Shown here one piece after another: positions 1 through 64,000 of a stretch of 64,000 nt of DNA (position 1 is the first letter of the stretch; every line of letters begins with the position of its first letter). The position numbers were made by a program, and so were the translations under genes. Location of the stretch: assembly GCA_944383245.1 (NCBI GenBank), contig CALWOU010000002.1, positions 70,417 to 134,416 on the forward strand. Direction: 5' to 3'. This stretch comes from an uncultured Clostridia bacterium. GTDB taxonomy: Bacteria; Bacillota; Clostridia; Christensenellales; UBA1242. The notes beneath the pieces are model-generated. The model did no database searches. It was not told where the DNA came from and worked only from the letters and a program-made list of their open reading frames with translations.

Positions 1-383
1 CAGCGGCTGCGATAGGAACACTTTTAAACATTAAACCTATCCTTCAAATTCATGGCGGAAAGTTGGATGCTTATGCAAAAGTTATGTCTATGAAACAAGC
101 GCGCGCTAAAATGATTGCAGCCACCAAAAAAGAAATTGAAGAACGTTTTCCACAAGAGGCAAAAGAAGGTAAGGTGCATATTGGAATGGCGCACTCTAAT
201 GCCGACTTAAACGCAAAAGAAGTTCAGGATTTTATTCAAGATGTTAAAGAAGCATTTTCAGATTTACCATTCTTCACTTGTGACCCATTGCCATTATTTA
301 TAGTTTGCCACACAGGTCCTGGTGCGCTTGCTGTCGGTTATTGCGTGGACAGAATGGGCGCAATTAAAGATATGTTTAAATAA
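1..383 (+). CDS. DegV family fatty-acid-binding protein, C-terminal part (gene starts upstream of window)
   Basis: Frame 3 is open from the window edge (AAAIGTLLNIKPILQIHGGKLDAYAKV...) and continuous with ORF 63-383. IGTLLxIKPIL and the C-terminal HTGPGALAVG are DegV-like. Confidence 0.8.
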   Translation, partial: AAAIGTLLNIKPILQIHGGKLDAYAKVMSMKQARAKMIAATKKEIEERFPQEAKEGKVHIGMAHSNADLNAKEVQDFIQDVKEAFSDLPFFTCDPLPLFIVCHTGPGALAVGYCVDRMGAIKDMFK

Positions 384-440
384 TTTAATAAAATTGTACA
401 CTTAGTCACTGCATTTTGAAACTAGTGTAATAATTAAGAG

Positions 441-470
441 TTGAGATAGCAATATCTCAATTCTTTTTTT
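441..470 (+). terminator. Rho-independent terminator after degV-like gene
   Basis: Stem TTGAGATA (441-448) / TATCTCAA (453-460) followed by a T-run at 461-470. Confidence 0.7.
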
Positions 471-492
471 AAAGGCTTTTATGCCGTGAAAG

Positions 493-629
493 GTACTTGA
501 CAAGAGAAGAAATGAAAACACAATACAAAAAGGCAGAGAAACGAACAAACAAAGTGTGTAAGCACAAAAATCGTTTCTCTGTCTTAACCAGCAAAAGAAA
601 AACTCATTTCAGAGACTCTTGTCAAGTAC
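493..629. repeat. Long imperfect hairpin (nested inverted repeats)
   Basis: Outer arms GTACTTGACAAGAG (493-506) / CTCTTGTCAAGTAC (616-629). Inner arms CAGAGAAACGA (534-544) / TCGTTTCTCTG (571-581). Confidence 0.6.
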
Positions 630-661
630 ACCATGGAATAAATTAGCCATTATATATACAG

Positions 662-706
662 CAAAAAGCGAAAGTGTGTTTCGTTCACCAACGCTTTCGC
701 TTTTTG
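662..706. repeat. 13-bp perfect-stem hairpin
   Basis: CAAAAAGCGAAAG (662-674) / CTTTCGCTTTTTG (694-706) with a 19-nt loop. A weak T-rich tail follows. Confidence 0.6.
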
Positions 707-728
707 TCTGTTTTATTTAGTTTATAGG

Positions 729-783
729 CGTGTGCTTGTCTGTCGGAGCGAAGCGACGACACTTGTATCAAGACAAGCACACG
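729..783. repeat. 13-bp perfect-stem hairpin
   Basis: CGTGTGCTTGTCT (729-741) / AGACAAGCACACG (771-783) with a G+C-rich 29-nt loop. Confidence 0.6.
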
Positions 784-869
784 TTTAACTGCCAAATTTT
801 TAATAAATTAAAAAAAGTGATACGTTTTTCATTTATATATGTTATAATAAAAGCATCATTGGAGGTGTT

Positions 870-1370
870 ATGTCAAAAAAAATAGAATCTGAAGACTTGA
901 AACTTCTTAAATCTTTAACTGATGAGCAAAAAAACAAATATTATAAAAAATCAATAATGTATTTTATTTTATTGCATTTATTTCTAATTCCCATTGGTGT
1001 CTATATCTCTGTATTAGATATTTATCACATTTTTGTAGAATTTTCATATTCATTTAATAGGGGTTGGGGAATTCTTCTCATTCCTTTATGTCTTTATTCA
1101 TTAATTGATTATTTACGATTATCTCGTGATGGAAAAATATTAAGAATTTACAAATTGATTAATAATCGACATGTTATTAAAGATAACAAAACAAGATTTT
1201 TAATTTGGTTGGCTGTAATATTAATTTTAGTAGCTACAATCTGCCCATTTTTCTTTATTTTGATTGCAAATAAATATTTCAACCCATGGCTTTTATTACT
1301 TCTTGTAAGTGGTATATTTGTATCTTCTCTAATATGGTATTGTGCTTTAAGTAAAAAAGAAGATAAATAG
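870..1370 (+). CDS. Hypothetical integral membrane protein (about 4 TM)
   Basis: 166-aa ORF with RBS GGAGG 7 nt upstream of the ATG. Several hydrophobic segments. No recognisable family. Confidence 0.5.
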   Translation: MSKKIESEDLKLLKSLTDEQKNKYYKKSIMYFILLHLFLIPIGVYISVLDIYHIFVEFSYSFNRGWGILLIPLCLYSLIDYLRLSRDGKILRIYKLINNRHVIKDNKTRFLIWLAVILILVATICPFFFILIANKYFNPWLLLLLVSGIFVSSLIWYCALSKKEDK

Positions 1371-1377
1371 ACATGTA

Positions 1378-1405
1378 AAAAACTCCTAATTGAAGGAGTT
1401 TTTTC
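1378..1405 (+). terminator. Rho-independent terminator
   Basis: AACTCCT (1381-1387) / AGGAGTT (1394-1400) followed by a T-run. Confidence 0.65.
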
Positions 1406-1563
1406 ACTAGTTTCAAAAGGGACAACCCTTAGGTGTACTTTTTTTTATAACTCGAAAATCAACGGTTTATTAATTAAGTAAAATAATAATTTATTAAGAT
1501 TACCATAAATAAAAAATTAAAAATAGATTATTGTTTTAAGTTAAAATTCTTATTAAATATTAT

Positions 1564-1591
1564 TGACATTTTTTTTAATTTATTGTATTAT
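1564..1591 (+). promoter_or_regulatory. Sigma-A type promoter of the aspS T-box leader
   Basis: TTGACA (1564-1569), 16-nt spacer, TG-extended TATTAT (1586-1591). Confidence 0.6.
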
Positions 1592-1597
1592 CAAGTC

Positions 1598-1870
1598 AAG
1601 GCAATGAAAAAGAGAGTAACCGTGGATAAGGCTTTATAGTGAGGCGGTGATAGTGAAAAACCCTAAGACCTCCACCGGTGAAGGACACTTTGGAGTCTTA
1701 TGTGTTGGCGCGAGCAATATCGCGATTAAAGAGTGGCAACGTCAATTTCAATTTGCGTTTTCAAATGTTTTTGAAAATTAGCAATTATTGTGTGATGCGA
1801 CGTAGCAAATTAGGTGGCACCGCGGAAAAGTTTTTCGTCCTAATGAAATTTGTTTCATTAGGTTTTTTTA
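1598..1870 (+). promoter_or_regulatory. T-box leader (Asp specifier) with terminator/antiterminator
   Basis: AGAGAG stem-I motif. GUGAA-G-GAC-A specifier context, with GAC at 1684-1686. T-box sequence AAATTAGGTGGCACCGCG (1806-1825). Terminator CCTAATGAAA/TTTCATTAGG (1839-1862) followed by a T-run. Confidence 0.85.
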
Positions 1871-2039
1871 TTTTTTAAAATAATTACTACGGACAACAAA
1901 AAACACATAAAAAATAAAAATTAAAAAATCCTAAAAAATCAATAATTTAAAAAAAGTAAAAAAAATTTAAAAAAAATTATAAAAAAATACTATAAAATAG
2001 CAAAAATTTTATAAGTAAATAAAAAAATTGAGGTGAAAT

Positions 2040-3776
2040 ATGGTTAAGAAAAATATTTATAGGTCAACCGATTGTGGTAGTTTAAGGCTAAAAGACGCAG
2101 GAAAGACGGAAACCCTTTCTGGATTTGTGGACACTATTAGAAAATTAGGCGGATTAAATTTTGTGGTTCTTCGCGACTTTTATGGAAAAACTCAAATTGT
2201 TATGAATGATGAGGACTGTAATAAACTAAATAAAGAAGACGTAATTATGGTGAGCGGTGTGGTTCGTGAGCGAAGCAGTAAAAATCCAGATATGCCAACC
2301 GGAGATATTGAACTTGTGGCAGATAAAATGACAATCTTAGGAAAATGCGAAAATGTTTTGCCATTTGAAATAAAGTCAAGTAGAGAAGTCAACGAAGATT
2401 TGAGATTAAAATATAGGTATTTGGATTTGCGTGCCGACTATAACAAAAATATGCTAAAATTAAGAAGTGATTTGATGTTGTTCGTGCGCGAATTTATGAA
2501 TAAGGACGGATTTTTAGAGGTTCAAACTCCAATTTTAACCGCCTCAAGCCCAGAAGGTGCGCGCGATTTCTTAGTCCCTAGTAGATTAAATCCAGGTAAA
2601 TTTTATGCTCTTCCTCAAGCACCTCAACAATTCAAGCAGTTGTTGATGACAAGCGGTGTGGATAAATACTTCCAAATCGCACCTTGTTTTAGAGATGAGG
2701 ACGCGAGGGCAGACCGCTCTCCAACCGAGTTTTATCAAATAGACCTTGAAATGGCTTTCGCAACACAAGAAGATGTGTTTGATGTGGTTGAGAGATTATA
2801 TAAAGGAATTTTTGAAAAGTTTGCAAATTTTTTTGTTTCAACTCCGTTTAAACGTTTAACCTACGAAGAGGCAATGCGCGACTATTGTTCGGACAAGCCT
2901 GATCTTAGAAATCCGCTAATCACTTATGACGTGACCGAAATTTTTAAAGATACCGAGTTTAACGCGTTTAAAGGAAATGTTATTAAAGCAATAAAAGTTA
3001 ATTGTGGCGGACTTGGTAGAAAATTCTATGATAGCCTAACCGAATTTTTGCGTTCACGTGAAGCAAAGGGGCTTGCTTATGTGCACGTAAATGATAATCT
3101 TGAATTTGAAACGGGTATAACAAAGTTTATAACACCTAATAATTATAATGATTTAAAAACTTTACTAAATTTCAGCGCGGAGGATACAATTTTCTTCGTT
3201 GCAGATGAGAAATCTAAAGCAATCAAATTCACAGATATGTTGAGGCAAGAGTTAGGTAAAAGGCTAAATTTAATCGACGAAAACGACTATAAATTTGTTT
3301 GGATTGTGGACTTCCCGTTCTACGAATTGGACGATGAGGGAAAAATTGCATTTTCGCATAATCCGTTCAGCCTTCCTCAAGCAGATATTGAAGAGGTTAA
3401 GCGCGACCCATTGCACGCAAAAGCATATCAGTACGATTTGGTTATTAATGGTTATGAGTGTATGTCTGGCGCAGTTCGAAATCATAGGCGCGACCTTATG
3501 GTAGAATTATTTAGCCTAGCAGGTTACGACGAGCAAGTAATCTTAAATAAATTCCCAGCACTATATAACGCATTTAGTTATGGCGCACCTCCACACTGCG
3601 GGGCAGGTATTGGTTTTGATAGGTTAATGATGTTACTTACTCATAACGATTTCATTCGAGATGTTATTGCATTCCCTATGAATAAAAATGGTTGCGACCC
3701 ACTAACCAACGCACCAAACACAGTGGATGAAAAACTCCTCCGCGACGTGCACATCAAACTGCTCACGCAGGAATAA
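2040..3776 (+). CDS. aspS: Aspartate--tRNA ligase
   Basis: 578 aa. Class II motifs (FRDEDARADRSPTEFYQIDLEMAF; GAGIGFDRLMM) and bacterial-type length. RBS GAGGTG upstream. Confidence 0.95.
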   Translation: MVKKNIYRSTDCGSLRLKDAGKTETLSGFVDTIRKLGGLNFVVLRDFYGKTQIVMNDEDCNKLNKEDVIMVSGVVRERSSKNPDMPTGDIELVADKMTILGKCENVLPFEIKSSREVNEDLRLKYRYLDLRADYNKNMLKLRSDLMLFVREFMNKDGFLEVQTPILTASSPEGARDFLVPSRLNPGKFYALPQAPQQFKQLLMTSGVDKYFQIAPCFRDEDARADRSPTEFYQIDLEMAFATQEDVFDVVERLYKGIFEKFANFFVSTPFKRLTYEEAMRDYCSDKPDLRNPLITYDVTEIFKDTEFNAFKGNVIKAIKVNCGGLGRKFYDSLTEFLRSREAKGLAYVHVNDNLEFETGITKFITPNNYNDLKTLLNFSAEDTIFFVADEKSKAIKFTDMLRQELGKRLNLIDENDYKFVWIVDFPFYELDDEGKIAFSHNPFSLPQADIEEVKRDPLHAKAYQYDLVINGYECMSGAVRNHRRDLMVELFSLAGYDEQVILNKFPALYNAFSYGAPPHCGAGIGFDRLMMLLTHNDFIRDVIAFPMNKNGCDPLTNAPNTVDEKLLRDVHIKLLTQE

Positions 3777-3951
3777 GAAATAAAAAAGAAGAAATAAAAG
3801 TATAGGAAAAATTTAAAAAACAAAATTATAAAAATTAAAGAATTTAAAAAAATATAAAAAAATTAATTAAAAATATTAAAAATTATGCAAAAATACTATA
3901 AAATAGGTAAAAATTATTAAAAAATAAAGAATTTTTAAAAAAAATTAAATT

Positions 3952-4047
3952 TTTCCACAATAGGTAATAAAAAATGTGGAAATAAAAAATAAAGTTAAAA
4001 ATAGAAATTAAAAAATTTTCCACATAATTGTTAAATATTTGTGGAAA
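3952..4047. promoter_or_regulatory. Two copies of TTTCCACA-N15-TGTGGAAA upstream of asnS (operator or RNA hairpins)
   Basis: Copy 1: 3952-3959 / 3975-3982. Copy 2: 4017-4024 / 4040-4047. Identical 8-bp arms, both with 15-nt spacers, centres 65 bp apart. Copy 2 abuts the asnS RBS. Confidence 0.4.
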
Positions 4048-4061
4048 TAAAAGGAGAAAAT

Positions 4062-5447
4062 ATGCAAAGGATTGAGATAAGAGATTTATATAAAACATAT
4101 GAAAAATATAGCGACAAATCTATCACTGTTTGTGGTTGGGCTAGAACGGTGAGAGATAGCAAAAACATTGCATTTATTGAATTAAACGACGGAGCATTTA
4201 AATCAGTGCAAGTTGTTGTGGAGCGAGAAAAAAATAAAAATTATGATGAAATTGTAAAGTGCAATGTTGGTTCGTCATTTAAAGTGGTTGGAAAGTTGAT
4301 TGTAACTCCTAACGCGCAACAGCCGTTTGAAATCAACGCAAATTCGGTTGAAATTTTAGGTGTGAGTGAAACTGATTATCCGCTTCAAAAAAAGCGCCAC
4401 ACAATTGAATTTTTGCGCACAATTCCTTCCATTCGTCCGCGCGGAAATTTGTTTAATGCGGTGTTTAGAATTCGTTCAGTGGCAGCATTCGCAATTCATA
4501 AATTTTTCAACGAGCGAAACTTTGTGTATTTAAACACTCCAATTATAACAGGGTCTGACTGCGAGGGTGCGGGCGAAATGTTTCAAGTAACCACACTTGA
4601 CCTTGATAAAGTTGCAAGCAGTGGAAAAGTGGATTATTCAAAAGATTTCTTTAATAAGAAAGTGTCGCTAACCGTGTCAGGGCAGTTGCAAGAGGAGTGT
4701 TTCACGCACGCGTTTGGCAAAACTTACACTTTTGGTCCAACATTTAGAGCAGAAAATTCAAACACAACTCGCCACGCAGCAGAGTTTTGGATGATGGAAC
4801 CTGAAATGTGCTTTTGCGATATTAACGAACTTATGGATAACGAAGAAGAGATGATAAAATACGTCATCAAATATGTTATGAGTGAGTGCCCTGATGAAAT
4901 GGCATTCTTGAATAAGTTTGTGGACACAGGCCTAATTGAAAGACTTAAAAACGTGGTGGAAAATGATTTTGTTCGCTTAGATTACACAGATGCAATTAAA
5001 ATTTTAGAAAAGGTAAAGGACCGCTTTACATTTAAAGTTGAGTGGGGTGTTGATTTACAAAGCGAACACGAAAGATATTTAACTGAAGAAGTTTATAAAA
5101 AACCGGTATTCTTAATGAACTATCCAAAAGATATAAAAGCATTCTATATGCGTCAAAACGACGATGGTAAAACTGTTGCCGCAGTGGATATGTTAGTGCC
5201 AGGAATTGGCGAACTTTGTGGCGGAAGTCAAAGAGAAGAGCGCCTTGATAAACTAACAGAGAGGATGAAAGAACTCGGCTTAAATGAAGAGGATTACACT
5301 TTCTATCTTGAAACTAGAAAGTATGGCACAAACATTCATTCAGGTTATGGTCTTGGCTTTGAAAGACTCATTATGTATCTAACAGGAATGTCAAACATCC
5401 GCGACGTTGAACTTTTCCCTCGCACAGTCGGCTCAATAATAGGTTAA
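4062..5447 (+). CDS. asnS: Asparagine--tRNA ligase
   Basis: Start moved to ATG 4062, with RBS AAGGAG at 4051-4056. [21 protein letters not shown]-terminus and class IIb motifs ([21 protein letters not shown]; GYGLGFERL). Confidence 0.95.
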
Positions 5448-5449
5448 GG

Positions 5450-5480
5450 AAAAAACTCTATGTACACCATAGAGTTTTTT
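5450..5480. terminator. Bidirectional terminator between convergent asnS and the glycosyltransferase gene
   Basis: ACTCTATG (5455-5462) / CATAGAGT (5468-5475), flanked by an A-run and a T-run. Confidence 0.7.
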
Positions 5481-5530
5481 ATATTTTAGATTTAATAATA
5501 TATATATTTTAAACGCATAAATTTTATAAT

Positions 5531-7060
5531 CTATGTTGTTAATAAATTAGTTTTTATAAATAATTGTACATTTTGATAAGTTTTAATTAATGTGTAATGT
5601 TCGTCAAAAAGTTCGGGTGATGTTTCATAACGACCATTTTCTGTTAAAACAAAATCAGTGTGCGCTTCTCTTACAGCAATTTCCATACTTTCATATAATT
5701 CAGGATAACTCTCACGTGAAAAGTTATTTCTTGCATAAAACTTTTCTGTTGGAACTATATTTGCAGCATTATAATAACCATAGTCTAACATTTCAAAGGT
5801 TAGTAGTGTTGGCGAACTTAAATTATAACTATGTATAGTTTGTGCTACAATAGATTGTGTAGTTGTGTTTTCATCTTTAATTGAAACATATGAATTTATG
5901 TTTGTTACACATAAAGCAAAACTAGACACTACTATCAATACAACAATTAAAGAAATATTGATAAATTTAAATAATTTGTTAGGCAATTTTAAAGGTTCAA
6001 AGTTAAACTTTTCTTTTATACAATTAAACAATTGTACAAAAGCAATTATTAACAAAGGAGTTAAAAAAGTTAAAGGCAAATAGTAATAATTTAATTTTCC
6101 AACTTTCGAAAGCACGGTTATGAACACATATAGCATACATAAATATAAAATGTTTTTATCCTTCACTGCAAAAAATGCTGTTAAAATAAATAAACACAAT
6201 ATTATAATATATTCTAAAGGTGCATAATCATAGGTAAAATATAATGTTGAATTAGATATTGAAATCTTATCATTATATCTAAATAGATTGTCATAAAAAT
6301 AACATTGGAATAAGTCATCAAGTGCTCCAAAACATAAGAAGAATATTAATATAAATAAGGTTAAAGCAAAGAATGAAATCATCATATAGCCAATTGAGGT
6401 AAAAGTTTCCTTATATTCTTTCTTAATCATTTTATATATGAACCACACAACAAACACTGCAATAATTGGTAAAAGTATTATGTATTTGCTCCAAAAAATC
6501 AAACCTAAGTATAAACCTATAAGTAGGGATTGCTTTTTAGATAATGCTTTTCCCTTAATATTTTCATAACCAATTAAAACAAACCACATTATCACGGGCG
6601 AAAAATATTCTTCAACAGCACCACCGCCACCACAAAGGTAAACTGAATTTGCAATAACTATCCCAGATATGATAGCAATTATTATGGATAGATATTTGTT
6701 TATAAATTTATTTAAAAATTTATATGCTAAATACATGTATACGGCTAAAATTATTATTTCCACAATAAATGCACCATAATATGCGTTTCTAGTATTTCCA
6801 GCTATTAGCACAACTATTGCATATAAAAAGTATACAATTGGTCCTTTTTGTTCATACATATCGCGGTATGGAATTTTGCCGTGAATAAATCCATTACCCA
6901 TTGTTATATACCAACTTTGGTCGCAACTAGTAAATTTTGCATACAAAAAAGAATTATTTGCACAAAATGTTAAGAACAAAAAAGCCACCATAAAAAATAA
7001 TATGTATATCAAAATTTTATGCAATAATTCTTTCTTTTTTTCACTTGTTTTTTCTAACAT
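5531..7060 (-). CDS. Polytopic membrane glycosyltransferase (GT39/GT83, ArnT/PMT-like)
   Basis: 509 aa with more than 10 hydrophobic segments. N-terminal loop IPYRDMYEQKGPIVYF resembles the Dx..KPPL loop of ArnT/PMT-type enzymes. Confidence 0.55.
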   Translation of the reverse strand: MLEKTSEKKKELLHKILIYILFFMVAFLFLTFCANNSFLYAKFTSCDQSWYITMGNGFIHGKIPYRDMYEQKGPIVYFLYAIVVLIAGNTRNAYYGAFIVEIIILAVYMYLAYKFLNKFINKYLSIIIAIISGIVIANSVYLCGGGGAVEEYFSPVIMWFVLIGYENIKGKALSKKQSLLIGLYLGLIFWSKYIILLPIIAVFVVWFIYKMIKKEYKETFTSIGYMMISFFALTLFILIFFLCFGALDDLFQCYFYDNLFRYNDKISISNSTLYFTYDYAPLEYIIILCLFILTAFFAVKDKNILYLCMLYVFITVLSKVGKLNYYYLPLTFLTPLLIIAFVQLFNCIKEKFNFEPLKLPNKLFKFINISLIVVLIVVSSFALCVTNINSYVSIKDENTTTQSIVAQTIHSYNLSSPTLLTFEMLDYGYYNAANIVPTEKFYARNNFSRESYPELYESMEIAVREAHTDFVLTENGRYETSPELFDEHYTLIKTYQNVQLFIKTNLLTT

Positions 7061-7310
7061 AATGTTTAAATTATAAAAAAAATTTTTTTGTTAGTCAAAT
7101 ATTTGTGTGAGTTTTAAAATTTTAACATTATTTTCTAAAAAACGTATAATTTTGTCATTTCAACATTTTTTTGCGAAATTTTGTCATTTATTTGTTAAAT
7201 TTTTTGTTTTTTATTATAATGAGATTATAAGATTAAGTTTTGCTTTATTGATTAATAAAGCAATTTATATATTCAACATTATTAAATGATATTATTTTTT
7301 AGGAGAACTT

Positions 7311-8489
7311 ATGAAAAAGAGAATTTTGCTAACCTATATGGAATCAGGAAATGGTCATATCACATCAATTAAATCGATAGCAGATGGATTAAGGCGCTTA
7401 AATTACCCCGATTTAGAATTGATTGAAAGTTATATAATGCAGGAAGGAAACAATCCAACTATGATAAAGTTTAACAACTTTATTATTAAGCAAACTAAAA
7501 ATACTAATAAAATAAAAGGTTTCGGTCCGTTTGTTTTTACGTTGTTGGAAGTTTTAGGTAAACAAAAATTTATGGTGGCGGTGCACCACACTCTTTTTAG
7601 AAAGGCTCTTAATGAAACCTTAAAAGCAATAGATAAATTTAAACCAGATGTGATTGTTTCCACGCATTATTTTATGACGCTTTGCGGTGTTGAATATAAA
7701 AAGAAATATAATAAAGATTGCATATTAGTCACATACAATCCAGATAATAATATACACGCTTGGTGGGACAATCGTGATGGTTTATTTATTGTTAACAACA
7801 AAGAAGCATATGACGAAGCAATAAACAGACGCCATTTCAATCCAGACGAAGTAAAACAAGTGTATTTTACAGCCCGCGATGAAATAGTGAATGCAAAAAT
7901 TGATAAAATGGGTTATAGAGAAAAGTATAATATTCCAAAAGATAAATTTTGCGTTATGCTAGCAGACGGCGCATATGCTAGTGCTAGGTCGGTTAGTGTT
8001 ACTAAAGAACTCTTAAAAACTGACAAACCACTAACAATTATACTACTTGCAGGAAAAAATGAAAAAGTTTACAAAAAATTTAAAGAATTGGAAACTAAAA
8101 CTAAACCTAATGTCACGTTGATGACTTTTGGTTTTATGTCTAACGTGCACGAATTGTATTGTGCAAGCGATTTGTTTATAACAAAAGCAGGGCCAAATGC
8201 AATTCTCGATAGTGTGTTTATGCAAACCCCTGTTTTAATTGATTATTACGCGCATCCAATTGAAAAGGCAAGCACAAAGCTGTTTGTGGATAAATTTAAG
8301 TGTGGTGTGGCAATATATAAACCAAAGAAAATTAGAAAGGCTGTTGAAACCTACATTGACAATCCGCATTTGTTGGATGAGTATGTAAAAAACTGCGCTA
8401 AATTTGACCGTTTCCAAAATGGAGCGGAAGATGTTGCAAAATATATTGTAGAAGAGTTAAAAAAGAGAAATTCAGATAAAAAAGATTAG
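7311..8489 (+). CDS. Diacylglycerol glycosyltransferase (MGDG synthase / UgtP-like, GT28)
   Basis: 392 aa. N-terminal ESGNGH motif plus a C-terminal GT-B region (ITKAGPNAI) typical of processive glycolipid synthases. Confidence 0.75.
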   Translation: MKKRILLTYMESGNGHITSIKSIADGLRRLNYPDLELIESYIMQEGNNPTMIKFNNFIIKQTKNTNKIKGFGPFVFTLLEVLGKQKFMVAVHHTLFRKALNETLKAIDKFKPDVIVSTHYFMTLCGVEYKKKYNKDCILVTYNPDNNIHAWWDNRDGLFIVNNKEAYDEAINRRHFNPDEVKQVYFTARDEIVNAKIDKMGYREKYNIPKDKFCVMLADGAYASARSVSVTKELLKTDKPLTIILLAGKNEKVYKKFKELETKTKPNVTLMTFGFMSNVHELYCASDLFITKAGPNAILDSVFMQTPVLIDYYAHPIEKASTKLFVDKFKCGVAIYKPKKIRKAVETYIDNPHLLDEYVKNCAKFDRFQNGAEDVAKYIVEELKKRNSDKKD

Positions 8490-8495
8490 CATTTT

Positions 8496-9371
8496 ATGAA
8501 AAAGAAAAAAGAGTTAGACACAACATATAAATACGACGCACACGCAATGGAATTAAATCCAAATTCTAAGGAGTATAAAGAAATATTATCAGACCTTGCT
8601 AAATCTAAAGAATATGATGTTCACACAACTAAATTTTCAACTTATAACAAAAAGAAAATTGATGGCAAATATGTTTATGTTCCTAGAAATATATTCTTTA
8701 AAGCAACTAGGTCAATCGTTAAAATGTTATTAAAATTGCTTGCTCCTGTGGTAAATGGAATTGCATTCAATTTAAAAATTAAGGGAAGAAAAAATCTTCG
8801 CGGAATTAAGAGTGCCATAACAATTTCAAATCATGTGCATTTTTTGGACGCGTTAATGAATATGCAGGCGGTTAAACGTAAGGATTTTTATATCGTTGCT
8901 GCCGACCATAATATGAAAAAGGGTGTGGTTGGTTATATATTTAAAACTGCTGGTGTGTTGCCTCTTTCTAATTCGTTAGACGCGTCTATAAATCTCAACA
9001 AAACTATTAGTAATATCTTAAAAAATGGCGGACTTATTCATATGTATGCCGAATCGGCATTATGGTTTAGATATGAGCAGAGTAGGCCTCTTAAAATAGG
9101 TGCGTTTAAAATGGCAGTCAACAATAACGTGCCTGTTATCCCGATGATTATTTTGTTTAGAAATAAAAGTAAATTTGAATTTTATAGGCGAAAAAAGACG
9201 GTTACTATTCAAATTTTAAAACCTATTTATCCAGATATGTCACTAAACAAAACAGAACGCGCAAAAAAAATGATGACAGACACTCAAACTGCCTACGATG
9301 AAACTGTGAACAAATTTTATGGTTATCTTCCAACACGTGAAACAAATATTGAAGAAAATTCAGAAATATAA
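8496..9371 (+). CDS. Lysophospholipid (PlsC-type) acyltransferase
   Basis: HX4D motif NHVHFLD and downstream YAESALW/EG-like block. About 70-aa N-terminal extension. Only 6 nt after the upstream gene. Confidence 0.75.
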   Translation: MKKKKELDTTYKYDAHAMELNPNSKEYKEILSDLAKSKEYDVHTTKFSTYNKKKIDGKYVYVPRNIFFKATRSIVKMLLKLLAPVVNGIAFNLKIKGRKNLRGIKSAITISNHVHFLDALMNMQAVKRKDFYIVAADHNMKKGVVGYIFKTAGVLPLSNSLDASINLNKTISNILKNGGLIHMYAESALWFRYEQSRPLKIGAFKMAVNNNVPVIPMIILFRNKSKFEFYRRKKTVTIQILKPIYPDMSLNKTERAKKMMTDTQTAYDETVNKFYGYLPTRETNIEENSEI

Positions 9372-9516
9372 TGCGTTTAACTAGCATAGGTATAGATAGT
9401 AAGGTAAAATTTTTGTTTGTTATAAAGTTTATAAATTAAATTCATTTGAAAATAAAAAAAGACCTTTTTATTGCAGTAACATTGTAGAAGTCAGTGCAAA
9501 GTAGGTCTTATTTTTG

Positions 9517-9750
9517 TTAAGCCAACACTTTTGGTTCGCGCCATATGCAAATGCAGATAAGGTCAATAATCCATAGTATTACCAAGCCAAGAAGTATCCA
9601 TAGAATACCTGCAATAATTCTAGACACTTTTTTGTAAGCAACACCTTTAACAATGCGGTAGATTGCCCAAACAATGTCCAAAACAGGTAAAGCGAAAACT
9701 ATTTTTAGCCAAAGTGGAGCATCGTCCATCCATTTAACAAAATTTTTCAT
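9517..9750 (-). CDS. Small 2-TM membrane protein, unknown function
   Basis: 77-aa ORF with RBS GGAG upstream and two hydrophobic helices. Confidence 0.4.
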   Translation of the reverse strand: MKNFVKWMDDAPLWLKIVFALPVLDIVWAIYRIVKGVAYKKVSRIIAGILWILLGLVILWIIDLICICIWREPKVLA

Positions 9751-10065
9751 ATTATCTCCTTTTAAATATTATTCTTATTATAAGTCAAATATTCTAAATA
9801 AGCAAATAATTTAAAAAATTTTATTTAAAATATTTATAGAAAAAGAAAATAGAATATTATATTGACTTTAACTTGCCTATATGGTAAAATATTTGCATAA
9901 AGTAAAGATTGCGAAAATGAAGTTTATCAATATAATCAAACGATAAAGTGACAAACTAAATTGATAATAAATCTCAATTTTTAAATATTTAAAAAGAATA
10001 TTTAAAAGAAATGAATATATTAAACAAAACTGATTGTTAGTTAAAATAAAAGTGAGAAATTAATT

Positions 10066-10908
10066 ATGTTAGATATAAAAATGTTGAAAGAAAAACCGGA
10101 AGACTTAAAAAATTATTATAAAATTCAAAATGAGTATGAGTTGGAGGGTAAGTTTGATGTAGATATCGACCCAATTGACTATTCTGGTGCGCTTCCTGTT
10201 GATGAAAATTTTGATTTTATTAAAAAAGGTTTTAAAAATTGGATTAAAAAGCAATTCTATCTCTGCGGACTTAGAATTTACACAAATAAAATTTGCAAAA
10301 TGCTAAAACTTGAAATTGTGGGCAAGGAAAATTTAAAAAAAGTTAAGGGCGGTGCGATAGTCACGTGTAATCATATAAGTAAATATGATTCTTTCCCTGT
10401 TAGAAAAGCGTTAGGCGCGGATATTTACTACGTTGCAGCGGATTTTAACAATTGGAAAGGCAAAATGGGAGATATTGCTAGAAACACCGGTTATCTTCCG
10501 CTATCTAACAAATTTAGCGTTATGCGAAAATTCACTGAGGCGATAGATTATCACCTAAAACGTGGCAAAAAAGTGCTAATCTATCCAGAGCAAGCAATGT
10601 GGCGCGACTATAAAAAGGTGCGTCCATTTAAAAATGGCGCTTTCCATTATGCTGTTAAAAATAATGTGCCTGTGCTTCCACTTTTTATCACTTTGCGTCC
10701 AAGTGGAATTATTGAGGACGGAGTTGAATTTAATTATTTCACTTTGCATATTCTTCCACCCGTCTATCCAAAGGCAGAATTAAACGCAAAAGAAAATCTT
10801 GAGTTTATGCGTAAACTTACATATAATGAGTGCAAAAAATGCTACGAAGAAACGTATAATGAAGAGTTGAAATACACAACACTCGACCCTAAAAAAATCC
10901 AAATTTAA
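10066..10908 (+). CDS. Lysophospholipid (PlsC-type) acyltransferase, second paralogue
   Basis: HX4D motif NHISKYD, YPEQAMW block, NNVPVLP block shared with the 8496-9371 product. Confidence 0.75.
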   Translation: MLDIKMLKEKPEDLKNYYKIQNEYELEGKFDVDIDPIDYSGALPVDENFDFIKKGFKNWIKKQFYLCGLRIYTNKICKMLKLEIVGKENLKKVKGGAIVTCNHISKYDSFPVRKALGADIYYVAADFNNWKGKMGDIARNTGYLPLSNKFSVMRKFTEAIDYHLKRGKKVLIYPEQAMWRDYKKVRPFKNGAFHYAVKNNVPVLPLFITLRPSGIIEDGVEFNYFTLHILPPVYPKAELNAKENLEFMRKLTYNECKKCYEETYNEELKYTTLDPKKIQI

Positions 10909-10936
10909 CCTAATCAATTGATTAGGTTTTTGTTTT
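10907..10936 (+). terminator. Rho-independent terminator
   Basis: AACCTAATC / GATTAGGTT palindrome followed by a T-run. Confidence 0.7.
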
Positions 10937-10986
10937 TTCTAATTTGATTATTTGAAAAAATTTATTTAATATGTTAAAATAGCATA

Positions 10987-11340
10987 ATGAAAAGTTTTGA
11001 ACTAGTTGAAAAGAAATCGCGTTTTATTGGATTAAAATTTGATTTAAATTCGCTTGAAGATGTGAAAAAAATAATAGAAAGCGTGAGAATAGAACACAAA
11101 AAAGCGCGCCACGTGTGTTACGCATATGTTTATAATCGCGAAGTTGTGAGTGAAAAATGCTCTGACGACGGCGAACCAAAAGGCACGGCAGGTTATCCAA
11201 TTTTAAACGTAATGAAGAAAAATAATGCAACAAATTGCCTAGTTATTGTGGTTAGATATTTTGGCGGAATTTTGCTCGGTGCTGGCGGGCTCACTCGCGC
11301 CTACACAAAAACTTGCGCTGGCCTATTTAATAATAATTAA
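10987..11340 (+). CDS. IMPACT/YigZ family protein, N-terminal domain only
   Basis: DDGEPKGTAGYPIL and VVRYFGGILLGAGGLTRAY are the UPF0029 signatures. 117 aa, so the usual C-terminal domain is absent. Confidence 0.7.
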   Translation: MKSFELVEKKSRFIGLKFDLNSLEDVKKIIESVRIEHKKARHVCYAYVYNREVVSEKCSDDGEPKGTAGYPILNVMKKNNATNCLVIVVRYFGGILLGAGGLTRAYTKTCAGLFNNN

Positions 11341-11446
11341 ACAAAAACAATCAGAGTTTGATTAACATTATAATTTCATTTAAATTTTTTGTTGGTCTTG
11401 ACAAAAATTTACTACTATGTTAAACTAATCCAAAGGATGTGGCACG

Positions 11447-11785
11447 ATGAAAAGAAGTATAGAGAGTATGAAAAGATTTGTAACATTTGAAGAATTGCAA
11501 AGTTTAAGCGACGATGAAGAATTATTAGTTTCAAGAATTTCAATCAATGCACTATATGCTTTTGCGCAGTTAGGTAAATTTAAAAATAAAGAGAAAATTG
11601 AACTTATTGATATGGCACACAAAAGATTGAGAATTGCCGATGACGTAAACTATCAAAATGGTCATCACCAACCAATTTGGGGAATAATATTGACAGCAAA
11701 AGATGTAAAAATCATTTTTGACGACCCAGAATTATATTCTGAAGCAAGCATAAGAAAACAAAAAAACGAAATTAAATCACTCTAA
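11447..11785 (+). CDS. Hypothetical protein
   Basis: 112-aa ORF. RBS AAAGGATGTGG upstream. Promoter TTGACA-N17-TAAACT at about 11399-11428. No recognisable family. Confidence 0.4.
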   Translation: MKRSIESMKRFVTFEELQSLSDDEELLVSRISINALYAFAQLGKFKNKEKIELIDMAHKRLRIADDVNYQNGHHQPIWGIILTAKDVKIIFDDPELYSEASIRKQKNEIKSL

Positions 11786-11796
11786 TTTCGTTTTTT
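11761..11796. terminator. Bidirectional terminator (its 3-prime half is duplicated at 13281-13297)
   Basis: A-run, CGAAATTA (11767-11774) / TAATTTCG (11783-11790), then a T-run. Confidence 0.65.
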
Positions 11797-11830
11797 ATTA
11801 TATCAAACATAACCTATCATTTATATTTAA

Positions 11831-12820
11831 TTAATTGTTAGAAAATTTATAATTTTTAAGTATTTCAATATCTCCAACAATTCCCATAGAATCTAATATG
11901 CTATTATATGAATCATTGTTAATTCTTTTTTTCAGATTATTCAATAAAGATTTAAATTGAGCCGAAAACTCTGAGAATTGAGATTTGTCCAATAAGATTT
12001 TGAAACATATAATGAGACCAAAAACATCATTGAGTCCATATTTGTATCTTCCTGTGGAACTAATTATTGGTATATTGTATAAGTTAAAAATTTCTTTTAA
12101 ATCGTTTTGATTTAGACTTCTTTTTGTTTTGTAACAATACACAATTTCGTTGTGTGCACATTTGTTTCTAAATAAAAGCAATAACATTAACATATTTTCT
12201 AGCAATTTAGATTTTACACCAAATGTTTTTGAGATAGTGTATTGGTCTGGTTGTTTCATTTTAGAATATAATAAACTAATTGTTCCTAAAGTTAGAATAT
12301 TCGACACAACCCAAAATGGATAATATCCATAATTATTTGCGTACCACGTAATAGAATTGTGTTTGTTATGTTGTGAAGAAATGCTTTTTAATATATCGTT
12401 ACGTAAATCTATAAATTTAATTCCATTAGATTTATTTGAATCGGGTTTGTAATAAATTGGTTTCAAATATTCTTTTTCTTTTATTCCAAAATTTTGCGAG
12501 ATAAAATCAGACATTCTTGCTTTAACTTTAACTTCGATATGTGATATATTTTTTTGAATTAAACTTTTTAAATCTTGATCAAACTTGTATAGTTGATATA
12601 AATCTTCAATATCCGTATTAGATTTAAACTCGTGTTTTATATTACCATCGTCATCTTTTTTTAAAATAATAAAAGGAAATTTATAACCATTTATTAATTT
12701 ATAATAGCCAATGTCAGACAAATATTTTCTTACTAATTTTTCGCTTTTTATTTGTAATCCTTTGCTTTTTAATAGTTCAATTTGCTCTTCAATAGTTAAA
12801 TAGACTTTTTCGTTTTTCAT
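11831..12820 (-). CDS. Abi_2 (AbiD/AbiF-like) abortive-infection family protein
   Basis: Start moved to ATG 12820 (RBS GGAG). N-terminus KVYLTIEEQIELLKSKGL and central CAHNE-containing region are as remembered for Abi-like (Abi_2) proteins. Confidence 0.7.
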   Translation of the reverse strand: MKNEKVYLTIEEQIELLKSKGLQIKSEKLVRKYLSDIGYYKLINGYKFPFIILKKDDDGNIKHEFKSNTDIEDLYQLYKFDQDLKSLIQKNISHIEVKVKARMSDFISQNFGIKEKEYLKPIYYKPDSNKSNGIKFIDLRNDILKSISSQHNKHNSITWYANNYGYYPFWVVSNILTLGTISLLYSKMKQPDQYTISKTFGVKSKLLENMLMLLLLFRNKCAHNEIVYCYKTKRSLNQNDLKEIFNLYNIPIISSTGRYKYGLNDVFGLIICFKILLDKSQFSEFSAQFKSLLNNLKKRINNDSYNSILDSMGIVGDIEILKNYKFSNN

Positions 12821-12880
12821 ACATTCTCCAATTGAGAACAATTTACCATATATTTACGAAAAATGCAAGTTAATCATAAG

Positions 12881-12918
12881 AAAAAACTCCAGGCCCGCAG
12901 GTTGCTGGAGTATGATCA
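12881..12918 (-). repeat. 38-bp terminator-like module, copy 1
   Basis: On the minus strand: CTCCAG-N12-CTGGAG followed by TTTTTT. The 27-nt core 12881-12907 is identical to 13010-13036. Confidence 0.6.
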
Positions 12919-12951
12919 ATCTTTGGCCAAGATTGCTCTTAGCTTGCTTAT

Positions 12952-12980
12952 AATATAACATAAAAAATGTTGTAAGTCAA
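12952..12980 (-). promoter_or_regulatory. Strong promoter reading toward module copy 1 (possible sRNA/leader of about 65 nt)
   Basis: Minus strand TTGACT (12980-12975), 17-nt spacer, TG-extended TATATT (12957-12952). Confidence 0.45.
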
Positions 12981-13009
12981 TAGTTTTTGCCGGATTATTT
13001 TTAAAAATG

Positions 13010-13047
13010 AAAAAACTCCAGGCCCGCAGGTTGCTGAAGTTTGATCA
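13010..13047 (-). repeat. 38-bp terminator-like module, copy 2
   Basis: Same core as 12881-12907. Two substitutions in the 3-prime part weaken the stem (CTTCAG vs CTCCAG). Period 129 bp. Confidence 0.6.
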
Positions 13048-13296
13048 TTTATATTATGCATCGAGTTATCAAATTTATACAATTCTCCAAATTAATTATA
13101 ATATTTAGAATAAAATTTGTGTTTGAAATTTTAAATGGTTATTAAAGAAATGTTTTGTTTTTTTAAACTATTTTTGAACATATTGTTCGCTTTTGTTCAC
13201 AGTTTTATAAAGTTGTACGCACGTTCTATACTCGCCAAAAATAATTGATTTTAATTTTTTTATAAGTAAATTTATAAATATAATTTCGTTTTTTAT

Positions 13297-14049
13297 TTAT
13301 ATTGTAAGGGTTACGTCCATAGTTTTTAAATAACGTTTGGCATATTCTTCATTTTTTTCACATTCTTTGTATCCGTTTTTTCTAGCGGAGTGTTCTTCAA
13401 TTATTAAAACTTTTATTGCATTCATAAAATCTATGAAATTAGTGTCTAAATTAACTGAATTATTTATAATATCTTCCACAAGTATTAGCGAAATTTTTGT
13501 TGACATCTCGTCCGCATCAATCTCGCTACAATGAATAATATTTAGATTTTCTAAATGTTTATTTAGGGCATGCCTTAAGTGTTTTTTATTTCTGCTGTTA
13601 ACGTTGCTACGATAGTTATATTCAGTGCGTTTAACGTTTTTGTCAAAATCTTTATTATATTTGCGTGATTTGGTTTCGTGTTGAACAATGTGTTGAAATT
13701 CGTGACCTGCGTCAATAATTAAATAAACAAGTTTTTCATATAAAAAAGCGTCAGTTTTTCTGCCATTTGCAAATTTTTTATCTAAATATACTTCATAATT
13801 GTGCTTAACGTCCCAAAGAAGATATGCGTAACCGTCGTCTTTTGATAATTTGCTAAAATGAAGTGTTGTGTTTATTTTAGTTGTGTCTATGTGTTCCTTG
13901 CGCATAAAATATTCATAATAAAGGTTTAATAAATTTGTTGCCTCGTCCTTACAATATTCTTCATGCTCATTAAAATTTACAAAAAATTGAGTTATTAAAC
14001 CTAAAATTTCTTGATTAGATAAATTTGGAATTTTATATAACTTACTCAT
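13297..14049 (-). CDS. Hypothetical zincin-like protein (HExxH)
   Basis: 250 aa. GHEFQHIVQHE contains HExxH followed by xxQ, reminiscent of zincin/DUF4157-type motifs. No signal peptide. Confidence 0.4.
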   Translation of the reverse strand: MSKLYKIPNLSNQEILGLITQFFVNFNEHEEYCKDEATNLLNLYYEYFMRKEHIDTTKINTTLHFSKLSKDDGYAYLLWDVKHNYEVYLDKKFANGRKTDAFLYEKLVYLIIDAGHEFQHIVQHETKSRKYNKDFDKNVKRTEYNYRSNVNSRNKKHLRHALNKHLENLNIIHCSEIDADEMSTKISLILVEDIINNSVNLDTNFIDFMNAIKVLIIEEHSARKNGYKECEKNEEYAKRYLKTMDVTLTI

Positions 14050-14214
14050 AATTTTATTGTAAACCTAAAAGTTAATTTGTCAATACCAATTTTGAAATTT
14101 GTGAGAAATACGAAGCATTTTACTTTAATATATCTAGTGAAATTTTTTTTAATAGCAATTAATTATTAATTAAATAATATTGCAAAAAACTGATATTTGT
14201 GCTAATATAAACTT

Positions 14215-15909
14215 ATGATTAACATTAAAAAGATTATAGCGGACACGATTAATTATTCGGGTGAGATTAATTTAGAAGATTTAATTATTGAAAGTGCGTC
14301 AAAAGATAAGGGAGATTACTGCCTTCCTTGTTTTACTTTTTCAAAAATATTGAAAAAAAGCTCACAGGTGGTGGCGGAGGATTTTCAAAAAAGTTTAAAA
14401 CCATCAAATCTTATCGAAAAAACTGAGGTTGTTAATGGCTATTTAAATTTTTTCTTAAATGTGAGTGAATTGTCGAAACTAATTTTAGAAGATTTAACAG
14501 ATTTATTTAAAGATACAAATAATAAAACAATTTTAAATGAAGGTAAGGGCAAGGTTGTTTGCATAGATTATGGTAGCCCAAATTTAGCAAAATATTTGCA
14601 TATTGGGCATTTGAAAACTTTGATTATTGGCGAGAGTTTATGTAGATTATTTGAACTTTTTGGCTACACTGTCAAACGTCTTAACTTTGTTGGGGATTAT
14701 GGCACTCCTTTTGGAAAAATTATAGGTGGAATTCAACTTTTTGGAAGTATGGAGGAAGTTCTTAAGCGCGGTAACGACGCATTGCAAGATTATTATGTTA
14801 AATTCAACCAATTAGAAGAAAAGGACGAAAAGTACAGCCAAATGGCGCGCGATATCTTCAAAAAAATTGAAAATAGAGATGAAAAAGTTTATCCTATCTA
14901 TAAAAAAATTGTTGAAATTTCGCTTGCCGACGCGATTGAAAAATTTAAACTATTAGGTGTAACTTTTGACGATTACAGGGGTGAAATGTATTATAATCAA
15001 TTTGTGCCAAAACTGATTGAAAAATTAACCTCTTTAAATTTGCTTTCAACTAGTCAGGGTGCAAAAATTGTGGATTTATCCGCTTATGATATGCCTCCAG
15101 CAATTATGATTAAAAGTGACGGAACAACTTTATATGCCTCGCGCGATTTAACCGCCTCAATGCTTAGATACGAAGATTATAAATTTGATAAAATGATTTA
15201 TTTAACTGCGGTTGAGCAAATTTTGCATTTCAAGCAGTGGTTTAAAGTTGCAGAACTTATGAAAGCGGACTTTTCTTCTGCTTTAGAGCACGTGGCATAC
15301 GGAAGATTTAGCCTGCCTGAGGGAAAAATTAGTTCGCGAAGAGGCAAACAAGCAGTTTTGGTTGACCTTCTTGAATATGTGTTAGAAAAAGCAAAAGACG
15401 TTATAAAAGATAGGCAATTCACAATCGAAAAACCAGAAGACGTGGCAAACAAGGTTTCACGTGCAGTGTTGAATTATAGTGTGTTGAAAGTGGAGAGAAG
15501 CAAAGATTGCGTGTTTGACGTTGAAAAATCATTCTCATTTGAGGGTGAAACCGCACCATATATGCAGTACACTTACACTCGTATTGAAAGTATTTTGCGT
15601 AAATCTAAACTAACAATTAACTCTGAATGCGATTATTCTTGCTTTAATTCTGACGCGTTTGACATTGTTAAAATGATAAACGATTTTCCGCTTGACTGCA
15701 AAACTGCGCTAATAAAACGTGACCCAAGTTTTGTGGCAAAGCGCGTTATGGATTTATGCAAGGCATTTAATAAGTTTTATGCATCCACAAAAGTCTTGGA
15801 AGGAACAAGTCAAGAAATAAACGCAAAAATAAGTTTACTAAACAAATTGAAAGACACCCTAAAACAAGGTTTTAATTTAATTTGTATTGATACGTTGCAA
15901 GAGATGTGA
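14215..15909 (+). CDS. argS: Arginine--tRNA ligase
   Basis: 564 aa. Class I HIGH motif (LHIGHL). N-terminal Arg_tRNA_synt_N-like region. C-terminal DALR anticodon-binding-like region ending in M. Confidence 0.93.
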   Translation: MINIKKIIADTINYSGEINLEDLIIESASKDKGDYCLPCFTFSKILKKSSQVVAEDFQKSLKPSNLIEKTEVVNGYLNFFLNVSELSKLILEDLTDLFKDTNNKTILNEGKGKVVCIDYGSPNLAKYLHIGHLKTLIIGESLCRLFELFGYTVKRLNFVGDYGTPFGKIIGGIQLFGSMEEVLKRGNDALQDYYVKFNQLEEKDEKYSQMARDIFKKIENRDEKVYPIYKKIVEISLADAIEKFKLLGVTFDDYRGEMYYNQFVPKLIEKLTSLNLLSTSQGAKIVDLSAYDMPPAIMIKSDGTTLYASRDLTASMLRYEDYKFDKMIYLTAVEQILHFKQWFKVAELMKADFSSALEHVAYGRFSLPEGKISSRRGKQAVLVDLLEYVLEKAKDVIKDRQFTIEKPEDVANKVSRAVLNYSVLKVERSKDCVFDVEKSFSFEGETAPYMQYTYTRIESILRKSKLTINSECDYSCFNSDAFDIVKMINDFPLDCKTALIKRDPSFVAKRVMDLCKAFNKFYASTKVLEGTSQEINAKISLLNKLKDTLKQGFNLICIDTLQEM

Positions 15910-15910
15910 A

Positions 15911-15937
15911 AAAATGAGAGGTTTCTCTCATTTTTTT
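15911..15937 (+). terminator. Rho-independent terminator after argS
   Basis: ATGAGAG (15914-15920) / CTCTCAT (15925-15931) followed by a T-run. Confidence 0.7.
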
Positions 15938-15941
15938 CACA

Positions 15942-15985
15942 TAGTTATTAATTAGTTATTAATTAGTTATTAATTATTATATAGT
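15942..15985. repeat. 11-bp tandem repeat (TAGTTATTAAT, about 3.5 units)
   Basis: Direct reading: atagttattaattagttattaattagttattaattatt. Confidence 0.7.
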
Positions 15986-16079
15986 TGATATTTATTTTAA
16001 TTTATTATTTAATTTTCACTTAAGTTTAATAAATTCTAATTTATTTTTTATAATCATTTAATTTTTAATGTTTATTAAT

Positions 16080-17516
16080 TTACACAACTGCTTGCAACAT
16101 ATCTGCGGTGATTATGCCTAAATCAGCTGTAACCTCAACAAAGTTTTCAGTTTCAAGGTGGAGTTGAACATTGTCGCCTTCGCGAATTGTTAAAAGTGCG
16201 TTTTCAAGGTCGTAATATCTTATGAAATCTTGCCTTTCACCATTAATTGTTATGCCAACAAATGTTTCGCCTTCTTGCAAATTGTTTGATGATGCAATGC
16301 TATTTGAATTCACAGCAACTATAACTGCCTCGTCGTATATAGTGCTCTCGCCTGTTGTTGGATTATAAATGTTTTGCCTATTTAGGCAATCGACACTAAC
16401 TCCCAACACCAATTTTTTAACTTTAATGTTAGTTTCATTAGTAGTCTCAAAACTGTCTATAATATTATCTGCCACGCGAGTTACATTATTATATGGAAGG
16501 GCGTATGACATATTGTCAATAGGAGAACCGTCCGAGGCGTAAACGAGTTTTGCGTTAACAATTCCAATAAGTTCGCCCTTATCGTTAAACAATCCGCCAC
16601 CTGAATTTCCTCCGTTAACTGCTGTGTCGATTCTCATAACCCTGAAATTTATAATTGTGCTTTCATCTGCGCCCTCCATAACAAGAGATTCGCTATCCAC
16701 ACTAATAATTCCCTTTGTTACACTCACTCCGTCGCCTTCTGGATTTCCAATTGCAATTGCAGTGTCGCCAACTTCATAACCGCTTGCAATATCCACCGCG
16801 CGAGTGTTTTCATTAACCGACAACAAATCATTAGTGTTAACGCGAAGAATTGCAATATCATAAGTCATACTTCCGCCAATATAATTGCATTTAATTGCAT
16901 CTCCGCCAAATTCAACCGACGCAACATATTGAGAGTTTCCCGTTCCTGTAATGTCACAATCACTTCCATAAAGATAAGCATAAATATTGCGCGCAATCTT
17001 ATTTGTGCTAGTGGTATTATTGTAATACACAACGTGATAATTTGTTATAATGTAACTATAATCATCATTCATCTTGTAAATTATACCGGCACCTGCGCCA
17101 ACACTTATTCCGCTCCCGTAAGTTGGAAATTCACTGTAGATTGAAACGGCAGAAAGAAGAGCCTTATTAATTGCGGTTTTTTCATTATTATCTTCAATTT
17201 CAATAGTCAAATAATCTTGCAAAAACTCTTTAAAACCTGCCTCATTGTTGGTGTATAGGTCTGGGTCTAATTCGATTAGGTAATTGAAAATTTCCTCAAT
17301 GCTAACCTTTTCAGCATCGGCACCATCCTCTCCATTTTCAACAGTAAAATTGCTTGTGCTACCATCCGAATATGTCACTGTGTAAATATCTGAATTTTCT
17401 AAAGTTTGAGTTTTTTCAATGTTTGTTACATACGCACTGTCATTAAAACAACCGGTAAACAACAATGCACAAGGAATTAAAACTAAAACTAGTAAAAAAT
17501 ATCTTAACTTTTTCAT
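16080..17516 (-). CDS. Lipoprotein, trypsin-like (S1C/HtrA-like) serine protease
   Basis: Lipobox LLFTGC. Catalytic triad context ITNYHVV (His), YDIAILRV (Asp), GNSGGGLF (Ser). Confidence 0.8.
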   Translation of the reverse strand: MKKLRYFLLVLVLIPCALLFTGCFNDSAYVTNIEKTQTLENSDIYTVTYSDGSTSNFTVENGEDGADAEKVSIEEIFNYLIELDPDLYTNNEAGFKEFLQDYLTIEIEDNNEKTAINKALLSAVSIYSEFPTYGSGISVGAGAGIIYKMNDDYSYIITNYHVVYYNNTTSTNKIARNIYAYLYGSDCDITGTGNSQYVASVEFGGDAIKCNYIGGSMTYDIAILRVNTNDLLSVNENTRAVDIASGYEVGDTAIAIGNPEGDGVSVTKGIISVDSESLVMEGADESTIINFRVMRIDTAVNGGNSGGGLFNDKGELIGIVNAKLVYASDGSPIDNMSYALPYNNVTRVADNIIDSFETTNETNIKVKKLVLGVSVDCLNRQNIYNPTTGESTIYDEAVIVAVNSNSIASSNNLQEGETFVGITINGERQDFIRYYDLENALLTIREGDNVQLHLETENFVEVTADLGIITADMLQAVV

Positions 17517-17757
17517 TTTTCCCCTCTTTTAATCGCCTTGTAAATTCTTAATTTGTTTGTTTTGTGGAAATATAAACAAAAATATGTTGTATTTTTAACC
17601 ACATTAATTATTATATCACAATTTTTAAAATGTTATATTATTTTAAGCACATTTTTTATAAAATGAAAAATTTATTTTAAGTTAAAATTAAAAATATGAA
17701 CTTTAATATGTTTTGAAATTTACAATATTTTTGATAAAATAAATAAAAGGATAAATT

Positions 17758-18537
17758 ATGGAAAACGAAGAGGATAAAAGTTTGCACGCAGGTCATAGGC
17801 AAAGATTGCGTGATAAAGTTAAGAATTTTGGGTTAAAATCGCTTGCACCACACGAAGTGCTAGAACTTCTTTTAACTTACACCATTTCAAGGAAAGACAC
17901 AAACAAGTTAGCACACCTTTTAATAAACCGATTTGAAGGATTTTCAGGGGTGTTAGATGCCCCTATTAGTGAACTAATAAAGCAGGCAGGAGTTGGAGAG
18001 GAAACTGCGATATTTTTGCATATGTTGCCCGACTTATTTGAAATTTACAAACAAGAAAGAATAGAGTCTAGCAGAGTCTATTTAAAAACAACTCGCCAAT
18101 GTGTGGATTTTTTCCGCTCAAATTTTGAAATTAAAGGGCACGAGAGTTTGTATGTGGTATGTTTGAATAAGGCGTGCAAAATAGTGAACAAATTTGAGTA
18201 CAAGGGAATTGATGATTGCACAATAAACATAGATTTAAAAAATCTTGCCGAACAAATCGCAATAAATTCAGTGGCCTCAATCGTTTTATTTCACACTCAT
18301 CCAAACGGCGAGGCAATTCCAAGCAATCAAGATATAGAAACCACTCAATCTATTTTAAATATGTGTGCAATGTTAAATATTGCAATTTGTGACCATATAA
18401 TACTTAATGAAACCACTCACTATTCGTTTGGGCGCGAGGGCAAACTAAAAGAGATGTATAACAATTACTTTAGTCTGTTTGCAAACAACAGGCCAAGTCC
18501 ATTTTTGCGTCAAATTGCAAATTTTTCTTACAATTAA
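17758..18537 (+). CDS. radC: RadC-like JAB domain protein
   Basis: N-terminal HAGHRQRLR and helix-hairpin-helix region. JAMM motif HTHPNG...S..D. Confidence 0.85.
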   Translation: MENEEDKSLHAGHRQRLRDKVKNFGLKSLAPHEVLELLLTYTISRKDTNKLAHLLINRFEGFSGVLDAPISELIKQAGVGEETAIFLHMLPDLFEIYKQERIESSRVYLKTTRQCVDFFRSNFEIKGHESLYVVCLNKACKIVNKFEYKGIDDCTINIDLKNLAEQIAINSVASIVLFHTHPNGEAIPSNQDIETTQSILNMCAMLNIAICDHIILNETTHYSFGREGKLKEMYNNYFSLFANNRPSPFLRQIANFSYN

Positions 18538-18643
18538 TATCAATAAGCAAGAAAGTGATTGGCTGATAGTCGGCAGTGGTTAATAAGTTTAAAAATTAAA
18601 CATAAAAAATAAGGCAGAGCGTAAAAATATAAAATAAATTTAT

Positions 18644-18670
18644 ACTTATCAGAATACTGATAAGTTTTTT
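18644..18670 (+). terminator. Rho-independent terminator after radC
   Basis: ACTTATCAG / CTGATAAGT followed by a T-run. Confidence 0.7.
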
Positions 18671-18676
18671 ATTTAG

Positions 18677-18728
18677 TTATCACAATAATGATAAATGTGT
18701 TGACTTTTATATATGTATATGCTATTAT
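18677..18728 (+). promoter_or_regulatory. Promoter with upstream palindromic operator candidate
   Basis: Palindrome TTATCA-N6-TGATAA (18677-18694). TTGACT (18700-18705), 17-nt spacer, TATTAT (18723-18728). Confidence 0.5.
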
Positions 18729-18756
18729 TATGTGTAATTTTAGATTAGGAGGCAGT

Positions 18757-19713
18757 ATGGAAAACTATTTTCAATCCAATTTAAAAAAATTAACCAAACT
18801 ATATAGCCAACGTCATTTAGCGGAAGTAACGGGATGTTCGCAGTCCAGCATTAACAATTATTTAACTAAAACGAATGAACCTTCTATGCAGTTTTTGATT
18901 GCTCTCAATCGTGAATTTGGAATTTCGATTGATGATTTTTTGTTTAAGGATCTTGATTTTAATCCAAAAACTAATTTAGATAAATATGTTGGCAATTATA
19001 TTGTGTATTATTACAACAATAATTCATACAAAGGCGAAGTTCACACTAATTTGCAAAACACATTAAATTATGGAGTTATAAGTGTTTGTAAGGAAAAATA
19101 TAATTATCGCACATTCGGCACATTTTTTAAAAATAAAGAAGAGGCAATTAAATTGTTGAAGGTAGTAAATAGTTGTGAAAATACCTCTGATATTGTGAAA
19201 AAACATAAAGAAATAAATAATTTTTATAACGGAAGCATTCACACATCAAATCAAAACATATTTGTCTATTTAGTAAATAGTGAAATAGAGGATGAATGTT
19301 TTATTATTTTAAACAATCCGCCAGCAAGCAGTAAATATATCGGCGGTCTTGGCACTATAAACACGGTCGCGCGCGGTAGAGAACACAATCCTTGCGTGCA
19401 ATTTTTGATAATGTCTAAAAAACTAATTGATAAAGTAGACGGCGAAATTTATGACTGCCTCAAATTGGATTATTCAGTTATTAATTTGGACACACAAGTT
19501 AGCGATTTAATCGACCTATTTAAAAGAATGTATATAGAAGAAAATGAACTTAGCAAAAATTTAAACGAATCGCAAAAGCAAGCGGTTATTGAAAATAATA
19601 TCAAATTTTTCTTTTCAGAAATAGTTGAAGCGAATATGTTTAGGTTTGCAAAAGTGTCTAACCGAGAGGATGATTCTATTTACCGCGTATTAAAGGAGGG
19701 AATAGATGTTTAA
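18757..19713 (+). CDS. XRE-family HTH protein with an uncharacterised C-terminal domain of about 250 aa
   Basis: Start moved to ATG 18757 (RBS AGGAGG). N-terminal LKKLTKLYSQRHLAEVTGCSQSSINNYL is a Cro/C1-type HTH. The stop overlaps the next gene's start (ATGTTTAA). Confidence 0.6.
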   Translation: MENYFQSNLKKLTKLYSQRHLAEVTGCSQSSINNYLTKTNEPSMQFLIALNREFGISIDDFLFKDLDFNPKTNLDKYVGNYIVYYYNNNSYKGEVHTNLQNTLNYGVISVCKEKYNYRTFGTFFKNKEEAIKLLKVVNSCENTSDIVKKHKEINNFYNGSIHTSNQNIFVYLVNSEIEDECFIILNNPPASSKYIGGLGTINTVARGREHNPCVQFLIMSKKLIDKVDGEIYDCLKLDYSVINLDTQVSDLIDLFKRMYIEENELSKNLNESQKQAVIENNIKFFFSEIVEANMFRFAKVSNREDDSIYRVLKEGIDV

Positions 19714-21142
19714 GGAGGTTGATGAAAGATTTAACACTTTAAAATCTATCCTAAAATCTAATAATGTTGACACAACTATTGTAGAACGTGCATACAACTT
19801 TGCAGATGCTTGCCACAACGGTCAAAAAAGAAAGGATGGCACTCCATACATTTCTCACCCTGTGGAAGTTGCTATAATTTTGGCTGATCTTAATATGGAT
19901 TCGTATGTGGTGTGCGCGGCACTTTTGCACGATGTTGTTGAAGATTGTGGAATAAGTGTGAAAGAAATTGAAGATAAATTCAATTCAAATATCGCTTCTT
20001 TGGTTGACGTTGTAAGTGCGATAGATTTAAAATCTTATGTTTACGATGAGTCAGATATTTTTGAAGATATTAATTTTATAAAGTTTTCGCAGGATGAACA
20101 AAGTTTTAAAAAACTTTTATCTATTGGAAAGAAAAATCCGCTTGGTCTTTGCATAAAGTTTGCAGATAGATTACACAATCTTAGAACAATCGGTGTTTTT
20201 GAAAAAAGTAAGCAACTCGAAAAAGTGAAAGAAACAGAGAGATGGATATTGCCTCTTGCAAAACTACTAAAAGCCGAATATTTTTATCGTGAAATTAAAA
20301 ATGAGTGTTTTAAAATAAGCAATCAAAATGATTACGGCTATCTATCTCAATACAAATTTTATCACAACGCAAACAAAGAAAATTTCCAAAATATTTTAAC
20401 AATGTTTAAAGAGAATTTATCAACAACTTCATTTAAATATGTGGAAGGATATGATATTAAAGAGTATAAAGTTTTTAATCAGTTAAAAGAAAAGTTTAAA
20501 AACATAAAGTTTGACCAAATCTCGCAAGGTCAAATAATGAAAGTTTCAAATTATAATATATATTTACTTTATGAAAACGTGAATTTAAAAACTGCGGTCA
20601 ATGAATTTTTTAGTTCATACAATAAGGGCATTAATCAATATTTAACTATTATCAATGCGCGAATTGGTAGATTTAACAATAAGTTTTATTTTGTTATGCA
20701 GGATAAACTAAAAAATATCTATTACGTGATGTTAATGGAGCGAACTTTTTATATCGGTCAAACTATTGGAACTCTGGAAGGTCAAGCGGACTTTATTGAT
20801 GAGGACGCGCACTATATTGTAACCGACTTTCTCCGTGTGCGAACGCGTTCGGGCGAAATTAGATATATGCCAAAAAATAGCACAGTGTTAGATTTTGCAT
20901 TCAAAATTCATAGAGATATTGGAATGGGCTTTAAATACGCAATTATAAATGGTGGAAAAACTCATTTCCCGCCATACACAAAATTAAACGAAAACGATAT
21001 GATAGAAATCGTTGTGAAAAGAAACGAATTTGGCGATATTTTGCCCACCGCTGAACTTAAATGGCTTGCTTATGTTCAAACTGATTTATCTAAGCAAGTT
21101 TTAATAAAATATTTTGAAAAAAAACAAGCAGGTAAAAAATAA
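19706..21142 (+). CDS. RelA/SpoT-homologue: HD (ppGpp hydrolase-type) domain plus TGS domain, with a degenerate synthetase region
   Basis: YISHPVEVA...LLHDVVED is an HD hydrolase signature. C-terminal RVRTRSGEIRYMPKNSTVLDFAFKIH...MIEIV is TGS-like. I could not find the synthetase motifs in between. No ACT/RRM domain (478 aa). Confidence 0.7.
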   Translation: MFKEVDERFNTLKSILKSNNVDTTIVERAYNFADACHNGQKRKDGTPYISHPVEVAIILADLNMDSYVVCAALLHDVVEDCGISVKEIEDKFNSNIASLVDVVSAIDLKSYVYDESDIFEDINFIKFSQDEQSFKKLLSIGKKNPLGLCIKFADRLHNLRTIGVFEKSKQLEKVKETERWILPLAKLLKAEYFYREIKNECFKISNQNDYGYLSQYKFYHNANKENFQNILTMFKENLSTTSFKYVEGYDIKEYKVFNQLKEKFKNIKFDQISQGQIMKVSNYNIYLLYENVNLKTAVNEFFSSYNKGINQYLTIINARIGRFNNKFYFVMQDKLKNIYYVMLMERTFYIGQTIGTLEGQADFIDEDAHYIVTDFLRVRTRSGEIRYMPKNSTVLDFAFKIHRDIGMGFKYAIINGGKTHFPPYTKLNENDMIEIVVKRNEFGDILPTAELKWLAYVQTDLSKQVLIKYFEKKQAGKK

Positions 21143-21168
21143 TCCAAACAATTTAGTTTGGATTTTTT
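21142..21168 (+). terminator. Rho-independent terminator
   Basis: ATCCAAAC / GTTTGGAT followed by a T-run. Confidence 0.7.
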
Positions 21169-21381
21169 AATTTAAAATAATTTTTTAAAAATTGCATTTT
21201 TTTATTTATTTTTAGTATTTTTTTGGAATTTTTATTAATTTTTAAATATTTTTTAAATTTTATAATTTTTAATGACTAATATTTTTTATTTTAAAATATT
21301 TAATGATTATTATTTTTTAATTTAAAACTTTGAAAAATTTTTAAAAGTTCTAATTAAATATGTGAATTAATACATTAAAAT

Positions 21382-24003
21382 ATGTATTATTTAAACAGCG
21401 AAAACGTAGTGAAAGAAATGAAGTCATCAATCAATGGACTAACTGAAAATGAAGCGCGAGAAAGATTGAAAAAGTATGGTAAAAATGAATTAATGCGCGA
21501 AAAAAAGCAGTCTTTGATAAAAAGGTTTTTTAAGCAGTTTTTAAATATTATGGTGGCGATTTTATTATTTTCTGCTTGCGTTAGCATTGCTGTTGCACTA
21601 ATTAATAAGGAATATTCAGACCTATTTGAAGGATTGGTGATTTTATTTATTGTTATTCTTAATGCAATTATTGGAGTGTATCAAGAAAATAAGGCGGAAG
21701 CGTGTTTAAACGACCTTCAAAAATATGAAAAAACAAATGTTAAAGTTGTCCGCTCAGGAGTCACTTTAAATGTCGATAGCAGTGAAATAGTTCCCGGAGA
21801 TATTGTTTTGCTAGAAGCGGGAAATGTTGTTATGGCAGATATTAGGCTTATTGAAACTAACAATTTTTCGTGCGATGAAAGTAGTTTAACGGGAGAGAGT
21901 GTGCCAAGTGATAAGCACGCAGAACTCATGTTAAATAAATCAACTCCACTTGCCGAGCGAAAAAATATGGCATTTTCAGGGTGTATGGTCACAAGTGGAA
22001 AGGCAACGGGAGTGGTTGTCTCAACAGGGCAAAACACAGAACTAGGCAAAATTGCAGATATTTTATTTAATTCTAAAAAAGAAGTCACGCCTCTTCAAAA
22101 ATCAATTGATAAAATTGGAAAAATTATCACGTGGACAGTGCTTGCAGTATCCCTAATAATTTTAATTGCCGAATTAGTTGCAGGTCACGGCGCTATGAAT
22201 GCGATAATGACGGCGGTAAGCCTTGCAGTTGCCGCTATTCCAGAAAGTTTGCCAGCGGTTATAACTATAATTCTTGCGTTAGGTGTTCAACAACTTGCCA
22301 AGCGAAGGTGTATAATAAAAAGGCTTCACGCGGTGGAAACTTTAGGTAGTTGTGAAATAATTTGCACTGATAAAACAGGCACATTAACATTAAATAAAAT
22401 GCAAGTTGTTGAAACATATTTAGACGATAGTTTTTCACTAAATTCGGGAAGCACATTTTATGAAATGCTAGATTGTATGAGGCTTTGTAACAACGCACAT
22501 TTTGAAAATTCAAAAATAGTTGGAGAGCCAACTGAAAGCGCACTTTTAGAGTTTGCAAATAAGTTTGAACTCAAAGTTAAACCAAAAATAATTCACGAAA
22601 TTCCGTTTAATTCAACTAGAAAAATTATGACGGTTGTAACCAACGACCACGAACTAAAAAGTTACACAAAAGGTGCGAGTGAAATTATAATAAATAGATG
22701 TAAATACATAAAAATAAAAGATAAAATCTATCCATTTTCTGAGAGTAAAAAGGCAGAAATTAAAAGGGTTATAGATAAAATGACCGACCGCGCTCTTCGT
22801 GTTATGGGGTTTTGCTACAAAACGTTTGATAACCTTAATGTGTCGGATGACCTCGAGCAGGATATGGTGTTTTTAGGTCTTGTTGGACTTATGGATAATC
22901 CGCGCCCAGAAGTGAAGGCTAGCATTGAAAAGTGTTTTAAGGCAGGACTAAAACCTATTATGATAACAGGAGACCACAAGCGAACAGCATATGCAATTGC
23001 AAGCGAACTAAAAATTGCTAATAGTATGTCGCAAGTTATCACGGGTGAAGAAATTGATAAATTATCTGATAGAGAACTAAGAAATGTTTGCTATAACTAC
23101 ACAGTCTACGCGCGCGTTAGCCCAGAGCATAAAGTGAGAATTGTGAAAGCGTTTAAAGGACTTAATAAAATTGTTGCGATGACGGGTGATGGTGTGAACG
23201 ATGCACCAAGTTTGAAGATTGCAGATATTGGCGTTGGAATGGGTAAGTCGGGCACAGATGTTGTTAAAAATGTTGCGGATATGGTTATAACGGATGACAA
23301 CTTTTCTTCTATTGTGGTTGCAGTTGAAGAGGGTAGAAAAGTTTATAGCAACATTCAAAAAGCACTCCAATTTTTAATTTCCACAAACTGTGTTGAAGTG
23401 TTTGGAATGTTGATTGCGCTGTTTTGTTTTCCTAAATACACATTTTTACTTCCAGCACAAATGCTTTTTATCAATCTTGTAACCGATAGTTTGCCTGCAT
23501 TCGCACTCGGTATGGAGAAGGTGGAACCGCAAGTTATGAATGCGCCACCTAGAAATAGCAAAGCGGGGTTATTTTCTGGTGTGGTCGGAATAGGAATAAT
23601 TTACCAATCTATTGTGCAGACATTGATTGTTATAATAGTGTTTATCGTTGGATTAAAGTTTTATTCTCCAGAGTCTGCAAGCACAATGGTGTTCTTCACA
23701 ATAATATTTATGCAATTATTACACAGCATAAATTGCAAAACTAATGATAGCATTTTTAAGAAAAATTTGTTTGATAATAAAACTTTCAACATTTGCTTTT
23801 TAATAACTCTTGCAATTAATTTACTCGTGGCGTGCGTTCCTCAAATGTACACATTGTTTGGACTAACCTTTTTAAATTTTAGTGAATGGATAATTGTTAT
23901 TATTGCATCAATTTTAATAATTCAATTTTATAAATTAATAAAAAAAATAATAAAATATAAAAAAAATAAAATAAAATTAAAAAAAAAAAGAAAAATAAAT
24001 TAA
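21382..24003 (+). CDS. P-type Ca2+-transporting ATPase (P2A/YloB-like)
   Basis: DKTGTLT phosphorylation site, TGES, MITGDH, TGDGVNDAP. 873 aa. The Lys-rich C-terminal tail reads into the A-tract spacer. Confidence 0.9.
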   Translation: MYYLNSENVVKEMKSSINGLTENEARERLKKYGKNELMREKKQSLIKRFFKQFLNIMVAILLFSACVSIAVALINKEYSDLFEGLVILFIVILNAIIGVYQENKAEACLNDLQKYEKTNVKVVRSGVTLNVDSSEIVPGDIVLLEAGNVVMADIRLIETNNFSCDESSLTGESVPSDKHAELMLNKSTPLAERKNMAFSGCMVTSGKATGVVVSTGQNTELGKIADILFNSKKEVTPLQKSIDKIGKIITWTVLAVSLIILIAELVAGHGAMNAIMTAVSLAVAAIPESLPAVITIILALGVQQLAKRRCIIKRLHAVETLGSCEIICTDKTGTLTLNKMQVVETYLDDSFSLNSGSTFYEMLDCMRLCNNAHFENSKIVGEPTESALLEFANKFELKVKPKIIHEIPFNSTRKIMTVVTNDHELKSYTKGASEIIINRCKYIKIKDKIYPFSESKKAEIKRVIDKMTDRALRVMGFCYKTFDNLNVSDDLEQDMVFLGLVGLMDNPRPEVKASIEKCFKAGLKPIMITGDHKRTAYAIASELKIANSMSQVITGEEIDKLSDRELRNVCYNYTVYARVSPEHKVRIVKAFKGLNKIVAMTGDGVNDAPSLKIADIGVGMGKSGTDVVKNVADMVITDDNFSSIVVAVEEGRKVYSNIQKALQFLISTNCVEVFGMLIALFCFPKYTFLLPAQMLFINLVTDSLPAFALGMEKVEPQVMNAPPRNSKAGLFSGVVGIGIIYQSIVQTLIVIIVFIVGLKFYSPESASTMVFFTIIFMQLLHSINCKTNDSIFKKNLFDNKTFNICFLITLAINLLVACVPQMYTLFGLTFLNFSEWIIVIIASILIIQFYKLIKKIIKYKKNKIKLKKKRKIN

Positions 24004-24410
24004 AAAATAAAAAAATATTAAAAAAATTTATAAAAAATATAAAAAATTAATGAAAAATTGCAAAAAATATCAAAATTATTAAAAATATCATAAAAAATTA
24101 TTATTTATTATAAAAAGATGATTAAATTAACAAAAAAACCTATATTTAGTATATTTTAATTAATTTAAAAATAAAAAATAATAAAAAAATGATTTTAGTT
24201 TATAAAATAATATAAAAAATAATAGAAAAACAAAAATATTTATATAAAAAAATGAAAAATCACATAAAAAAATAAATTTATTGAAAAATAGCAAAACGTT
24301 TAAATAAATTTAAATTTTTTTAAAAAATATTTGAATTATTAAAAAATTATTAAATTTAAAATTTTGAATAAATTACATTCTTTTGGAGATACTTATTTTA
24401 AGGAGGACAT

Positions 24411-24854
24411 ATGAGCGTTCAAAACAAAAGGATGTTGTCAACAATTGTGTATTACACTTTAGCAATTTTAGCATTCGCTTCTGCTGGATTTTTCATCTAT
24501 TGCTTAATTATTCGCGATGTTGTTATGTGGGCAAAAGTGATATACTTTATTTGGTCAGGTTTGGTTATAGGTGTTGTTATATTTGATATTTTATGCACTT
24601 CAACCGGAGAAGCAAAAACAGTTGCTGGGCTTATTATCTACATTCTTTCAGTGTTGGCAGTTATTATGAGTGTCATCTTATACTTCGCAAATGCCGGAGC
24701 AAACGGGCTTGCAACTGATTTCTTCAACATATTCTTATCAGTATCATTAATCTCGCTTATGACAACCGGTTATATGATAGCAACTTGGTGTGTAGGCGAA
24801 AGTCTAGTGGAACATAAAACTGCAGAAACCGAAATCGAAAACCGCACAAAATAA
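24411..24854 (+). CDS. Hypothetical 4-TM membrane protein
   Basis: 147-aa ORF with strong RBS AAGGAGG and four hydrophobic helices. Confidence 0.45.
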   Translation: MSVQNKRMLSTIVYYTLAILAFASAGFFIYCLIIRDVVMWAKVIYFIWSGLVIGVVIFDILCTSTGEAKTVAGLIIYILSVLAVIMSVILYFANAGANGLATDFFNIFLSVSLISLMTTGYMIATWCVGESLVEHKTAETEIENRTK

Positions 24855-24858
24855 AACA

Positions 24859-24922
24859 AAAAGAGTATTAATTGAAACTTCTGTAATTTGCAAAAGTTTT
24901 TTAAAATTAATACTCTTTTTTT
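24859..24922. terminator. Bidirectional terminator (long hairpin) between convergent genes
   Basis: AAGAGTATTAATT (24861-24873) / AATTAATACTCTT (24905-24917), flanked by A-run and T-run, with an inner AAACTT/AAGTTT stem. Confidence 0.7.
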
Positions 24923-24929
24923 AAAAATT

Positions 24930-27308
24930 TTAACTTCTTAAGGTTAGGCCGATTTCTGCCATATGCGAGATTAGGCGGTTAGAGAATTTTTCTATGTCGG
25001 TTGATTCCAACGTTTTATTTTTTGGTGTTACTATTACATTTATTGTGTAGCTAATTTTTCCGTTTAGAGATTCGTCGTTAGTGTAGATATCTTTTAGTGA
25101 GTGTTCAACAATATGGCTAGATTTAAATTCGTTTAATTTGTTTTCGATTGTTTGGTATGGCATTGATTTATCTGCTAGGAAATTATAGTCAATTGAAACT
25201 GATTGATATTTGCTAGTAGGAATAATTTTTACTGCGTCTTTATTAAGAGTTACTAATATTCTAACATCCAATTCAAGTATGGCAAAATTTTTTCTTTTAT
25301 CTACATTTTTCGCAATGCTAGGATGAAGAATTCCAAATTCGCCAATTATATTTTCGCCTTGCATGGTAGTGCAAGAATTGATAGGGTGGAAAAGTGGATT
25401 TTTAGTTGGTTTATCGTATGTCACACTCGCACCACACAAATTTTTAGCGATAAATTCAACCACTTGTTTAAGTTTAAAATACAATTCTTTTTCACTTTCA
25501 CTGCTAGACGCTAAAACGATTGCTAATTTTTTCTTTTCTTTAACTAAATTATTTTCGTCCAACTCATCAAACGTTCTTCCAATTTCAAAAATAGAAATAT
25601 CGTTAAATTTATTTTTATTTTCGTCTGCAATTTTAATTATTGAAGGCAATAAGTGTGAGCGAAGTCCGCCGTGACCGCTCTTTGATGCATCCATTAAATG
25701 AACGATGCTTTCTTCTTTAATTCCAACTGATTTGTTATAATTTTCATAATTCCATACGTAACTATGCACTTCATTAAAATTGAAAATGCTAGCAAGCGAA
25801 TATTTAATATCATATTCAAGAGTGTGCTCTGGAATTTGCTCAACAGGTTGAAGTGGCATACTCATTGTGGCACTTTTAATATTATCGTAACCATACATTC
25901 TAAATATTTCTTCGACCAAGTCTTCTTTGATTGTAACGTCTTTTGTACCCCTAAATGAAGGCACAACAACTTCCATGTCACCATTTTTAACATTAACCTT
26001 AAAACCAAGGCGAGTTAAAATATCTGAAATTTCATTTTCATTTAGTTTAACACCGCCACGGCGCGAGATAAAATCGGCATCTGTTTTAATAATATGAGTA
26101 GGGTAGTGATATTTGTAAACGTCGGTAAGACTTGAACTAACCACTATGCCATTATCTATATTTTTTAGTAAATAAACAAGCCTTTCAATTGCAATTGGGC
26201 ACATTTCAGGGTCAAGTGATTTTTCATATCTCAAACTTGCGTCTGTGATAAGCCCGATTTTCCTACTAGCGCGCCTAATTGTTGCACTATCAAAGCAAGC
26301 GCTTTCTAATAGCAAACTATCAGTTTTCTCGCTAATTCCACTCTTTAATCCGCCTTTAATACCAGCAATTGCAACCGGAACTTTTTGTTCGTCGCAAATA
26401 ACTATTGAACCTGGTTCTATGGTGTGGCTCGCGTGCTCTAAGGTTTCCATTTCAATGTTTTTGTCTGTTTCAATCACGGTTATGCCGTGCACAATTTTGC
26501 TATCAAACGCGTGCATTGGTTGGCCGAGTTCTAGCATTAAATAGTTTGTTATGTCGGCAAGAAGATTGATATCTCGCATACCGCAATAATTTAATTTGAT
26601 TTTCATACTTAGTGGCGAAATCTTTTTAGTTACGTTATCAACAGTTAGCCCACAATATCTAAAACAATTTGGCGTTTCAACCTTAATATTAAGTGGTTTT
26701 AAATTGTTATATTTAGTTAAATCAACGCGTTCAATTGGTTTTAATTCGCGCTTAAAAATTGCCGAAAATTCACGCGCAATTCCGTAATGACCCCACAAAT
26801 CAGGGCGATTGGTGAGTGATTTATTATCCACTTCAATTATCACGTCCTCAACAGGCAACACGTCTTTAATATTTGCACCAATAGGGAAACTATTATCTAG
26901 TTCAACAATGCCGGTTGTGTCCGTTTCAATTCCAAGTTCGTGACCGCCACAGCACATACCAAAACTTTCAACTCCTGCTAATTTTGCTGGTTTTATTTTC
27001 ATACCTTTAACTTGACCGCCAACGCGTGCAAAGAATGTTCGCATTCCAACTCTCACGTTTGGCGCACCGCACACAACTTGCACAGGTGAGCCTGTTCCGT
27101 CGTTTACTGTTAAAATGTGAAGGTGGTCGCTGTTTGGGTGGTCTTTCACTGTTAAAATTTCAGCAACAACCACATTTTCAATGTCTTTTCCAACATATTC
27201 CACACCTTCCACTTCAGCGGTGGACAAACCAAAACGTTTAACAAGTTCGTCAACCGAAATTCCGTCAAGATTAACAAATTCTTTTATCCAATTTAGAGAT
27301 ATTTTCAT
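24930..27308 (-). CDS. pheT: Phenylalanine--tRNA ligase beta subunit
   Basis: 792 aa. MKISLNWIKEF start. tRNA-binding, B3/4, B5 and FDX-ACB-like organisation. Immediately downstream of pheS. Confidence 0.95.
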   Translation of the reverse strand: MKISLNWIKEFVNLDGISVDELVKRFGLSTAEVEGVEYVGKDIENVVVAEILTVKDHPNSDHLHILTVNDGTGSPVQVVCGAPNVRVGMRTFFARVGGQVKGMKIKPAKLAGVESFGMCCGGHELGIETDTTGIVELDNSFPIGANIKDVLPVEDVIIEVDNKSLTNRPDLWGHYGIAREFSAIFKRELKPIERVDLTKYNNLKPLNIKVETPNCFRYCGLTVDNVTKKISPLSMKIKLNYCGMRDINLLADITNYLMLELGQPMHAFDSKIVHGITVIETDKNIEMETLEHASHTIEPGSIVICDEQKVPVAIAGIKGGLKSGISEKTDSLLLESACFDSATIRRASRKIGLITDASLRYEKSLDPEMCPIAIERLVYLLKNIDNGIVVSSSLTDVYKYHYPTHIIKTDADFISRRGGVKLNENEISDILTRLGFKVNVKNGDMEVVVPSFRGTKDVTIKEDLVEEIFRMYGYDNIKSATMSMPLQPVEQIPEHTLEYDIKYSLASIFNFNEVHSYVWNYENYNKSVGIKEESIVHLMDASKSGHGGLRSHLLPSIIKIADENKNKFNDISIFEIGRTFDELDENNLVKEKKKLAIVLASSSESEKELYFKLKQVVEFIAKNLCGASVTYDKPTKNPLFHPINSCTTMQGENIIGEFGILHPSIAKNVDKRKNFAILELDVRILVTLNKDAVKIIPTSKYQSVSIDYNFLADKSMPYQTIENKLNEFKSSHIVEHSLKDIYTNDESLNGKISYTINVIVTPKNKTLESTDIEKFSNRLISHMAEIGLTLRS

Positions 27309-27317
27309 ACTAACTCC

Positions 27318-28349
27318 TTACGCCTTCAACTTAAATTGCTTGAATAGTTTTAAATTTCCGCTGTTTAGTTCGCGAATGTCGTTAATGGCAAAACTTAACA
27401 TTGTCATTCTATCAAGTCCTAGTCCAAACGCACAACCGCTGTATTTTTCAGGGTCTATTCCGCCATTTTTTAACACTTCTGGATGAATCATTCCGCAAGG
27501 GCAGAGTTCAATCCAACCACCTTGTTTGCAAGTTGAGCAACCGTGACCGTCGCAGAACGGACACCTTACGTCCATTTCAAAACTAGGTTCAGTGAATGGG
27601 AAAAATCCAGGGCGCAAACGCACTTCAACTTCTTTTTTAAATATTTTAGAAAGCATTTCTTTCATAAAGTAGATAAGGTTGCCAACAGAAACGTCTTTAT
27701 CCACAATAACACCTTCAAGTTGGAAGAATGTGTTTTCGTGCCCTGCGTCTGTATCTTCATTTCTAAAGCAACGGCCTGGGAAAATAGCACGAATTGGTAG
27801 CGGATATTTTTTCAAAATTCTGTTTTGTGCAGCAGATGTGTGGGTTTTTAAAACTTGACCGTTATCTAGCCAGAATGTGTCCTGCATATCGCGCGCTGGA
27901 TGATTTTCAGGAACGTTTACGGCTGTGAAGTTGTTGTATTCAGTTTCAACTTCGTTTCCATCTTCCACAACAAAACCCATAGATTTAAACACTTCTTCAA
28001 TCTCGTGCTGAATTATAGTTCTAGGGTGCAAACTGCCTGTGCATTCCGCACTTGGAAGAGTAATGTCAATTTTTTCCGCACTATTTATTTGCTTTTCGAG
28101 TTCTAAGTTAGATAAAAATGTTTCTTTTGCAGAAATCATTTTTTCTGCGTCCAATTTAGCGTCATTTAGCATTTTTCCAACTTCGCCTTTTTTCTCATTT
28201 GGCACTTCTTTCATAAAACGGAACAATTCAGTGATTTTTCCCGATTTTCCGAGTAACTCCACGCGCAAATTCTGGCACTCCGCACTTGAATTGATTTTCT
28301 CCAACCTTTCACGTGCATAACTTAAAATTTCCTTAATTCTATCTTGCAT
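27318..28349 (-). CDS. pheS: Phenylalanine--tRNA ligase alpha subunit
   Basis: 343 aa. Class II motifs (FPGRCFRNE; GFFPFTEPS; GCAFGLGLDR). Confidence 0.95.
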   Translation of the reverse strand: MQDRIKEILSYARERLEKINSSAECQNLRVELLGKSGKITELFRFMKEVPNEKKGEVGKMLNDAKLDAEKMISAKETFLSNLELEKQINSAEKIDITLPSAECTGSLHPRTIIQHEIEEVFKSMGFVVEDGNEVETEYNNFTAVNVPENHPARDMQDTFWLDNGQVLKTHTSAAQNRILKKYPLPIRAIFPGRCFRNEDTDAGHENTFFQLEGVIVDKDVSVGNLIYFMKEMLSKIFKKEVEVRLRPGFFPFTEPSFEMDVRCPFCDGHGCSTCKQGGWIELCPCGMIHPEVLKNGGIDPEKYSGCAFGLGLDRMTMLSFAINDIRELNSGNLKLFKQFKLKA

Positions 28350-28384
28350 AAATTCTCCTTTAATCTTAACTGATAAACTATGAA

Positions 28385-28636
28385 AATAAAAAAATCCTAT
28401 TGAATTTCTTCAATAGGACGAATAGACTTCGTGGTACCACCCATGTTCACAATAACTTTTTGCAATAGTTATTGTCTCATTACATTTTCACAGTTTTGTC
28501 TGGCGCGGGTTCGCCCACGCAACTCAGGTGCTGAAATTCATATGGGCGCTGAACATAGTCACCTTCCAGCCGAGGGCAACTTCTCTATATGAAACGCACA
28601 CACTACTGCACACACCGTCATAGTTTTTATTAAGAT
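28385..28636 (-). promoter_or_regulatory. T-box leader (Phe specifier) with terminator
   Basis: All on the minus strand. UGAA-U-UUC-A specifier, with UUC at 28535-28533. T-box ATGGGTGGTACCACGAAG. Terminator TCCTATTGAA/TTCAATAGGA (28418-28395) followed by a T-run. Confidence 0.85.
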
Positions 28637-28641
28637 ATTTT

Positions 28642-28670
28642 ATTATATAACAACAATTTTAATTTGTCAA
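28642..28670 (-). promoter_or_regulatory. Consensus promoter of the pheST T-box leader
   Basis: Minus strand TTGACA (28670-28665), 17-nt spacer, TATAAT (28647-28642). Confidence 0.75.
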
Positions 28671-28722
28671 ACACTATTTTAAAATTAAAGTGCAATTTAT
28701 CGTGTTTTACTAAATGATAATA

Positions 28723-28765
28723 TAAATAGACTATGTTAAAATGAAAAACTAAATAGACTATGTTA
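28723..28765. repeat. 16-bp exact direct repeat (TAAATAGACTATGTTA x2, 27-bp period)
   Basis: Copies at 28723-28738 and 28750-28765, just upstream of the pheS promoter. Confidence 0.7.
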
Positions 28766-28816
28766 GAATAAAAACGCAATAAAAAAGCATAACCTAAGTT
28801 ACACTTTTAAAAAATA

Positions 28817-29065
28817 TTATATATTAATGTTTGCATCGTCTGACTTACCTGTTTTCACACTTTCTTCAAGTTGTTTTTTTATATAATCGGTTGCACTAAC
28901 ACAGTTATTACAACAACGGCAAAAGTACGCTGAGTGATAAGAATCATAATACATAATTGAATCGTCATTATCACAAAATATGTATTCAGGAATCTCATAT
29001 GTTTTTTGAACAATTTCAGTTAACTTACCAACTTTTTTTTGGTACTCAATTGTAATTCTTGGCAT
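28817..29065 (-). CDS. Small Cys-rich protein, paralogue A (82 aa)
   Basis: Start moved to ATG 29065 (MPRITIEY, RBS AAGGAG). The longer ORF start lies inside the promoter TTGACA (29119-29114)-N17-TAAACT (29096-29091). Cys pattern FC...FCRCCNNC. Confidence 0.55.
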   Translation of the reverse strand: MPRITIEYQKKVGKLTEIVQKTYEIPEYIFCDNDDSIMYYDSYHSAYFCRCCNNCVSATDYIKKQLEESVKTGKSDDANINI

Positions 29066-29166
29066 AGTTTTCTCCTTTTTATTTGTTTTGAGTTTATCAT
29101 AGAATATGATAGTTGTCAATAGATGGTGTTAAAAAAGCATAACCTAAGTTACACTTTTAAAAAATA

Positions 29167-29454
29167 TTATATATTAATGTTTGATAAATTAATGTTTGCA
29201 TCTATTAAATTTTCCACGCTTGCTCTAAGTTCTTTTTTAAGATAATCGCGGGCTGCAATATAGTTACCACAACAAGGGCAAATGTATGCTTTTTTATCTG
29301 AATTATATTCCATAACATTATAATGACCATCATCAGTTCTGCAATTAGTGTTATGGCAAAATATAGATTTAGGGATTTCATATACATCTTCAGTGATTTT
29401 ACACACACCGCCGTAATATTTTCTGTGTTCAATAGTGATTTTTGGCATAGTCAT
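29167..29454 (-). CDS. Small Cys-rich protein, paralogue B (95 aa)
   Basis: MTMPKITIEH with the same RBS and 5-prime UTR as paralogue A. Promoter TTGACA (29507-29502)-N17-TAATCT (29484-29479). Cys pattern FCHNTNC...ICPCC. Last 6 codons and 3-prime flank identical to paralogue A. Confidence 0.55.
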   Translation of the reverse strand: MTMPKITIEHRKYYGGVCKITEDVYEIPKSIFCHNTNCRTDDGHYNVMEYNSDKKAYICPCCGNYIAARDYLKKELRASVENLIDANINLSNINI

Positions 29455-29595
29455 AGTTTTCTCCTTTTGTTTGCGTCAAGATTACCATAAAAAATGATAG
29501 TTGTCAATAGGTAATATTAAAATAATAAAAAATAAAAAGACAAAACAAAATTAAAAATTCGAAAAGATATTTTTTATAAAGTTTTTAAATAATTT

Positions 29596-30186
29596 TTAAT
29601 TTTGATAATTATACTTACCTATTTGATTTTTTGAAAATTGTAATTGTTTACTATAAAGGCTTCTTAACTTATCAATTCCTAATTCATATTCAAGATGAAA
29701 ACCTAAATCATACATTTGTTGTTTTAAAATTTCAAATTGTTCATCTTCACTTAAACCTTTATTAAACAAATCTCTATCATACACATAATCCACAAGTCCT
29801 ATATCTTTAATTTCTTGCAATTGATGCCAGCAATTGCCTTTTTGATATATCCAATCTGTTTTTTCAGTGTCAAAGATAACATCAAATCCCGCTTTAAATA
29901 ATTTATCAAAATATGAAAATGCTGTTTTAAGGTCAACATTAATTTTTCCTTCTGGAAACGATTTATCTAATAGTTGTAAATTTTCAAAAAGAGAACAACC
30001 CCTGCATCTTATAAGGCTACGTTTAATTTCTTCTTCTGTTTTGTTTTCAAAATTTACATCTTTACCAAAATATATATCTCTTGTGTGCGCTGTTTTAAAA
30101 GTGTTAACAAATCCGTTTTCTAATAAAATTTTTTCTGCTTGTAACTTGTCTTCTTTGATTTTAAATCCTGCTTCAACTTCTATCAT
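29596..30186 (-). CDS. CYTH-like (CyaB / thiamine-triphosphatase fold) protein, divergent
   Basis: MIEVEAGFKI start resembles the ExExK strand of CYTH domains. RDIYF, LIRCR and a GF...K..W.Y region follow the CYTH pattern, but the acidic C-terminal motif is not evident. An alternative GTG start lies at 30201. Promoter TTGACA (30240-30235)-N17-TAAACT (30217-30212). Confidence 0.35.
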   Translation of the reverse strand: MIEVEAGFKIKEDKLQAEKILLENGFVNTFKTAHTRDIYFGKDVNFENKTEEEIKRSLIRCRGCSLFENLQLLDKSFPEGKINVDLKTAFSYFDKLFKAGFDVIFDTEKTDWIYQKGNCWHQLQEIKDIGLVDYVYDRDLFNKGLSEDEQFEILKQQMYDLGFHLEYELGIDKLRSLYSKQLQFSKNQIGKYNYQN

Positions 30187-30390
30187 ATAACCAAACACCA
30201 ACCTTTAAAAAAGTTTATCATAGAAGATAATGGTTGTCAAATGGTGGTGTTAAAAAAAAGCAAAACAAAATTAAAAATTCGAAAAAATTATTAAAAAGTC
30301 GTTAAAAATTGTTAAAAATCGCGATTTTTCGTGAATTTTTTTAATATTTTCAAAAATTTTTGTGTGATATATTGTTTAAGGGTATAAAAA

Positions 30391-32673
30391 ATGCAAAAAA
30401 CTAAAAAGATTAATTTAAAATTTATTTTAAAATATATGGCACTATTTTTTGTTAGTTTACTGCTTGCAAACGCGCGAGTGAGTGGAGTGAGCCCGTTTTT
30501 GTTTGCGTTTTTCTTTGCGGGGATTTTTGTTGGTATGGATGAAAAACTGCTTGCCGTGTTCACGCTTTCTGCGTCAATGCTAACAAATATGACTTTAAAT
30601 AATTTATATGTGTCAATAACCGTGGTGGCAGTAGGGCTTATAATGTTTTACGTATTCAAACTAATGAAGCGAAAGATAAACTTGATAACTGTTTTTTGTT
30701 GTTATATATTGTCACTTGTAACATATATTTATTATTTTCATTCCAATATAAAAGAACTTATAATCTACATAATTTTAGGACTAATTTGTTTGTATGTTTT
30801 TATAGTTGTTTTTCAGTGCATAGATTTAAAGAAAAATTGTTTTAAACTAACACTTGATGAAAGCATATGTTTTTTATTTTTTATAGCGGTTTTAGGGCTT
30901 GGGCTTGCACCCGTTTATATAATCAACTTTTCTATTTATAGACTTGTGTTGATGACCTTAATATTTTTAATGCTTGCAACTAATAATCCAACTCTAACTC
31001 TTGCAATAAGCATATCTTTTTCGCTAGGAGTTGCGCTAAATGATATGTCTCTATCGGTGGTGGCTGAATTTGCAATTTTAACACTTCTATCTAGTTTGTT
31101 TTCGCTTCCAAACAAATGGAAAATATCGCTTGTTGTGATTTTAACCGACGTGTTTATTCAATATTTCTTTTTGTATATGAGTGTTGATTTTATTTATGCT
31201 GTTTTGCCTATAATAGTTAGCGCCTTGATTTTCTTATGTATTCCTAAAAAAGTGCTAAATAGCATTGCCGATTTTGTTTACGTTAAAAAGAGCGAAATAA
31301 CCTCACGAAACCTAATAAATCAGTCACGAAAAAGCATTAGAAAACGTATGAGCGAACTTAGCAATGTGTTTTTAGATATGAAACAAATTCATCTAAATAT
31401 GGTTAAAAAAGAACTTACTAAGGACGAACTTATTGCTATGCTAGAGCGCGAAGTGATGAACAATTGTTGCAAGGATTGTTTGGAGAAAAATAGGTGTATG
31501 CGATCTCTAACAAGTATGAATAAATCTAATCTCGACGTGCTTATCGAACTCGCTATAACAAAAGGAAAAATTACCCTACTAGATATTCCAAATTCGCTTT
31601 CATCAAGGTGCTTAAAGGTTAATAATCTAATAACACTAATCAATCGACTGACAGATGAATACAGGCAATATAAGTCAATGCTTGCGGATGTTAATAACGT
31701 AAAAATTTTGCTAGCCGACCAAATGGGAGCAGTTAGCAGGTTGCTTCTTGATATGGGAGAGGAGATAGATTCTAATATAACGTTTGATCTCGCAGAAGAA
31801 AACAAGATAATTTCAAAACTTTTGTCAAACAACATTGAATGCAAAGAAGTATTATTGTATAACGAAAAAAATAACGACAAGTCTGTAATGGTTGTGGTTA
31901 AAGGCGGAGCGGAGATTTATCCAATTTTAGAAAAAGTGGTTGGCGAGTGTTTAAAAATAAAAATGCAGGTGGAAAAAGTTGAACCAATTGATGACGGAAT
32001 TTTTATTTCAGTAAATTTAAAAACAAAACCTAAATATGATTGTGTGTTTGGGCTTAGCAGTGTGAATAAATCGGGTAATGATGAATGTGGAGATTGCCAT
32101 AGCATTATTAGGTTAAATAAAAATAGATTTTTACTAGCACTTTGCGACGGAATGGGCAGTGGCAAGTCTGCACATATGATGAGTGCTATGACACTAGGAC
32201 TTATTGAAAATTTCTATAAAGCAGGATTTGATAACGACACGATTTTAGAGAGTGTAAACAAACTTCTTGCCATAAACAATCAAGAAAATTATTCAACTTT
32301 GGACGTGTGTTTAATAGACTTAGATAGAGAACTTGGCGATTTTATCAAGGTTGGCGCGCCGTTTGGGCTTATTAAACGAGAGGGTGGCGTTGAATTAATT
32401 GAAGGTGGCGCGCTTCCAATTGGTGCGTTAGATAATATTAGACCAAGTGTGAAGCAGTGCGCAATAACCACAAAGGATATTGTAATTTTAGCAACCGACG
32501 GAATAACCGACGCGTTCATAAGTCAAGAAAATATGATTGAGTATGTTAGTAAACTCGCAACCAATAATCCGCAAACCATTGCAGAAAGCATCTTAAACGA
32601 GGCGCTAAGGTTAAACGAAATGCAAGCGCGTGATGATATGACAGTGCTTGTTGCAAGAACTTATTTAAAATAA
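30391..32673 (+). CDS. spoIIE: Stage II sporulation protein E-like (polytopic membrane domain plus PP2C phosphatase)
   Basis: 760 aa. About 10 N-terminal TM segments. C-terminal PPM domain (ALCDGMGSGKSA ... ILATDGITD ... DDMTVLV). Confidence 0.85.
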   Translation: MQKTKKINLKFILKYMALFFVSLLLANARVSGVSPFLFAFFFAGIFVGMDEKLLAVFTLSASMLTNMTLNNLYVSITVVAVGLIMFYVFKLMKRKINLITVFCCYILSLVTYIYYFHSNIKELIIYIILGLICLYVFIVVFQCIDLKKNCFKLTLDESICFLFFIAVLGLGLAPVYIINFSIYRLVLMTLIFLMLATNNPTLTLAISISFSLGVALNDMSLSVVAEFAILTLLSSLFSLPNKWKISLVVILTDVFIQYFFLYMSVDFIYAVLPIIVSALIFLCIPKKVLNSIADFVYVKKSEITSRNLINQSRKSIRKRMSELSNVFLDMKQIHLNMVKKELTKDELIAMLEREVMNNCCKDCLEKNRCMRSLTSMNKSNLDVLIELAITKGKITLLDIPNSLSSRCLKVNNLITLINRLTDEYRQYKSMLADVNNVKILLADQMGAVSRLLLDMGEEIDSNITFDLAEENKIISKLLSNNIECKEVLLYNEKNNDKSVMVVVKGGAEIYPILEKVVGECLKIKMQVEKVEPIDDGIFISVNLKTKPKYDCVFGLSSVNKSGNDECGDCHSIIRLNKNRFLLALCDGMGSGKSAHMMSAMTLGLIENFYKAGFDNDTILESVNKLLAINNQENYSTLDVCLIDLDRELGDFIKVGAPFGLIKREGGVELIEGGALPIGALDNIRPSVKQCAITTKDIVILATDGITDAFISQENMIEYVSKLATNNPQTIAESILNEALRLNEMQARDDMTVLVARTYLK

Positions 32674-32869
32674 AAATAAATTCTTAAATTTTTTAAAAAA
32701 TAAAAAAATTTTAAAAAACTATAAAAAATCTAATAAAAATGTTAAAAATGTGAAAAAACTGCAATTTTTTAAAAATTTTTATAATTTATGATATTTTAAA
32801 TAAAACTAATCAATTTTATTTGGTTTAATAAATTCTTAAAAATTTTTCCATTAAATTTAAAAATTGGTA

Positions 32870-32898
32870 TTGCAATTATTTAAGTTCTATTGTATAAT
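32870..32898 (+). promoter_or_regulatory. Promoter of tilS
   Basis: TTGCAA (32870-32875), 17-nt spacer, TG-extended TATAAT (32893-32898). Confidence 0.6.
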
Positions 32899-32919
32899 TG
32901 TGTTAACTAGGAGAGAATT

Positions 32920-34263
32920 ATGGAGAAAGTTTTAGAGTATATCAAAAGCAACAATATGATTAAATCGGGCGAAATTGTTGGTGTGGCTTGCTCGGGCGGG
33001 CGAGATAGCATTTGCTTGTTGCACTATCTTAACTCATTAAAATCTGATTTAGATTTTGAAGTTGTGGCAGTGAATGTTGACCACGGAATTAGACCAAATA
33101 GCGCGCTAGACACAGAGTTTGTTATGGACTTTTGCAAGAAAAATGGAATTCGCGCTTACAAGTTTAAAGGTGAAGCACTAAAAGTTGCAAAAGAAGAAGG
33201 TTTAACTGTTGAACAAGCAGCAAGAAAGGTGCGTTATGGAGTTTTTGAAACATTAATTAATAAAGGTTTGGTGGATAAAATTGCGCTTGCTCATCACTTA
33301 AACGACCAAGCCGAAACTGTTATATTAAACATTTTGCGCGGTTGCGGATTAAATGGTGCGCGCGGAATGGAACCTGTTAGAGATAATATTTACATTCGTC
33401 CATTTTTAAACACACCAAGAGAAGAGATTATGGCATATCTTGATGAACACAATTTGGAATATGTGGAAGACGAAACAAATCAAGATAACACTTATTCAAG
33501 AAATTATGTTCGCAATATTATTATGCCAGCTTTTAGAAAACACTTTAAGTCGGTTGATAAAAATATTGTGAACTTCGCGTCAATTTGTGCTAAAGATGAT
33601 GATTTCATTTCTTCACAAGTCAATATGGATGCAATTTTGTATGATAAAGATATCGTGCGCGTTCCACTAAGTTATTTCTATCAAAACGATTCAATTGTGG
33701 TTAGAATGCTAATGAAAGTGTTTAGTAGATTTGTTAAGCAAGATATTGAATCAAAACACATTAAAATGGTGCAACAATTTGCCATTGAAGCGCGAAACGG
33801 AAATGTAATCAGCCTTCCAAACAAACTAAAAGTTATGAAAGAGTATGACTACATAGCAATCGGTAAAATTAAAAAGAAAGATACCGTTTCAAACTATCCA
33901 TTTAGAAGTGGAAAACTAAGAATTGATGGTTATGGAACAATTCGCTCAACTTCAAGCAAAATTTTAACCGAACCAAAAGATCATCAACACATTGTGGATG
34001 CCGATAGAATTCCAACCACAGCAGAGTGGAGATTTAGGCGAGATGGCGATATGTTCTCTCCGCTAGGGCTTAACGGCACAAAGAAATTAAACGATTATTT
34101 TATTGATAAAAAAGTGCCAAAACGCTTGCGAGACCAAATTCCTGTGCTTGCAGTGGATAACAAAATTTTAGTTGTTGCAGATATTGAAATTGCCGATGAA
34201 ATCAAAGTGACCGACGACACAATTCATTTCTACAAAATAAACTACGAAAAAGATTTATTATAA
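32920..34263 (+). CDS. tilS: tRNA(Ile)-lysidine synthase
   Basis: PP-loop SGGRDS, HHLNDQAET block, C-terminal TilS_C-like region (KKLNDYFIDKKVP). Confidence 0.9.
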   Translation: MEKVLEYIKSNNMIKSGEIVGVACSGGRDSICLLHYLNSLKSDLDFEVVAVNVDHGIRPNSALDTEFVMDFCKKNGIRAYKFKGEALKVAKEEGLTVEQAARKVRYGVFETLINKGLVDKIALAHHLNDQAETVILNILRGCGLNGARGMEPVRDNIYIRPFLNTPREEIMAYLDEHNLEYVEDETNQDNTYSRNYVRNIIMPAFRKHFKSVDKNIVNFASICAKDDDFISSQVNMDAILYDKDIVRVPLSYFYQNDSIVVRMLMKVFSRFVKQDIESKHIKMVQQFAIEARNGNVISLPNKLKVMKEYDYIAIGKIKKKDTVSNYPFRSGKLRIDGYGTIRSTSSKILTEPKDHQHIVDADRIPTTAEWRFRRDGDMFSPLGLNGTKKLNDYFIDKKVPKRLRDQIPVLAVDNKILVVADIEIADEIKVTDDTIHFYKINYEKDLL

Positions 34264-34447
34264 AAATTTTAAAAATTTACAAAATTTTTCTAAAAATTTA
34301 GCAAAAATATAAAAAATATGCAAAAATTTTGAGAAACTAAAAAGTTTTTATGAAATTTAAATATTGCTGTTAATTAAAATAGAAAAAAATAGTTACAATT
34401 AAAATAACTAAAAAACAAAAAAATAGGAAAAATTGTTTTCCTATTTT

Positions 34448-34741
34448 TTAAATACTCGCAGTTGATGTTGTTATGTAACTAGATAAAAATTTATTCCATA
34501 TGCTATTTGCTCGTTTGCTATCGAGATTAGAAAATTCATCTGAAAATTCGCATTTTTCGTTATTTAGTTTTAAAATAGCGATAGGACGAATATCTTTTGG
34601 GTCTAAATAAAAACAAATAACCTTATAAAAGTTTTGGTCAGCAGTGTTAAACACTTTAAAGCTAGTGCCTAATGGGATTTCTTTGTTCAGCGCTTGCACG
34701 AATTTATCGTAATCCGAACTAATCATCTCTTCAACAACCAT
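34448..34741 (-). CDS. Hypothetical protein (97 aa)
   Basis: The TAAAAT -10 (34765-34760) of promoter TTGACA-N16-TAAAAT abuts the first ATG (34759). The start was therefore moved to ATG 34741, preceded by GAGG. Confidence 0.4.
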   Translation of the reverse strand: MVVEEMISSDYDKFVQALNKEIPLGTSFKVFNTADQNFYKVICFYLDPKDIRPIAILKLNNEKCEFSDEFSNLDSKRANSIWNKFLSSYITTSTASI

Positions 34742-34817
34742 ATTAACCTCACTAGACATATTTTATCATATTTTAAAAAAATGTCAAACAAAGAAATTGT
34801 GTTTTTAAAAATTCATT

Positions 34818-34858
34818 AAAAAAATTAAAAATGCGCCTAAAAAATAATTCTTAGGCGC
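34818..34858 (-). terminator. Rho-independent terminator (minus strand)
   Basis: GCGCCTAA (34833-34840) / TTAGGCGC (34851-34858). T-run on the minus strand. Confidence 0.65.
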
Positions 34859-34996
34859 TAATATGCTTGATACTAAAAGGTCAATGAAATATAAAGGAAA
34901 AATGTTGATTGAGTGAAATCGTTTTCATTTTGCTAAAAAAATAATTAGTAAATTTTAAATTATGTGTAACTTTATAAAAATTAAGTTTTCGTTTAG

Positions 34997-35872
34997 TTAT
35001 GTTTCTTTTGTGTATAATTTAAGCCCATTTTCAACCACTTGCACATTTATCTCTTCCAAATTTAAAAGAGTGCCGTCCACAATTGCTTTAATGCGGTTAT
35101 CTTCGTTTGTTATGCGAAGTTGATTGGTCCAATGTTGTTTGGTGTTATTGTTATAAATTTGCTTGCCCGAATTGAACAAATTTAAATACTTTTTGCGTTC
35201 ATTTTTTTGTAAAATTGTTGTATAGTTAAAATTCATAAGGCCATCTTTTACGTTTGCTAGCGGACTTATATGTTTTTTTCTAGATAACCCGCCATTTGCT
35301 ATTGACAATTCAAATATATTTTCGTTTTTTATTTTGTTAGACTTAAAATCAAAATTTAAAATTATACCTTCAAACTTGTCGCCATACTGCATTGTTGCAA
35401 TTTTTTGCGTGAACGAATTTTTTATTTTGTATTGATTATAAATTTCAAAAATTTCCGCACTAGCGCCAACTAGGATGTTGTTTAGCACAATTTGGTCATT
35501 CATAATTAAATAATCCACTTCTTCAATATGCTTTGCTAAAATATCTTTTATTGCTTGAATTGGGTTAGATGAAATTCCTAAAAATTCAGCAAAATCGTCG
35601 TGTTTATTAGTTGGAATAATTCCTAATTTTATTTTTCCAACCTCTTTAACGGCATTTAAAAATTTATTTAAAACCACGTCATTTCCAACCACAACAAACT
35701 CAGTTTCGCCAAGCGCTAAAATTTCTTGCACACTAGTAGTGATATCATCAAGTGTGCGCGAAAAATAAACTGAAAATTCCACTTTTTCATTCTTTAAATA
35801 GGATACAATTTTTTTTGTGTAACTTTCCCCTTTATCGCATATCTCATACGGGGCAACAATGATATTTAACAT
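34997..35872 (-). CDS. Diacylglycerol/lipid kinase family (YegS/DagK-like) protein, atypical motifs
   Basis: 291 aa. KLGIIPTNKHDDFAEFLGI matches the lGiiPxGtxNDfar block, but the GGDGT loop reads VGNDVV. Confidence 0.5.
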   Translation of the reverse strand: MLNIIVAPYEICDKGESYTKKIVSYLKNEKVEFSVYFSRTLDDITTSVQEILALGETEFVVVGNDVVLNKFLNAVKEVGKIKLGIIPTNKHDDFAEFLGISSNPIQAIKDILAKHIEEVDYLIMNDQIVLNNILVGASAEIFEIYNQYKIKNSFTQKIATMQYGDKFEGIILNFDFKSNKIKNENIFELSIANGGLSRKKHISPLANVKDGLMNFNYTTILQKNERKKYLNLFNSGKQIYNNNTKQHWTNQLRITNEDNRIKAIVDGTLLNLEEINVQVVENGLKLYTKET

Positions 35873-36076
35873 ATAATTATTATAACCAAATATTAAAAAA
35901 TTGCAAATAATTTATGTATTTTTATGTTTTTTTAATTAAATTTAGACAAAAAGTTAAATTTTTTCGTCAATTTAATAATTTTAAGTTTTTCAAATTTTCT
36001 TTTTTTATAGATTTTATTTGACAAAATCTCACTATTTTTATATTCTATTTATATATTGATATAATTAGGTGGAGTC

Positions 36077-37219
36077 TTGAAAAAATATAATTCGATAAAC
36101 TTAAAATCGTTTATTATAATGGTAGTAATTCTTGTTGCCACCTTTTTTGTGTCAATGGGGTGCGCGTATGCGTATTTTACTGCCACAGCAAAGAGCCAAA
36201 CTGCAAATGTGAACACTGCAATAATTCGCGTTGGTTTTTCGTCAGACACAACAATTCAAAACACCTCAAGCCCGTTTATTGTTTCAGAGCGAGTTTATCC
36301 AGGAAGCACAATAACAGTTAATGGAGCAGTTGAGAACACGGGCAACTATGAAGTGTGGGCTATTTTAGAATTGCAAGTAAGTGTCGCAGGAGTGGTAGTT
36401 GAACAATCTTATTTCACAGCAACAGGCACACCTATCGAGAGAAATGACGGAGTGTATACAACTAGTGCCTCAATGATAAACGACGGGCAAAATTCTAATT
36501 TTACTTTAACTTACACTCTCGATTCTAGTTATGGAAATACATATATGGGGGAAAGCATAACGGTTAGTGTGGTAGCACACGCAATTCAGTATGCAAACAT
36601 TCCTTCAGGTGTGGATGCAACCAATATATTGTCCGAATTCGTTTTACCAAGCGAATATCAAGCCGTGGAGTATCTCACATTTTCAGGCACGCAATACATA
36701 AACACATTGTATAAGCCTAATGAATCAACGAGGGTTTATATTGATTTTAATCCTAGTGTTTCGAATGTCTGGGTTTTTGGGTCTAGGACATCTGCAACAA
36801 ATTCAAATAATTTTGGACTATTTTTAAACCGCAATCAGTTTTGGCTTCAAAAAGCAGGTAATTCTGCTCCAAATGGCGGATATGCAAACGTTTCATCCGT
36901 TTTAGGACGAAGAAAAATATCAATTAATGAAACTTCTATGTCTATTGACGGAACAACCGCTTTAACATATTCAAACAATTTAACAACGTCCACACTAGAT
37001 TTGTATCTAGGGACGATGAACGGAAATGGTTCGGTTGATTCTAGACGTTTTCGCGGAAATATTTATCAATTCGAAATTTTGGAAGGCAACAGATTAATGC
37101 TTAAATTAATTCCTTGTTATCGCAAAGCCGATAATGTGGCGGGAATGTATGATGTGGTTAATGACGTTTTTTACTCAAATCTAGGAACAGGGACATTTGA
37201 TGTTGGTCCAGAGATTTAA
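36077..37219 (+). CDS. Secreted protein: TasA/camelysin-type (SipW-class) signal peptide and N-domain plus a C-terminal jelly-roll-like domain
   Basis: TTG start with RBS AGGTGGAG. GCAYAYFTATAKSQ resembles the (T)YAYF(S/T)D SipW-cognate signal motif. C-terminal LPSEYQAVEYLTFSGTQYINT...IPCYR...GMYDVVNDVFYSN pattern. Confidence 0.5.
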   Translation: MKKYNSINLKSFIIMVVILVATFFVSMGCAYAYFTATAKSQTANVNTAIIRVGFSSDTTIQNTSSPFIVSERVYPGSTITVNGAVENTGNYEVWAILELQVSVAGVVVEQSYFTATGTPIERNDGVYTTSASMINDGQNSNFTLTYTLDSSYGNTYMGESITVSVVAHAIQYANIPSGVDATNILSEFVLPSEYQAVEYLTFSGTQYINTLYKPNESTRVYIDFNPSVSNVWVFGSRTSATNSNNFGLFLNRNQFWLQKAGNSAPNGGYANVSSVLGRRKISINETSMSIDGTTALTYSNNLTTSTLDLYLGTMNGNGSVDSRRFRGNIYQFEILEGNRLMLKLIPCYRKADNVAGMYDVVNDVFYSNLGTGTFDVGPEI

Positions 37220-37348
37220 TTTAACATTTTTATAAACTTTTTAAAACATTCATAATCTAAAGCAGGCTAATTGTTTGCTAATAATAAGTTTGTTTTATCT
37301 ATTTTTATTAATATTGTATTTTGTTACAATTTATTTTTGGAGAAAGAT

Positions 37349-38677
37349 ATGGATTTAATTATAATATCGTGCGTGTTTGGCGCAATTTGGCTTATAACAA
37401 CTATTGTGTTCGTTATTATGTATAAAAAGAAAACAACTAGTATTTCAACTTCAACTGACATAAAGCCAATTTTAGACAATCAAAAAGAGCAAAACATACT
37501 TTTAAACAATATGTTAATGAATGCGCTTAAAAATAATGAGGTTGCAACGCAAAACACAATCAACAATTTAACAGTGCTTCAAAAGCAAGAGTTTGAGTCG
37601 ATTTCAAAACGTGTGGATGAACTCACAACTAGGAACGAACAGCGAATTGAAAAGTTGACTTTTGACGTCAATCTTTCACTAAACAATATGCGCCAAGAAA
37701 ATGATAAAGCAATCGAAAAAATGCGTGAAACTGTGGATGAAAAACTAAATAATTCGCTTTCTCAAAGACTGAATGATAGTTTTTCAAAAATTCAACAAAG
37801 TTTGGAAAGTGTAAACCTTGGTATTGGAGAAATGCGTTCGCTCGCGCATGGTGTTGGAGATATTAAAAAGGTGTTAAGTAACGTTAAAGTGCGCGGTGGT
37901 TGGGGTGAAATTATGCTTTCAACCTTGCTTGAGCAAATGCTTGCACCAAATCAATATAAAGCGCAAGTGCAAGTTAAGAAAAATAGCAAAGAGAGAGTGG
38001 ATTTTGTTGTTAGTATGCCAGGAAAAGACGGTCACGAGGTTATGCTTCCAATAGATAGTAAATTTCCGCTTGAAGATTATAATAAACTTATTGAAGCAAG
38101 CGAAACACTAGATAAGGAGTTGATAGATAGGTGCCAAAAGCAATTAATCAAACGCATAAAAGAAGAGGCAAAATCTATCCACGAAAAGTATATAAACGTG
38201 CCAGAAACAACCGATTTTGCTGTTATGTTTTTGCCGGTTGAAGGTTTGTATGCCGAAGTTGTTAGAGATGTTGAACTTATGGACACTCTCCAAAATCAAT
38301 ACAAAGTTGTAGTTTGCGGTCCAACCACTTTAACCGCGCTACTCAATAGTTTGCAACTTGGCTTTAAAACGTTATATATTGAAAAACGAAGCAGTGAGTT
38401 ATGGCAAGTGTTGTCCACTTTCAAGCAAGAGTTTGAAAAGTTTGTGCAATTACTTTTAAAAACTCAAAACAAACTAGGAGAAGCAAATTCAACAATTGAA
38501 CTTGCCACAAAATCAAGCAAAAAGATTGCTAAAAAACTTGGCGACGTTTCGCAAGTTGTTGGAATTGATTATGATGAAGATGAAGGAAACGATAGTGTTG
38601 GTCAAATTGGAAACGGCGAGTCAAATGAAGATTTTGGAGATGATGGCGACACCTCAATTGGCGAAACGGACGAATAA
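37349..38677 (+). CDS. rmuC: DNA recombination protein RmuC
   Basis: Start moved to ATG 37349 (RBS GGAG). N-terminal TM, long coiled coil, C-terminal RmuC nuclease-like block (VDFVVSMPG...IDSKFPLEDY...FAVMFLPVEGLY). Confidence 0.85.
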   Translation: MDLIIISCVFGAIWLITTIVFVIMYKKKTTSISTSTDIKPILDNQKEQNILLNNMLMNALKNNEVATQNTINNLTVLQKQEFESISKRVDELTTRNEQRIEKLTFDVNLSLNNMRQENDKAIEKMRETVDEKLNNSLSQRLNDSFSKIQQSLESVNLGIGEMRSLAHGVGDIKKVLSNVKVRGGWGEIMLSTLLEQMLAPNQYKAQVQVKKNSKERVDFVVSMPGKDGHEVMLPIDSKFPLEDYNKLIEASETLDKELIDRCQKQLIKRIKEEAKSIHEKYINVPETTDFAVMFLPVEGLYAEVVRDVELMDTLQNQYKVVVCGPTTLTALLNSLQLGFKTLYIEKRSSELWQVLSTFKQEFEKFVQLLLKTQNKLGEANSTIELATKSSKKIAKKLGDVSQVVGIDYDEDEGNDSVGQIGNGESNEDFGDDGDTSIGETDE

Positions 38678-38713
38678 TCATTAAATTTTAGTTTATGCAC
38701 ATAAAATGCGTGA

Positions 38714-38762
38714 AAAATGTGGAAATGTGACTATATAGGTTACAAAATTCCACATTTTTTTT
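38714..38762 (+). terminator. Rho-independent terminator after rmuC
   Basis: AAAATGTGGAA (38714-38724) / TTCCACATTTT (38748-38758) followed by a T-run. It uses the same TGTGGAA/TTCCACA word as the asnS palindromes. Confidence 0.7.
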
Positions 38763-38789
38763 AACTTTTAACACATAATAAGAAGAGTT

Positions 38790-40151
38790 ATGAATAAAAA
38801 TAATCGCACATTCAAAAACTTAACACCAAAATTAGATAAACATAATATTGTTTTAATTAGTTTTTGTTTTTTGTGTGTGATTTTATTTTCAGTTTTATTT
38901 GTTCATATTGGGGAAGTTTATTGTTTAAATAATGAATATATTGAATTTTTGTATAATGGGCGCGTTTTTAACTATGAATTAAAAGAAAACATAAAAACGA
39001 GCAATCAGTTTGATTTAAATTATGAAATCAATAAGTTTAATAGGTTTGATAGCGCTGAAAATAGGAAAAAATTGTTTAGTCATATGCTGGACATCGGATT
39101 TGATAAAGGCATTGCATTAAATTACATATTTCCAAATTTAGATGATGTTGTAAATAAAATAGAAAAAAATATAAAGAAAACTCCAAAAAATGCAAAAGTG
39201 AAAATAAACGAAAACACAAGCAAAGTGTTTATAATTGAAAATGAAATTGTAGGGATTGAGTTAGATAGAGAAAAATTGTATGTAACATTAAGTGAAAAAT
39301 TTTTATTAGATGAAGAATTAAAAATAAATGTTCCAATTAAAGAAATAATGCCAAAAGTGTTGGGTAAGCACTTAAAGAAATTCACACATTTGCGCGCAGA
39401 TTTTTCAACCGACATATCTAATTCATCCGCTGATAGAAAACACAATATAAAAAACGCACTCAATTCGCTTAACCGCGTTGAAATTGCACCAAATCAGGTG
39501 TTTTCATTCAATAAAACAGTTGGAAGAAGAACTGAAAGCAATGGTTATCGAACTGCGAAAATTATTGTAAATAATGAGTTTGTGGATGGAATAGGTGGCG
39601 GAGTGTGCCAAGTTTCAACCACACTTTATAATAGCGCCCTTTTATCTGGGCTTGAAATTATTGAGGCAAACAAACACTCAAAACAAATTGGTTATGTTAA
39701 ATATGGTTTTGATGCAATGGTCAATTTTGGTAGCAGTGATTTAAAATTTAGAAACAACACAAACGAAAAAATCACAATCATCACAAACTACTCATCTAAT
39801 AGGGCGCGCGTTAGAATTTTTGGCGAGAGTTTAGGTTCAACGAATTATAAACTTACAAACGAAATAGTTTCAATAACCGAACCTAAAGTTGAAATAAAGT
39901 ATGATGATAAGCAAGAATATCTTGATAAGATTGTTTATGACGACGAATATTTCCTTCTTCGCCGTGGTGGACGAGGAATGGAAGTAAAATCTTATCGCGA
40001 AAAATACGAAGGCGGAAAACTCGTTTCACGCGAACTTCTTCGCGACGATAAATTTAAAGTGCAAAACGCAATTAAAGTTTATGGCACGAAAAAAAGAGAG
40101 GAAAATTCCACTCTTTTAGAAAATTACGAGCCTCAAGAAAACGTGGCTTAA
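38790..40151 (+). CDS. VanW family protein (membrane anchored)
   Basis: N-terminal TM. VanW core GGGVCQVSTTLYNSALLSGLEIIEANKHS. Confidence 0.8.
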   Translation: MNKNNRTFKNLTPKLDKHNIVLISFCFLCVILFSVLFVHIGEVYCLNNEYIEFLYNGRVFNYELKENIKTSNQFDLNYEINKFNRFDSAENRKKLFSHMLDIGFDKGIALNYIFPNLDDVVNKIEKNIKKTPKNAKVKINENTSKVFIIENEIVGIELDREKLYVTLSEKFLLDEELKINVPIKEIMPKVLGKHLKKFTHLRADFSTDISNSSADRKHNIKNALNSLNRVEIAPNQVFSFNKTVGRRTESNGYRTAKIIVNNEFVDGIGGGVCQVSTTLYNSALLSGLEIIEANKHSKQIGYVKYGFDAMVNFGSSDLKFRNNTNEKITIITNYSSNRARVRIFGESLGSTNYKLTNEIVSITEPKVEIKYDDKQEYLDKIVYDDEYFLLRRGGRGMEVKSYREKYEGGKLVSRELLRDDKFKVQNAIKVYGTKKREENSTLLENYEPQENVA

Positions 40152-40152
40152 T

Positions 40153-40659
40153 TTAATTCACTATGTTGGATGAATAAATTGTTTCATTGTTAGGTTCGAT
40201 TGTGGCAGTCGTGCCAGATTCAGGTATTATATTTTCATTAATTTCTTCATTATTTACTATTTCGCTTGTCGCACTTAAATCGGTTTCATCAACTTGATTT
40301 GAATTTGTTAACTCTATAGAATTATCTATATCAGACACGCTATTTGTGTTGATTTCTTTAATCGTGCTATCAACTTCATTTTCTTCAATAAGTGTTTCAG
40401 TGTTTGGCACAACATTTGAAAGGGTATTTAATGTACTATCCACACTAGATATTGTGTTGCTTGCCGAATTTTGAGTGTTTGCTGATGTGATTGTAACAGT
40501 TGTGTCGCCCGAATTGGTGCTTGCCGTGATTGTTTTAATTCCCGCTGTGATTTCGGCAGGGCTTGGGTATGTGTTTGCAACAATCACAGTGCCACCTTTT
40601 GCCTCAATTTCATTTTTTTGGTTGATTAGTTCTTGTTTTAACTCTTCTAAACTTGTCAT
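40153..40659 (-). CDS. Hypothetical protein: conserved 45-aa N-terminus plus a S/T/N/E-rich low-complexity tail
   Basis: 168-aa ORF with RBS AAGGAGG. 9 nt downstream of the 54-aa ORF, so probably an operon. Confidence 0.4.
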   Translation of the reverse strand: MTSLEELKQELINQKNEIEAKGGTVIVANTYPSPAEITAGIKTITASTNSGDTTVTITSANTQNSASNTISSVDSTLNTLSNVVPNTETLIEENEVDSTIKEINTNSVSDIDNSIELTNSNQVDETDLSATSEIVNNEEINENIIPESGTTATIEPNNETIYSSNIVN

Positions 40660-40668
40660 TTTTCCTCC

Positions 40669-40833
40669 TTATTGTCCGTTTAGTATTTTCTCAACGTCGC
40701 TTTCTAAAATATATGTGCCTTTTAAGATAAAACCTAGTTCGTTTTCCACGTTTAATAACTGAAAATATCTTTCAAGTTTTTGTTCAAGCATTGCAATTCT
40801 ACTGATGGCTAACTCTAACATTTCTTCGTTCAT
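40669..40833 (-). CDS. Hypothetical small coiled-coil protein (54 aa)
   Basis: Start moved to ATG 40833, preceded by AAGGAGAGG. Confidence 0.35.
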   Translation of the reverse strand: MNEEMLELAISRIAMLEQKLERYFQLLNVENELGFILKGTYILESDVEKILNGQ

Positions 40834-41039
40834 AACCTCTCCTTTTAGTGTTGTTTTCATAAAAATATACAATATTTTGCATAATATCTATCTAAAACCT
40901 GCCAAATTCGGCAATTTTGGTTGCAAAAAGAAAATATGAGTGATATAATAAAGTATACTATGTGATAAAAGTCTAAACACAAATTTTATGTTTGAGTTAT
41001 AAAGATTTTTCAAATTTAAAGTAAATATTGGAGAGAGAA

Positions 41040-41624
41040 ATGAGCAAAAATTTAAAGTTATCATATGTGCTATTGTTGGTGTTCACTGCAATAATTGTAA
41101 GTTTTAGAACACTTCTAAACTTCTTTGGTGGGGTTGGGCTAAGTTTTGTTGCGTTATTCACAATTTTAACCATACTTCTATATTTGTTGTTAACAGATGA
41201 ATATGTTAAAAATAGAATCAAAGATATGTTCATAGTTGTTTGCGTGTTCGTATTCTTTGAGTTTATGATTTACATTGTGTTTGAATTTGGTGTGTCTAAC
41301 GTAAGTGTAATTAGAGCATTTTTAATTATGCAAAATGTGTTAACCGCACTTGGCCTCATCTTCTTATGCTATGTGTTTATGCGTATGTTCCTAGATTTAA
41401 AAGGTGTTAAATTATCATTCATCGAAATTATGCTAGGAAACGAAAAGCGCAACAAAACTCCTAAAAAAGCAAAGGAACTCACAAACGGTAGCCTAGAAGA
41501 AAAACCAAACAAAAAAGGTCAATCAGAAGAAAATCACAATCCAAACGATAGCACCACTAAATCAGAAAACAACGAAACAATTGAAACCGAAGTTCTCGAC
41601 GAGTCCGAAATAACAGAAGAGTAG
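41040..41624 (+). CDS. Hypothetical membrane protein (4 TM) with a charged C-terminal tail
   Basis: ATG 41040 preceded by GGAGAGAG. Hydrophobic helices followed by a K/E/N-rich tail. Confidence 0.45.
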   Translation: MSKNLKLSYVLLLVFTAIIVSFRTLLNFFGGVGLSFVALFTILTILLYLLLTDEYVKNRIKDMFIVVCVFVFFEFMIYIVFEFGVSNVSVIRAFLIMQNVLTALGLIFLCYVFMRMFLDLKGVKLSFIEIMLGNEKRNKTPKKAKELTNGSLEEKPNKKGQSEENHNPNDSTTKSENNETIETEVLDESEITEE

Positions 41625-41902
41625 CAACCTACTCTTTTTTATTATTTTATAATAAATTTAAAAAATGTTTGAAATTGTGTTGACAATTTGAGTTTTTTGT
41701 GTTAGTCTAATGCTAACACCAGATTCGGGGTGTTTTTTAAACGAAAAAAATTATATGTATTTTAAGTTTTTAATCGCAGTGAATTTTAAATATTTGCGCT
41801 TTTTAATTGGAATGATTTGTATTAGTTCGCTTTAAAAAAACTTTCAAATATAATTTTTAACCCGAAAAGGCAAATAAATTTTGCGATATAAAGGAGAGAA
41901 AA

Positions 41903-42073
41903 ATGGCTAAAAAGGCAAAAACTAAAAGAGAGAATATCATTTTAGAGTGTACTGAATGCAAGAATAGAAATTACAACACTTCTAAAAACAAGACAAACAA
42001 TCCAGAGAGATTAGAAGTTAAGAAATATTGTCCTACTTGCAGAAAAACAACCGCGCACAAAGAAACTAAATAA
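41903..42073 (+). CDS. rpmG: 50S ribosomal protein L33
   Basis: Not in the ORF track (56 aa). [67 protein letters not shown]. Confidence 0.9.
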
Positions 42074-42084
42074 TAGGGGTGAAT

Positions 42085-42519
42085 ATGTCTAAAAAGAAGA
42101 AAAATTCACAAAAGAAAGTCAACAAAAACGTTAATAAAGTCGAAAAAAAGGTTGAGGAAGGTGTGGTTTTAGATGCGGAAAATGTTGAAGTAAACGCACA
42201 GAACGTAGAACTTAAACAAACTGCCAATTCACAAGCACCAACCGAAACGAAAGAGGCTAAAAAAGACGTTAAGAAAGATAAGGTTGTTGAAGTTAAAGCA
42301 AAAGATGTAAAAAAGAAAAGCAAAGATAAGCAAAAAAAGCCAAACAAAGTTGCAAAAGCGATGAAGGACACGGGCAACGAATTAAAGCGCGTCGAGTGGC
42401 CTAGTTTTAAGCAAGTTGTTAAGCAAACGAGCATAGTTTTGGCATTTGTTATTATCTTCGCGCTTGTTTTGTTTGGATTTGATAGGCTTTGCTCGTGGTT
42501 GACAAGTCTTTTGATGTAA
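42085..42519 (+). CDS. secE: Preprotein translocase subunit SecE with a long Lys-rich N-terminal extension
   Basis: C-terminal ELKRVEWPSFKQVVKQTSIVLAFVIIFALVLFGFD is the SecE TM signature. Position between rpmG and nusG. Confidence 0.8.
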   Translation: MSKKKKNSQKKVNKNVNKVEKKVEEGVVLDAENVEVNAQNVELKQTANSQAPTETKEAKKDVKKDKVVEVKAKDVKKKSKDKQKKPNKVAKAMKDTGNELKRVEWPSFKQVVKQTSIVLAFVIIFALVLFGFDRLCSWLTSLLM

Positions 42520-42529
42520 AGGAGAAAAA

Positions 42530-43087
42530 ATGGCAATAGTTGATAAGAATATTGATACCGACCCAAAATGGTATGCATTAAAAGTTTACTCAGGCTATGA
42601 AAACGTGGCTAAACAAAATTTGGAAAACACTATAGAAAAATACGGGCTTGAAAATCGCATTTTCCAAATTGTTATTCCTATGGAGGACGAATTGGTTGAA
42701 AAGCGCGGTAAAAAAGTGCTTGTTCCAAAGAAAATTATGCCTGGATATATGCTTGTTAAAATGATTTATGGCGACGATATTTGGCACGCAGTAACCCGCA
42801 CAATGTATATCACAGGTTTTGTTGGTCCTAAGGGTAGACCTGTGCCAATTTCGGACGATGAGGCAAGGCGACTTAGTGTTGAGGGCGGTGTTAACCAAGA
42901 GGCAAAACTAGATATTGAAGTTAATGTTGGAGATATGATTGAGATTATTGACGGTTCACTCACTAGTTTTGTTGGCACGGTTAAAGCGGTTGATGACGTT
43001 AACAAAAAAGTAACCGCATCAGTTGAAATGTTCGGCAGAGAAAGCGATGTTGAACTTGGATTTAATCAAATTAGAATTAAAAAATAA
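42530..43087 (+). CDS. nusG: Transcription termination/antitermination factor NusG
   Basis: KWYALKVYSGYENVAKQNLE NGN domain and C-terminal KOW (GDMIEIIDGSLTSFVGTV). Confidence 0.95.
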   Translation: MAIVDKNIDTDPKWYALKVYSGYENVAKQNLENTIEKYGLENRIFQIVIPMEDELVEKRGKKVLVPKKIMPGYMLVKMIYGDDIWHAVTRTMYITGFVGPKGRPVPISDDEARRLSVEGGVNQEAKLDIEVNVGDMIEIIDGSLTSFVGTVKAVDDVNKKVTASVEMFGRESDVELGFNQIRIKK

Positions 43088-43164
43088 ACTTTTAATATTG
43101 ATTTATTTAGATTATTGCATTATAATAAGAAAAATCAATGTATAAGATAGATTTGTATAATTAA

Positions 43165-43245
43165 GACGGTTAAATTAAAATTTAGGAAAATCATCAGCCT
43201 AAAAGAGAGATACGTGGGAGAGGAAGTCGACCTCAATTTAACCAC
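43165..43245 (+). promoter_or_regulatory. Structured 5-prime leader of rplK-rplA (possible L1 autoregulatory site)
   Basis: GGTTAAATT (43168-43176) pairs with AATTTAACC (43235-43243). The enclosed region contains GGGAGAGGAAGTCGACCTC, with GAGG/CCTC stems, reminiscent of L1-binding GGGAG...GAC sites. Confidence 0.3.
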
Positions 43246-43266
43246 GCCATAATAGGAGGAGAATTT

Positions 43267-43704
43267 ATGGCAAAGAAAATTAAAGCCGTTGTTAAAATTC
43301 AACTTCCAGCCGGAAAGGCAACTCCAGGGCCACCTGTTGGTTCATCACTTGGTCCACACGGAATCAACCTTCCAGGATTTGTGAAAGAATTTAACGACAG
43401 AACTGCTAACCAAGTTGGATATATGATCCCTTGCGTTATCACAATTTTTGAGGATAGGTCATTTACATTTATCCTTAAAGCACCACCTGCAGCAGACCTT
43501 ATTATGAAGGAAGCAGGAATTGAAAAGGGAAGCGATAAATCCCGCAACAAAGTTGGAAAAATAACAGTCGAGCAACTTAAGAAAATCGCTGAAACAAAAA
43601 TGCAAGACTTAAACGCAAGCAGTATTGAAACTGCTATGAGTATGATTGCCGGCACTTGCAGAAGTATGGGTGTAACAGTGGAGGGCTACAATGAAAAGAA
43701 GTAA
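43267..43704 (+). CDS. rplK: 50S ribosomal protein L11
   Basis: [34 protein letters not shown]. Confidence 0.97.
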
Positions 43705-44383
43705 AAATTATATTGAAAGCGCAAAACTTGTTGATAAAACCAAAATGTATGAAGCAAAAGAGGCAATGGAAACTGTTGTGTCAACTAGCAAAGCAAAATT
43801 TGACGAAACTGTTGAATTGCACGTAAAACTTGGCGTTGATGGTCGTAATGCTGACCAACAAGTGCGCGGTGTGGTTGTTCTTCCAGAAGGAACAGGTAAA
43901 TCAGTTCGCGTTTTAGTTATCGCTAAAGGCGACAAGGCTGAAGAGGCAAAAAAAGCAGGCGCTGATATCGTTGGTGACGATGATGTTATCGCAAAAATTA
44001 TGTCTGGCAATTGGTTAGACTTCGATGTCTGCATCACAACTCCAGATATGATGGGTGCGCTTGGCCGCTGCGCTCGTATCCTTGGACCAAAAGGTTTAAT
44101 GCCAAATCCAAAGAGCGGCACTGTTACTATGGATGTAACTAAAGCGGTTAAAGACGTTAAAGCAGGTAAAGTTGAATATCGTCTTGATAAACAAAACATT
44201 ATTCACGTTCGTATCGGTAAAGTAAGTTTTGGCGCAGATAGATTGTTAAATAACTTAACCACTGTTATGGGTGCTATTATTAAAGCAAAACCAGCAGCAG
44301 CAAAAGGAACATACATCAAGTCTGTTTACACTGCAACAACTATGGGCCCAAGCATCAAAATCAACTACAGCGAAAACAAATAA
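43691..44383 (+). CDS. rplA: 50S ribosomal protein L1
   Basis: 230 aa. [24 protein letters not shown]... Overlaps the rplK stop. Confidence 0.97.
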
Positions 44384-44391
44384 TAAAATAA

Positions 44392-44421
44392 AAAGTCCTA
44401 ATATTTAATTAGGGCTTTTTT
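44392..44421 (+). terminator. Rho-independent terminator after rplA
   Basis: GTCCTAAT / ATTAGGGC followed by a T-run. Confidence 0.7.
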
Positions 44422-44494
44422 AATTCAAAGAAAAAACATATTAAAAATTTTTAATAAACAATTTTATTACAATTTAAGAAATAAAAATAACAAA

Positions 44495-44543
44495 AATAAA
44501 AAAAGAAGTGAATTTGAAGTGGATACCTTTGGGGTTCACTTCT
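44495..44543 (-). terminator. Rho-independent terminator (minus strand) after the lipoprotein gene
   Basis: AGAAGTGAA (44504-44512) / TTCACTTCT (44535-44543). T-run on the minus strand. Confidence 0.6.
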
Positions 44544-44568
44544 ATTTAGCTCACTTCTTTTTATTTTA

Positions 44569-46083
44569 TTATTCTTGTGGTGCTACAACAACTTCATAAA
44601 CATCACTAGTGTTGACTTTTAATTGAGTTGTGTAACCTTCTGGTACGAAACTAGTGTTAGGACCTTCAGCTAAATTGTTTGCTGGGTCAAAGTTATGGAA
44701 TGTTCCACCAGTTACTGTTATCTTTGAATTTTCAAGATTTGAATCTTGGATATTTAAAGTAAATCTATAATCACTATTTCCGTCATCGCTAAGTTGTTGA
44801 ATGGAATATTCTCCGCCTTTAATTTCAGCAGTTCCTTCGTAAACATACACAGCACTAATATTACCAATAAATCTTCCGTTTTCTATAACTAGTTTGCCAC
44901 CGTCAATTACGTCACAAGCATAGCAGTCATTTTCAAGCGCATGGATAGTTCCGTTACCTGTAACAGTTAAGTTACCATTTGCTCTAACAGAAATTATAGA
45001 CCAAGAATTTGTATCTAAATTGTAAATGTTTGTTTCGTTTGAGATAGTTTTGCCATTTAAGTCAAGTGTAAAAGTTCTTGATACTTGAAGAGTGTTTTCA
45101 ACAACAATATTATCTGTAAGTTTAACTATATCAGCATCACCTGAAATAGCGCTTACTAATTGTTCTTCAGTTGAAACTTCAATTGCAGTAACGACATTAA
45201 TGTTTAATTTAACATTTGCAACTGCATCTTGATTTGTGATGTAGATTGAATAGTCATAAACTGCATCATCATACTTTTCAGTATTTACTTGATTGAAATC
45301 TTCCTCCCAACCAACTGCGTAAAGATATGAGCAGTAACCATTTGAACCTTTAACAGGTTGAACCATGCCATAACCATTGAATTCACCATTCAATAATCTT
45401 TTTGTGATAATAACATCGTTTGCAGTTGCATCTTCGTAATAAAGACCAGCATATTCTTTACCACTTCTAATGTTTAAAGTATATTCAGTGTCTGAAACTT
45501 TTTTTGCTTCACTTGAAGCACCATCATTAAATGCTACGTTAGTAAGGTTAATAGATGTTGCAGTAGTGTCTAAATCAAAATTAAATTCATTATTGTTGAT
45601 TTTGATTTTAGCATTTTCAACCGCTTCAAATGCTACAACAGGAGCTGCAACATAAAGTTTATTTTCTTGAACATAGAATACTTTATCTAGAAGTTGATTT
45701 GAATTACCAATAGATAGATAGAAAGTTTGGTCAGCCTTGAAAGTTAAATTACCAAAAGATATAGAGTTTACTTGATCTATGTTTGACATTGTTCCAAGTT
45801 CAACATAATATGTAAATCCATCAATTTTTTCTTGAACTTCCGCAACTGAATAAGTAGTTTTTTTACCTAAGTCAGTAGTGTTGTTATAAACATTTTCAAC
45901 TAGATTGTCTATAACTGCATTAGTGTTTGTTTTAACATTGCTAGATGTTTGAAAACTTGCAGAAGGCGTTGGTGTTACTGGTGGTTCTTCGTCATCACCA
46001 CAAGCCGTGAGCATAAATAAACTAATAGTTAAAAGAATAATTGTGGCTAAAATACTAAGTGATTTTTTTAAAGTTTTTGACAT
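44569..46083 (-). CDS. Lipoprotein with a C-terminal beta-helix-like repeat region
   Basis: Lipobox FMLTACGDD. The C-terminal third has G/N/T-rich repeats (NGNLTVTGNGTI..., GGKLVIENGRFIGN..., ITVTGGTF) suggesting a right-handed beta-helix. Confidence 0.5.
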   Translation of the reverse strand: MSKTLKKSLSILATIILLTISLFMLTACGDDEEPPVTPTPSASFQTSSNVKTNTNAVIDNLVENVYNNTTDLGKKTTYSVAEVQEKIDGFTYYVELGTMSNIDQVNSISFGNLTFKADQTFYLSIGNSNQLLDKVFYVQENKLYVAAPVVAFEAVENAKIKINNNEFNFDLDTTATSINLTNVAFNDGASSEAKKVSDTEYTLNIRSGKEYAGLYYEDATANDVIITKRLLNGEFNGYGMVQPVKGSNGYCSYLYAVGWEEDFNQVNTEKYDDAVYDYSIYITNQDAVANVKLNINVVTAIEVSTEEQLVSAISGDADIVKLTDNIVVENTLQVSRTFTLDLNGKTISNETNIYNLDTNSWSIISVRANGNLTVTGNGTIHALENDCYACDVIDGGKLVIENGRFIGNISAVYVYEGTAEIKGGEYSIQQLSDDGNSDYRFTLNIQDSNLENSKITVTGGTFHNFDPANNLAEGPNTSFVPEGYTTQLKVNTSDVYEVVVAPQE

Positions 46084-46223
46084 AAATTTTTTCCTCCCTA
46101 AATTAATTTTATATAAAAATAAATTTTATATATGATTAGTATATTACTTTTCGATAAAATTAGTCAAGCATTTTACGAAAGTTTATAGATAAATCATAAA
46201 AATATATTTTTATACATATTTAT

Positions 46224-46252
46224 ATTATAATCTTACAGTTGTAAGAAGTCAA
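46224..46252 (-). promoter_or_regulatory. Consensus minus-strand promoter with a palindromic operator in its spacer
   Basis: Minus strand TTGACT (46252-46247), 17-nt spacer, TATAAT (46229-46224). The spacer contains CTTACA-GT-TGTAAG (46232-45). Further TTGTAAG/TTGTAAT words lie at about 46266 and 46277. Confidence 0.55.
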
Positions 46253-46288
46253 GCATTTTTCTCACATTTGTAAGAAAATTGTAATAAT

Positions 46289-46495
46289 ATGGAGAATAAA
46301 TTTGCATTAAGGCTAAAAGAATTGAGGCAAGAGAGAGGAATTGGTCAAATTGAACTTGCCAAAAAGTTAGAGGTTAGCAAGGGAATAATAAGTTTGTGGG
46401 AGAACGGATTAAGAGAACCGAATATGTATTCTCTTATTAAACTTGCTAAGTTTTTTTGTGTTACAATTGATTATTTAGTTGGATTAGAAGATTAA
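46289..46495 (+). CDS. XRE-family HTH transcriptional regulator (68 aa)
   Basis: LKELRQERGIGQIELAKKLEVSKGIISLWENGLREP is a Cro/C1 HTH. Confidence 0.85.
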   Translation: MENKFALRLKELRQERGIGQIELAKKLEVSKGIISLWENGLREPNMYSLIKLAKFFCVTIDYLVGLED

Positions 46496-46614
46496 AATAT
46501 AATACCGTTTATTAAAAAAGGATAGTGGCAAATTTGTCATTATCCTTTTGTTGCTAATATATAATTGTTAATATAATATAAAGATATTAAAATTTTATTG
46601 ATTTATTTATTATA

Positions 46615-48270
46615 TTATTGATTAAGATTTAAAACGAATAAATTTAATCTGTTTTTACATTCGGTTGTGCCGAGGATTTTCATAATTTCGAATAGGTTTG
46701 GGCTATCGGTTCGCCCGGTGATTGCAAGGCGAACTAATTTTGATGCGTCTGTTATATTTCCAGCATACATTTCAGGATTTTGTTTGTAAGTTTTATTGTC
46801 CACGAAATTAAATGAGAAAGCCACCTGTTTTAAATTTTCAAACCATTCAGCATTGTCAGATAATTGACCATGTTGTTCGCTATATTTTTTTATAAAGTTT
46901 TTTGCAATTTGTTTATCTATGTTGCCAACGTCTATATCTGAAAGCTTAAAATTAGGCAAAATGTAGTTATAAAGTGATAAAATTTCGCTAAAATATGTTA
47001 TGTCCTTTCTTGGTCTATCTCCACCGCGGTCAATAGACAAAACTTTTATTAGTACGTCTTTATTTTCTTCTAAAACCTTTAAATCGTCCTTATTCCATTC
47101 GCGCGCCCAAGTGATTGCGTTATTGTAGACTTCTTCGGCGGAGTAGTGCGAGATTATTGTTTTTGAAATATTGTCTAATTTCATAAAGTCAAATAGAGGG
47201 TTAGTAACACCTATTTTTTTAAGGCTAAATGGAAATTTGGTGTATGGTAAATCTGGATTATTTTTCCTCCACATCTCAAAATCACTATTAAGTAAGGTTA
47301 ATAAATATTCGATAATTGCGTTAATAGGGTAACCTTTGTTTAAGAAGAAACGAACGTCTGCAAAACTATCTTTTCGCTTGCTAATTTTTCGCTTGTTTCC
47401 GTTTTCATCTAGTACGCAAATGTTAGGAGTGTGCGCGTATTTAAATGGAGCGAAACCAAACGCACGCGACAACTCAATATGAACAGGAAGTGATTGATAC
47501 CATTCTTGCCCGCGAACAATGATTGAAGTGTGCATAAGAGTGTCATCCACAATGTGCGCGAACGCATAAACAGGCACTCCGTTTGATTTTATAAGCACGT
47601 CATCACGCGCATTTTCTCTCAATTCTTTTTTACCTTTAATGGCATCAACAAATTCGTGAGTTTTATTACTATCTCCAACAGACAAAAGTCGAAGAGCAAA
47701 TTTTTTTCCTTGTTTTAAATTTTCTTTAATCTCGTCAATCGTTAGATTTCTACAAGAGTCGTGATCAATCAAATTGTCATTTTCGCTTAATTCTTCCTCG
47801 CGTTTACGCTTTATTTCTTCTAAATTTTCACTATCTTTACAAAAACACGGAAAAGCGCGCCCGCGTTTAACTAATTCGTGCGCAAACGCGTGATAAATTT
47901 CAATTCTATCAGACTGCTTGTATGGTCCATAATTTCCAATTTCAGGATTTGCGCCTCTATAACCTTCATCAGGAGTTAAACCTAATCTTGTTAGCATATC
48001 GTATGCAATTTCGCCTGCGTAATCAACTTCGCGCTTTGAATCAGTGTCCTCTAAACGTAAATAAAAAATTCCATTGGTTTCATTTGCTAGCATTCTGTGC
48101 ACTATAGATTGATAAACTTGACCAATATGAAGATATCCTGTAGGGCTAGGGCCAAGGCGAGTAACTTCTCCAGACACGTTTCTTTTTGGATATTTGTTTA
48201 AATAAAAACTTATATCCTGACACTCAGGATATAAGAGGTTAGCGAGTTCAATATATTCTTTTTCAGTCAT
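46615..48270 (-). CDS. gltX: Glutamate--tRNA ligase
   Basis: PSPTGYLHIGQ (HIGH) and KISKRK (KMSKS). 551 aa. The start overlaps the stop of the upstream gene. Confidence 0.9.
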   Translation of the reverse strand: MTEKEYIELANLLYPECQDISFYLNKYPKRNVSGEVTRLGPSPTGYLHIGQVYQSIVHRMLANETNGIFYLRLEDTDSKREVDYAGEIAYDMLTRLGLTPDEGYRGANPEIGNYGPYKQSDRIEIYHAFAHELVKRGRAFPCFCKDSENLEEIKRKREEELSENDNLIDHDSCRNLTIDEIKENLKQGKKFALRLLSVGDSNKTHEFVDAIKGKKELRENARDDVLIKSNGVPVYAFAHIVDDTLMHTSIIVRGQEWYQSLPVHIELSRAFGFAPFKYAHTPNICVLDENGNKRKISKRKDSFADVRFFLNKGYPINAIIEYLLTLLNSDFEMWRKNNPDLPYTKFPFSLKKIGVTNPLFDFMKLDNISKTIISHYSAEEVYNNAITWAREWNKDDLKVLEENKDVLIKVLSIDRGGDRPRKDITYFSEILSLYNYILPNFKLSDIDVGNIDKQIAKNFIKKYSEQHGQLSDNAEWFENLKQVAFSFNFVDNKTYKQNPEMYAGNITDASKLVRLAITGRTDSPNLFEIMKILGTTECKNRLNLFVLNLNQ

Positions 48271-49373
48271 TAAATATTCTCCGTTAAAATTGTTAGTGCA
48301 TTGTTTAAAGCAATGGTGTTTTGTGTGGTAAGGGCAGTGTAATCTTCAATAATCTTTGCGCAAGTTAGTTGATAATCAGACGCATTATCATCTGATATGA
48401 TTTGAGTATAAACTATTTCGTTGCACGCAAGGTTGTATTCATCTTTAATGTTATTTATACACTCTTGAATGTTGTATAACTCAATTGACGCGTGATAAAA
48501 ATCTTCTTTTCTGTCACTTGTGTTGATGTATGAACCAAGTGTTGAATTAAATGTTAAGTCAATCAACTCTACGTCGGCAATATAGTCGTTAAAACTTGAA
48601 GGGAAATCTGGAAATTCTTCATTTTCGCGAGCCACCAAAGAAGAGTATAACCTCATTCCATTCACATTATTAACAATGTAGACTTGAGATAAATTCACAA
48701 TTTGCTCACAAATTCTGCTTCTTAAATTCACAACCACACGAGAAGCGTCAAACTCAGAGAGTGTTTGAGTTGAATAATTAGGATTTGCGTCTGTTATAGC
48801 ATAATTAAAATAGATATTAGATAGGGTGTAACTAAGGTTAAATGCTGTTGTGTATAGATTTTCATACGATTCAAATAGGTTGGTGAGCCTAGTCATATGA
48901 ACGTCTGTGTAATAATCTTCGCCCGTTCTAAGAATGTCAACCACGTTGATTGTGCGATTGTACATATTTGTTAGAGCCGAGTCAAACTCATCAAGAGCAA
49001 CTTTTAGTGCGTCGCGGTCACCAGCGCTTACATTTAAATTGTTAGAACTGCAAACTTCAAAATAACTAGAAAAGAATTTTAGCGAATTATTTAGTAGCGG
49101 ATTATAAAAATTGGTTAAATTGCTGTATGGTTTGTTTAGAAAAATGTATGAAACATTTTGATTTCCTTGAATTTGAATATCGTCATAGTCAAACACAATT
49201 TCGTGATTTGAATTGAGAGATAGATATTCGTGTTTTGTAACAATTGTCATATAATCCGTATATAGATTAGATAGTGAGTAACTATTGTCATCCCCGCAGG
49301 CAGTGAAAACAAATAATCCGGGCACTAGGATTAAACACAATATTAAACTCAAACAAAATTTTTTAATTCTCAT
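48270..49373 (-). CDS. Lipoprotein, unknown function
   Basis: Lipobox FVFTACGDD. N/Y/D-rich 367 aa. No family recognised. Confidence 0.5.
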   Translation of the reverse strand: MRIKKFCLSLILCLILVPGLFVFTACGDDNSYSLSNLYTDYMTIVTKHEYLSLNSNHEIVFDYDDIQIQGNQNVSYIFLNKPYSNLTNFYNPLLNNSLKFFSSYFEVCSSNNLNVSAGDRDALKVALDEFDSALTNMYNRTINVVDILRTGEDYYTDVHMTRLTNLFESYENLYTTAFNLSYTLSNIYFNYAITDANPNYSTQTLSEFDASRVVVNLRSRICEQIVNLSQVYIVNNVNGMRLYSSLVARENEEFPDFPSSFNDYIADVELIDLTFNSTLGSYINTSDRKEDFYHASIELYNIQECINNIKDEYNLACNEIVYTQIISDDNASDYQLTCAKIIEDYTALTTQNTIALNNALTILTENI

Positions 49374-49412
49374 AAATATTTCCTTAATTTGTCTAATTTT
49401 TTTAACTTGAGA

Positions 49413-50270
49413 TTACAATAAGTTATATATTGCTTTAAAATAATAAATTGCTTTTTCTGTTTCACTTAAATTATCTGAGTAAACGTTAATTCTATTTATA
49501 TTGTCTGCAAAATTTTCTGCAAAGTTAACTTTATCCACGTTTTCATAGTGCAAAATAAAATTGTTATTGTCACTTTCAAAATTTGTGGTGTTAGAAGGAG
49601 TGATTAATATTGAATTTTCAAGTTCGAAGAAATTGTTAATAGTGGTTAAATTAATTTCATTGCGTATAACTTGTAATCCGTTTATATCAAGAGTTGTGTC
49701 ATCAAGAGTTGTTAAAACAATGTTTAGATAAAGGTCTATCATACTAAACTTTAAATCTGCATCTTTATTTATTTCTAAATTGTCTAATTCAGAATTTATA
49801 AACATCAAAGTGTCTGCTAAGGCGAGGTTCATATTGCAAAATTGCACAACAATTTCGTTAGCACCAGTGTTTGGATCGAATATGTCACTATTATTCACTC
49901 TGTTGATATATGAGTCAATAAGGTTAGAAACTTCATTTTGCAACGCAAGATAATTATCAAATCTAGAGATGATTTCATTTTCATCTACGTCGTGGTTTTT
50001 AACACTTATCATATATGTGTTGAAAGTGGATAAAATTTCTTCCAAATTTGTTTGAGTGGTTTCTAAATTTGAAAACCTACTTCCTGTTAATTCAATCAAA
50101 TCATCCACTTTACCATCAAATTCAACATTTGCACTTGAAAATAAATAACTTGACACATATGCCTGGCTATCCTGCCTTCTAGTTAAATGCCTATAAAAGA
50201 AATAACACGTACCAGCAATGCTGGCTAGCACGAGCAAAATTATCATAAGGTATTTAAAAAATTGTTTCAT
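49413..50270 (-). CDS. Membrane-anchored extracytoplasmic protein, unknown function
   Basis: N-terminal TM LMIILLVLASIAGTCYFF. 285 aa. Composition similar to the 48270-49373 product. Confidence 0.45.
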   Translation of the reverse strand: MKQFFKYLMIILLVLASIAGTCYFFYRHLTRRQDSQAYVSSYLFSSANVEFDGKVDDLIELTGSRFSNLETTQTNLEEILSTFNTYMISVKNHDVDENEIISRFDNYLALQNEVSNLIDSYINRVNNSDIFDPNTGANEIVVQFCNMNLALADTLMFINSELDNLEINKDADLKFSMIDLYLNIVLTTLDDTTLDINGLQVIRNEINLTTINNFFELENSILITPSNTTNFESDNNNFILHYENVDKVNFAENFADNINRINVYSDNLSETEKAIYYFKAIYNLL

Positions 50271-50444
50271 AATAAAATTATATAACTTGCAAAATCTTTT
50301 GTCAAGATAAAACTAACCTATTAAATATTTTTTAAATATTTATTTTTTAAAATATTAGAGCGGTAAATTTACTATTTTTTAGTATTTTTAATATTTTAGT
50401 CAATTTCACTTTTATTTTTTTATAATTTTTGTTAAACTCATTTT

Positions 50445-51167
50445 ATGAAAACAATAATTATTGCAGGTGCGTCTGGAGGAATAGGAAATAGTATTGCAAA
50501 AAAATTAGATAAATCAGGTAACCGCTTAATTTTATTAGGTTATAAAAATGAGAAGGCGCTAACCGAATTATCTAAAAATTTAAAATGTGAGAGTTGTGTT
50601 TTTTTGTGTGACTTATCTAATTATAATGAAACTAAAAAACTCTTTGACGATATAATAAAAAAATATAGAAAAATAGACGCATTAATTTCTTCAGTTGGAG
50701 TTAGCAAAATAAATCTCATTCAAGATGTTAGCGAAAATGAATTTGACTATATAATGAATTCAAATTTTAAATCCAATTTCAATATAACTAAATTTGTTTC
50801 AAAAAATATGATTTTAAATAAGTCGGGCAAAATTGTCTACATTTCATCAATGTGGGGCAAGGTTGGAGCAAGTTGCGAAAGTGTTTATTCAGCAAGCAAG
50901 GGTGCATTAAATAGTTTTGCTCTCTCAATTGCAAAAGAGTTGGCGCCATCTAATATAAATGTCAATGTTGTAAGCCCAGGATTGATAGACACTAAAATGA
51001 ACATCAACCTATCAAAAGAAACAATCAATCAAGTGATAGAAGAAACTCCACTAAATCGAATTGGAAAACCTAGCGATGTTGCTAATTTGGTGGAATATTT
51101 AATAAGCGAAAAAGCAAGTTTTATAACCGGTCAAATTATTTCAATTGACGGCGGATTTAGTATGTAA
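50445..51167 (+). CDS. Short-chain dehydrogenase/reductase (FabG-like)
   Basis: GASGGIGNSIA (TGxxxGxG), NSNF, catalytic YSASK, PGLIDT. Confidence 0.8.
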   Translation: MKTIIIAGASGGIGNSIAKKLDKSGNRLILLGYKNEKALTELSKNLKCESCVFLCDLSNYNETKKLFDDIIKKYRKIDALISSVGVSKINLIQDVSENEFDYIMNSNFKSNFNITKFVSKNMILNKSGKIVYISSMWGKVGASCESVYSASKGALNSFALSIAKELAPSNINVNVVSPGLIDTKMNINLSKETINQVIEETPLNRIGKPSDVANLVEYLISEKASFITGQIISIDGGFSM

Positions 51168-51327
51168 ATTTATTTTAAATCTATAAATTTTTTAAATTGT
51201 TAAATTAATAAAAATTTTAATAAATATTTGAAATAACATATAAATTTAAAAAAAATTATTACTTTTTTTGATAATTTATAAAAATTTTATGAAATATTGA
51301 TTATTATATTTGTAAATTTCACTCTGC

Positions 51328-51356
51328 TTGACAAAAATTTAACAAAATGATAATAC
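51328..51356 (+). promoter_or_regulatory. Promoter of the large structured RNA
   Basis: TTGACA (51328-51333), 17-nt spacer, TG-extended TAATAC (51351-51356). Confidence 0.6.
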
Positions 51357-51363
51357 ATTATTG

Positions 51364-51930
51364 TACGAAGGCGCAGTATTCTAGTCAACTAAAGCAAATG
51401 AGGGTGCCGAAATAAGCATCGCTGGCAAAACTGTGAAGTTCGTGGTGCTGGCTTTGATTGCCCAAATCGGGGCTGGTGCTGGGAGTTAAGATTTTTGGGA
51501 GATACATAATGGCATATGTGTTAACCCCCAATTATCGTGGAGACCTTATCTGGTAGGTAGAGTAGTGATTGGCTACGATCTATCACTAAGGATTGAACCT
51601 GCATATGGCGAAAGTTATGTGCAGTGTAGCCTGCTTTGAGTGCGAGTGTTGGGATAGGGCGACAACTTAAAATACTTTCAAAGTACACGAAAATTTTAAG
51701 TTGCCCTTGAAATCGCGAGTGCAAAATAAAGATAAGTTTGTTTGATGTTGTTAAGGAAAACTTCTAGGCTGTTCATTAGAGATTTTCAGGGGATTATAGT
51801 GTGGTCTAAGTGGCGATTCGGTGCAAGTTTTGCGTAAAGGGAAACCGCTTGGCTGGTAACGGACAAGTGCAAAATTGGGAAATCCAACCGAACCTATGCC
51901 GCAAGGTTTACCTTGAAAATTGCCTTCGTT
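51364..51930 (+). ncRNA. Large structured non-coding RNA (about 565 nt), OLE-like candidate
   Basis: No credible ORF. G+C-enriched island. Closing helix 51365-51372/51922-51929. GAAA-capped 11-bp stem 51599-51624. Bulged helix 51657-51673/51693-51706. Several further helices. Followed by a 4-TM DxxxD protein gene. Confidence 0.6.
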
Positions 51931-51976
51931 ATTTTTAAAATTATCACGTAAGTGTGAATATATAAAGGGAAATAAA

Positions 51977-52699
51977 TTGAAAGAAGATATTGATAGTAAA
52001 AATTTAGATGAAGAGTTAAAAAAGAGCGAAAAAGCGGATAGTAAAACGGACGAAAAGTCAAACGAGAATATAACGCAGAATGTTGAAATTAAAAAATTAG
52101 TAAAGGACAATAAACAAAACACCAAAAACATTGAGAAAAAGTCAAAAAACAAACCTAAAAAACAGTCTGCTTGGGTTTGGCCGATTAAAGTGCTTGTTAT
52201 TGCGCTTGTTTTATCTTTCTCGTTTAGTGTTATAAGTGAGTTGACGCTTTCTAATGCCAACATTGTTTTGGCTGTGATTGTTATATTGGTTTTTATAGGA
52301 ATTGCTGTGTTAACCGATATGATTGGTTTAGCAGTGACCACAAGTAACTTAGAAACATTTACAGCAATGGCATCAAGGAAAGTTAAGGGTAGCAAACAGG
52401 CAATAGCACTTGTTAAAAATGCAGATAGAGTGAGTTCCATTTGTTCGGACGTGTTAGGTGATGTTTGCGGAATTTTGTCTGGTTCTGCAGGCGCTAGCAT
52501 ACTTGCAAAAGTTGTTATGGAGAGTGCGGGCGATTTCACAGTTGTGTTAATCTCATCTGTGGTTTCTGCTGTTATTGCAGGGCTTACAATCTTTGGAAAG
52601 GCTGCACTAAAAAGATATGCAATTTCTCACGCAGACGGCATAACCTTAACCCTTGCAAAATTTCTAAACATTTTCACTCGCAAAGACAAAAAAGATTAA
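51977..52699 (+). CDS. 4-TM membrane protein with a Lys/Glu-rich N-terminus and DxxxD motif (OapA-like candidate)
   Basis: There is no in-frame ATG before the first TM. TTG 51977 is preceded by AAGGGA at 51965-51970. Four hydrophobic helices. SDVLGDV (DxxxD) at 52448-52462. Confidence 0.45.
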   Translation: MKEDIDSKNLDEELKKSEKADSKTDEKSNENITQNVEIKKLVKDNKQNTKNIEKKSKNKPKKQSAWVWPIKVLVIALVLSFSFSVISELTLSNANIVLAVIVILVFIGIAVLTDMIGLAVTTSNLETFTAMASRKVKGSKQAIALVKNADRVSSICSDVLGDVCGILSGSAGASILAKVVMESAGDFTVVLISSVVSAVIAGLTIFGKAALKRYAISHADGITLTLAKFLNIFTRKDKKD

Positions 52700-52741
52700 A
52701 AAATATTGACTTTTAAGTATTTAATAATTATAATAGATATA

Positions 52742-53209
52742 ATGGAAAGTTTTGAATATTTTTGCGATTTTAAATCCGAAGAATTTAAAGAAATTTTTAC
52801 GGATTATTATCTTAGTGAAGGTATAACTTTAAAAGAAAATACAAAAGTTTTTGACGAAATAGAAAATTCTAGCAAAAATTTTGGTACTAAGTGTGTTGTA
52901 TATAGAAAGGCAAATAAAATTGCTGGTTTTATTTTGTTTAGAATTATTAAACTTCGCGATGAGAAAAAATTTTTTAAATATAATTTTGGATACATTGAAG
53001 AACTTTATGTTGTGGAGAATGAAAGAAATAAGCATGTTGCAACAAAACTCATAGAACAATTTGAAATTTATTTGAACCAAAATAAAATTCGCACAATTGT
53101 TTTAACGGCAGACGAAAAAGTTTATGACTTTTACAAAAAGAAAGGTTTTAAAGAAGATAATTCTTTGACTTGTGAAAACGAATTGAAATGTTTTATTAAA
53201 AGAATCTAA
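52742..53209 (+). CDS. GNAT family N-acetyltransferase
   Basis: VVENERNKHVATKLI...YDFYKKKGF matches the acetyl-CoA binding motif A region. ATG 52742 lies 7 nt after the -10 of TTGACT-N17-TATAAT (52706-52734), so the mRNA may be leaderless. Confidence 0.7.
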   Translation: MESFEYFCDFKSEEFKEIFTDYYLSEGITLKENTKVFDEIENSSKNFGTKCVVYRKANKIAGFILFRIIKLRDEKKFFKYNFGYIEELYVVENERNKHVATKLIEQFEIYLNQNKIRTIVLTADEKVYDFYKKKGFKEDNSLTCENELKCFIKRI

Positions 53210-53311
53210 TATAAAAAATTTACAATTAACTATTAAAAATAAGGCGGTAAAATATTTGCCTTATTTTTTTAATTTTTTTGTAAATCTAATTTAAAATTGC
53301 TTAACAAGTTT

Positions 53312-54535
53312 TTAAGTGGTGGCGGTGTTCCAAACGCGATTATTTTTAAACCATTCTGAGTCTTTTAAAATGGTGTTGTTATTAGAGCAGTTTACTCCAA
53401 ATTTTATCTCGGCTGTTGAAGTTTCAGGAAGGGATATAACCACGATGTTGCCATTAAATGAAGTAAATTCGTTGTTATCATAATCCACGCACAAAGTGGT
53501 GACGTAAATGTTTTCAATATTTCTTATTGCCATTCTGTCTATAAACTCTTGAGTAGGGAATTGGTTGAGTGGATTGTCTGTGTACTCACTGCTTCCTGCG
53601 CAACAACAAATGCAAACCGTTTTAGGCTGAATTGCATCTAGTAAAACATCAGTGGAAGAAGTTTTGCTTCCGTGGTGACCTGCTTTATATAAGTCAACTT
53701 GAGGAAGCTCGTTCATTTCAACTAAATATTCTTCGCCGTCCGCTTCTAGGTCGCCTGTAAATAAGAAATGTTTTGCATCGTTTCCCGTTCCTTGATTTAT
53801 CATAACGCAAACTGAATGGTCGTTTTCACTGTTCGCTCTGTTTTCATAATAATAACTATCTAAAATTTCAAGTGTAACATCATATTCGGCATTTAAAGTC
53901 CACACTTTTTGCGCTTTCACACCATTTTCATTCTCGCTTTCGTTAACGCATTCAAGCGCTGTGAAATGCTCTGCGCCCGCTTCAATCTCTACGTTTAACT
54001 CGCGAAGATAATTTTTGTATGTTGCAGTGTCCTCTTTACCACTTGTGATTTGCGAGAACGTTATAATCGTTTCACACTCGTATAAATCAAATATGCTTTG
54101 AACCTTTTCACTCGTTGCGAATCCTGCATAGTGGTCAGTGTGCGCGTGAGTTATAATCACGTATTCAAGAGTGTTGTCCGTCACATATTGATTTAAATAT
54201 TCGCTAACTGTTGCAATGCTATTTGATTTCGAACCGCAGTCAATTAAAATATCAATATCGCCAACTTTTATGTAAGTGCAGTCGCCCGTGTACTTATTGC
54301 CGAGTTCTAAAAAATGCACACTTACTTCGCCAGGTTCGTTAGTTAGAGGAATGGCAGACAATTCTTCGCTTTCATTGTATGAATAAAAAACGTCCTCACT
54401 AATCACCAACTCTTCACTTAATGGAAGAGTAAAATAAGTGTAGCCTATAAATCCGCCCACTGCACCAATTAGCAAAACTAAAATTAAGATGACTATGTTT
54501 AATGCAACGTTGGATTTTTTACTTTTTCTAGCCAT
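53312..54535 (-). CDS. Membrane-anchored MBL-fold hydrolase (ComEC C-terminal-domain-like)
   Basis: N-terminal TM. ITHAHTDHYAG (HxHxDH) and AGHHGS motifs, as in the ComEC/Rec2-related metallo-beta-lactamase domain. Confidence 0.6.
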   Translation of the reverse strand: MARKSKKSNVALNIVILILVLLIGAVGGFIGYTYFTLPLSEELVISEDVFYSYNESEELSAIPLTNEPGEVSVHFLELGNKYTGDCTYIKVGDIDILIDCGSKSNSIATVSEYLNQYVTDNTLEYVIITHAHTDHYAGFATSEKVQSIFDLYECETIITFSQITSGKEDTATYKNYLRELNVEIEAGAEHFTALECVNESENENGVKAQKVWTLNAEYDVTLEILDSYYYENRANSENDHSVCVMINQGTGNDAKHFLFTGDLEADGEEYLVEMNELPQVDLYKAGHHGSKTSSTDVLLDAIQPKTVCICCCAGSSEYTDNPLNQFPTQEFIDRMAIRNIENIYVTTLCVDYDNNEFTSFNGNIVVISLPETSTAEIKFGVNCSNNNTILKDSEWFKNNRVWNTATT

Positions 54536-55247
54536 TTATTCCTCCTTTTGTTGCGTTAAATAGATATGAGTTGTTTACTTCTATGTTGATATTTTCATTT
54601 TTACTTAATAAATTGTTTGAAAGTGTTAAATTATCTAAATTATTGTTAATTTCTAATTCACTATTAGTTTTTGAATTTACTAGATCAGTACTAGACTGTG
54701 AATTTGTCAATTCGTTGTTTGTTTGTGTGTTGTTTTCTAGATTTTCATTATTTGTGGTTGAATCGTTTGCACTGTCAATTTCATCTTGCTCTGGCTCTTC
54801 CACAAAGGTTATTAATCTTATTTTTGTAACTGTGAAAACTTTTCCGTATTTTATATCGTTAGACTTATACAATATGTAATAAGTTTTTGTGTCGTCGCCT
54901 GTAAGGCTTCCATCGGAATTAATGATTAAATCTGTTTCGATTTCAACCTCATCTGAAATATCACGACCAAACGAAACCACTTTGCAACCCTCGTCATAAT
55001 AATTTTCTCCGATTGTGAGTGTCAATTCATCCGAACCTATAATTTCAAAGCAATCATTTCTGCATAGATAAAACCCCGTGCCAATTCCTAAACCTACACC
55101 AATAACTAAAAACACAACTGCCAAAATACCTAAACTTTTTGTGAGTTTACTACCGCTTTTTTTTGATTTTTTAATGTCATCTTCATCAATGTTAAAATTA
55201 AACTTTGCTCGCGACGTTTTTTTGCTCGCATTCTTTCGTGTTGCCAT
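54528..55247 (-). CDS. Membrane-anchored protein with an Ig-like (DUF5011-type) domain and an N/T/S-rich tail
   Basis: Basic N-terminus plus TM. EIIGSDELTLTIGENYYDEGCKVVSFGRDISDEVEI resembles DUF5011-type Ig domains. Its stop overlaps the start of the MBL gene. Confidence 0.4.
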   Translation of the reverse strand: MATRKNASKKTSRAKFNFNIDEDDIKKSKKSGSKLTKSLGILAVVFLVIGVGLGIGTGFYLCRNDCFEIIGSDELTLTIGENYYDEGCKVVSFGRDISDEVEIETDLIINSDGSLTGDDTKTYYILYKSNDIKYGKVFTVTKIRLITFVEEPEQDEIDSANDSTTNNENLENNTQTNNELTNSQSSTDLVNSKTNSELEINNNLDNLTLSNNLLSKNENINIEVNNSYLFNATKGGING

Positions 55248-55350
55248 ACTGCCTCCTAGAATATTATATCAAACTTAAAATTTTACGCAAAATAATTTTT
55301 GTTGAAACTCAAAATTTTTTAATCTCAAACAAAGTTAATAAAAAATTTAA

Positions 55351-55443
55351 AATATTAAAAAAATTAAAAAATATAATGAAAAATATTAAAAAAATTAAAA
55401 AATATAATGAAAAATATTAAAAAAATACTAAAAAATAGTGAAA
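55351..55443. repeat. 31-bp A-tract tandem repeat (2 identical units plus 1 diverged)
   Basis: AATATTAAAAAAATTAAAAAATATAATGAAA at 55351-55381 and 55382-55412. The diverged third unit (55413-55443) contains the 18-mer AAAAATACTAAAAAATAG. Confidence 0.8.
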
Positions 55444-55577
55444 ATTTATTAAAAATTTTAATTTTTTTAATAATTTTTTAAATTAAATACAAAATTATTT
55501 TTTTAAAATTTTTTATAAAAACATATTGAAATTTTTATTTTTGTGATATAATTAATGCGTTAAAGGAGAGAGATAAT

Positions 55578-56939
55578 ATGAAAGAAAGTTTTAAAACAGT
55601 TCCTATAACATTGGTTACGGGATATTTGGGAAGTGGCAAAACCACGCTTCTTAATCATATTTTAACAAACACTAAAGGTTATAAAGTGGCAGTTATCGTT
55701 AACGATATTGGCGAGGTCAACATTGATGCTGAACTCATTGAAAAAGGCGGAATTGTTGGTAAGCGCGATGAAAGTTTGGTTGCCCTTCAAAATGGTTGCA
55801 TTTGCTGTACTCTTAGAAAAGATTTAATTGAGCAAATTCACGATATTATTAAGCAACGCAAATTTGACCATATAATAATTGAAGCAAGCGGAATTTGTGA
55901 ACCTATTCCAATTGCGCAAACAATCAATTTTTTAACTGAAAGTTTTAAGCAAAAGAAAATGCCAATTTATTGTAAACTTGATGCGATTGTGTCCGTTGTG
56001 GACGCACTTAGAATGGTGCAAGAATTTGGTTGTGGCGACGAACTTATAAAGCAAGATATTGGCGAAGAAGATATAGAAAATTTGGTTATTCAACAGATTG
56101 AATTTTGCGATGTCCTTATATTAAATAAGGTCAGTGAAGTAAGCAAAGAAGAATTAACTAGACTTAAAAAGATTATAAAAAATCTTCAACCAAAAGCAAA
56201 AATTATTGAAACAGACTATTCTAATGTTGATATTTCTGAAGTGTTAGACACAAATTTATTCGATATGGAAAACCTATTCACGTCTGCAGGTTGGTATCAA
56301 GAAATCGAAAAAGATATAGAAGAAGATAGCCGTTCAAAAGATCACGATGATGACAATGAAGATGAACACCACCATCACGATGATGAAGATGAGGATGAAC
56401 ACAAACATCATCACCACCACGATGATGAAGAATATGATGAAGAAGATGAAGATGACGATGATGAAGAATATGATGAAGAAGATGATGATGACGATGAAGA
56501 AGAAGATGATGATGACGTCGAACATAAACATCACAAACATTCACATCATCATCACCATCACGAAGGCGGAGAGGTTGAAGAATATGGCATAGGAACATAC
56601 GTGTATTTTAGGCGCGAACCATTTGATAGGTTAAAGTTTGAAGATTGGGCGAACAAAGATTTTGGCAAAAGCATAATTCGAACGAAAGGTTTAGTATATT
56701 TCACTAATGATAATAGAATGAGTTATGTTTACGAGCAGGCAGGTAGACAAAAAGTGCTCACCGAAAACGGACCTTGGTATGCCAATCTTCCAAGATATCA
56801 AATCGAGCAAATGCTGTTGCACGATGAAAAATTCCGCCACGATTGGGATGAAAAGTATGGGGATAGAATGATTAAACTTGTGTTTATTGGTCAACATTTA
56901 GATAAGAAAAAAATCAAATCCGAATTAGATAAAATTTAA
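55578..56939 (+). CDS. COG0523 (CobW/ZigA/YciC-type) GTPase metallochaperone with a His/Asp/Glu-rich insertion
   Basis: GYLGSGKTTLLNHIL P-loop, CICC (CxCC) motif, CobW_C-like end. About 85-aa H/D/E-rich segment encoded by 56328-56577. Confidence 0.85.
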   Translation: MKESFKTVPITLVTGYLGSGKTTLLNHILTNTKGYKVAVIVNDIGEVNIDAELIEKGGIVGKRDESLVALQNGCICCTLRKDLIEQIHDIIKQRKFDHIIIEASGICEPIPIAQTINFLTESFKQKKMPIYCKLDAIVSVVDALRMVQEFGCGDELIKQDIGEEDIENLVIQQIEFCDVLILNKVSEVSKEELTRLKKIIKNLQPKAKIIETDYSNVDISEVLDTNLFDMENLFTSAGWYQEIEKDIEEDSRSKDHDDDNEDEHHHHDDEDEDEHKHHHHHDDEEYDEEDEDDDDEEYDEEDDDDDEEEDDDDVEHKHHKHSHHHHHHEGGEVEEYGIGTYVYFRREPFDRLKFEDWANKDFGKSIIRTKGLVYFTNDNRMSYVYEQAGRQKVLTENGPWYANLPRYQIEQMLLHDEKFRHDWDEKYGDRMIKLVFIGQHLDKKKIKSELDKI

Positions 56940-56940
56940 A

Positions 56941-57060
56941 AAATATAAAGAATTAATAAAAATTTCTAAAAAATATAAAGAATTAATAAAAATTTCTAAA
57001 AAATATAAAAAATTAATAAAAATTTCTAAAAAATATAAAAAATTAATAAAAATTTTTAAA
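56941..57060. repeat. 30-bp A-tract tandem repeat x4
   Basis: AAATATAAAGAATTAATAAAAATTTCTAAA x2, then two units with 1-2 substitutions. Starts 1 nt after the cobW-like stop. About three A-tracts per unit. Confidence 0.85.
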
Positions 57061-57239
57061 AAAACATAAAAAATAACGCAAAAATACTAAAAAATAGCAA
57101 AAAATTAAAAAAATAAAACAATTTTTTTAAAAAATTAAACTTATAAATATTTAAAAAATTAAAAAATTTCGTAAAAATTCTTGACTTTCTAGGTAGGGGA
57201 GGGGTATACTAAGAATAATTAAACAAAAGGAGAAAAACT

Positions 57240-58199
57240 ATGAGCAAAAAATTAAATTTAAAAATGTTGCTATCTGTAATTATGCTAATATGTTGCTTTG
57301 GTATGTTTGTGTTTACAGGTTGTTTTTCTTCCAATTCAGATGATGACACTCAGCAGAGTCAAGACACCACTCAACAAACCCTCACCACAAATTCAGCCTT
57401 AACAACTATTAAAAACGCACTTGCTGTTGGAGATGTTGATAATTTAAATCCTGCAGTTAAATTTAATAAGTTGGGATTTAATTATGAAGTTACAAATATC
57501 ACAGATGGTTCATCAGAAGTTATCGATGCACAAGTTGAATATTTGGAATCGGAAATTAGTAAATACAATGCTGAATTGACTGATACCTCATTAGATTTAA
57601 ATGAAAATAGTTACGAATATTATGAAAATGGTATTGTTTATGCAAACTTTCCAGACTCAAATCCTAGTGTAACTGAAATTGAACAAATTAGTAGTTCTTA
57701 TTCAACGGTTGAAGGTTACTCTAAAATTTTTGAAAAGTTTTTTGCAGAAACTGCAGTCGAAAATGGATATTTAGAAGAAAACACTATTAAAACAACCACA
57801 CAAAATGGTTACACACTAAATATTCCTTTAACTTTAAAAGGCTTATTTGTATCAGGTATGGCTCCAGCACTATCTTTAATTCCAGAAAATTTTATAGATT
57901 CGCTATACGAAGAATGGCTTATAGAATATAATACATTGCCTGAAGAAGAAAGAAATAAATTTAGTTCAAATATTATCGTAACCTTTGAAAAAGACGAAAT
58001 TGTAGATGTTAAAATGATAGAAAATGGCATTCAAATCGTTTATTCAACAGAATATCCGCTTGAGGGTGATCCAATTACAACAACAACTTATTCAACAGTT
58101 ACTTTTAAACTAGAACTTTCTAAATATATAGGCGAGATTGAAACACCTCAGTGGGTTAGCGATTATATTTCAAGCCAAGAAACAGAGCAAATTGCGTAA
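57240..58199 (+). CDS. Lipoprotein, unknown function
   Basis: Lipobox FVFTGCFSS. RBS AAGGAG. 319 aa. Confidence 0.5.
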   Translation: MSKKLNLKMLLSVIMLICCFGMFVFTGCFSSNSDDDTQQSQDTTQQTLTTNSALTTIKNALAVGDVDNLNPAVKFNKLGFNYEVTNITDGSSEVIDAQVEYLESEISKYNAELTDTSLDLNENSYEYYENGIVYANFPDSNPSVTEIEQISSSYSTVEGYSKIFEKFFAETAVENGYLEENTIKTTTQNGYTLNIPLTLKGLFVSGMAPALSLIPENFIDSLYEEWLIEYNTLPEEERNKFSSNIIVTFEKDEIVDVKMIENGIQIVYSTEYPLEGDPITTTTYSTVTFKLELSKYIGEIETPQWVSDYISSQETEQIA

Positions 58200-58301
58200 A
58201 AGTTTTAAAAACTCATTAAAATCAACAAAATATTAAAGATAAATTAGAACTTAAAATCTATGTTTTGAGTTCTTTTTTAATGCAAATTTAATTTATATGT
58301 A

Positions 58302-58330
58302 TTGAAATTGTTTTTGTTTTGTGATATAAT
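58302..58330 (+). promoter_or_regulatory. Promoter of the uORF-pth transcript
   Basis: TTGAAA (58302-58307), 17-nt spacer, TG-extended TATAAT (58325-58330). Confidence 0.6.
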
Positions 58331-58433
58331 CGTTAAGTTAAAAACAAATTTTTTGTTAAATAAAAATTTAATGATAACAGATTAAATGTTTAACAAAATT
58401 TAGTATATTAAATAAATTGATTTGGAGTGATAT

Positions 58434-58541
58434 ATGAAGTTAATTGTTGGGTTAGGGAACCCTGATGGCAAGTATAAAAATAATAGCTTGCATTTTAAGA
58501 AAATGCAAGGGTATGTATTTTTAAAACAAGATAATAAGTAG
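58434..58541 (+). CDS. 35-codon upstream ORF whose RBS and first 16 codons duplicate pth
   Basis: MKLIVGLGNPDGKYKN then NSLHFKKMQGYVFLKQDNK*. RBS GGAG at 58424-58427. Stop TAG (58539-58541) overlaps the pth RBS (TAGGAG). Confidence 0.4.
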   Translation: MKLIVGLGNPDGKYKNNSLHFKKMQGYVFLKQDNK

Positions 58542-58550
58542 GAGTTGTAT

Positions 58551-59102
58551 ATGAAGTTGATCGTTGGGTTAGGGAACCCTGATGGTAAGTATAAAAATAC
58601 ATACCACAACGTTGGATTTTCTGTTGTGGATATGTTTGCTATGAAAAAAGGGTTAAAGTTTGGTAAAAATAAATGCAAGGCACTAATTGCTGAGGGAGAT
58701 GGGTATATTTTAGCAAAACCGCAAACATATATGAATTTATCTGGCGATAGTGTGTATGAGTTGAAAAAGTATTTTAAACTTCCTTTAAGTGACGTTTTAA
58801 TTGTGCTTGACGATATTGATTTGCCAAAAGGCAAAGTTAGATTTAGATTTTTAGGTTCTGCTGGCACACATAACGGGCTAAGAGATATTGTGAATAAAGT
58901 GGGAATCACTCCAAGATTAAAAATTGGAATAGGTCGAGATAGCAGTATGAATTTAGCGGATTATGTTTTAAGTGAAATTGATTATGCTAGTAAGGCTATT
59001 TTAAATGAAGAGTATAACGTTGCAATTGATATAATTGATAAGTTTATAAAAGACGAAATGAAAGAGGATGTTACAATAACAATTCCTGCTATTAAAATTT
59101 AA
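58551..59102 (+). CDS. pth: Peptidyl-tRNA hydrolase
   Basis: MKLIVGLGNPDGKYKNTYHNVGF..., AGTHNGLRDI. Start moved to ATG 58551 (RBS AGGAG at 58540-58544). Confidence 0.93.
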   Translation: MKLIVGLGNPDGKYKNTYHNVGFSVVDMFAMKKGLKFGKNKCKALIAEGDGYILAKPQTYMNLSGDSVYELKKYFKLPLSDVLIVLDDIDLPKGKVRFRFLGSAGTHNGLRDIVNKVGITPRLKIGIGRDSSMNLADYVLSEIDYASKAILNEEYNVAIDIIDKFIKDEMKEDVTITIPAIKI

Positions 59103-59290
59103 ATAAATTTTATCAGAGAAAACAAATCAAAATAATAAAAATATTAATTAAAACAGAAAAAATTAAAAAAAATAATTAAATTGTTAAAAAAATTAATAAA
59201 AAATACTAAAAAATAGTTAAAATTTATAAATAATAAAAAAAATTTTAATAAAAATGCAGTAATAATAAACAAAATTTTTAATAAAAAATT

Positions 59291-62200
59291 ATGAAAAATA
59301 TTGAAGAGTTATTAAATAGTATTGGGAAAAATACAATATTTTGTTCAAGATTAGGGCTAGGAGAGCAGGGTGCAGTGCTTTCTCAAATTCCTAGTGGTAT
59401 TTTTGTTTGCCCAAATGTTGAATATGCTAGAAAAATGAAAATGCAACTTGATTCTTTAAACAAAAAAAATGTGTTGGTGGATGATTTTGATAAACCTTTC
59501 ACATTGTCCAAATTCTCAAGCAAAGATAATTTATATGATTTAATTTGCGCAGAATTTGCGCTAACTCAAAACGACACAATTCTAATTTCCACACCGCGAA
59601 TTTTATTTTCAAACGTGCTAAAATTAGATGAATTTTTAAAATATGTAAAAACAATTAAAATAAATGAAAATTTAGATATTTCAGAGATTGAAATATATTT
59701 AATCAAGGCAAAATATAGAAAGGTTGAGAGTGTAACCAACAAGGGAGAATTTTCGCGACGTGGCGATGTTTTAGATATTTTCAATATTAAAGATGAGGTT
59801 GCAACGCGAATTGATTTTTTTGATGATTTAGTTGAAGAAATACACACTTTTGACCCATTATCTTACACTAAAATTGACAAACTTGACGAATTTTCCATAC
59901 TGCCTGCTGATTGGTCATATTCAACAGATAGTTTAAATAAAATGACGCACGAATTTAATAAATTTATAAATGTAAATTCAAGTGCGTTAAATATCGTAGA
60001 ATCAATTGAAAGAGGAGATATCATTCCAAGTGAATTTGTTACTCCGTTTAGCGACGAACTCACTCAAATTTATCAAATAGACAAGCCTATAATCATTGCA
60101 GACTTTTTAACATTTGAAACGGTTGCAAACAACTTTTTAGAGTCTGTTAACACCAGAATTGAAAACACTTTTAAAGATGAAAATTTAATAAAAATTTATA
60201 GAAATAATCAAAAAATTAAAAAAATTGATGATTTTTTAATAAATCTTAGCAAAAATTTAATATTTTTTGAAAATTTTGATATAAACACACTTGATTTAAA
60301 ATCAAAATTAAATTCTAAAATTACATCAATAGATTTTAACAGAGTCAACTTTTCATCCTATTTATTTAACCTTAATAAACTACCTGAGGAAACAAAAAAA
60401 TATATAGATAAACAAATTTATCTTTGCCTAGAAAATAAGGACACAATTAGTTCAATCAAAAAGATTTTTTCAGAGCAAAATATCGCGTATTCTCAAAATA
60501 AAAATGCGCGTGGAATAATATTGACCGACTTAAAAATTCCATACAATATTTGTTTTGAGAGTGAAGAAAAACTATATATTGGTTCAACAAATTTTGCGCA
60601 TAAAAAAGAGGCGGAAATTGTTGAAAATAAAAAGATAAAATATCTTCCTAAAGCGGGAGAATATGTTGTTCATTCAACGCACGGAATTGGAAAATGTATG
60701 GGCGTTGTGAATATGGCTGTAGGTGGTGCGAATAAAGAATTTTTTAAACTCGTATATCGCGGTGGCGACACACTATACGTTCCAACCGAAAATGCCGAAT
60801 GTTTGTCACTATATATGGCGAGTGGCGAAAATGTAACCTTAAATAAACTTGGCGGAAAAGAGTTTGCGCGTGAAAAGATTAAGGCAATGCAGTCAATTGA
60901 AGATATGTCTAAAGAACTGCTTGAAATTTATGCCAAACGAAAAGCAACAAAAGGTTTTAAGTACAGCGAGGACGATTATCTCTACACCGAATTTGAAGAG
61001 GCATTCCCATACACTGAAACAAACGACCAATTGCAAGCAATTCAAGATGTTAAGCGCGATATGATTTCAGGCAAGGTTATGGATAGGCTTATATGCGGTG
61101 ACGTCGGTTTTGGAAAAACAGAGGTTGCGATGCGTGCCTTATTTAAAGCGGTTGAAAATGGAAAACAAGTTGCAATACTTGCTCCAACCACAATTCTTTC
61201 GCTCCAACATTATATGACTGCCAAATCTAGAACCTCAGATTTTGGTGTGACGGTTGAAATGTTAAATAGATTTAGGTCAACTAAAGAGCAAAAGAAAATT
61301 TTAGAAGATTTAGCGTCCAACAAATTAAATGTTATATGCGGAACTCATAGATTGTTATCTAGCGACGTTAAATTCCACGATTTAGGTCTGTTAATTCTCG
61401 ATGAAGAGCAACGTTTTGGAGTTAAAGCAAAAGAGCAAATTAAAAAAATGAAAGAAAATGTTGATGTTTTAACCCTTTCTGCAACTCCTATTCCTAGAAC
61501 ACTTAGTATGTCACTTATGAATATTCGTGATATCAGCATTATAAACACACCTCCTGTTGACCGATTGCCTGTTAAAACTTATGTTTTGACGTATAATGAG
61601 GAGGTTGTTGTAAATGCAATCAATGAAGAACTATCTCGAGGCGGGCAGGTGCTGGTTGTGTATAATAATGTGGAAAAATTGCCCGAACTATCAAATCATT
61701 TAAAGTCTAAAGTTCAAAACGGAGTTAGGTTTGACATAGCACACGGTCAAATGAGCGAAATTGCGCTAGAAAATGCAATAAAAAGGTTGTATGATAGAGA
61801 AACGGATGTGTTCGTTTCCACAACACTTATCGAAAATGGCGTAGATCTTCCAAAAGCCAACACTTTAATTGTGATAGATAGTGATAAATTAGGATTAAGC
61901 CAGATGTATCAACTGCGCGGTCGCGTTGGAAGGAACACAGAACAAGCATATGCGTATTTCACTTATAGAAGTGAAAAAACACTAACAGAAGAGGCATCTA
62001 ATAGGCTTCAGGCAATTGCCGAAAACACCGACCTTGGAAGCGGATTTAAAATTGCAATGCGCGACCTTCAAATTCGTGGTGCGGGCGAACTTCTTGGCAA
62101 GGTTCAGCACGGGCATATGCAAAAAATAGGTTACGATTTATACACAAAACTTTTAAACGACACTATGCGTAAACTAAAAGGCGAGAAGGTGGCGGTTGAA

Positions 62201-62635
62201 AAAGAAGTTAAACTCGATATTGCTATCAGTTCAAGCATACCACAAGATTTTGTGTCAGATGAGAGTGAAAGATTGCAAATTATAGCGCGTATTTCAAATA
62301 TCACCAATAAAGAAAGCGCGCGGGCAGTTATAAACGACTTATTAAAAAAATACAATCGTCTGCCAAAAGAGGTGTATCAATTGGTGCAAATTGGTCTTAT
62401 GCGTTCGCTTGCAACTAGTCAAAACGTGAAATTAATCACAATAAATAAAACGCGAATGTCAATAACATTCTACGAAGATACAAATGTAAGTGAACTGCTT
62501 TCTAGAGTGAAAAAATACGACCATTTTAAATTTGAAAATACTTCTCTTCCAACAATAACGTTAGATTCTAAAGAGTTTAGTGTTGTAACCGCGCAAACTT
62601 ATATAATTGAGTTTTTATCTAACTATAAAAAATAA
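59291..62635 (+). CDS. mfd: Transcription-repair coupling factor
   Basis: 1114 aa. CarD/TRCF RID region (VVHSTHGIGK), DEAD/H helicase motifs (GDVGFGKTEVA, DEEQRFG), TRG motif and C-terminal D7. Confidence 0.93.
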   Translation: MKNIEELLNSIGKNTIFCSRLGLGEQGAVLSQIPSGIFVCPNVEYARKMKMQLDSLNKKNVLVDDFDKPFTLSKFSSKDNLYDLICAEFALTQNDTILISTPRILFSNVLKLDEFLKYVKTIKINENLDISEIEIYLIKAKYRKVESVTNKGEFSRRGDVLDIFNIKDEVATRIDFFDDLVEEIHTFDPLSYTKIDKLDEFSILPADWSYSTDSLNKMTHEFNKFINVNSSALNIVESIERGDIIPSEFVTPFSDELTQIYQIDKPIIIADFLTFETVANNFLESVNTRIENTFKDENLIKIYRNNQKIKKIDDFLINLSKNLIFFENFDINTLDLKSKLNSKITSIDFNRVNFSSYLFNLNKLPEETKKYIDKQIYLCLENKDTISSIKKIFSEQNIAYSQNKNARGIILTDLKIPYNICFESEEKLYIGSTNFAHKKEAEIVENKKIKYLPKAGEYVVHSTHGIGKCMGVVNMAVGGANKEFFKLVYRGGDTLYVPTENAECLSLYMASGENVTLNKLGGKEFAREKIKAMQSIEDMSKELLEIYAKRKATKGFKYSEDDYLYTEFEEAFPYTETNDQLQAIQDVKRDMISGKVMDRLICGDVGFGKTEVAMRALFKAVENGKQVAILAPTTILSLQHYMTAKSRTSDFGVTVEMLNRFRSTKEQKKILEDLASNKLNVICGTHRLLSSDVKFHDLGLLILDEEQRFGVKAKEQIKKMKENVDVLTLSATPIPRTLSMSLMNIRDISIINTPPVDRLPVKTYVLTYNEEVVVNAINEELSRGGQVLVVYNNVEKLPELSNHLKSKVQNGVRFDIAHGQMSEIALENAIKRLYDRETDVFVSTTLIENGVDLPKANTLIVIDSDKLGLSQMYQLRGRVGRNTEQAYAYFTYRSEKTLTEEASNRLQAIAENTDLGSGFKIAMRDLQIRGAGELLGKVQHGHMQKIGYDLYTKLLNDTMRKLKGEKVAVEKEVKLDIAISSSIPQDFVSDESERLQIIARISNITNKESARAVINDLLKKYNRLPKEVYQLVQIGLMRSLATSQNVKLITINKTRMSITFYEDTNVSELLSRVKKYDHFKFENTSLPTITLDSKEFSVVTAQTYIIEFLSNYKK

Positions 62636-62845
62636 GGCAACAATGTTTTAAAAAAATTGTGGATTATGTCTATTAAAAGATTGTGTGAGTAAATTTATAC
62701 AATTGAATTGTTTAAAGCGCACAACATAACAATTTAAATTAAAATGAAATTAAAAATTAAATTTTAACCACAACTAAAAATCTCTTGCCTTTTATTATAA
62801 AATATTATATAATAGTCAATAATTTTACTAGTTTAGGAGAGCAAA

Positions 62846-64000
62846 GTGAAAAAATTCTATAGCATTATGTTATGTTTACTAATGATGGTAACCTTCACAT
62901 TAACCGGATGTGCGGGTTTTTCTATAAACACCGTTAGATATTATAACGAAGTGGTGGCAACAGTTGGAGAAACCGAAATCACTCGTTTTGAATTATTAAA
63001 CGCATATTCAAGTTATGGTCAAACTTATTATGTTGAGCAAATGGGTTTAGAACCAAGCGAGGCATTAAGCAACACGTTAGACCTTTTAATTGATAGAGAA
63101 ATACTATATCAATATGCTTTAAGCGAGGAGAAATATGATTTAACTGATAGGCAAGTTAACGACGTTGTTCAAGCCATTTTTGATAGCCTTGATAGCCAAA
63201 TGGAAAGTTATGTCACCAGCGCAAAAACAATTCTTGGCATAGAAATTATTGAGGACGATTCAGAGGATGAAGAGGAAGAAGAGGCTTTTAAATTTAGCGA
63301 TTATGTATATTCAAAGCGCGCAGAAGTTGTTGACGAAATAACTTACTACACAAATGCAAATATGGACGAAGTTAGTTCAACTCCAACTGAATATTATAGA
63401 GTGGTGTCAAAAATAAAATATAAACTAGATAATAGCGAAAGCGAGGTTTTTGACCCATTAATTGATGAAAAATTTTTATCAGATTACACTTTAGACGGAA
63501 TTGAAGAAGAAATTTTATCTAAATATTTAATCCATTTTGAGTTATCTCTTGAAAATGAATCTAGAAAAGATGAAATTAAAAATAAAGCGATATCACTTCT
63601 TGCTAGCAATTTAATTGATTATGAGTATTATCTTCGCGATGAAAACGGAAATAAATATAATACAAACACTCACGATTTGTTAATTAGATTTATTAGAAGA
63701 AATTTAGATTCTCAAATTGAGTCGCAATATCTTGAAAATATTAGAACCGATTATTTAGTAAACGAAAATTTAAGCATTAATGAATTGATTGAAGAATTTA
63801 AAGATTTGGTGCTAATTAGTTATGATAAATACCGCCATTTTGAGGACACTTATAAATCGGATATGAAAGATATCGGCACACATGGTAACACTATTTTATG
63901 GCATAACACTAACCTATCAGACGGCACAAAATTTGGTTATTTCACCCATACACTACTAAGTTTCTCAACCGAACAAGAAAATGCTATGAGTGCGCTTGAA
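62846..64000 (+). CDS. Lipoprotein, PrsA/SurA-like foldase candidate (partial; continues past the window end)
   Basis: Not in the ORF track. GTG 62846 preceded by GGAGAG. Lipobox FTLTGCAG. VVATVGETEITRFEL resembles the SurA_N/PrsA N-terminus. Open frame runs to 64000. Position after mfd, as in many Bacillota. Confidence 0.5.
   Translation, partial: MKKFYSIMLCLLMMVTFTLTGCAGFSINTVRYYNEVVATVGETEITRFELLNAYSSYGQTYYVEQMGLEPSEALSNTLDLLIDREILYQYALSEEKYDLTDRQVNDVVQAIFDSLDSQMESYVTSAKTILGIEIIEDDSEDEEEEEAFKFSDYVYSKRAEVVDEITYYTNANMDEVSSTPTEYYRVVSKIKYKLDNSESEVFDPLIDEKFLSDYTLDGIEEEILSKYLIHFELSLENESRKDEIKNKAISLLASNLIDYEYYLRDENGNKYNTNTHDLLIRFIRRNLDSQIESQYLENIRTDYLVNENLSINELIEEFKDLVLISYDKYRHFEDTYKSDMKDIGTHGNTILWHNTNLSDGTKFGYFTHTLLSFSTEQENAMSALE

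What the first reader, a model, noticed from the sequence alone, without database searches (positions are those of the whole stretch)
28781..30290. Three mosaic cassettes driven by copies of one promoter: two paralogous small Cys-rich proteins plus a CYTH-like protein
Seen in sequence: three consecutive minus-strand genes each have their own copy of almost the same promoter.
- A: ctaTTGACAactatcatattctatgaTAAACT (29119-29091).
- B: ctaTTGACAactatcattttttatggTAATCT (29507-29479).
- C: catTTGACAaccattatcttctatgaTAAACT (30240-30212).
A and B also share an identical 5-prime UTR and RBS (caaa..aaaaggagaaaactATG). B carries a 6-nt ACTATG duplication at the start codon. A and B encode 82/95-aa paralogues (MP(R/K)ITIE..YEIP..IFC...AY(F/I)C(R/P)CC...DY(I/L)KK(Q/E)L) that have diverged strongly at the protein level. 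In contrast, their last 6 codons plus the 3-prime flank are identical over 53 bp (28781-28833 = 29131-29183). B has a 15-nt internal duplication that adds LSNIN. The region upstream of promoter C (30241-30290) is a mosaic of the A-upstream segment (atggtg(gtg)ttaaaaaa..gca) and a 24-nt segment also found downstream of C (caaaacaaaattaaaaattcgaaaa, at about 29540 and about 30262).
Inference: this is a recombining, co-regulated cassette set inserted between the pheST promoter and spoIIE. Conserved cassette boundaries around diverged coding sequence suggest gene conversion or a dedicated recombination/regulatory role. I do not recognise the function of the Cys-rich proteins. The CYTH assignment of the 196/201-aa protein is weak.
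Basis: partly seen in the sequence, partly recalled or inferred. Interest (0 to 1): 0.62.

Follow-up and report, generated by a model that had tools for sequence, protein, structure and literature searches.

The report
Recombining array of small zinc-ribbon genes
A chicken-gut Clostridia bacterium carries a tandem array of genes for a small, uncharacterised zinc-ribbon protein, each with its own copy of one promoter and terminator; strains differ in gene number and content, most simply through ordinary homologous recombination between these shared flanks, and the neighbouring CYTH-fold enzyme gene has merely picked up a copy of the same promoter.

Summary
Three minus-strand genes (C 29596-30186, B 29167-29454, A 28817-29065) each sit behind a copy of one near-consensus sigma-A promoter with an extended -10. 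A and B also share a 17-nt RBS block and a 54-nt identical 3' end plus terminator.

A and B (46% identical) belong to an unnamed family of 65-100-aa proteins. It has 57 clusters at 50% identity, no Pfam, PDB or phage match, and both Cys-containing and Cys-less members.

In other assemblies of the same species (about Candidatus Onthoplasma faecipullorum) the array reads B-A-D, A'-D or B-E. Breakpoints lie in the shared promoter/RBS/terminator blocks. The genes are mosaic, and 47 of 120 site pairs among A alleles fail the four-gamete test. This points to unequal crossing-over and gene conversion, as in esaG/tipC arrays. I found no dedicated recombinase.

C has a CYTH/triphosphate-tunnel fold (Foldseek E 3e-8) with a variant ExExxxK motif. 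It lies next to the small genes only in this species, so the three genes are not a conserved module.

Gut metatranscriptome contigs cover A and B in most of 8 runs and C in only one.

The biochemical function of the small proteins remains unknown. Interest is modest.

The parts
30254..30288 (-). Upstream copy of the 35-nt segment that brackets the C gene (ttcgaatttttaattttgttttgc...). Its 3' part resembles the descending arm and T-tail of a small-gene terminator.
   Evidence: D4, 91% to 29534-29568
30212..30240 (-). Promoter copy in front of C: TTGACA, 17-nt spacer, TG-a-TAAACT. It matches promoter A at 26 of 29 positions.
   Evidence: D1
29596..30186 (-). Gene C, 196 aa, a CYTH/triphosphate-tunnel-fold protein. 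It has an N-terminal E3-x-E5-x-x-x-K9 and an invariant R60-x-R62. It has a weak, atypical Shine-Dalgarno sequence in this species.
29534..29568 (-). Downstream copy of the 35-nt segment, between the C stop codon and promoter B.
   Evidence: D4
29479..29507 (-). Promoter copy in front of B: TTGACA, 17-nt spacer, TG-g-TAATCT.
29452..29468 (-). 17-nt block (AAAAGGAGAAAACTATG: RBS plus start codon) identical to 29063-29079. It is the breakpoint in the L006/L009 recombinant (B promoter fused to an A-type CDS).
   Evidence: (D9)
29167..29454 (-). Gene B, 95 aa, a small zinc-ribbon-family paralogue (C-x4-C ... C-P-C-C). The ACTATG duplication gives it a 2-aa N-terminal extension.
29168..29197 (-). 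15-nt tandem duplication (CAAACATTAATTTAT / CAAACATTAATATAT) that lengthens the B tail. It is polymorphic between strains (90-aa versus 95-aa alleles).
   Evidence: (D6)
29130..29183 (-). 54-nt block comprising the last codons of B, the stop codon and a weak intrinsic terminator (11-bp A/U-rich stem, -9.3 kcal/mol, U6 tail). It is 100% identical to 28780-28833.
   Evidence: (D2)
29091..29119 (-). Promoter copy in front of A: TTGACA, 17-nt spacer, TG-a-TAAACT.
29063..29079 (-). The 17-nt RBS/start block of A, identical to that of B.
   Evidence: D9
28817..29065 (-). Gene A, 82 aa, a small zinc-ribbon-family paralogue in which the first knuckle has lost its second Cys. It is highly polymorphic and mosaic. 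Its first 27 or so codons are nearly identical to those of paralogue D in other strains.
28780..28833 (-). The second copy of the 54-nt 3' end/terminator block, at the end of A.
   Evidence: (D2)
28712..28765 (-). 27-bp tandem duplication between the A terminator and the pheS promoter. The window has two copies and L029 has at least the start of the second (its contig ends there). The D-terminated haplotypes have one.
   Evidence: (D5)
28411..28670 (-). Context and downstream boundary of the array: the pheS promoter (TTGACA-17-TATAAT, 28670-28642) and the T-box leader (28411-28630).

Best explanation
What it is. The locus is a tandem array of monocistronic genes for an uncharacterised family of small (about 65-100 aa), mildly acidic beta-hairpin + zinc-ribbon + C-terminal-helix proteins. 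The family is usually single-copy in Christensenellales-like gut Clostridia and has been amplified in this species.

How it is built. Each unit is self-contained. It has a near-consensus sigma-A promoter with an extended -10, a 17-nt RBS/start block, the CDS, and a weak intrinsic terminator.

How it changes. The non-coding blocks and the first and last codons are kept near-identical between units. I infer that they serve as substrates for ordinary RecA-type homologous recombination (unequal crossing-over and gene conversion, within the array and between strains). This would add, delete, replace and shuffle cassettes, giving B-A, B-E, B-A-D and A'-D arrays and mosaic alleles. The central ribbon region diverges under relaxed or diversifying selection.

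Gene C. The adjacent gene C is an unrelated, conserved CYTH/triphosphate-tunnel-fold enzyme. In this species only, it lies next to the array and has acquired a copy of the small-gene promoter region; a duplicated block of roughly 90 nt (35-nt segment plus promoter) brackets it.

Shown: the anatomy, paralogy, strain variation, mosaicism, in vivo transcription of A and B, and the fold of C.

Inferred: promoter activity, RecA dependence, the direction of promoter capture, and the cellular role of the small proteins. My guess for that role is constitutively expressed protein-binding modulators whose variable ribbon loop sets partner specificity.
For: - Repeats are real and non-random.
- The paralogues are A, B, D and E.
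- Independent assemblies from different samples give B-A-D (L005, L008, L010, L038), A'-D (L006, L009) and B-E (L029); the window has B-A.
- L006/L009 join the B promoter/UTR to an A-type CDS exactly at the shared RBS block. A and D agree at 58 of 60 nt in a stretch of the 5' CDS and at about 55% beyond it. L029 and the window share slot-2 flanks but carry different CDSs.
- Among 15 A alleles, 22 of 82 sites are polymorphic and 47 of 120 informative site pairs show all four gametes.
- dN/dS for A is 0.31-0.43, against 0.01-0.12 for pheS, pheT, tilS, spoIIE and C.
- An exhaustive profile search finds 57 cluster representatives with E <= 1e-3. There is no Pfam, PDB, PHROG, PADLOC, phage or plasmid match.
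- The AF2 model of B has pLDDT 90: a beta-hairpin, ribbon strands and a long helix.
- Of six family members examined in other species, five have their own promoter-like TTGACA or TATAAT-type motifs, four have a terminator hairpin within the sequence held (two contigs end at the stop), and all lie among housekeeping genes.
- C has a CYTH fold. 18 of 33 C-family members hit TIGR00318 weakly.
- C is unlinked to the small genes elsewhere and lacks this promoter in other species.
- RNA contigs cover A and B in most of 8 metatranscriptome runs, with some spanning the B-A junction.
Against: - All comparison loci are metagenome assemblies. Repeats of 30-70 nt can cause collapse or strain chimeras: L007 has an N gap at this spot, and Logan contigs break at the repeat edges. 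Some apparent recombinants could therefore be artefacts. Against this, the same architectures recur in independent samples and assemblers.
- No transcription start site or promoter activity was measured.
- RNA evidence comes from assembled contigs only and may include DNA carry-over.
- dN/dS stays below 1, so diversifying selection is not shown.
- The function of the small proteins is unknown, and zinc binding is untested. 10 of 42 family members have no Cys.
Confidence: 0.7

Rival explanations
1. The locus is an immunity-like or decoy array. On this view the small proteins neutralise polymorphic toxins or phage proteins, and the array is kept diverse by selection, as with the EsaG/TipC immunity arrays of type VII secretion systems.
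For: - The array consists of tandem, non-identical paralogues with conserved 5' and 3' recombination blocks, and copy number varies between strains.
- The central region is hypervariable and dN is raised.
- The pattern matches that described for esaG and tipC (PMC9484751).
Against: - No toxin, T7SS or secretion gene lies near the array; the neighbours are spoIIE, tilS, pheST and a CYTH-fold gene.
- PADLOC finds nothing.
- In other species family members are single-copy among housekeeping genes.
- dN/dS is below 1.
Confidence: 0.12
2. The locus is a co-regulated functional module. On this view the CYTH-fold enzyme C and the zinc-ribbon proteins work together, for example as enzyme plus regulators or inhibitors, and share an operator-bearing promoter.
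For: - The same promoter, including its spacer, precedes all three genes.
- The genes are adjacent in every assembly of this species.
- Promoter A has an imperfect palindrome in its spacer, TATCAT-n5-ATGATA (by eye).
Against: - C and the small genes are not linked in any other species examined.
- C homologues elsewhere have unrelated upstream regions.
- The palindrome is degenerate in promoters B, C and D.
- RNA contigs cover A and B in most of 8 runs but C in only 1.
- Three of six family members examined elsewhere carry similar extended -10 promoters (two with a full TTGACA -35) without C nearby.
Confidence: 0.1
3. The array is a simple recent tandem duplication with no ongoing exchange, and the flanks are alike only because the duplication is young.
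For: The array is in one orientation, head to tail, and is species-specific.
Against: - The coding sequence is about 63% identical at the nucleotide level (46% at the protein level), while the flanking 54 nt are 100% identical and the promoters 80-90% identical. A single divergence time cannot give both.
- The genes are mosaic and the arrays vary between strains.
Confidence: 0.05
4. The locus is a dedicated site-specific cassette system (integron-like or shufflon-like), with the conserved boundaries acting as recombination sites.
For: Each cassette end has a conserved boundary containing an imperfect hairpin.
Against: - No integrase or invertase gene lies in the roughly 6 kb called on each side, in any assembly.
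- All cassettes have the same orientation.
- Breakpoints occur at several different homology blocks (the RBS, within the CDS, the terminator) rather than at one core site.
- The hairpin followed by a U-tract reads as a terminator.
Confidence: 0.03

Closest known systems
esaG (DUF600) and tipC tandem immunity-gene arrays of Firmicutes (Garrett et al. 2022, PMC9484751)
   Same: - Both are strings of non-identical tandem paralogues.
- Both have conserved homology blocks at the 5' and 3' ends.
- In both, homologous recombination between the blocks accounts for gene gain, loss and chimeras between strains.
   Different: - Here the homology blocks are mostly non-coding (promoter, RBS, terminator), and each gene is its own transcription unit.
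- The protein family is unrelated and unnamed.
- No T7SS or toxin gene lies nearby.
- The arrays are short, with 2-3 genes.
CYTH / triphosphate tunnel metalloenzymes, e.g. SaTTM (7NS8-7NSF) and class IV adenylate cyclase CyaB (2FJT) (PMC8233210)
   Same: - The predicted fold of C matches these structures (Foldseek E 3e-8 to 1e-4, probability 1.0).
- C has N-terminal acidic residues E-x-E, an R-x-R strand and a D-x-Y motif.
- C gives a weak hit to TIGR00318.
   Different: - TM-scores are only 0.5-0.6.
- The motif is ExExxxK, not ExExK.
- There is no Pfam PF01928 hit.
- There is no HF motif, so C is not an AC-IV enzyme.
- The C-terminal ExE motif could not be placed.
- C has an extra C-terminal helical segment.
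Generic small zinc-ribbon proteins (CxxC...CxxC rubredoxin-like knuckles)
   Same: - Paralogue D has CxxC-x11-CxxC.
- Paralogue B has Cx4C...CxCC.
- The model shows short paired strands of the ribbon type.
   Different: - The N-terminal MPRITIE beta-hairpin and the long C-terminal helix have no structural match in PDB or BFVD.
- Many family members lack all Cys.
- No Pfam zinc-ribbon model is hit consistently.

Membership tests
CYTH / TTM superfamily (gene C) | Eight-stranded beta-barrel tunnel (TTM) fold | tested here: met
   The AF2 model has pLDDT 87.7. The top 16 Foldseek PDB hits are all TTM, CyaB or ThTPase structures, with E 3e-8 to 1.5e-4 and TM 0.41-0.62. The match is at fold level only, and barrel closure was not inspected.
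CYTH / TTM superfamily (gene C) | N-terminal ExExK hallmark motif (PMC8233210) | tested here: not met
   The sequence is M-I-E3-V-E5-A-G7-F-K9. E5, G7 and K9 are invariant and E3 nearly so in 33 homologues. The Lys is displaced by two residues (ExExxxK).
CYTH / TTM superfamily (gene C) | Match to the family profile (Pfam PF01928 or NCBIfam TIGR00318) above its cut-off | tested here: not met
   No PF01928 hit at E <= 1 for any of 33 members. TIGR00318 is hit by 18 of 33 members, best E 5e-5; the window's protein scores 19 bits against a cut-off of 58.
CYTH / TTM superfamily (gene C) | Basic RxR strand and C-terminal acidic ExE metal-binding motif | tested here: inconclusive
   R60-x-R62 and D37-x-Y39 are invariant. 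The ExE equivalent could not be placed without a residue-level structural alignment; the candidates are D106-x-E108 and D133.
Class IV adenylate cyclase (CyaB) | HF motif four residues before ExExK (HFxxxxExExK) | tested here: not met
   The protein starts two residues before the first Glu, so there is no room for HFxxxx. The criterion is from PMC8233210.
Zinc ribbon (genes A, B and paralogues) | Two Cys knuckles (4 ligands) on paired beta-hairpins | tested here: inconclusive
   D has CNKC...CLYC and B has CHNTNC...CPCC. A has only one Cys in the first knuckle. 10 of 42 family members have no Cys. The model shows ribbon-like strands. Metal binding is not testable here.
Tandem paralogue arrays evolving by homologous recombination (esaG/tipC type) | Non-identical tandem paralogues sharing conserved sequence blocks at both ends | tested here: met
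Tandem paralogue arrays evolving by homologous recombination (esaG/tipC type) | Strain-to-strain gain, loss or chimeras with breakpoints in the conserved blocks | tested here: met
   The arrays are B-A, B-E, B-A-D and A'-D. The L006 chimera joins at the RBS block. A and D share their 5' CDS. The four-gamete test fails for 47 of 120 site pairs. Caveat: all these loci are metagenome assemblies.
Tandem paralogue arrays evolving by homologous recombination (esaG/tipC type) | Immunity function linked to a T7SS or polymorphic toxin locus | tested here: not met
   The neighbours are spoIIE, tilS, pheST, a diacylglycerol-kinase-like gene and an LRR protein. There are no T7SS or toxin genes. PADLOC finds nothing.
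Integron/shufflon-type site-specific cassette systems | Adjacent tyrosine or serine recombinase and a defined core site at each cassette boundary | tested here: not met
   No recombinase lies among the called neighbours. The cassettes have one orientation, and breakpoints occur at several different blocks.
Sigma-A (sigma-70-type) extended -10 promoter | TTGACA, 17-nt spacer, TGnTAtaaT, and transcription starting downstream | tested here: inconclusive
   The sequence criteria are met at all three sites. RNA contigs cover A and B. No transcription start site was mapped.

The most novel reading that the evidence does not exclude
The small MPRITIE/zinc-ribbon proteins may be a new class of abundantly expressed specificity modules, such as immunity-like or anti-phage/anti-toxin decoys, or modulators of a translation or tRNA-linked partner. 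The neighbours of family members in other species prompt the second idea: rpsT, smpB-ssrA, a ybaK-like deacylase, pheST and tilS. On this reading the promoter/terminator-flanked array is a selected diversity-generating device that swaps the variable ribbon loop between strains.
Probability: 0.12. Interest if true: 0.6.

Novelty: new member of a known kind. Interest (0 to 1): 0.36.

Why it matters
The finding adds a clean example of concerted evolution of regulatory flanks around diverging coding sequence, in an uncultured gut Clostridia lineage. It shows that whole transcription units (promoter, RBS, CDS, terminator) can act as exchangeable cassettes without any dedicated recombinase.

It also flags an unnamed, transcribed family of small proteins (57 clusters at 50% identity, with Cys-containing and Cys-less forms) and a divergent CYTH-fold family (184 homologues). 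Both are candidates for characterisation.

For annotation, it warns that identical promoters on neighbouring genes need not mean a functional module.

Tried and rejected
Searches that found nothing:
- Pfam, PHROGs, NCBIfam and PADLOC scans of A and B gave nothing significant.
- A PDB sequence-profile search for both families gave nothing significant.
- Foldseek of the B model against PDB and BFVD gave no hit below E 0.1.
- tblastn against the phage and plasmid collections gave no match.
- DNA pattern scans of viral contigs and JGI metagenome contigs gave no match.

Steps that did not work:
- Laying DNA-run contigs on the locus to detect structural variants was uninformative, because Logan contigs break at the repeat edges.

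Ideas considered and rejected:
- L007, which seemed to have one cassette, in fact contains an N gap.
- The apparently shorter spoIIE in some loci is a gene-calling difference. The ORF is intact in L005-L008.
- Ribosomal-protein-like C+/C- paralogues: the family is acidic, with median pI 5.6.
- A 4-oxalocrotonate-tautomerase-like N-terminal Pro: Pro2 is not invariant and the fold differs.
- Fin/Gin-type sporulation anti-sigma factors: none of the 42 family members hit the Pfam models for them (Fin, Gin).
Full report
**Anatomy**

On the minus strand, spoIIE (30391-32673, plus strand, divergent) is followed by three genes: C (29596-30186, 196 aa from the ATG that homologues use), B (29167-29454, 95 aa) and A (28817-29065, 82 aa). 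Then come the pheS promoter, a T-box leader (28411-28630) and pheST.

Each of the three genes is preceded by TTGACA, a 17-nt spacer and TG-n-TAAACT/TAATCT. A degenerate 29-mer finds only these three sites in the 64-kb window, against 0 expected by chance.

A and B share four further features:
- a 17-nt RBS/start block;
- a 54-nt block that is 100% identical, covering the last codons, the stop codon and an 11-bp A/U-rich hairpin with a U6 tail (-9.3 kcal/mol);
- in B, an ACTATG duplication at the start codon;
- in B, a 15-nt duplication in the tail.

A 35-nt segment brackets C at 91% identity.

**The small proteins**

A and B are 46% identical. Word-indexed searches found only near-identical alleles. 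An exhaustive profile search found 57 cluster representatives with E <= 1e-3, nearly all 65-100 aa.

The family consensus is MPRITIE...YEIP...(C)...YDSYH.AY.C..C...DY.K..L. Some members have four Cys, others three, and 10 of 42 have none. One protein of 244 aa carries three tandem Cys-less domains. Median pI is 5.6.

AF2 models B with pLDDT 90, as an N-terminal beta-hairpin, short ribbon strands and a long C-terminal helix. Nothing in PDB or BFVD resembles it. No Pfam, PHROG, PADLOC, phage or plasmid match exists. This is a real but unnamed family.

**Strain comparison**

Contigs from other samples carry C at 96-99% nucleotide identity, from a chicken-gut organism. One B allele is annotated as Candidatus Onthoplasma faecipullorum, order Christensenellales. 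These contigs show different arrays in the same spoIIE-pheS interval:
- B-A-D in L005, L008, L010 and L038;
- A'-D in L006 and L009;
- B-E in L029;
- B-A in the window.

D (80 aa) has a canonical CxxC...CxxC. E (98 aa) is B-like.

The breakpoints lie in the shared blocks:
- L006/L009 carry the B promoter and UTR joined at the RBS block to an A-type CDS.
- A and D agree at 58 of 60 nt in a stretch of the 5' CDS, spanning about the first 27 codons, and at about 55% thereafter.
- L029 and the window have the same slot-2 promoter and the same terminator and downstream flank, but different coding sequences.

Among 15 A alleles, 22 of 82 residues vary in reassorting blocks, and 47 of 120 informative site pairs show all four gametes. 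dN/dS for A is 0.31-0.43, against 0.01-0.12 for its neighbours.

This is the signature of unequal crossing-over and gene conversion between tandem paralogues through conserved end blocks, as described for esaG and tipC (PMC9484751). No recombinase gene lies nearby, and the cassettes are all in one orientation.

There is a caveat. All these loci are metagenome assemblies, and repeats of this size cause collapse and chimeras. L007 has an N gap here, and Logan contigs break at the repeat edges. Even so, the same architectures recur across independent samples and assemblers.

**Gene C**

C has 184 homologues in uncultured gut Clostridia. AF2 gives pLDDT 87.7. The best Foldseek matches are triphosphate tunnel metalloenzymes, class IV adenylate cyclases and ThTPases (E 3e-8 onward, TM 0.5-0.6). 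18 of 33 members hit TIGR00318 weakly, and none hits Pfam CYTH.

The hallmark ExExK motif is replaced by an invariant ExExxxK. RxR and DxY are conserved (criteria from PMC8233210). There is no HF motif, so C is not a CyaB-type cyclase. C is thus a divergent CYTH-fold protein, under purifying selection.

**Is this a module?**

In 16 C loci from other species, no small-family gene lies within the flanks. In 6 small-family loci from other species, there is no C.

C homologues elsewhere have unrelated upstream regions and strong Shine-Dalgarno sequences. Here C has the borrowed promoter and a weak Shine-Dalgarno sequence.

Family members in other species are monocistronic. Five of six have their own promoter-like motifs (for example TATTGACAACTA...CATGATATAAT in L034), and four have a terminator hairpin within the sequence held. 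They sit next to rpsT, smpB-ssrA, a ybaK-like gene, an acetyltransferase or iPGM. The promoter type therefore belongs to the small-gene family, and C most likely captured a copy. The 35-nt-plus-promoter duplication around C fits this reading.

In eight chicken-gut metatranscriptome runs from five studies, assembled RNA contigs cover A and B in most runs. Depth is at or above that of pheS in several runs, and some contigs span the B-A junction. C is touched in only one run. This is weak evidence, but it argues against tight co-expression.

**Verdict**

The sequence observation is confirmed. The 'recombining cassettes / gene conversion' reading is supported, and so is the CYTH-fold guess. A dedicated recombination system and a three-gene functional module are not supported.

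The mechanism is ordinary homologous recombination acting on duplicated transcription units. This is a known kind of locus, involving a new and uncharacterised small-protein family whose function remains open.

Noticed in passing
window 28411-28630 (-): The T-box leader upstream of pheS scores 80.9 bits (E 2e-17), below Rfam's gathering score of 93. The default threshold search therefore missed it.
   Followed up: partly
window 28712-28765: A 27-bp tandem duplication (aaatga(t/a)aa.a.taaatagactatgtta) lies between the array and the pheS promoter. The window has two copies and L029 has at least the start of the second (its contig ends there). The D-terminated haplotypes (L005, L006) have one copy, and L038 has a different sequence at this position.
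   Followed up: partly
window 29072 and 29461-29463: Metatranscriptome contigs from several runs end at equivalent positions inside the RBS block of A and of B. In run X28 the end is followed directly by Illumina adapter sequence. These could be RNA 5' ends or processing sites, or just k-mer breaks at the 17-nt repeat.
   Followed up: no
P0159 (L037 1024-1758): A 244-aa protein from another metagenome consists of three tandem Cys-less copies of the small-protein domain. It lies downstream of an Acetyltransf_3 gene.
   Followed up: no
L030, L031/L032, L034-L036, window: Small-family genes repeatedly neighbour translation or tRNA-related genes: rpsT; between smpB and the tmRNA gene; upstream of a YbaK/tRNA_edit gene; and upstream of T-box-pheST, near tilS. 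This is a post-hoc pattern from six contexts and was not tested statistically.
   Followed up: partly
window 30187-30211: In this species C has a weak, atypical ribosome-binding region (aaaggttggtgtttggttatATG). Homologues in other species have GGAG-type Shine-Dalgarno sequences. An in-frame upstream TTG would give 201 aa, but homologues do not support it.
   Followed up: partly
L029 1323-1610: The B allele in L029 has Ser in place of the first ribbon Cys (IFSHN versus IFCHN), so Cys loss also occurs within the species. P0122 is a frameshifted B variant.
   Followed up: no
L019 about 2328: Upstream of the C homologue in L019 lies an 11-codon fragment that begins like C (M..IEVE.GF) behind a similar leader. 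It looks like a partial duplication of the gene's 5' end.
   Followed up: no

Follow-up and report, generated by a model that had tools for sequence, protein, structure and literature searches.

Descriptions of OLE (ornate, large, extremophilic) RNAs and of their membrane partner OapA date from 2006 to 2011 onwards. OapA binds OLE RNA (2:1) and localises the RNA to the membrane. A survey of the whole GTDB catalogued 2,822 OLE genes, including P13-less variants of reduced-genome gut clades. P13 is the primary site for OapB, and the P14.1 hairpin serves as a weak secondary OapB site in Halalkalibacterium halodurans (PMC7936274). In the same species, the mutation U84A abolished binding of OapC (PMC9723947).

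Here, we analysed a 64-kb stretch of DNA (the window) from the GTDB family UBA1242 of the Christensenellales, which consists of gut anaerobes with genomes below 1 Mb and ∼90% coding density (PMC12306168). It contains a locus of an already catalogued kind, a known OLE RNA gene followed by oapA, in a slimmed version that is devoid of one protein-docking hairpin.

The ole–oapA locus

The segment 51365–51929 is almost certainly an OLE RNA gene and the segment 51977–52699 the gene of its membrane partner OapA. In a cmscan search, the Rfam model RF01071 (OLE) matches positions 51352–51942 of the plus strand with 363.6 bits (E = 3.2e-103, gathering score 50), and the alignment spans model positions 1–616 of 616 and is not truncated. 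This is the sole Rfam match within the window. The RNA retains 132 of the 145 RF01071 consensus pairs in canonical form, as well as the invariant OLE sequence blocks, e.g. GCAGUAUUCUAGUCA. A previous sequence-only reading had left the choice between an OLE/OapA locus and a new analogue. The full-length match, together with the DxxxD protein family found behind OLE in related loci, demonstrates that the first option is correct, whereas the second is refuted by a score of this size relative to the gathering score. The locus is organised as follows.

51328–51356, plus strand: extended −10 sigma-A-type promoter of ole (−35 TTGACA at 51328–51333, TG at 51348–51349, −10 TAATAC at 51351–51356)
51352–51942, plus strand: OLE RNA gene, limits of the Rfam RF01071 match, with the structured core at 51365–51929
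51966–51971, plus strand: ribosome-binding site of oapA, AAGGGA, read from the sequence (AAGGAA in the related locus L001)
51977–52699, plus strand: oapA, encoding a membrane protein of 240 aa with a Lys/Glu-rich tail (∼residues 1–62), four transmembrane helices, and DVLGD at residues 158–162

The element holds no credible ORF, as had been claimed: the only ORFs of at least 60 aa are 51521–51724 and the antisense 51751–52539, both on the minus strand, and three shorter ORFs of 42–55 aa also overlap it. The claim that the element is richer in G+C than its surroundings holds as well (0.38–0.47 versus 0.15–0.16 in the flanks and 0.31 in the whole window). Promoter-like matches such as 51913–51941 are common in the AT-rich DNA of the window.

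The host belongs to the Bacillota, in which OLE RNAs typically occur in anaerobic or extremophilic members. The nearest genome is that of Candidatus Onthoplasma faecipullorum (Clostridia, Christensenellales), with 82% identity of OapA. In a metagenome-assembled genome of this organism and in four other contigs, RF01071 matches with 336–361 bits directly upstream of OapA homologues. Genetic code 4, prompted by the "-plasma" name, was rejected, as long ORFs read normally with table 11. The neighbours of ole–oapA are an SDR gene (YmfI-like reductase) upstream and a GNAT gene downstream. This non-isoprenoid context, pointed out in the sequence-only reading, is normal for the clade and no argument against OLE.

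The near-consensus promoter proposed just upstream of the RNA is supported by conservation. The motif TTGACA-N14-TG-N-TAATA(T/C) is kept in all six clade loci (the window and L001–L005), although the spacer diverges. A consensus promoter scanner did not list 51328–51356 owing to the final C of its −10 hexamer, TAATAC. Transcription is predicted to start at ∼51362–51364, just before P1. The reading that neither terminator nor promoter separates the RNA from the following gene is correct for the terminator, whereas a promoter-like match (10/12) at 51913–51941 overlaps the 3′ end of the RNA. Among terminator-like sites, only a 13-pair stem at 53235–53268 is convincing. Since no terminator lies between OLE and oapA in the window, transcription most likely runs on into oapA, as suggested by analogy with other species. 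Co-transcription need not be obligatory, because the 51913–51941 match could drive oapA alone and because OLE and oapA of locus L004 are separated by a terminator hairpin.

The oapA reading frame begins 47 nt after the end of P1 at TTG 51977, which had been proposed as its start; it is the only in-frame start codon ahead of the first transmembrane helix and aligns with the ATG of orthologues. The four hydrophobic helices assigned to the product are borne out by four hydrophobic stretches and by four long helices in an AF2 model, the membrane domain of which shows pLDDT values of 75–93 (means of 10-residue blocks). The DxxxD motif was likewise correctly located (DVLGD, nucleotides 52448–52462). 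Neither aspartate varies among 33 homologues, and D[VIL][ILV]GD is present in 64 of 64 complete ORFs that lie downstream of metagenomic OLEs and match the OapA profile. A search found 486 homologues of the product, which is related to proteins whose genes follow other OLEs confirmed by Rfam (E values down to 1e-100). Homologues directly follow OLE in all five relatives examined (L001–L005) and in nearly all of ∼85 metagenomic OLE loci.

Among Pfam domains, only PF01595 (CNNM) matches the protein, with 24.8 bits and thus below its gathering score of 28.4. NCBIfam holds no OapA model and returned noise matches only, and a sequence search of the PDB with OapA gave nothing at E values up to 1. Because no OapA structure is deposited, we used a fold search with the predicted model instead. 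The best PDB matches are 7M1T and 7M1U of the archaeal CNNM protein MtCorB (probability 0.97–1.00). A weak CNNM match together with MtCorB as top fold match was also published for H. halodurans OapA (PMC11332333). The worry that the protein might align with an unrelated transporter family is thus not upheld, as the weak CNNM match is the published OapA signature. The product of 51977–52699 is OapA, a membership that rests on synteny, motif, and fold. We rejected its N-terminal tail as a novel domain, as the prediction gives disorder or low confidence for it and as hydrophilic tails of 30–95 aa with unrelated sequences turn up sporadically among the OapAs of other lineages.

RNA fold and the missing P13

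We assessed covariation in 67 OLE sequences, with slid pairings and 500 shuffles as controls. The consensus structure including the closing helix is paired in 80.8% of cells, compared with 41–46% for slid pairings, which supports a conserved fold. The covariation score is 0.462 versus ∼0.13, none of the 500 shuffles reaches the observed values, and both sides change in 127 of 153 pairs. The following elements of the window RNA are discussed here.

51365–51372 / 51922–51929, plus strand: closing helix, 90.9% paired, 7/8 pairs changing on both sides (67 sequences)
51405–51425, plus strand: hairpin 5′ of J4a/5, stem GGUGC/GCAUC, loop CGAAAUAA (cmscan alignment)
51599–51624, plus strand: 11-bp hairpin with GAAA tetraloop, 11/11 pairs in the Rfam consensus
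51657–51706, plus strand: long bulged hairpin, 13/14 of the previously proposed pairs in the consensus
51820–51822, plus strand: site of the missing P13, where ∼3 nt join the 5′ strand of P12.2 to P14
51846–51867, plus strand: P14.1-equivalent hairpin, CUUGGCUG-GUAA-CGGACAAG, with a GNRA tetraloop (cmscan alignment)

Six helices had been proposed from the sequence, and every quoted strand lies where it had been placed. Three of the six belong to the conserved fold. The closing helix that was thought to bracket the element is real, as judged by its pairing and double-sided changes, and is absent from the Rfam consensus annotation. The GAAA-capped stem is an Rfam consensus helix, in which 11 of 13 consensus pairs change on both sides among the 67 sequences. 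The bulged helix is a consensus helix as well, except for its ACTTT-CA-AAGT tip, which lies outside the consensus; GG/CC in this hairpin of the window is replaced by AA/UU in L001. The three remaining helices (GGGAGTTAA/TTAACCCCC, TAGTGAT/ATCACTA, and CAAGG/CCTTG) are chance pairings that clash with the conserved fold. They are paired in 44% of cells, compared with 34–53% for slid pairings and a shuffle mean of 43%, are not conserved, and occupy bases that the consensus pairs elsewhere.

The hairpin at 51405–51425 corresponds to the consensus hairpin ggCGGg-cCUAAAAAu-CCGcc. Based on the naming of J4a/5 (PMC9723947, PMC12286853), we take it as P4a, for which docking of OapA is published. In a MAFFT alignment of the 67 sequences, this P4a-like helix (helix 2) shows 32% pairing and no covariation support, which we treat as a misalignment of the clade's hairpin and not as evidence against the helix. 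Full-length OLEs carry U84–C85 in the C helix of the J4a/5 K-turn, which is the OapC site. The window RNA retains C85, the tandem G89–A90, and GGAGAC of J6/7, with A at model position 84, where the consensus has U. The P14.1 equivalent (helix 22) is 84.7% paired, and all nine of its pairs change on both sides (67 sequences). The loop of the bulged hairpin (51680–51688) exposes the palindrome GUAC (51683–51686) at the site of L9.3, the kissing loop of the dimer (PMC12286853), where most OLEs have GGCC.

At P13, other OLEs carry a hairpin of ∼21 nt with a GNRA loop. It is missing from the window RNA: cmscan leaves out 21 model positions, with 2 nt in their place, and in this respect the RNA falls outside the "full-length" class of OLEs. 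The P13 region of the alignment comprises 10 nt in the window and L001–L005, compared with 27–31 nt in 57 of the 67 sequences. The Rfam scores of the window clade (336–364 bits) lie below those of 20 other OLEs scored (385–526 bits), i.e. 19 with an insert in the P13 region and the P13-less L045 (385 bits).

Because the clade's OLE has lost the OapB-docking P13, the number of proteins in its particle is probably reduced. A Pfam scan of 10 free-standing small ORFs (66–147 aa) of the window gave no match to OapB-like (KOW/SBB) or OapC-like (L7Ae) genes. One could go further and picture a near-minimal particle of two components, OLE RNA and OapA, in which the hairpin for OapB is gone, the K-turn for OapC is weaker, and the lineage-specific Lys/Glu-rich tail of OapA perhaps takes over RNA contacts of the lost partners. 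We regard this extension as rather unlikely; if true, it would provide a natural minimal OLE RNP that is useful for finding the core function.

Alternative readings and proposed mechanism

Might the element be an unclassified large structured RNA whose membrane protein is analogous, but unrelated, to OLE/OapA? The SDR and GNAT neighbours differ from the textbook locus of H. halodurans, the host is an AT-rich gut organism, and the N-terminal tail of OapA is unusually long. However, the end-to-end RF01071 match, the canonical consensus pairs, the invariant OLE blocks, and the homology of the protein to those behind other OLEs leave this reading with practically no probability, and covariation excludes an artefact of the match. 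The RNA lies close to oapA, shares its strand, and is not separated from it by a terminator in the window, which would also suit a 5′ leader that mainly regulates oapA in cis instead of scaffolding an RNP in trans. We consider this very improbable, as H. halodurans OLE is stable and abundant and binds OapA, OapB, and OapC (PMC9723947, PMC7936274), and as the C. acetobutylicum RNA is a dimer of defined structure (PMC12286853). Moreover, OLE and oapA of L004 lie 451 nt apart with a terminator in between, and the RNA is nevertheless fully conserved; a conserved structure of ∼570 nt exceeds by far the needs of any known leader.

Decay offers another view of the missing P13. The changed K-turn position, the lowest Rfam scores among the OLEs sampled, and a host lineage with genomes below 1 Mb (PMC12306168) could likewise indicate a relic that is recognisable but functionless. 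Superposition of the window on L001 argues otherwise: the RNAs are ∼93–95% identical, whereas the flanks are much more diverged, and the differences within helices are compensatory. Six diverged loci, with OapA identities down to 52–68%, share the P13-less architecture, the promoter, and an intact oapA, and a reduced genome at ∼90% coding density would not retain 600 nt of useless DNA (PMC12306168). A relic is therefore highly improbable.

As a functional OLE/OapA locus, the cassette would work as follows. The RNA would be transcribed from its own extended −10 promoter and, by analogy with H. halodurans and C. acetobutylicum, would fold into the conserved multi-helix architecture and dimerise; the GUAC of its loop is self-complementary, in line with the published kissing-loop bridge. 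OapA, a CNNM-like four-helix protein with DxxxD in the third membrane helix, would form dimers that hold the RNA at the cytoplasmic membrane, as in other species. In H. halodurans, the particle helps with cold, short-chain alcohols, excess Mg2+, and poor carbon sources, and a similar role in stress tolerance may apply here.

A standard Rfam scan annotates the window copy at once, and the locus thus adds little to knowledge. Nonetheless, purifying selection retains an RNA of ∼570 nt together with its anchor protein in bacteria with genomes below 1 Mb, which argues for a core function that is independent of OapB. GUAC is a further palindromic variant at the proposed dimer kissing loop, and promoter, ole, and oapA form a clean stand-alone cassette, which lends itself to use as a compact construct for tests.

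Comparison with known systems

OapA resembles the CNNM/CorB/MpfA Mg2+ transporters (PF01595) in its weak Pfam match and in the MtCorB fold. In contrast to these transporters, it possesses neither CBS nor CorC_HlyC domains and has four membrane helices instead of three, and its DxxxD motif is lacking in CNNM domains (PMC11332333).

The cryo-EM structure of the C. acetobutylicum OLE homodimer (PMC12286853) shares with the window RNA the helices of the 5′ domain and a self-complementary tetranucleotide in the L9.3-equivalent loop (bridge B3). The palindrome of the window is GUAC instead of GGCC, GAUC, or AGCU, and a dimer of the window RNA is predicted.

Among described subclasses, the RNA is a candidate for "variant 1" OLE (Fernando & Breaker 2024, PMC11332333). 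Its 363.6 bits fall within the authors' band of 310–390 bits, an approximate agreement as the band was set with their own covariance model. The OapB-binding P13 is missing, as reported for many variant 1 RNAs of reduced-genome gut clades (PMC11332333), and the RNA retains the full model length, all invariant blocks, and covarying consensus helices and is followed by oapA. In contrast to the shortened P7–P9 described for variant 1 (PMC11332333), the putative P7, P8, and P9 of the window measure 48, 26, and 100 nt, compared with medians of 45, 30, and 99 nt, and P13 is the only element missing. The typical variant 1 host named there is TANB77, whereas the window clade is Christensenellales UBA1242.

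The experimental model, H. halodurans OLE, differs at the sites of OapB and OapC: its OapB site is P13, which has a GUGA loop and a bulged U, and its K-turn carries U84 for OapC, whereas the window RNA is devoid of P13 and carries A at position 84. The ole gene of H. halodurans is part of a long isoprenoid and DNA-repair operon, whereas that of the window has its own promoter and is flanked by a YmfI-like reductase gene and a GNAT gene. The window OapA additionally exhibits the Lys/Glu-rich N-terminal tail of ∼55 aa. In both systems, ole precedes oapA on one strand, the RNA features a P14.1-type GNRA hairpin and most of the conserved joining regions, and OapA combines four transmembrane helices and DxxxD with a CNNM-like fold.

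Identity and conserved fold of the RNA

The locus studied here consists of two elements:
51365-51929 (+), structured core of ole, the OLE RNA gene
51977-52699 (+), oapA, the downstream membrane-protein gene

RF01071 (OLE) is the only Rfam family matched in the whole window (Rfam 15, gathering thresholds). The scan, a wider form of the one that the sequence-only reading had proposed, returned a full-length match at 51352-51942 (+), which scores 363.6 bits (threshold 50, E 3.2e-103) and spans model positions 1-616 of 616. When the Rfam consensus is mapped onto the window, 132 of 145 pairs are canonical. As that reading had noted, the RNA segment contains no ORF of at least 60 amino acids except 51521-51724 (-) and the antisense frame 51751-52539 (-), and its G+C content (0.38-0.47) exceeds that of its immediate flanks (0.15-0.16) and of the whole window (0.31). 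Its two options, an OLE/OapA locus or a new RNA-membrane protein analogue, can now be separated: the former is correct, whereas the latter is refuted. The locus is a routine Rfam annotation.

We aligned 67 distinct OLE sequences and tested the Rfam consensus together with the closing helix proposed from the sequence. Pairing reached 80.8%, compared with 41-46% when partners were shifted, and the covariation score was 0.462 versus ∼0.13; none of 500 shuffles attained any observed measure, so that the fold is supported by covariation among homologues. The closing helix (51365-51372/51922-51929), which is unannotated in Rfam, is real: it is 90.9% paired, and both sides change in seven of its eight pairs (e.g. 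GAAGG/CCUUC, GGUGG/CCACC, and GGCGG/CCGCC). All helix strings quoted earlier occur at the coordinates given for them, and the GAAA hairpin (51599-51624) and the bulged helix (51657-51706) coincide with Rfam consensus helices. The helices 51481-51489/51521-51529, 51563-51569/51582-51588, and 51902-51906/51911-51915 are not conserved, and their bases pair elsewhere in the consensus; across the 67 OLEs they are jointly 44% paired, which does not exceed the controls. The ACTTT-CA-AAGT tip lies outside the consensus.

OapA and its linkage to OLE

The oapA product (240 amino acids) has four hydrophobic stretches and a DVLGD motif encoded at 52448-52462, as described from the sequence. Most of its 486 homologues are ∼185 residues long, and both aspartates of the DxxxD motif are invariant (n = 33 homologues). 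Against PF01595, the CNNM transmembrane domain, the product scores 24.8 bits and stays below the threshold of 28.4, which is no contradiction, because OapA is published as the next-best match class of the CNNM HMM after MpfA (Fernando & Breaker, PMC11332333). The OapA of H. halodurans superimposes on the archaeal CNNM protein CorB (7M1U), but differs from it by the DxxxD motif and a fourth helix (PMC11332333). Our AlphaFold2 model (mean pLDDT 76; block means 75-93 across the membrane domain) has MtCorB chains 7M1T_B, 7M1T_A, and 7M1U_B as its top three PDB fold matches (probability 0.97-1.00). The published resemblance between OapA and CorB is thus reproduced with the predicted structure of the window protein.

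Among genomes, a Candidatus Onthoplasma faecipullorum MAG comes closest (82% identity). This MAG and four other contigs, located via OapA homologues of 52-68% identity, carry a full-length Rfam OLE (336-361 bits) directly 5' of the OapA gene. Searching metagenomes for the invariant 15-mer GCAGTATTCTAGTCA yielded 120 loci, ∼85 of which contain a near-full-length OLE. Given enough downstream DNA, the next ORF is nearly always an OapA-profile match bearing D[VIL][ILV]GD, as are 64 complete ORFs 3' of OLE.

The Lys/Glu-rich N-terminal tail of the window OapA (∼55 residues) is common only to its closest relatives, and AlphaFold2 confidence is low over it. Hydrophilic low-complexity tails of 30-95 residues, without mutual sequence similarity, also occur in the OapAs of six unrelated OLE loci (L027, L088, L038, L104, L013, and L006), and variable cytoplasmic tails seem to recur among OapA proteins. 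We therefore rejected a new domain in favor of a variable disordered tail, given the unrelated tails in other lineages and the low-confidence model.

Transcription and neighboring genes

The near-consensus promoter noticed upstream of the RNA is conserved: TTGACA-N14-TG-N-TAATA(T/C) is kept in all six loci of the window clade (the window and L001-L005, these being the Ca. O. faecipullorum MAG and the four other contigs), with a freely variable spacer. This supports a putative extended -10 promoter, from which transcription would start 1-3 nt 5' of the closing helix. A promoter scanner missed it because the window hexamer ends in C.

TTG 51977 is, as first read, the sole start codon of its frame 5' of the first hydrophobic helix. 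The ATG of the L002, L003, and L005 orthologues aligns with it, and indels between the window and L001 are multiples of three only 3' of this codon, which together identify it as the oapA start. ORF calls that begin at 51920 are longer and extend into the RNA.

The claim that neither terminator nor promoter separates the two genes holds in part. The sole convincing terminator-like site (53235-53268, a 13-pair stem) follows the GNAT gene, and ole and oapA are likely to be co-transcribed. Two observations weigh against this. One is a 10/12 promoter-like match at 51913-51941. The other concerns a relative: in L004, the OLE-oapA gap is 451 nt and contains an intrinsic terminator, AAGCACAGG-TTTT-GCCTGTGC plus a T run (∼3560-3640), so that the two genes are not always co-transcribed.

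The GNAT acetyltransferase gene (52706-53209) has a near-perfect promoter, TTGACT-17-TATAAT (11/12). Its -10 element ends 7 nt 5' of ATG 52742 and a Shine-Dalgarno sequence is missing, for which reason its mRNA is probably leaderless. At this position L001 has only a 94-residue ORF, partly overlapping the metallo-beta-lactamase-fold gene, and the locus may not always include the GNAT gene. Scored against the NCBIfam equivalog model of YmfI, the elongation factor P 5-aminopentanone reductase, the upstream SDR (50445-51167) reaches 260 bits and passes the cut-off of 238, which suggests that EF-P 5-aminopentanol modification is retained in a genome of <1 Mb. L001 has an ORF (256 residues) in the same place 5' of OLE, likened by size and position.

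Metallo-beta-lactamase-fold genes (400-407 residues)
Window, 53312-54535 (-)
L001, 6901-8124 (407-residue ORF, matched by length and position)
L005, 1825-3027

In the window and L005, this gene is no more than a few kb away from ole-oapA; L002 has Lactamase_B as two shorter ORFs (6972-8181). The window copy resembles the ComEC C-terminal domain (TIGR00361, 69 bits, below cut-off). The neighborhood may reflect conserved local synteny, or merely a compact genome. A three-gene block, comprising a 551-residue Glu/Gln-tRNA synthetase-like gene and two genes of ∼367 and ∼285 residues without Pfam match, is common to the window (46615-50270, -) and L003 (4626-8249). It lies upstream of the SDR in the window and downstream of oapA in L003, indicating local rearrangement around the ole locus inside the family.

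Comparison with known OLE particles

By homology, the OLE RNA would fold, probably dimerize, and be tethered to the membrane through OapA dimers. H. halodurans requires the particle to tolerate cold, short-chain alcohols, and excess Mg2+, and to grow on some carbon sources (PMC10898510, PMC9723947); a recent proposal is that the RNA adopts a transmembrane arrangement (PMC12265935).

L9.3 is the symmetric kissing loop of the OLE homodimer (PMC12286853). GGCC occupies this position in most OLEs, and GAUC or AGCU in a few; all six clade loci carry GUAC (51683-51686 in loop 51680-51688). As GUAC is palindromic, self-complementarity is preserved, and GUAC adds another self-complementary variant compatible with the published dimer bridge B3. 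Position 84 of the Rfam model (window 51428; J4a/5, C-helix strand of the K-turn) is U in the consensus and A in the clade. U84A abolishes OapC binding in H. halodurans (PMC9723947), which by analogy gives no more than a hint of a weakened OapC site in the clade. Candidate partners of this position in J5/6 and J6/7 are likewise A.

Between the 5' strand of P12.2 and P14, cmscan skipped 21 model positions, leaving just 2 nt. In the numbering of Yang et al., these positions are the P13 hairpin, and it is to the GNRA loop and bulged U of P13 that OapB primarily binds (PMC7936274). In our alignment, the P13 region measures 10 nt in the window and L001-L005 and 11 nt in L045, a further OLE locus. 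In 57 of the other sequences it measures 27-31 nt, and a GNRA-like loop is present in nearly all of these. The adjacent P14.1-type GUAA hairpin is kept, and the helices taken as P7-P9 are not shortened. The clade has the lowest Rfam scores within the sampled OLEs.

Rfam scores of OLE RNAs
Window clade (window, L001-L005), 336-364 bits
20 other OLEs (19 with a P13-region insert and P13-less L045 at 385), 385-526 bits

Fernando & Breaker distinguish full-length OLEs (≥390 bits), variant 1 (310-390), and variant 2 (235-310) (PMC11332333); assignment of the window OLE to variant 1 is approximate, because these bands derive from a different covariance model. Variant 1 RNAs often miss the OapB site, as does the window OLE with its lost P13, and are found in reduced-genome gut clades largely without OapB and OapC (PMC11332333). 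Onthoplasma belongs to the GTDB Christensenellales family UBA1242, with genomes of <1 Mb that have kept sporulation genes (PMC12306168), and OLE occurrence correlates with such genes (PMC11332333). The lost P13, the low score, and the reduced-genome host fall within published variation, and the locus is a member of an already known family, one surveyed throughout GTDB.
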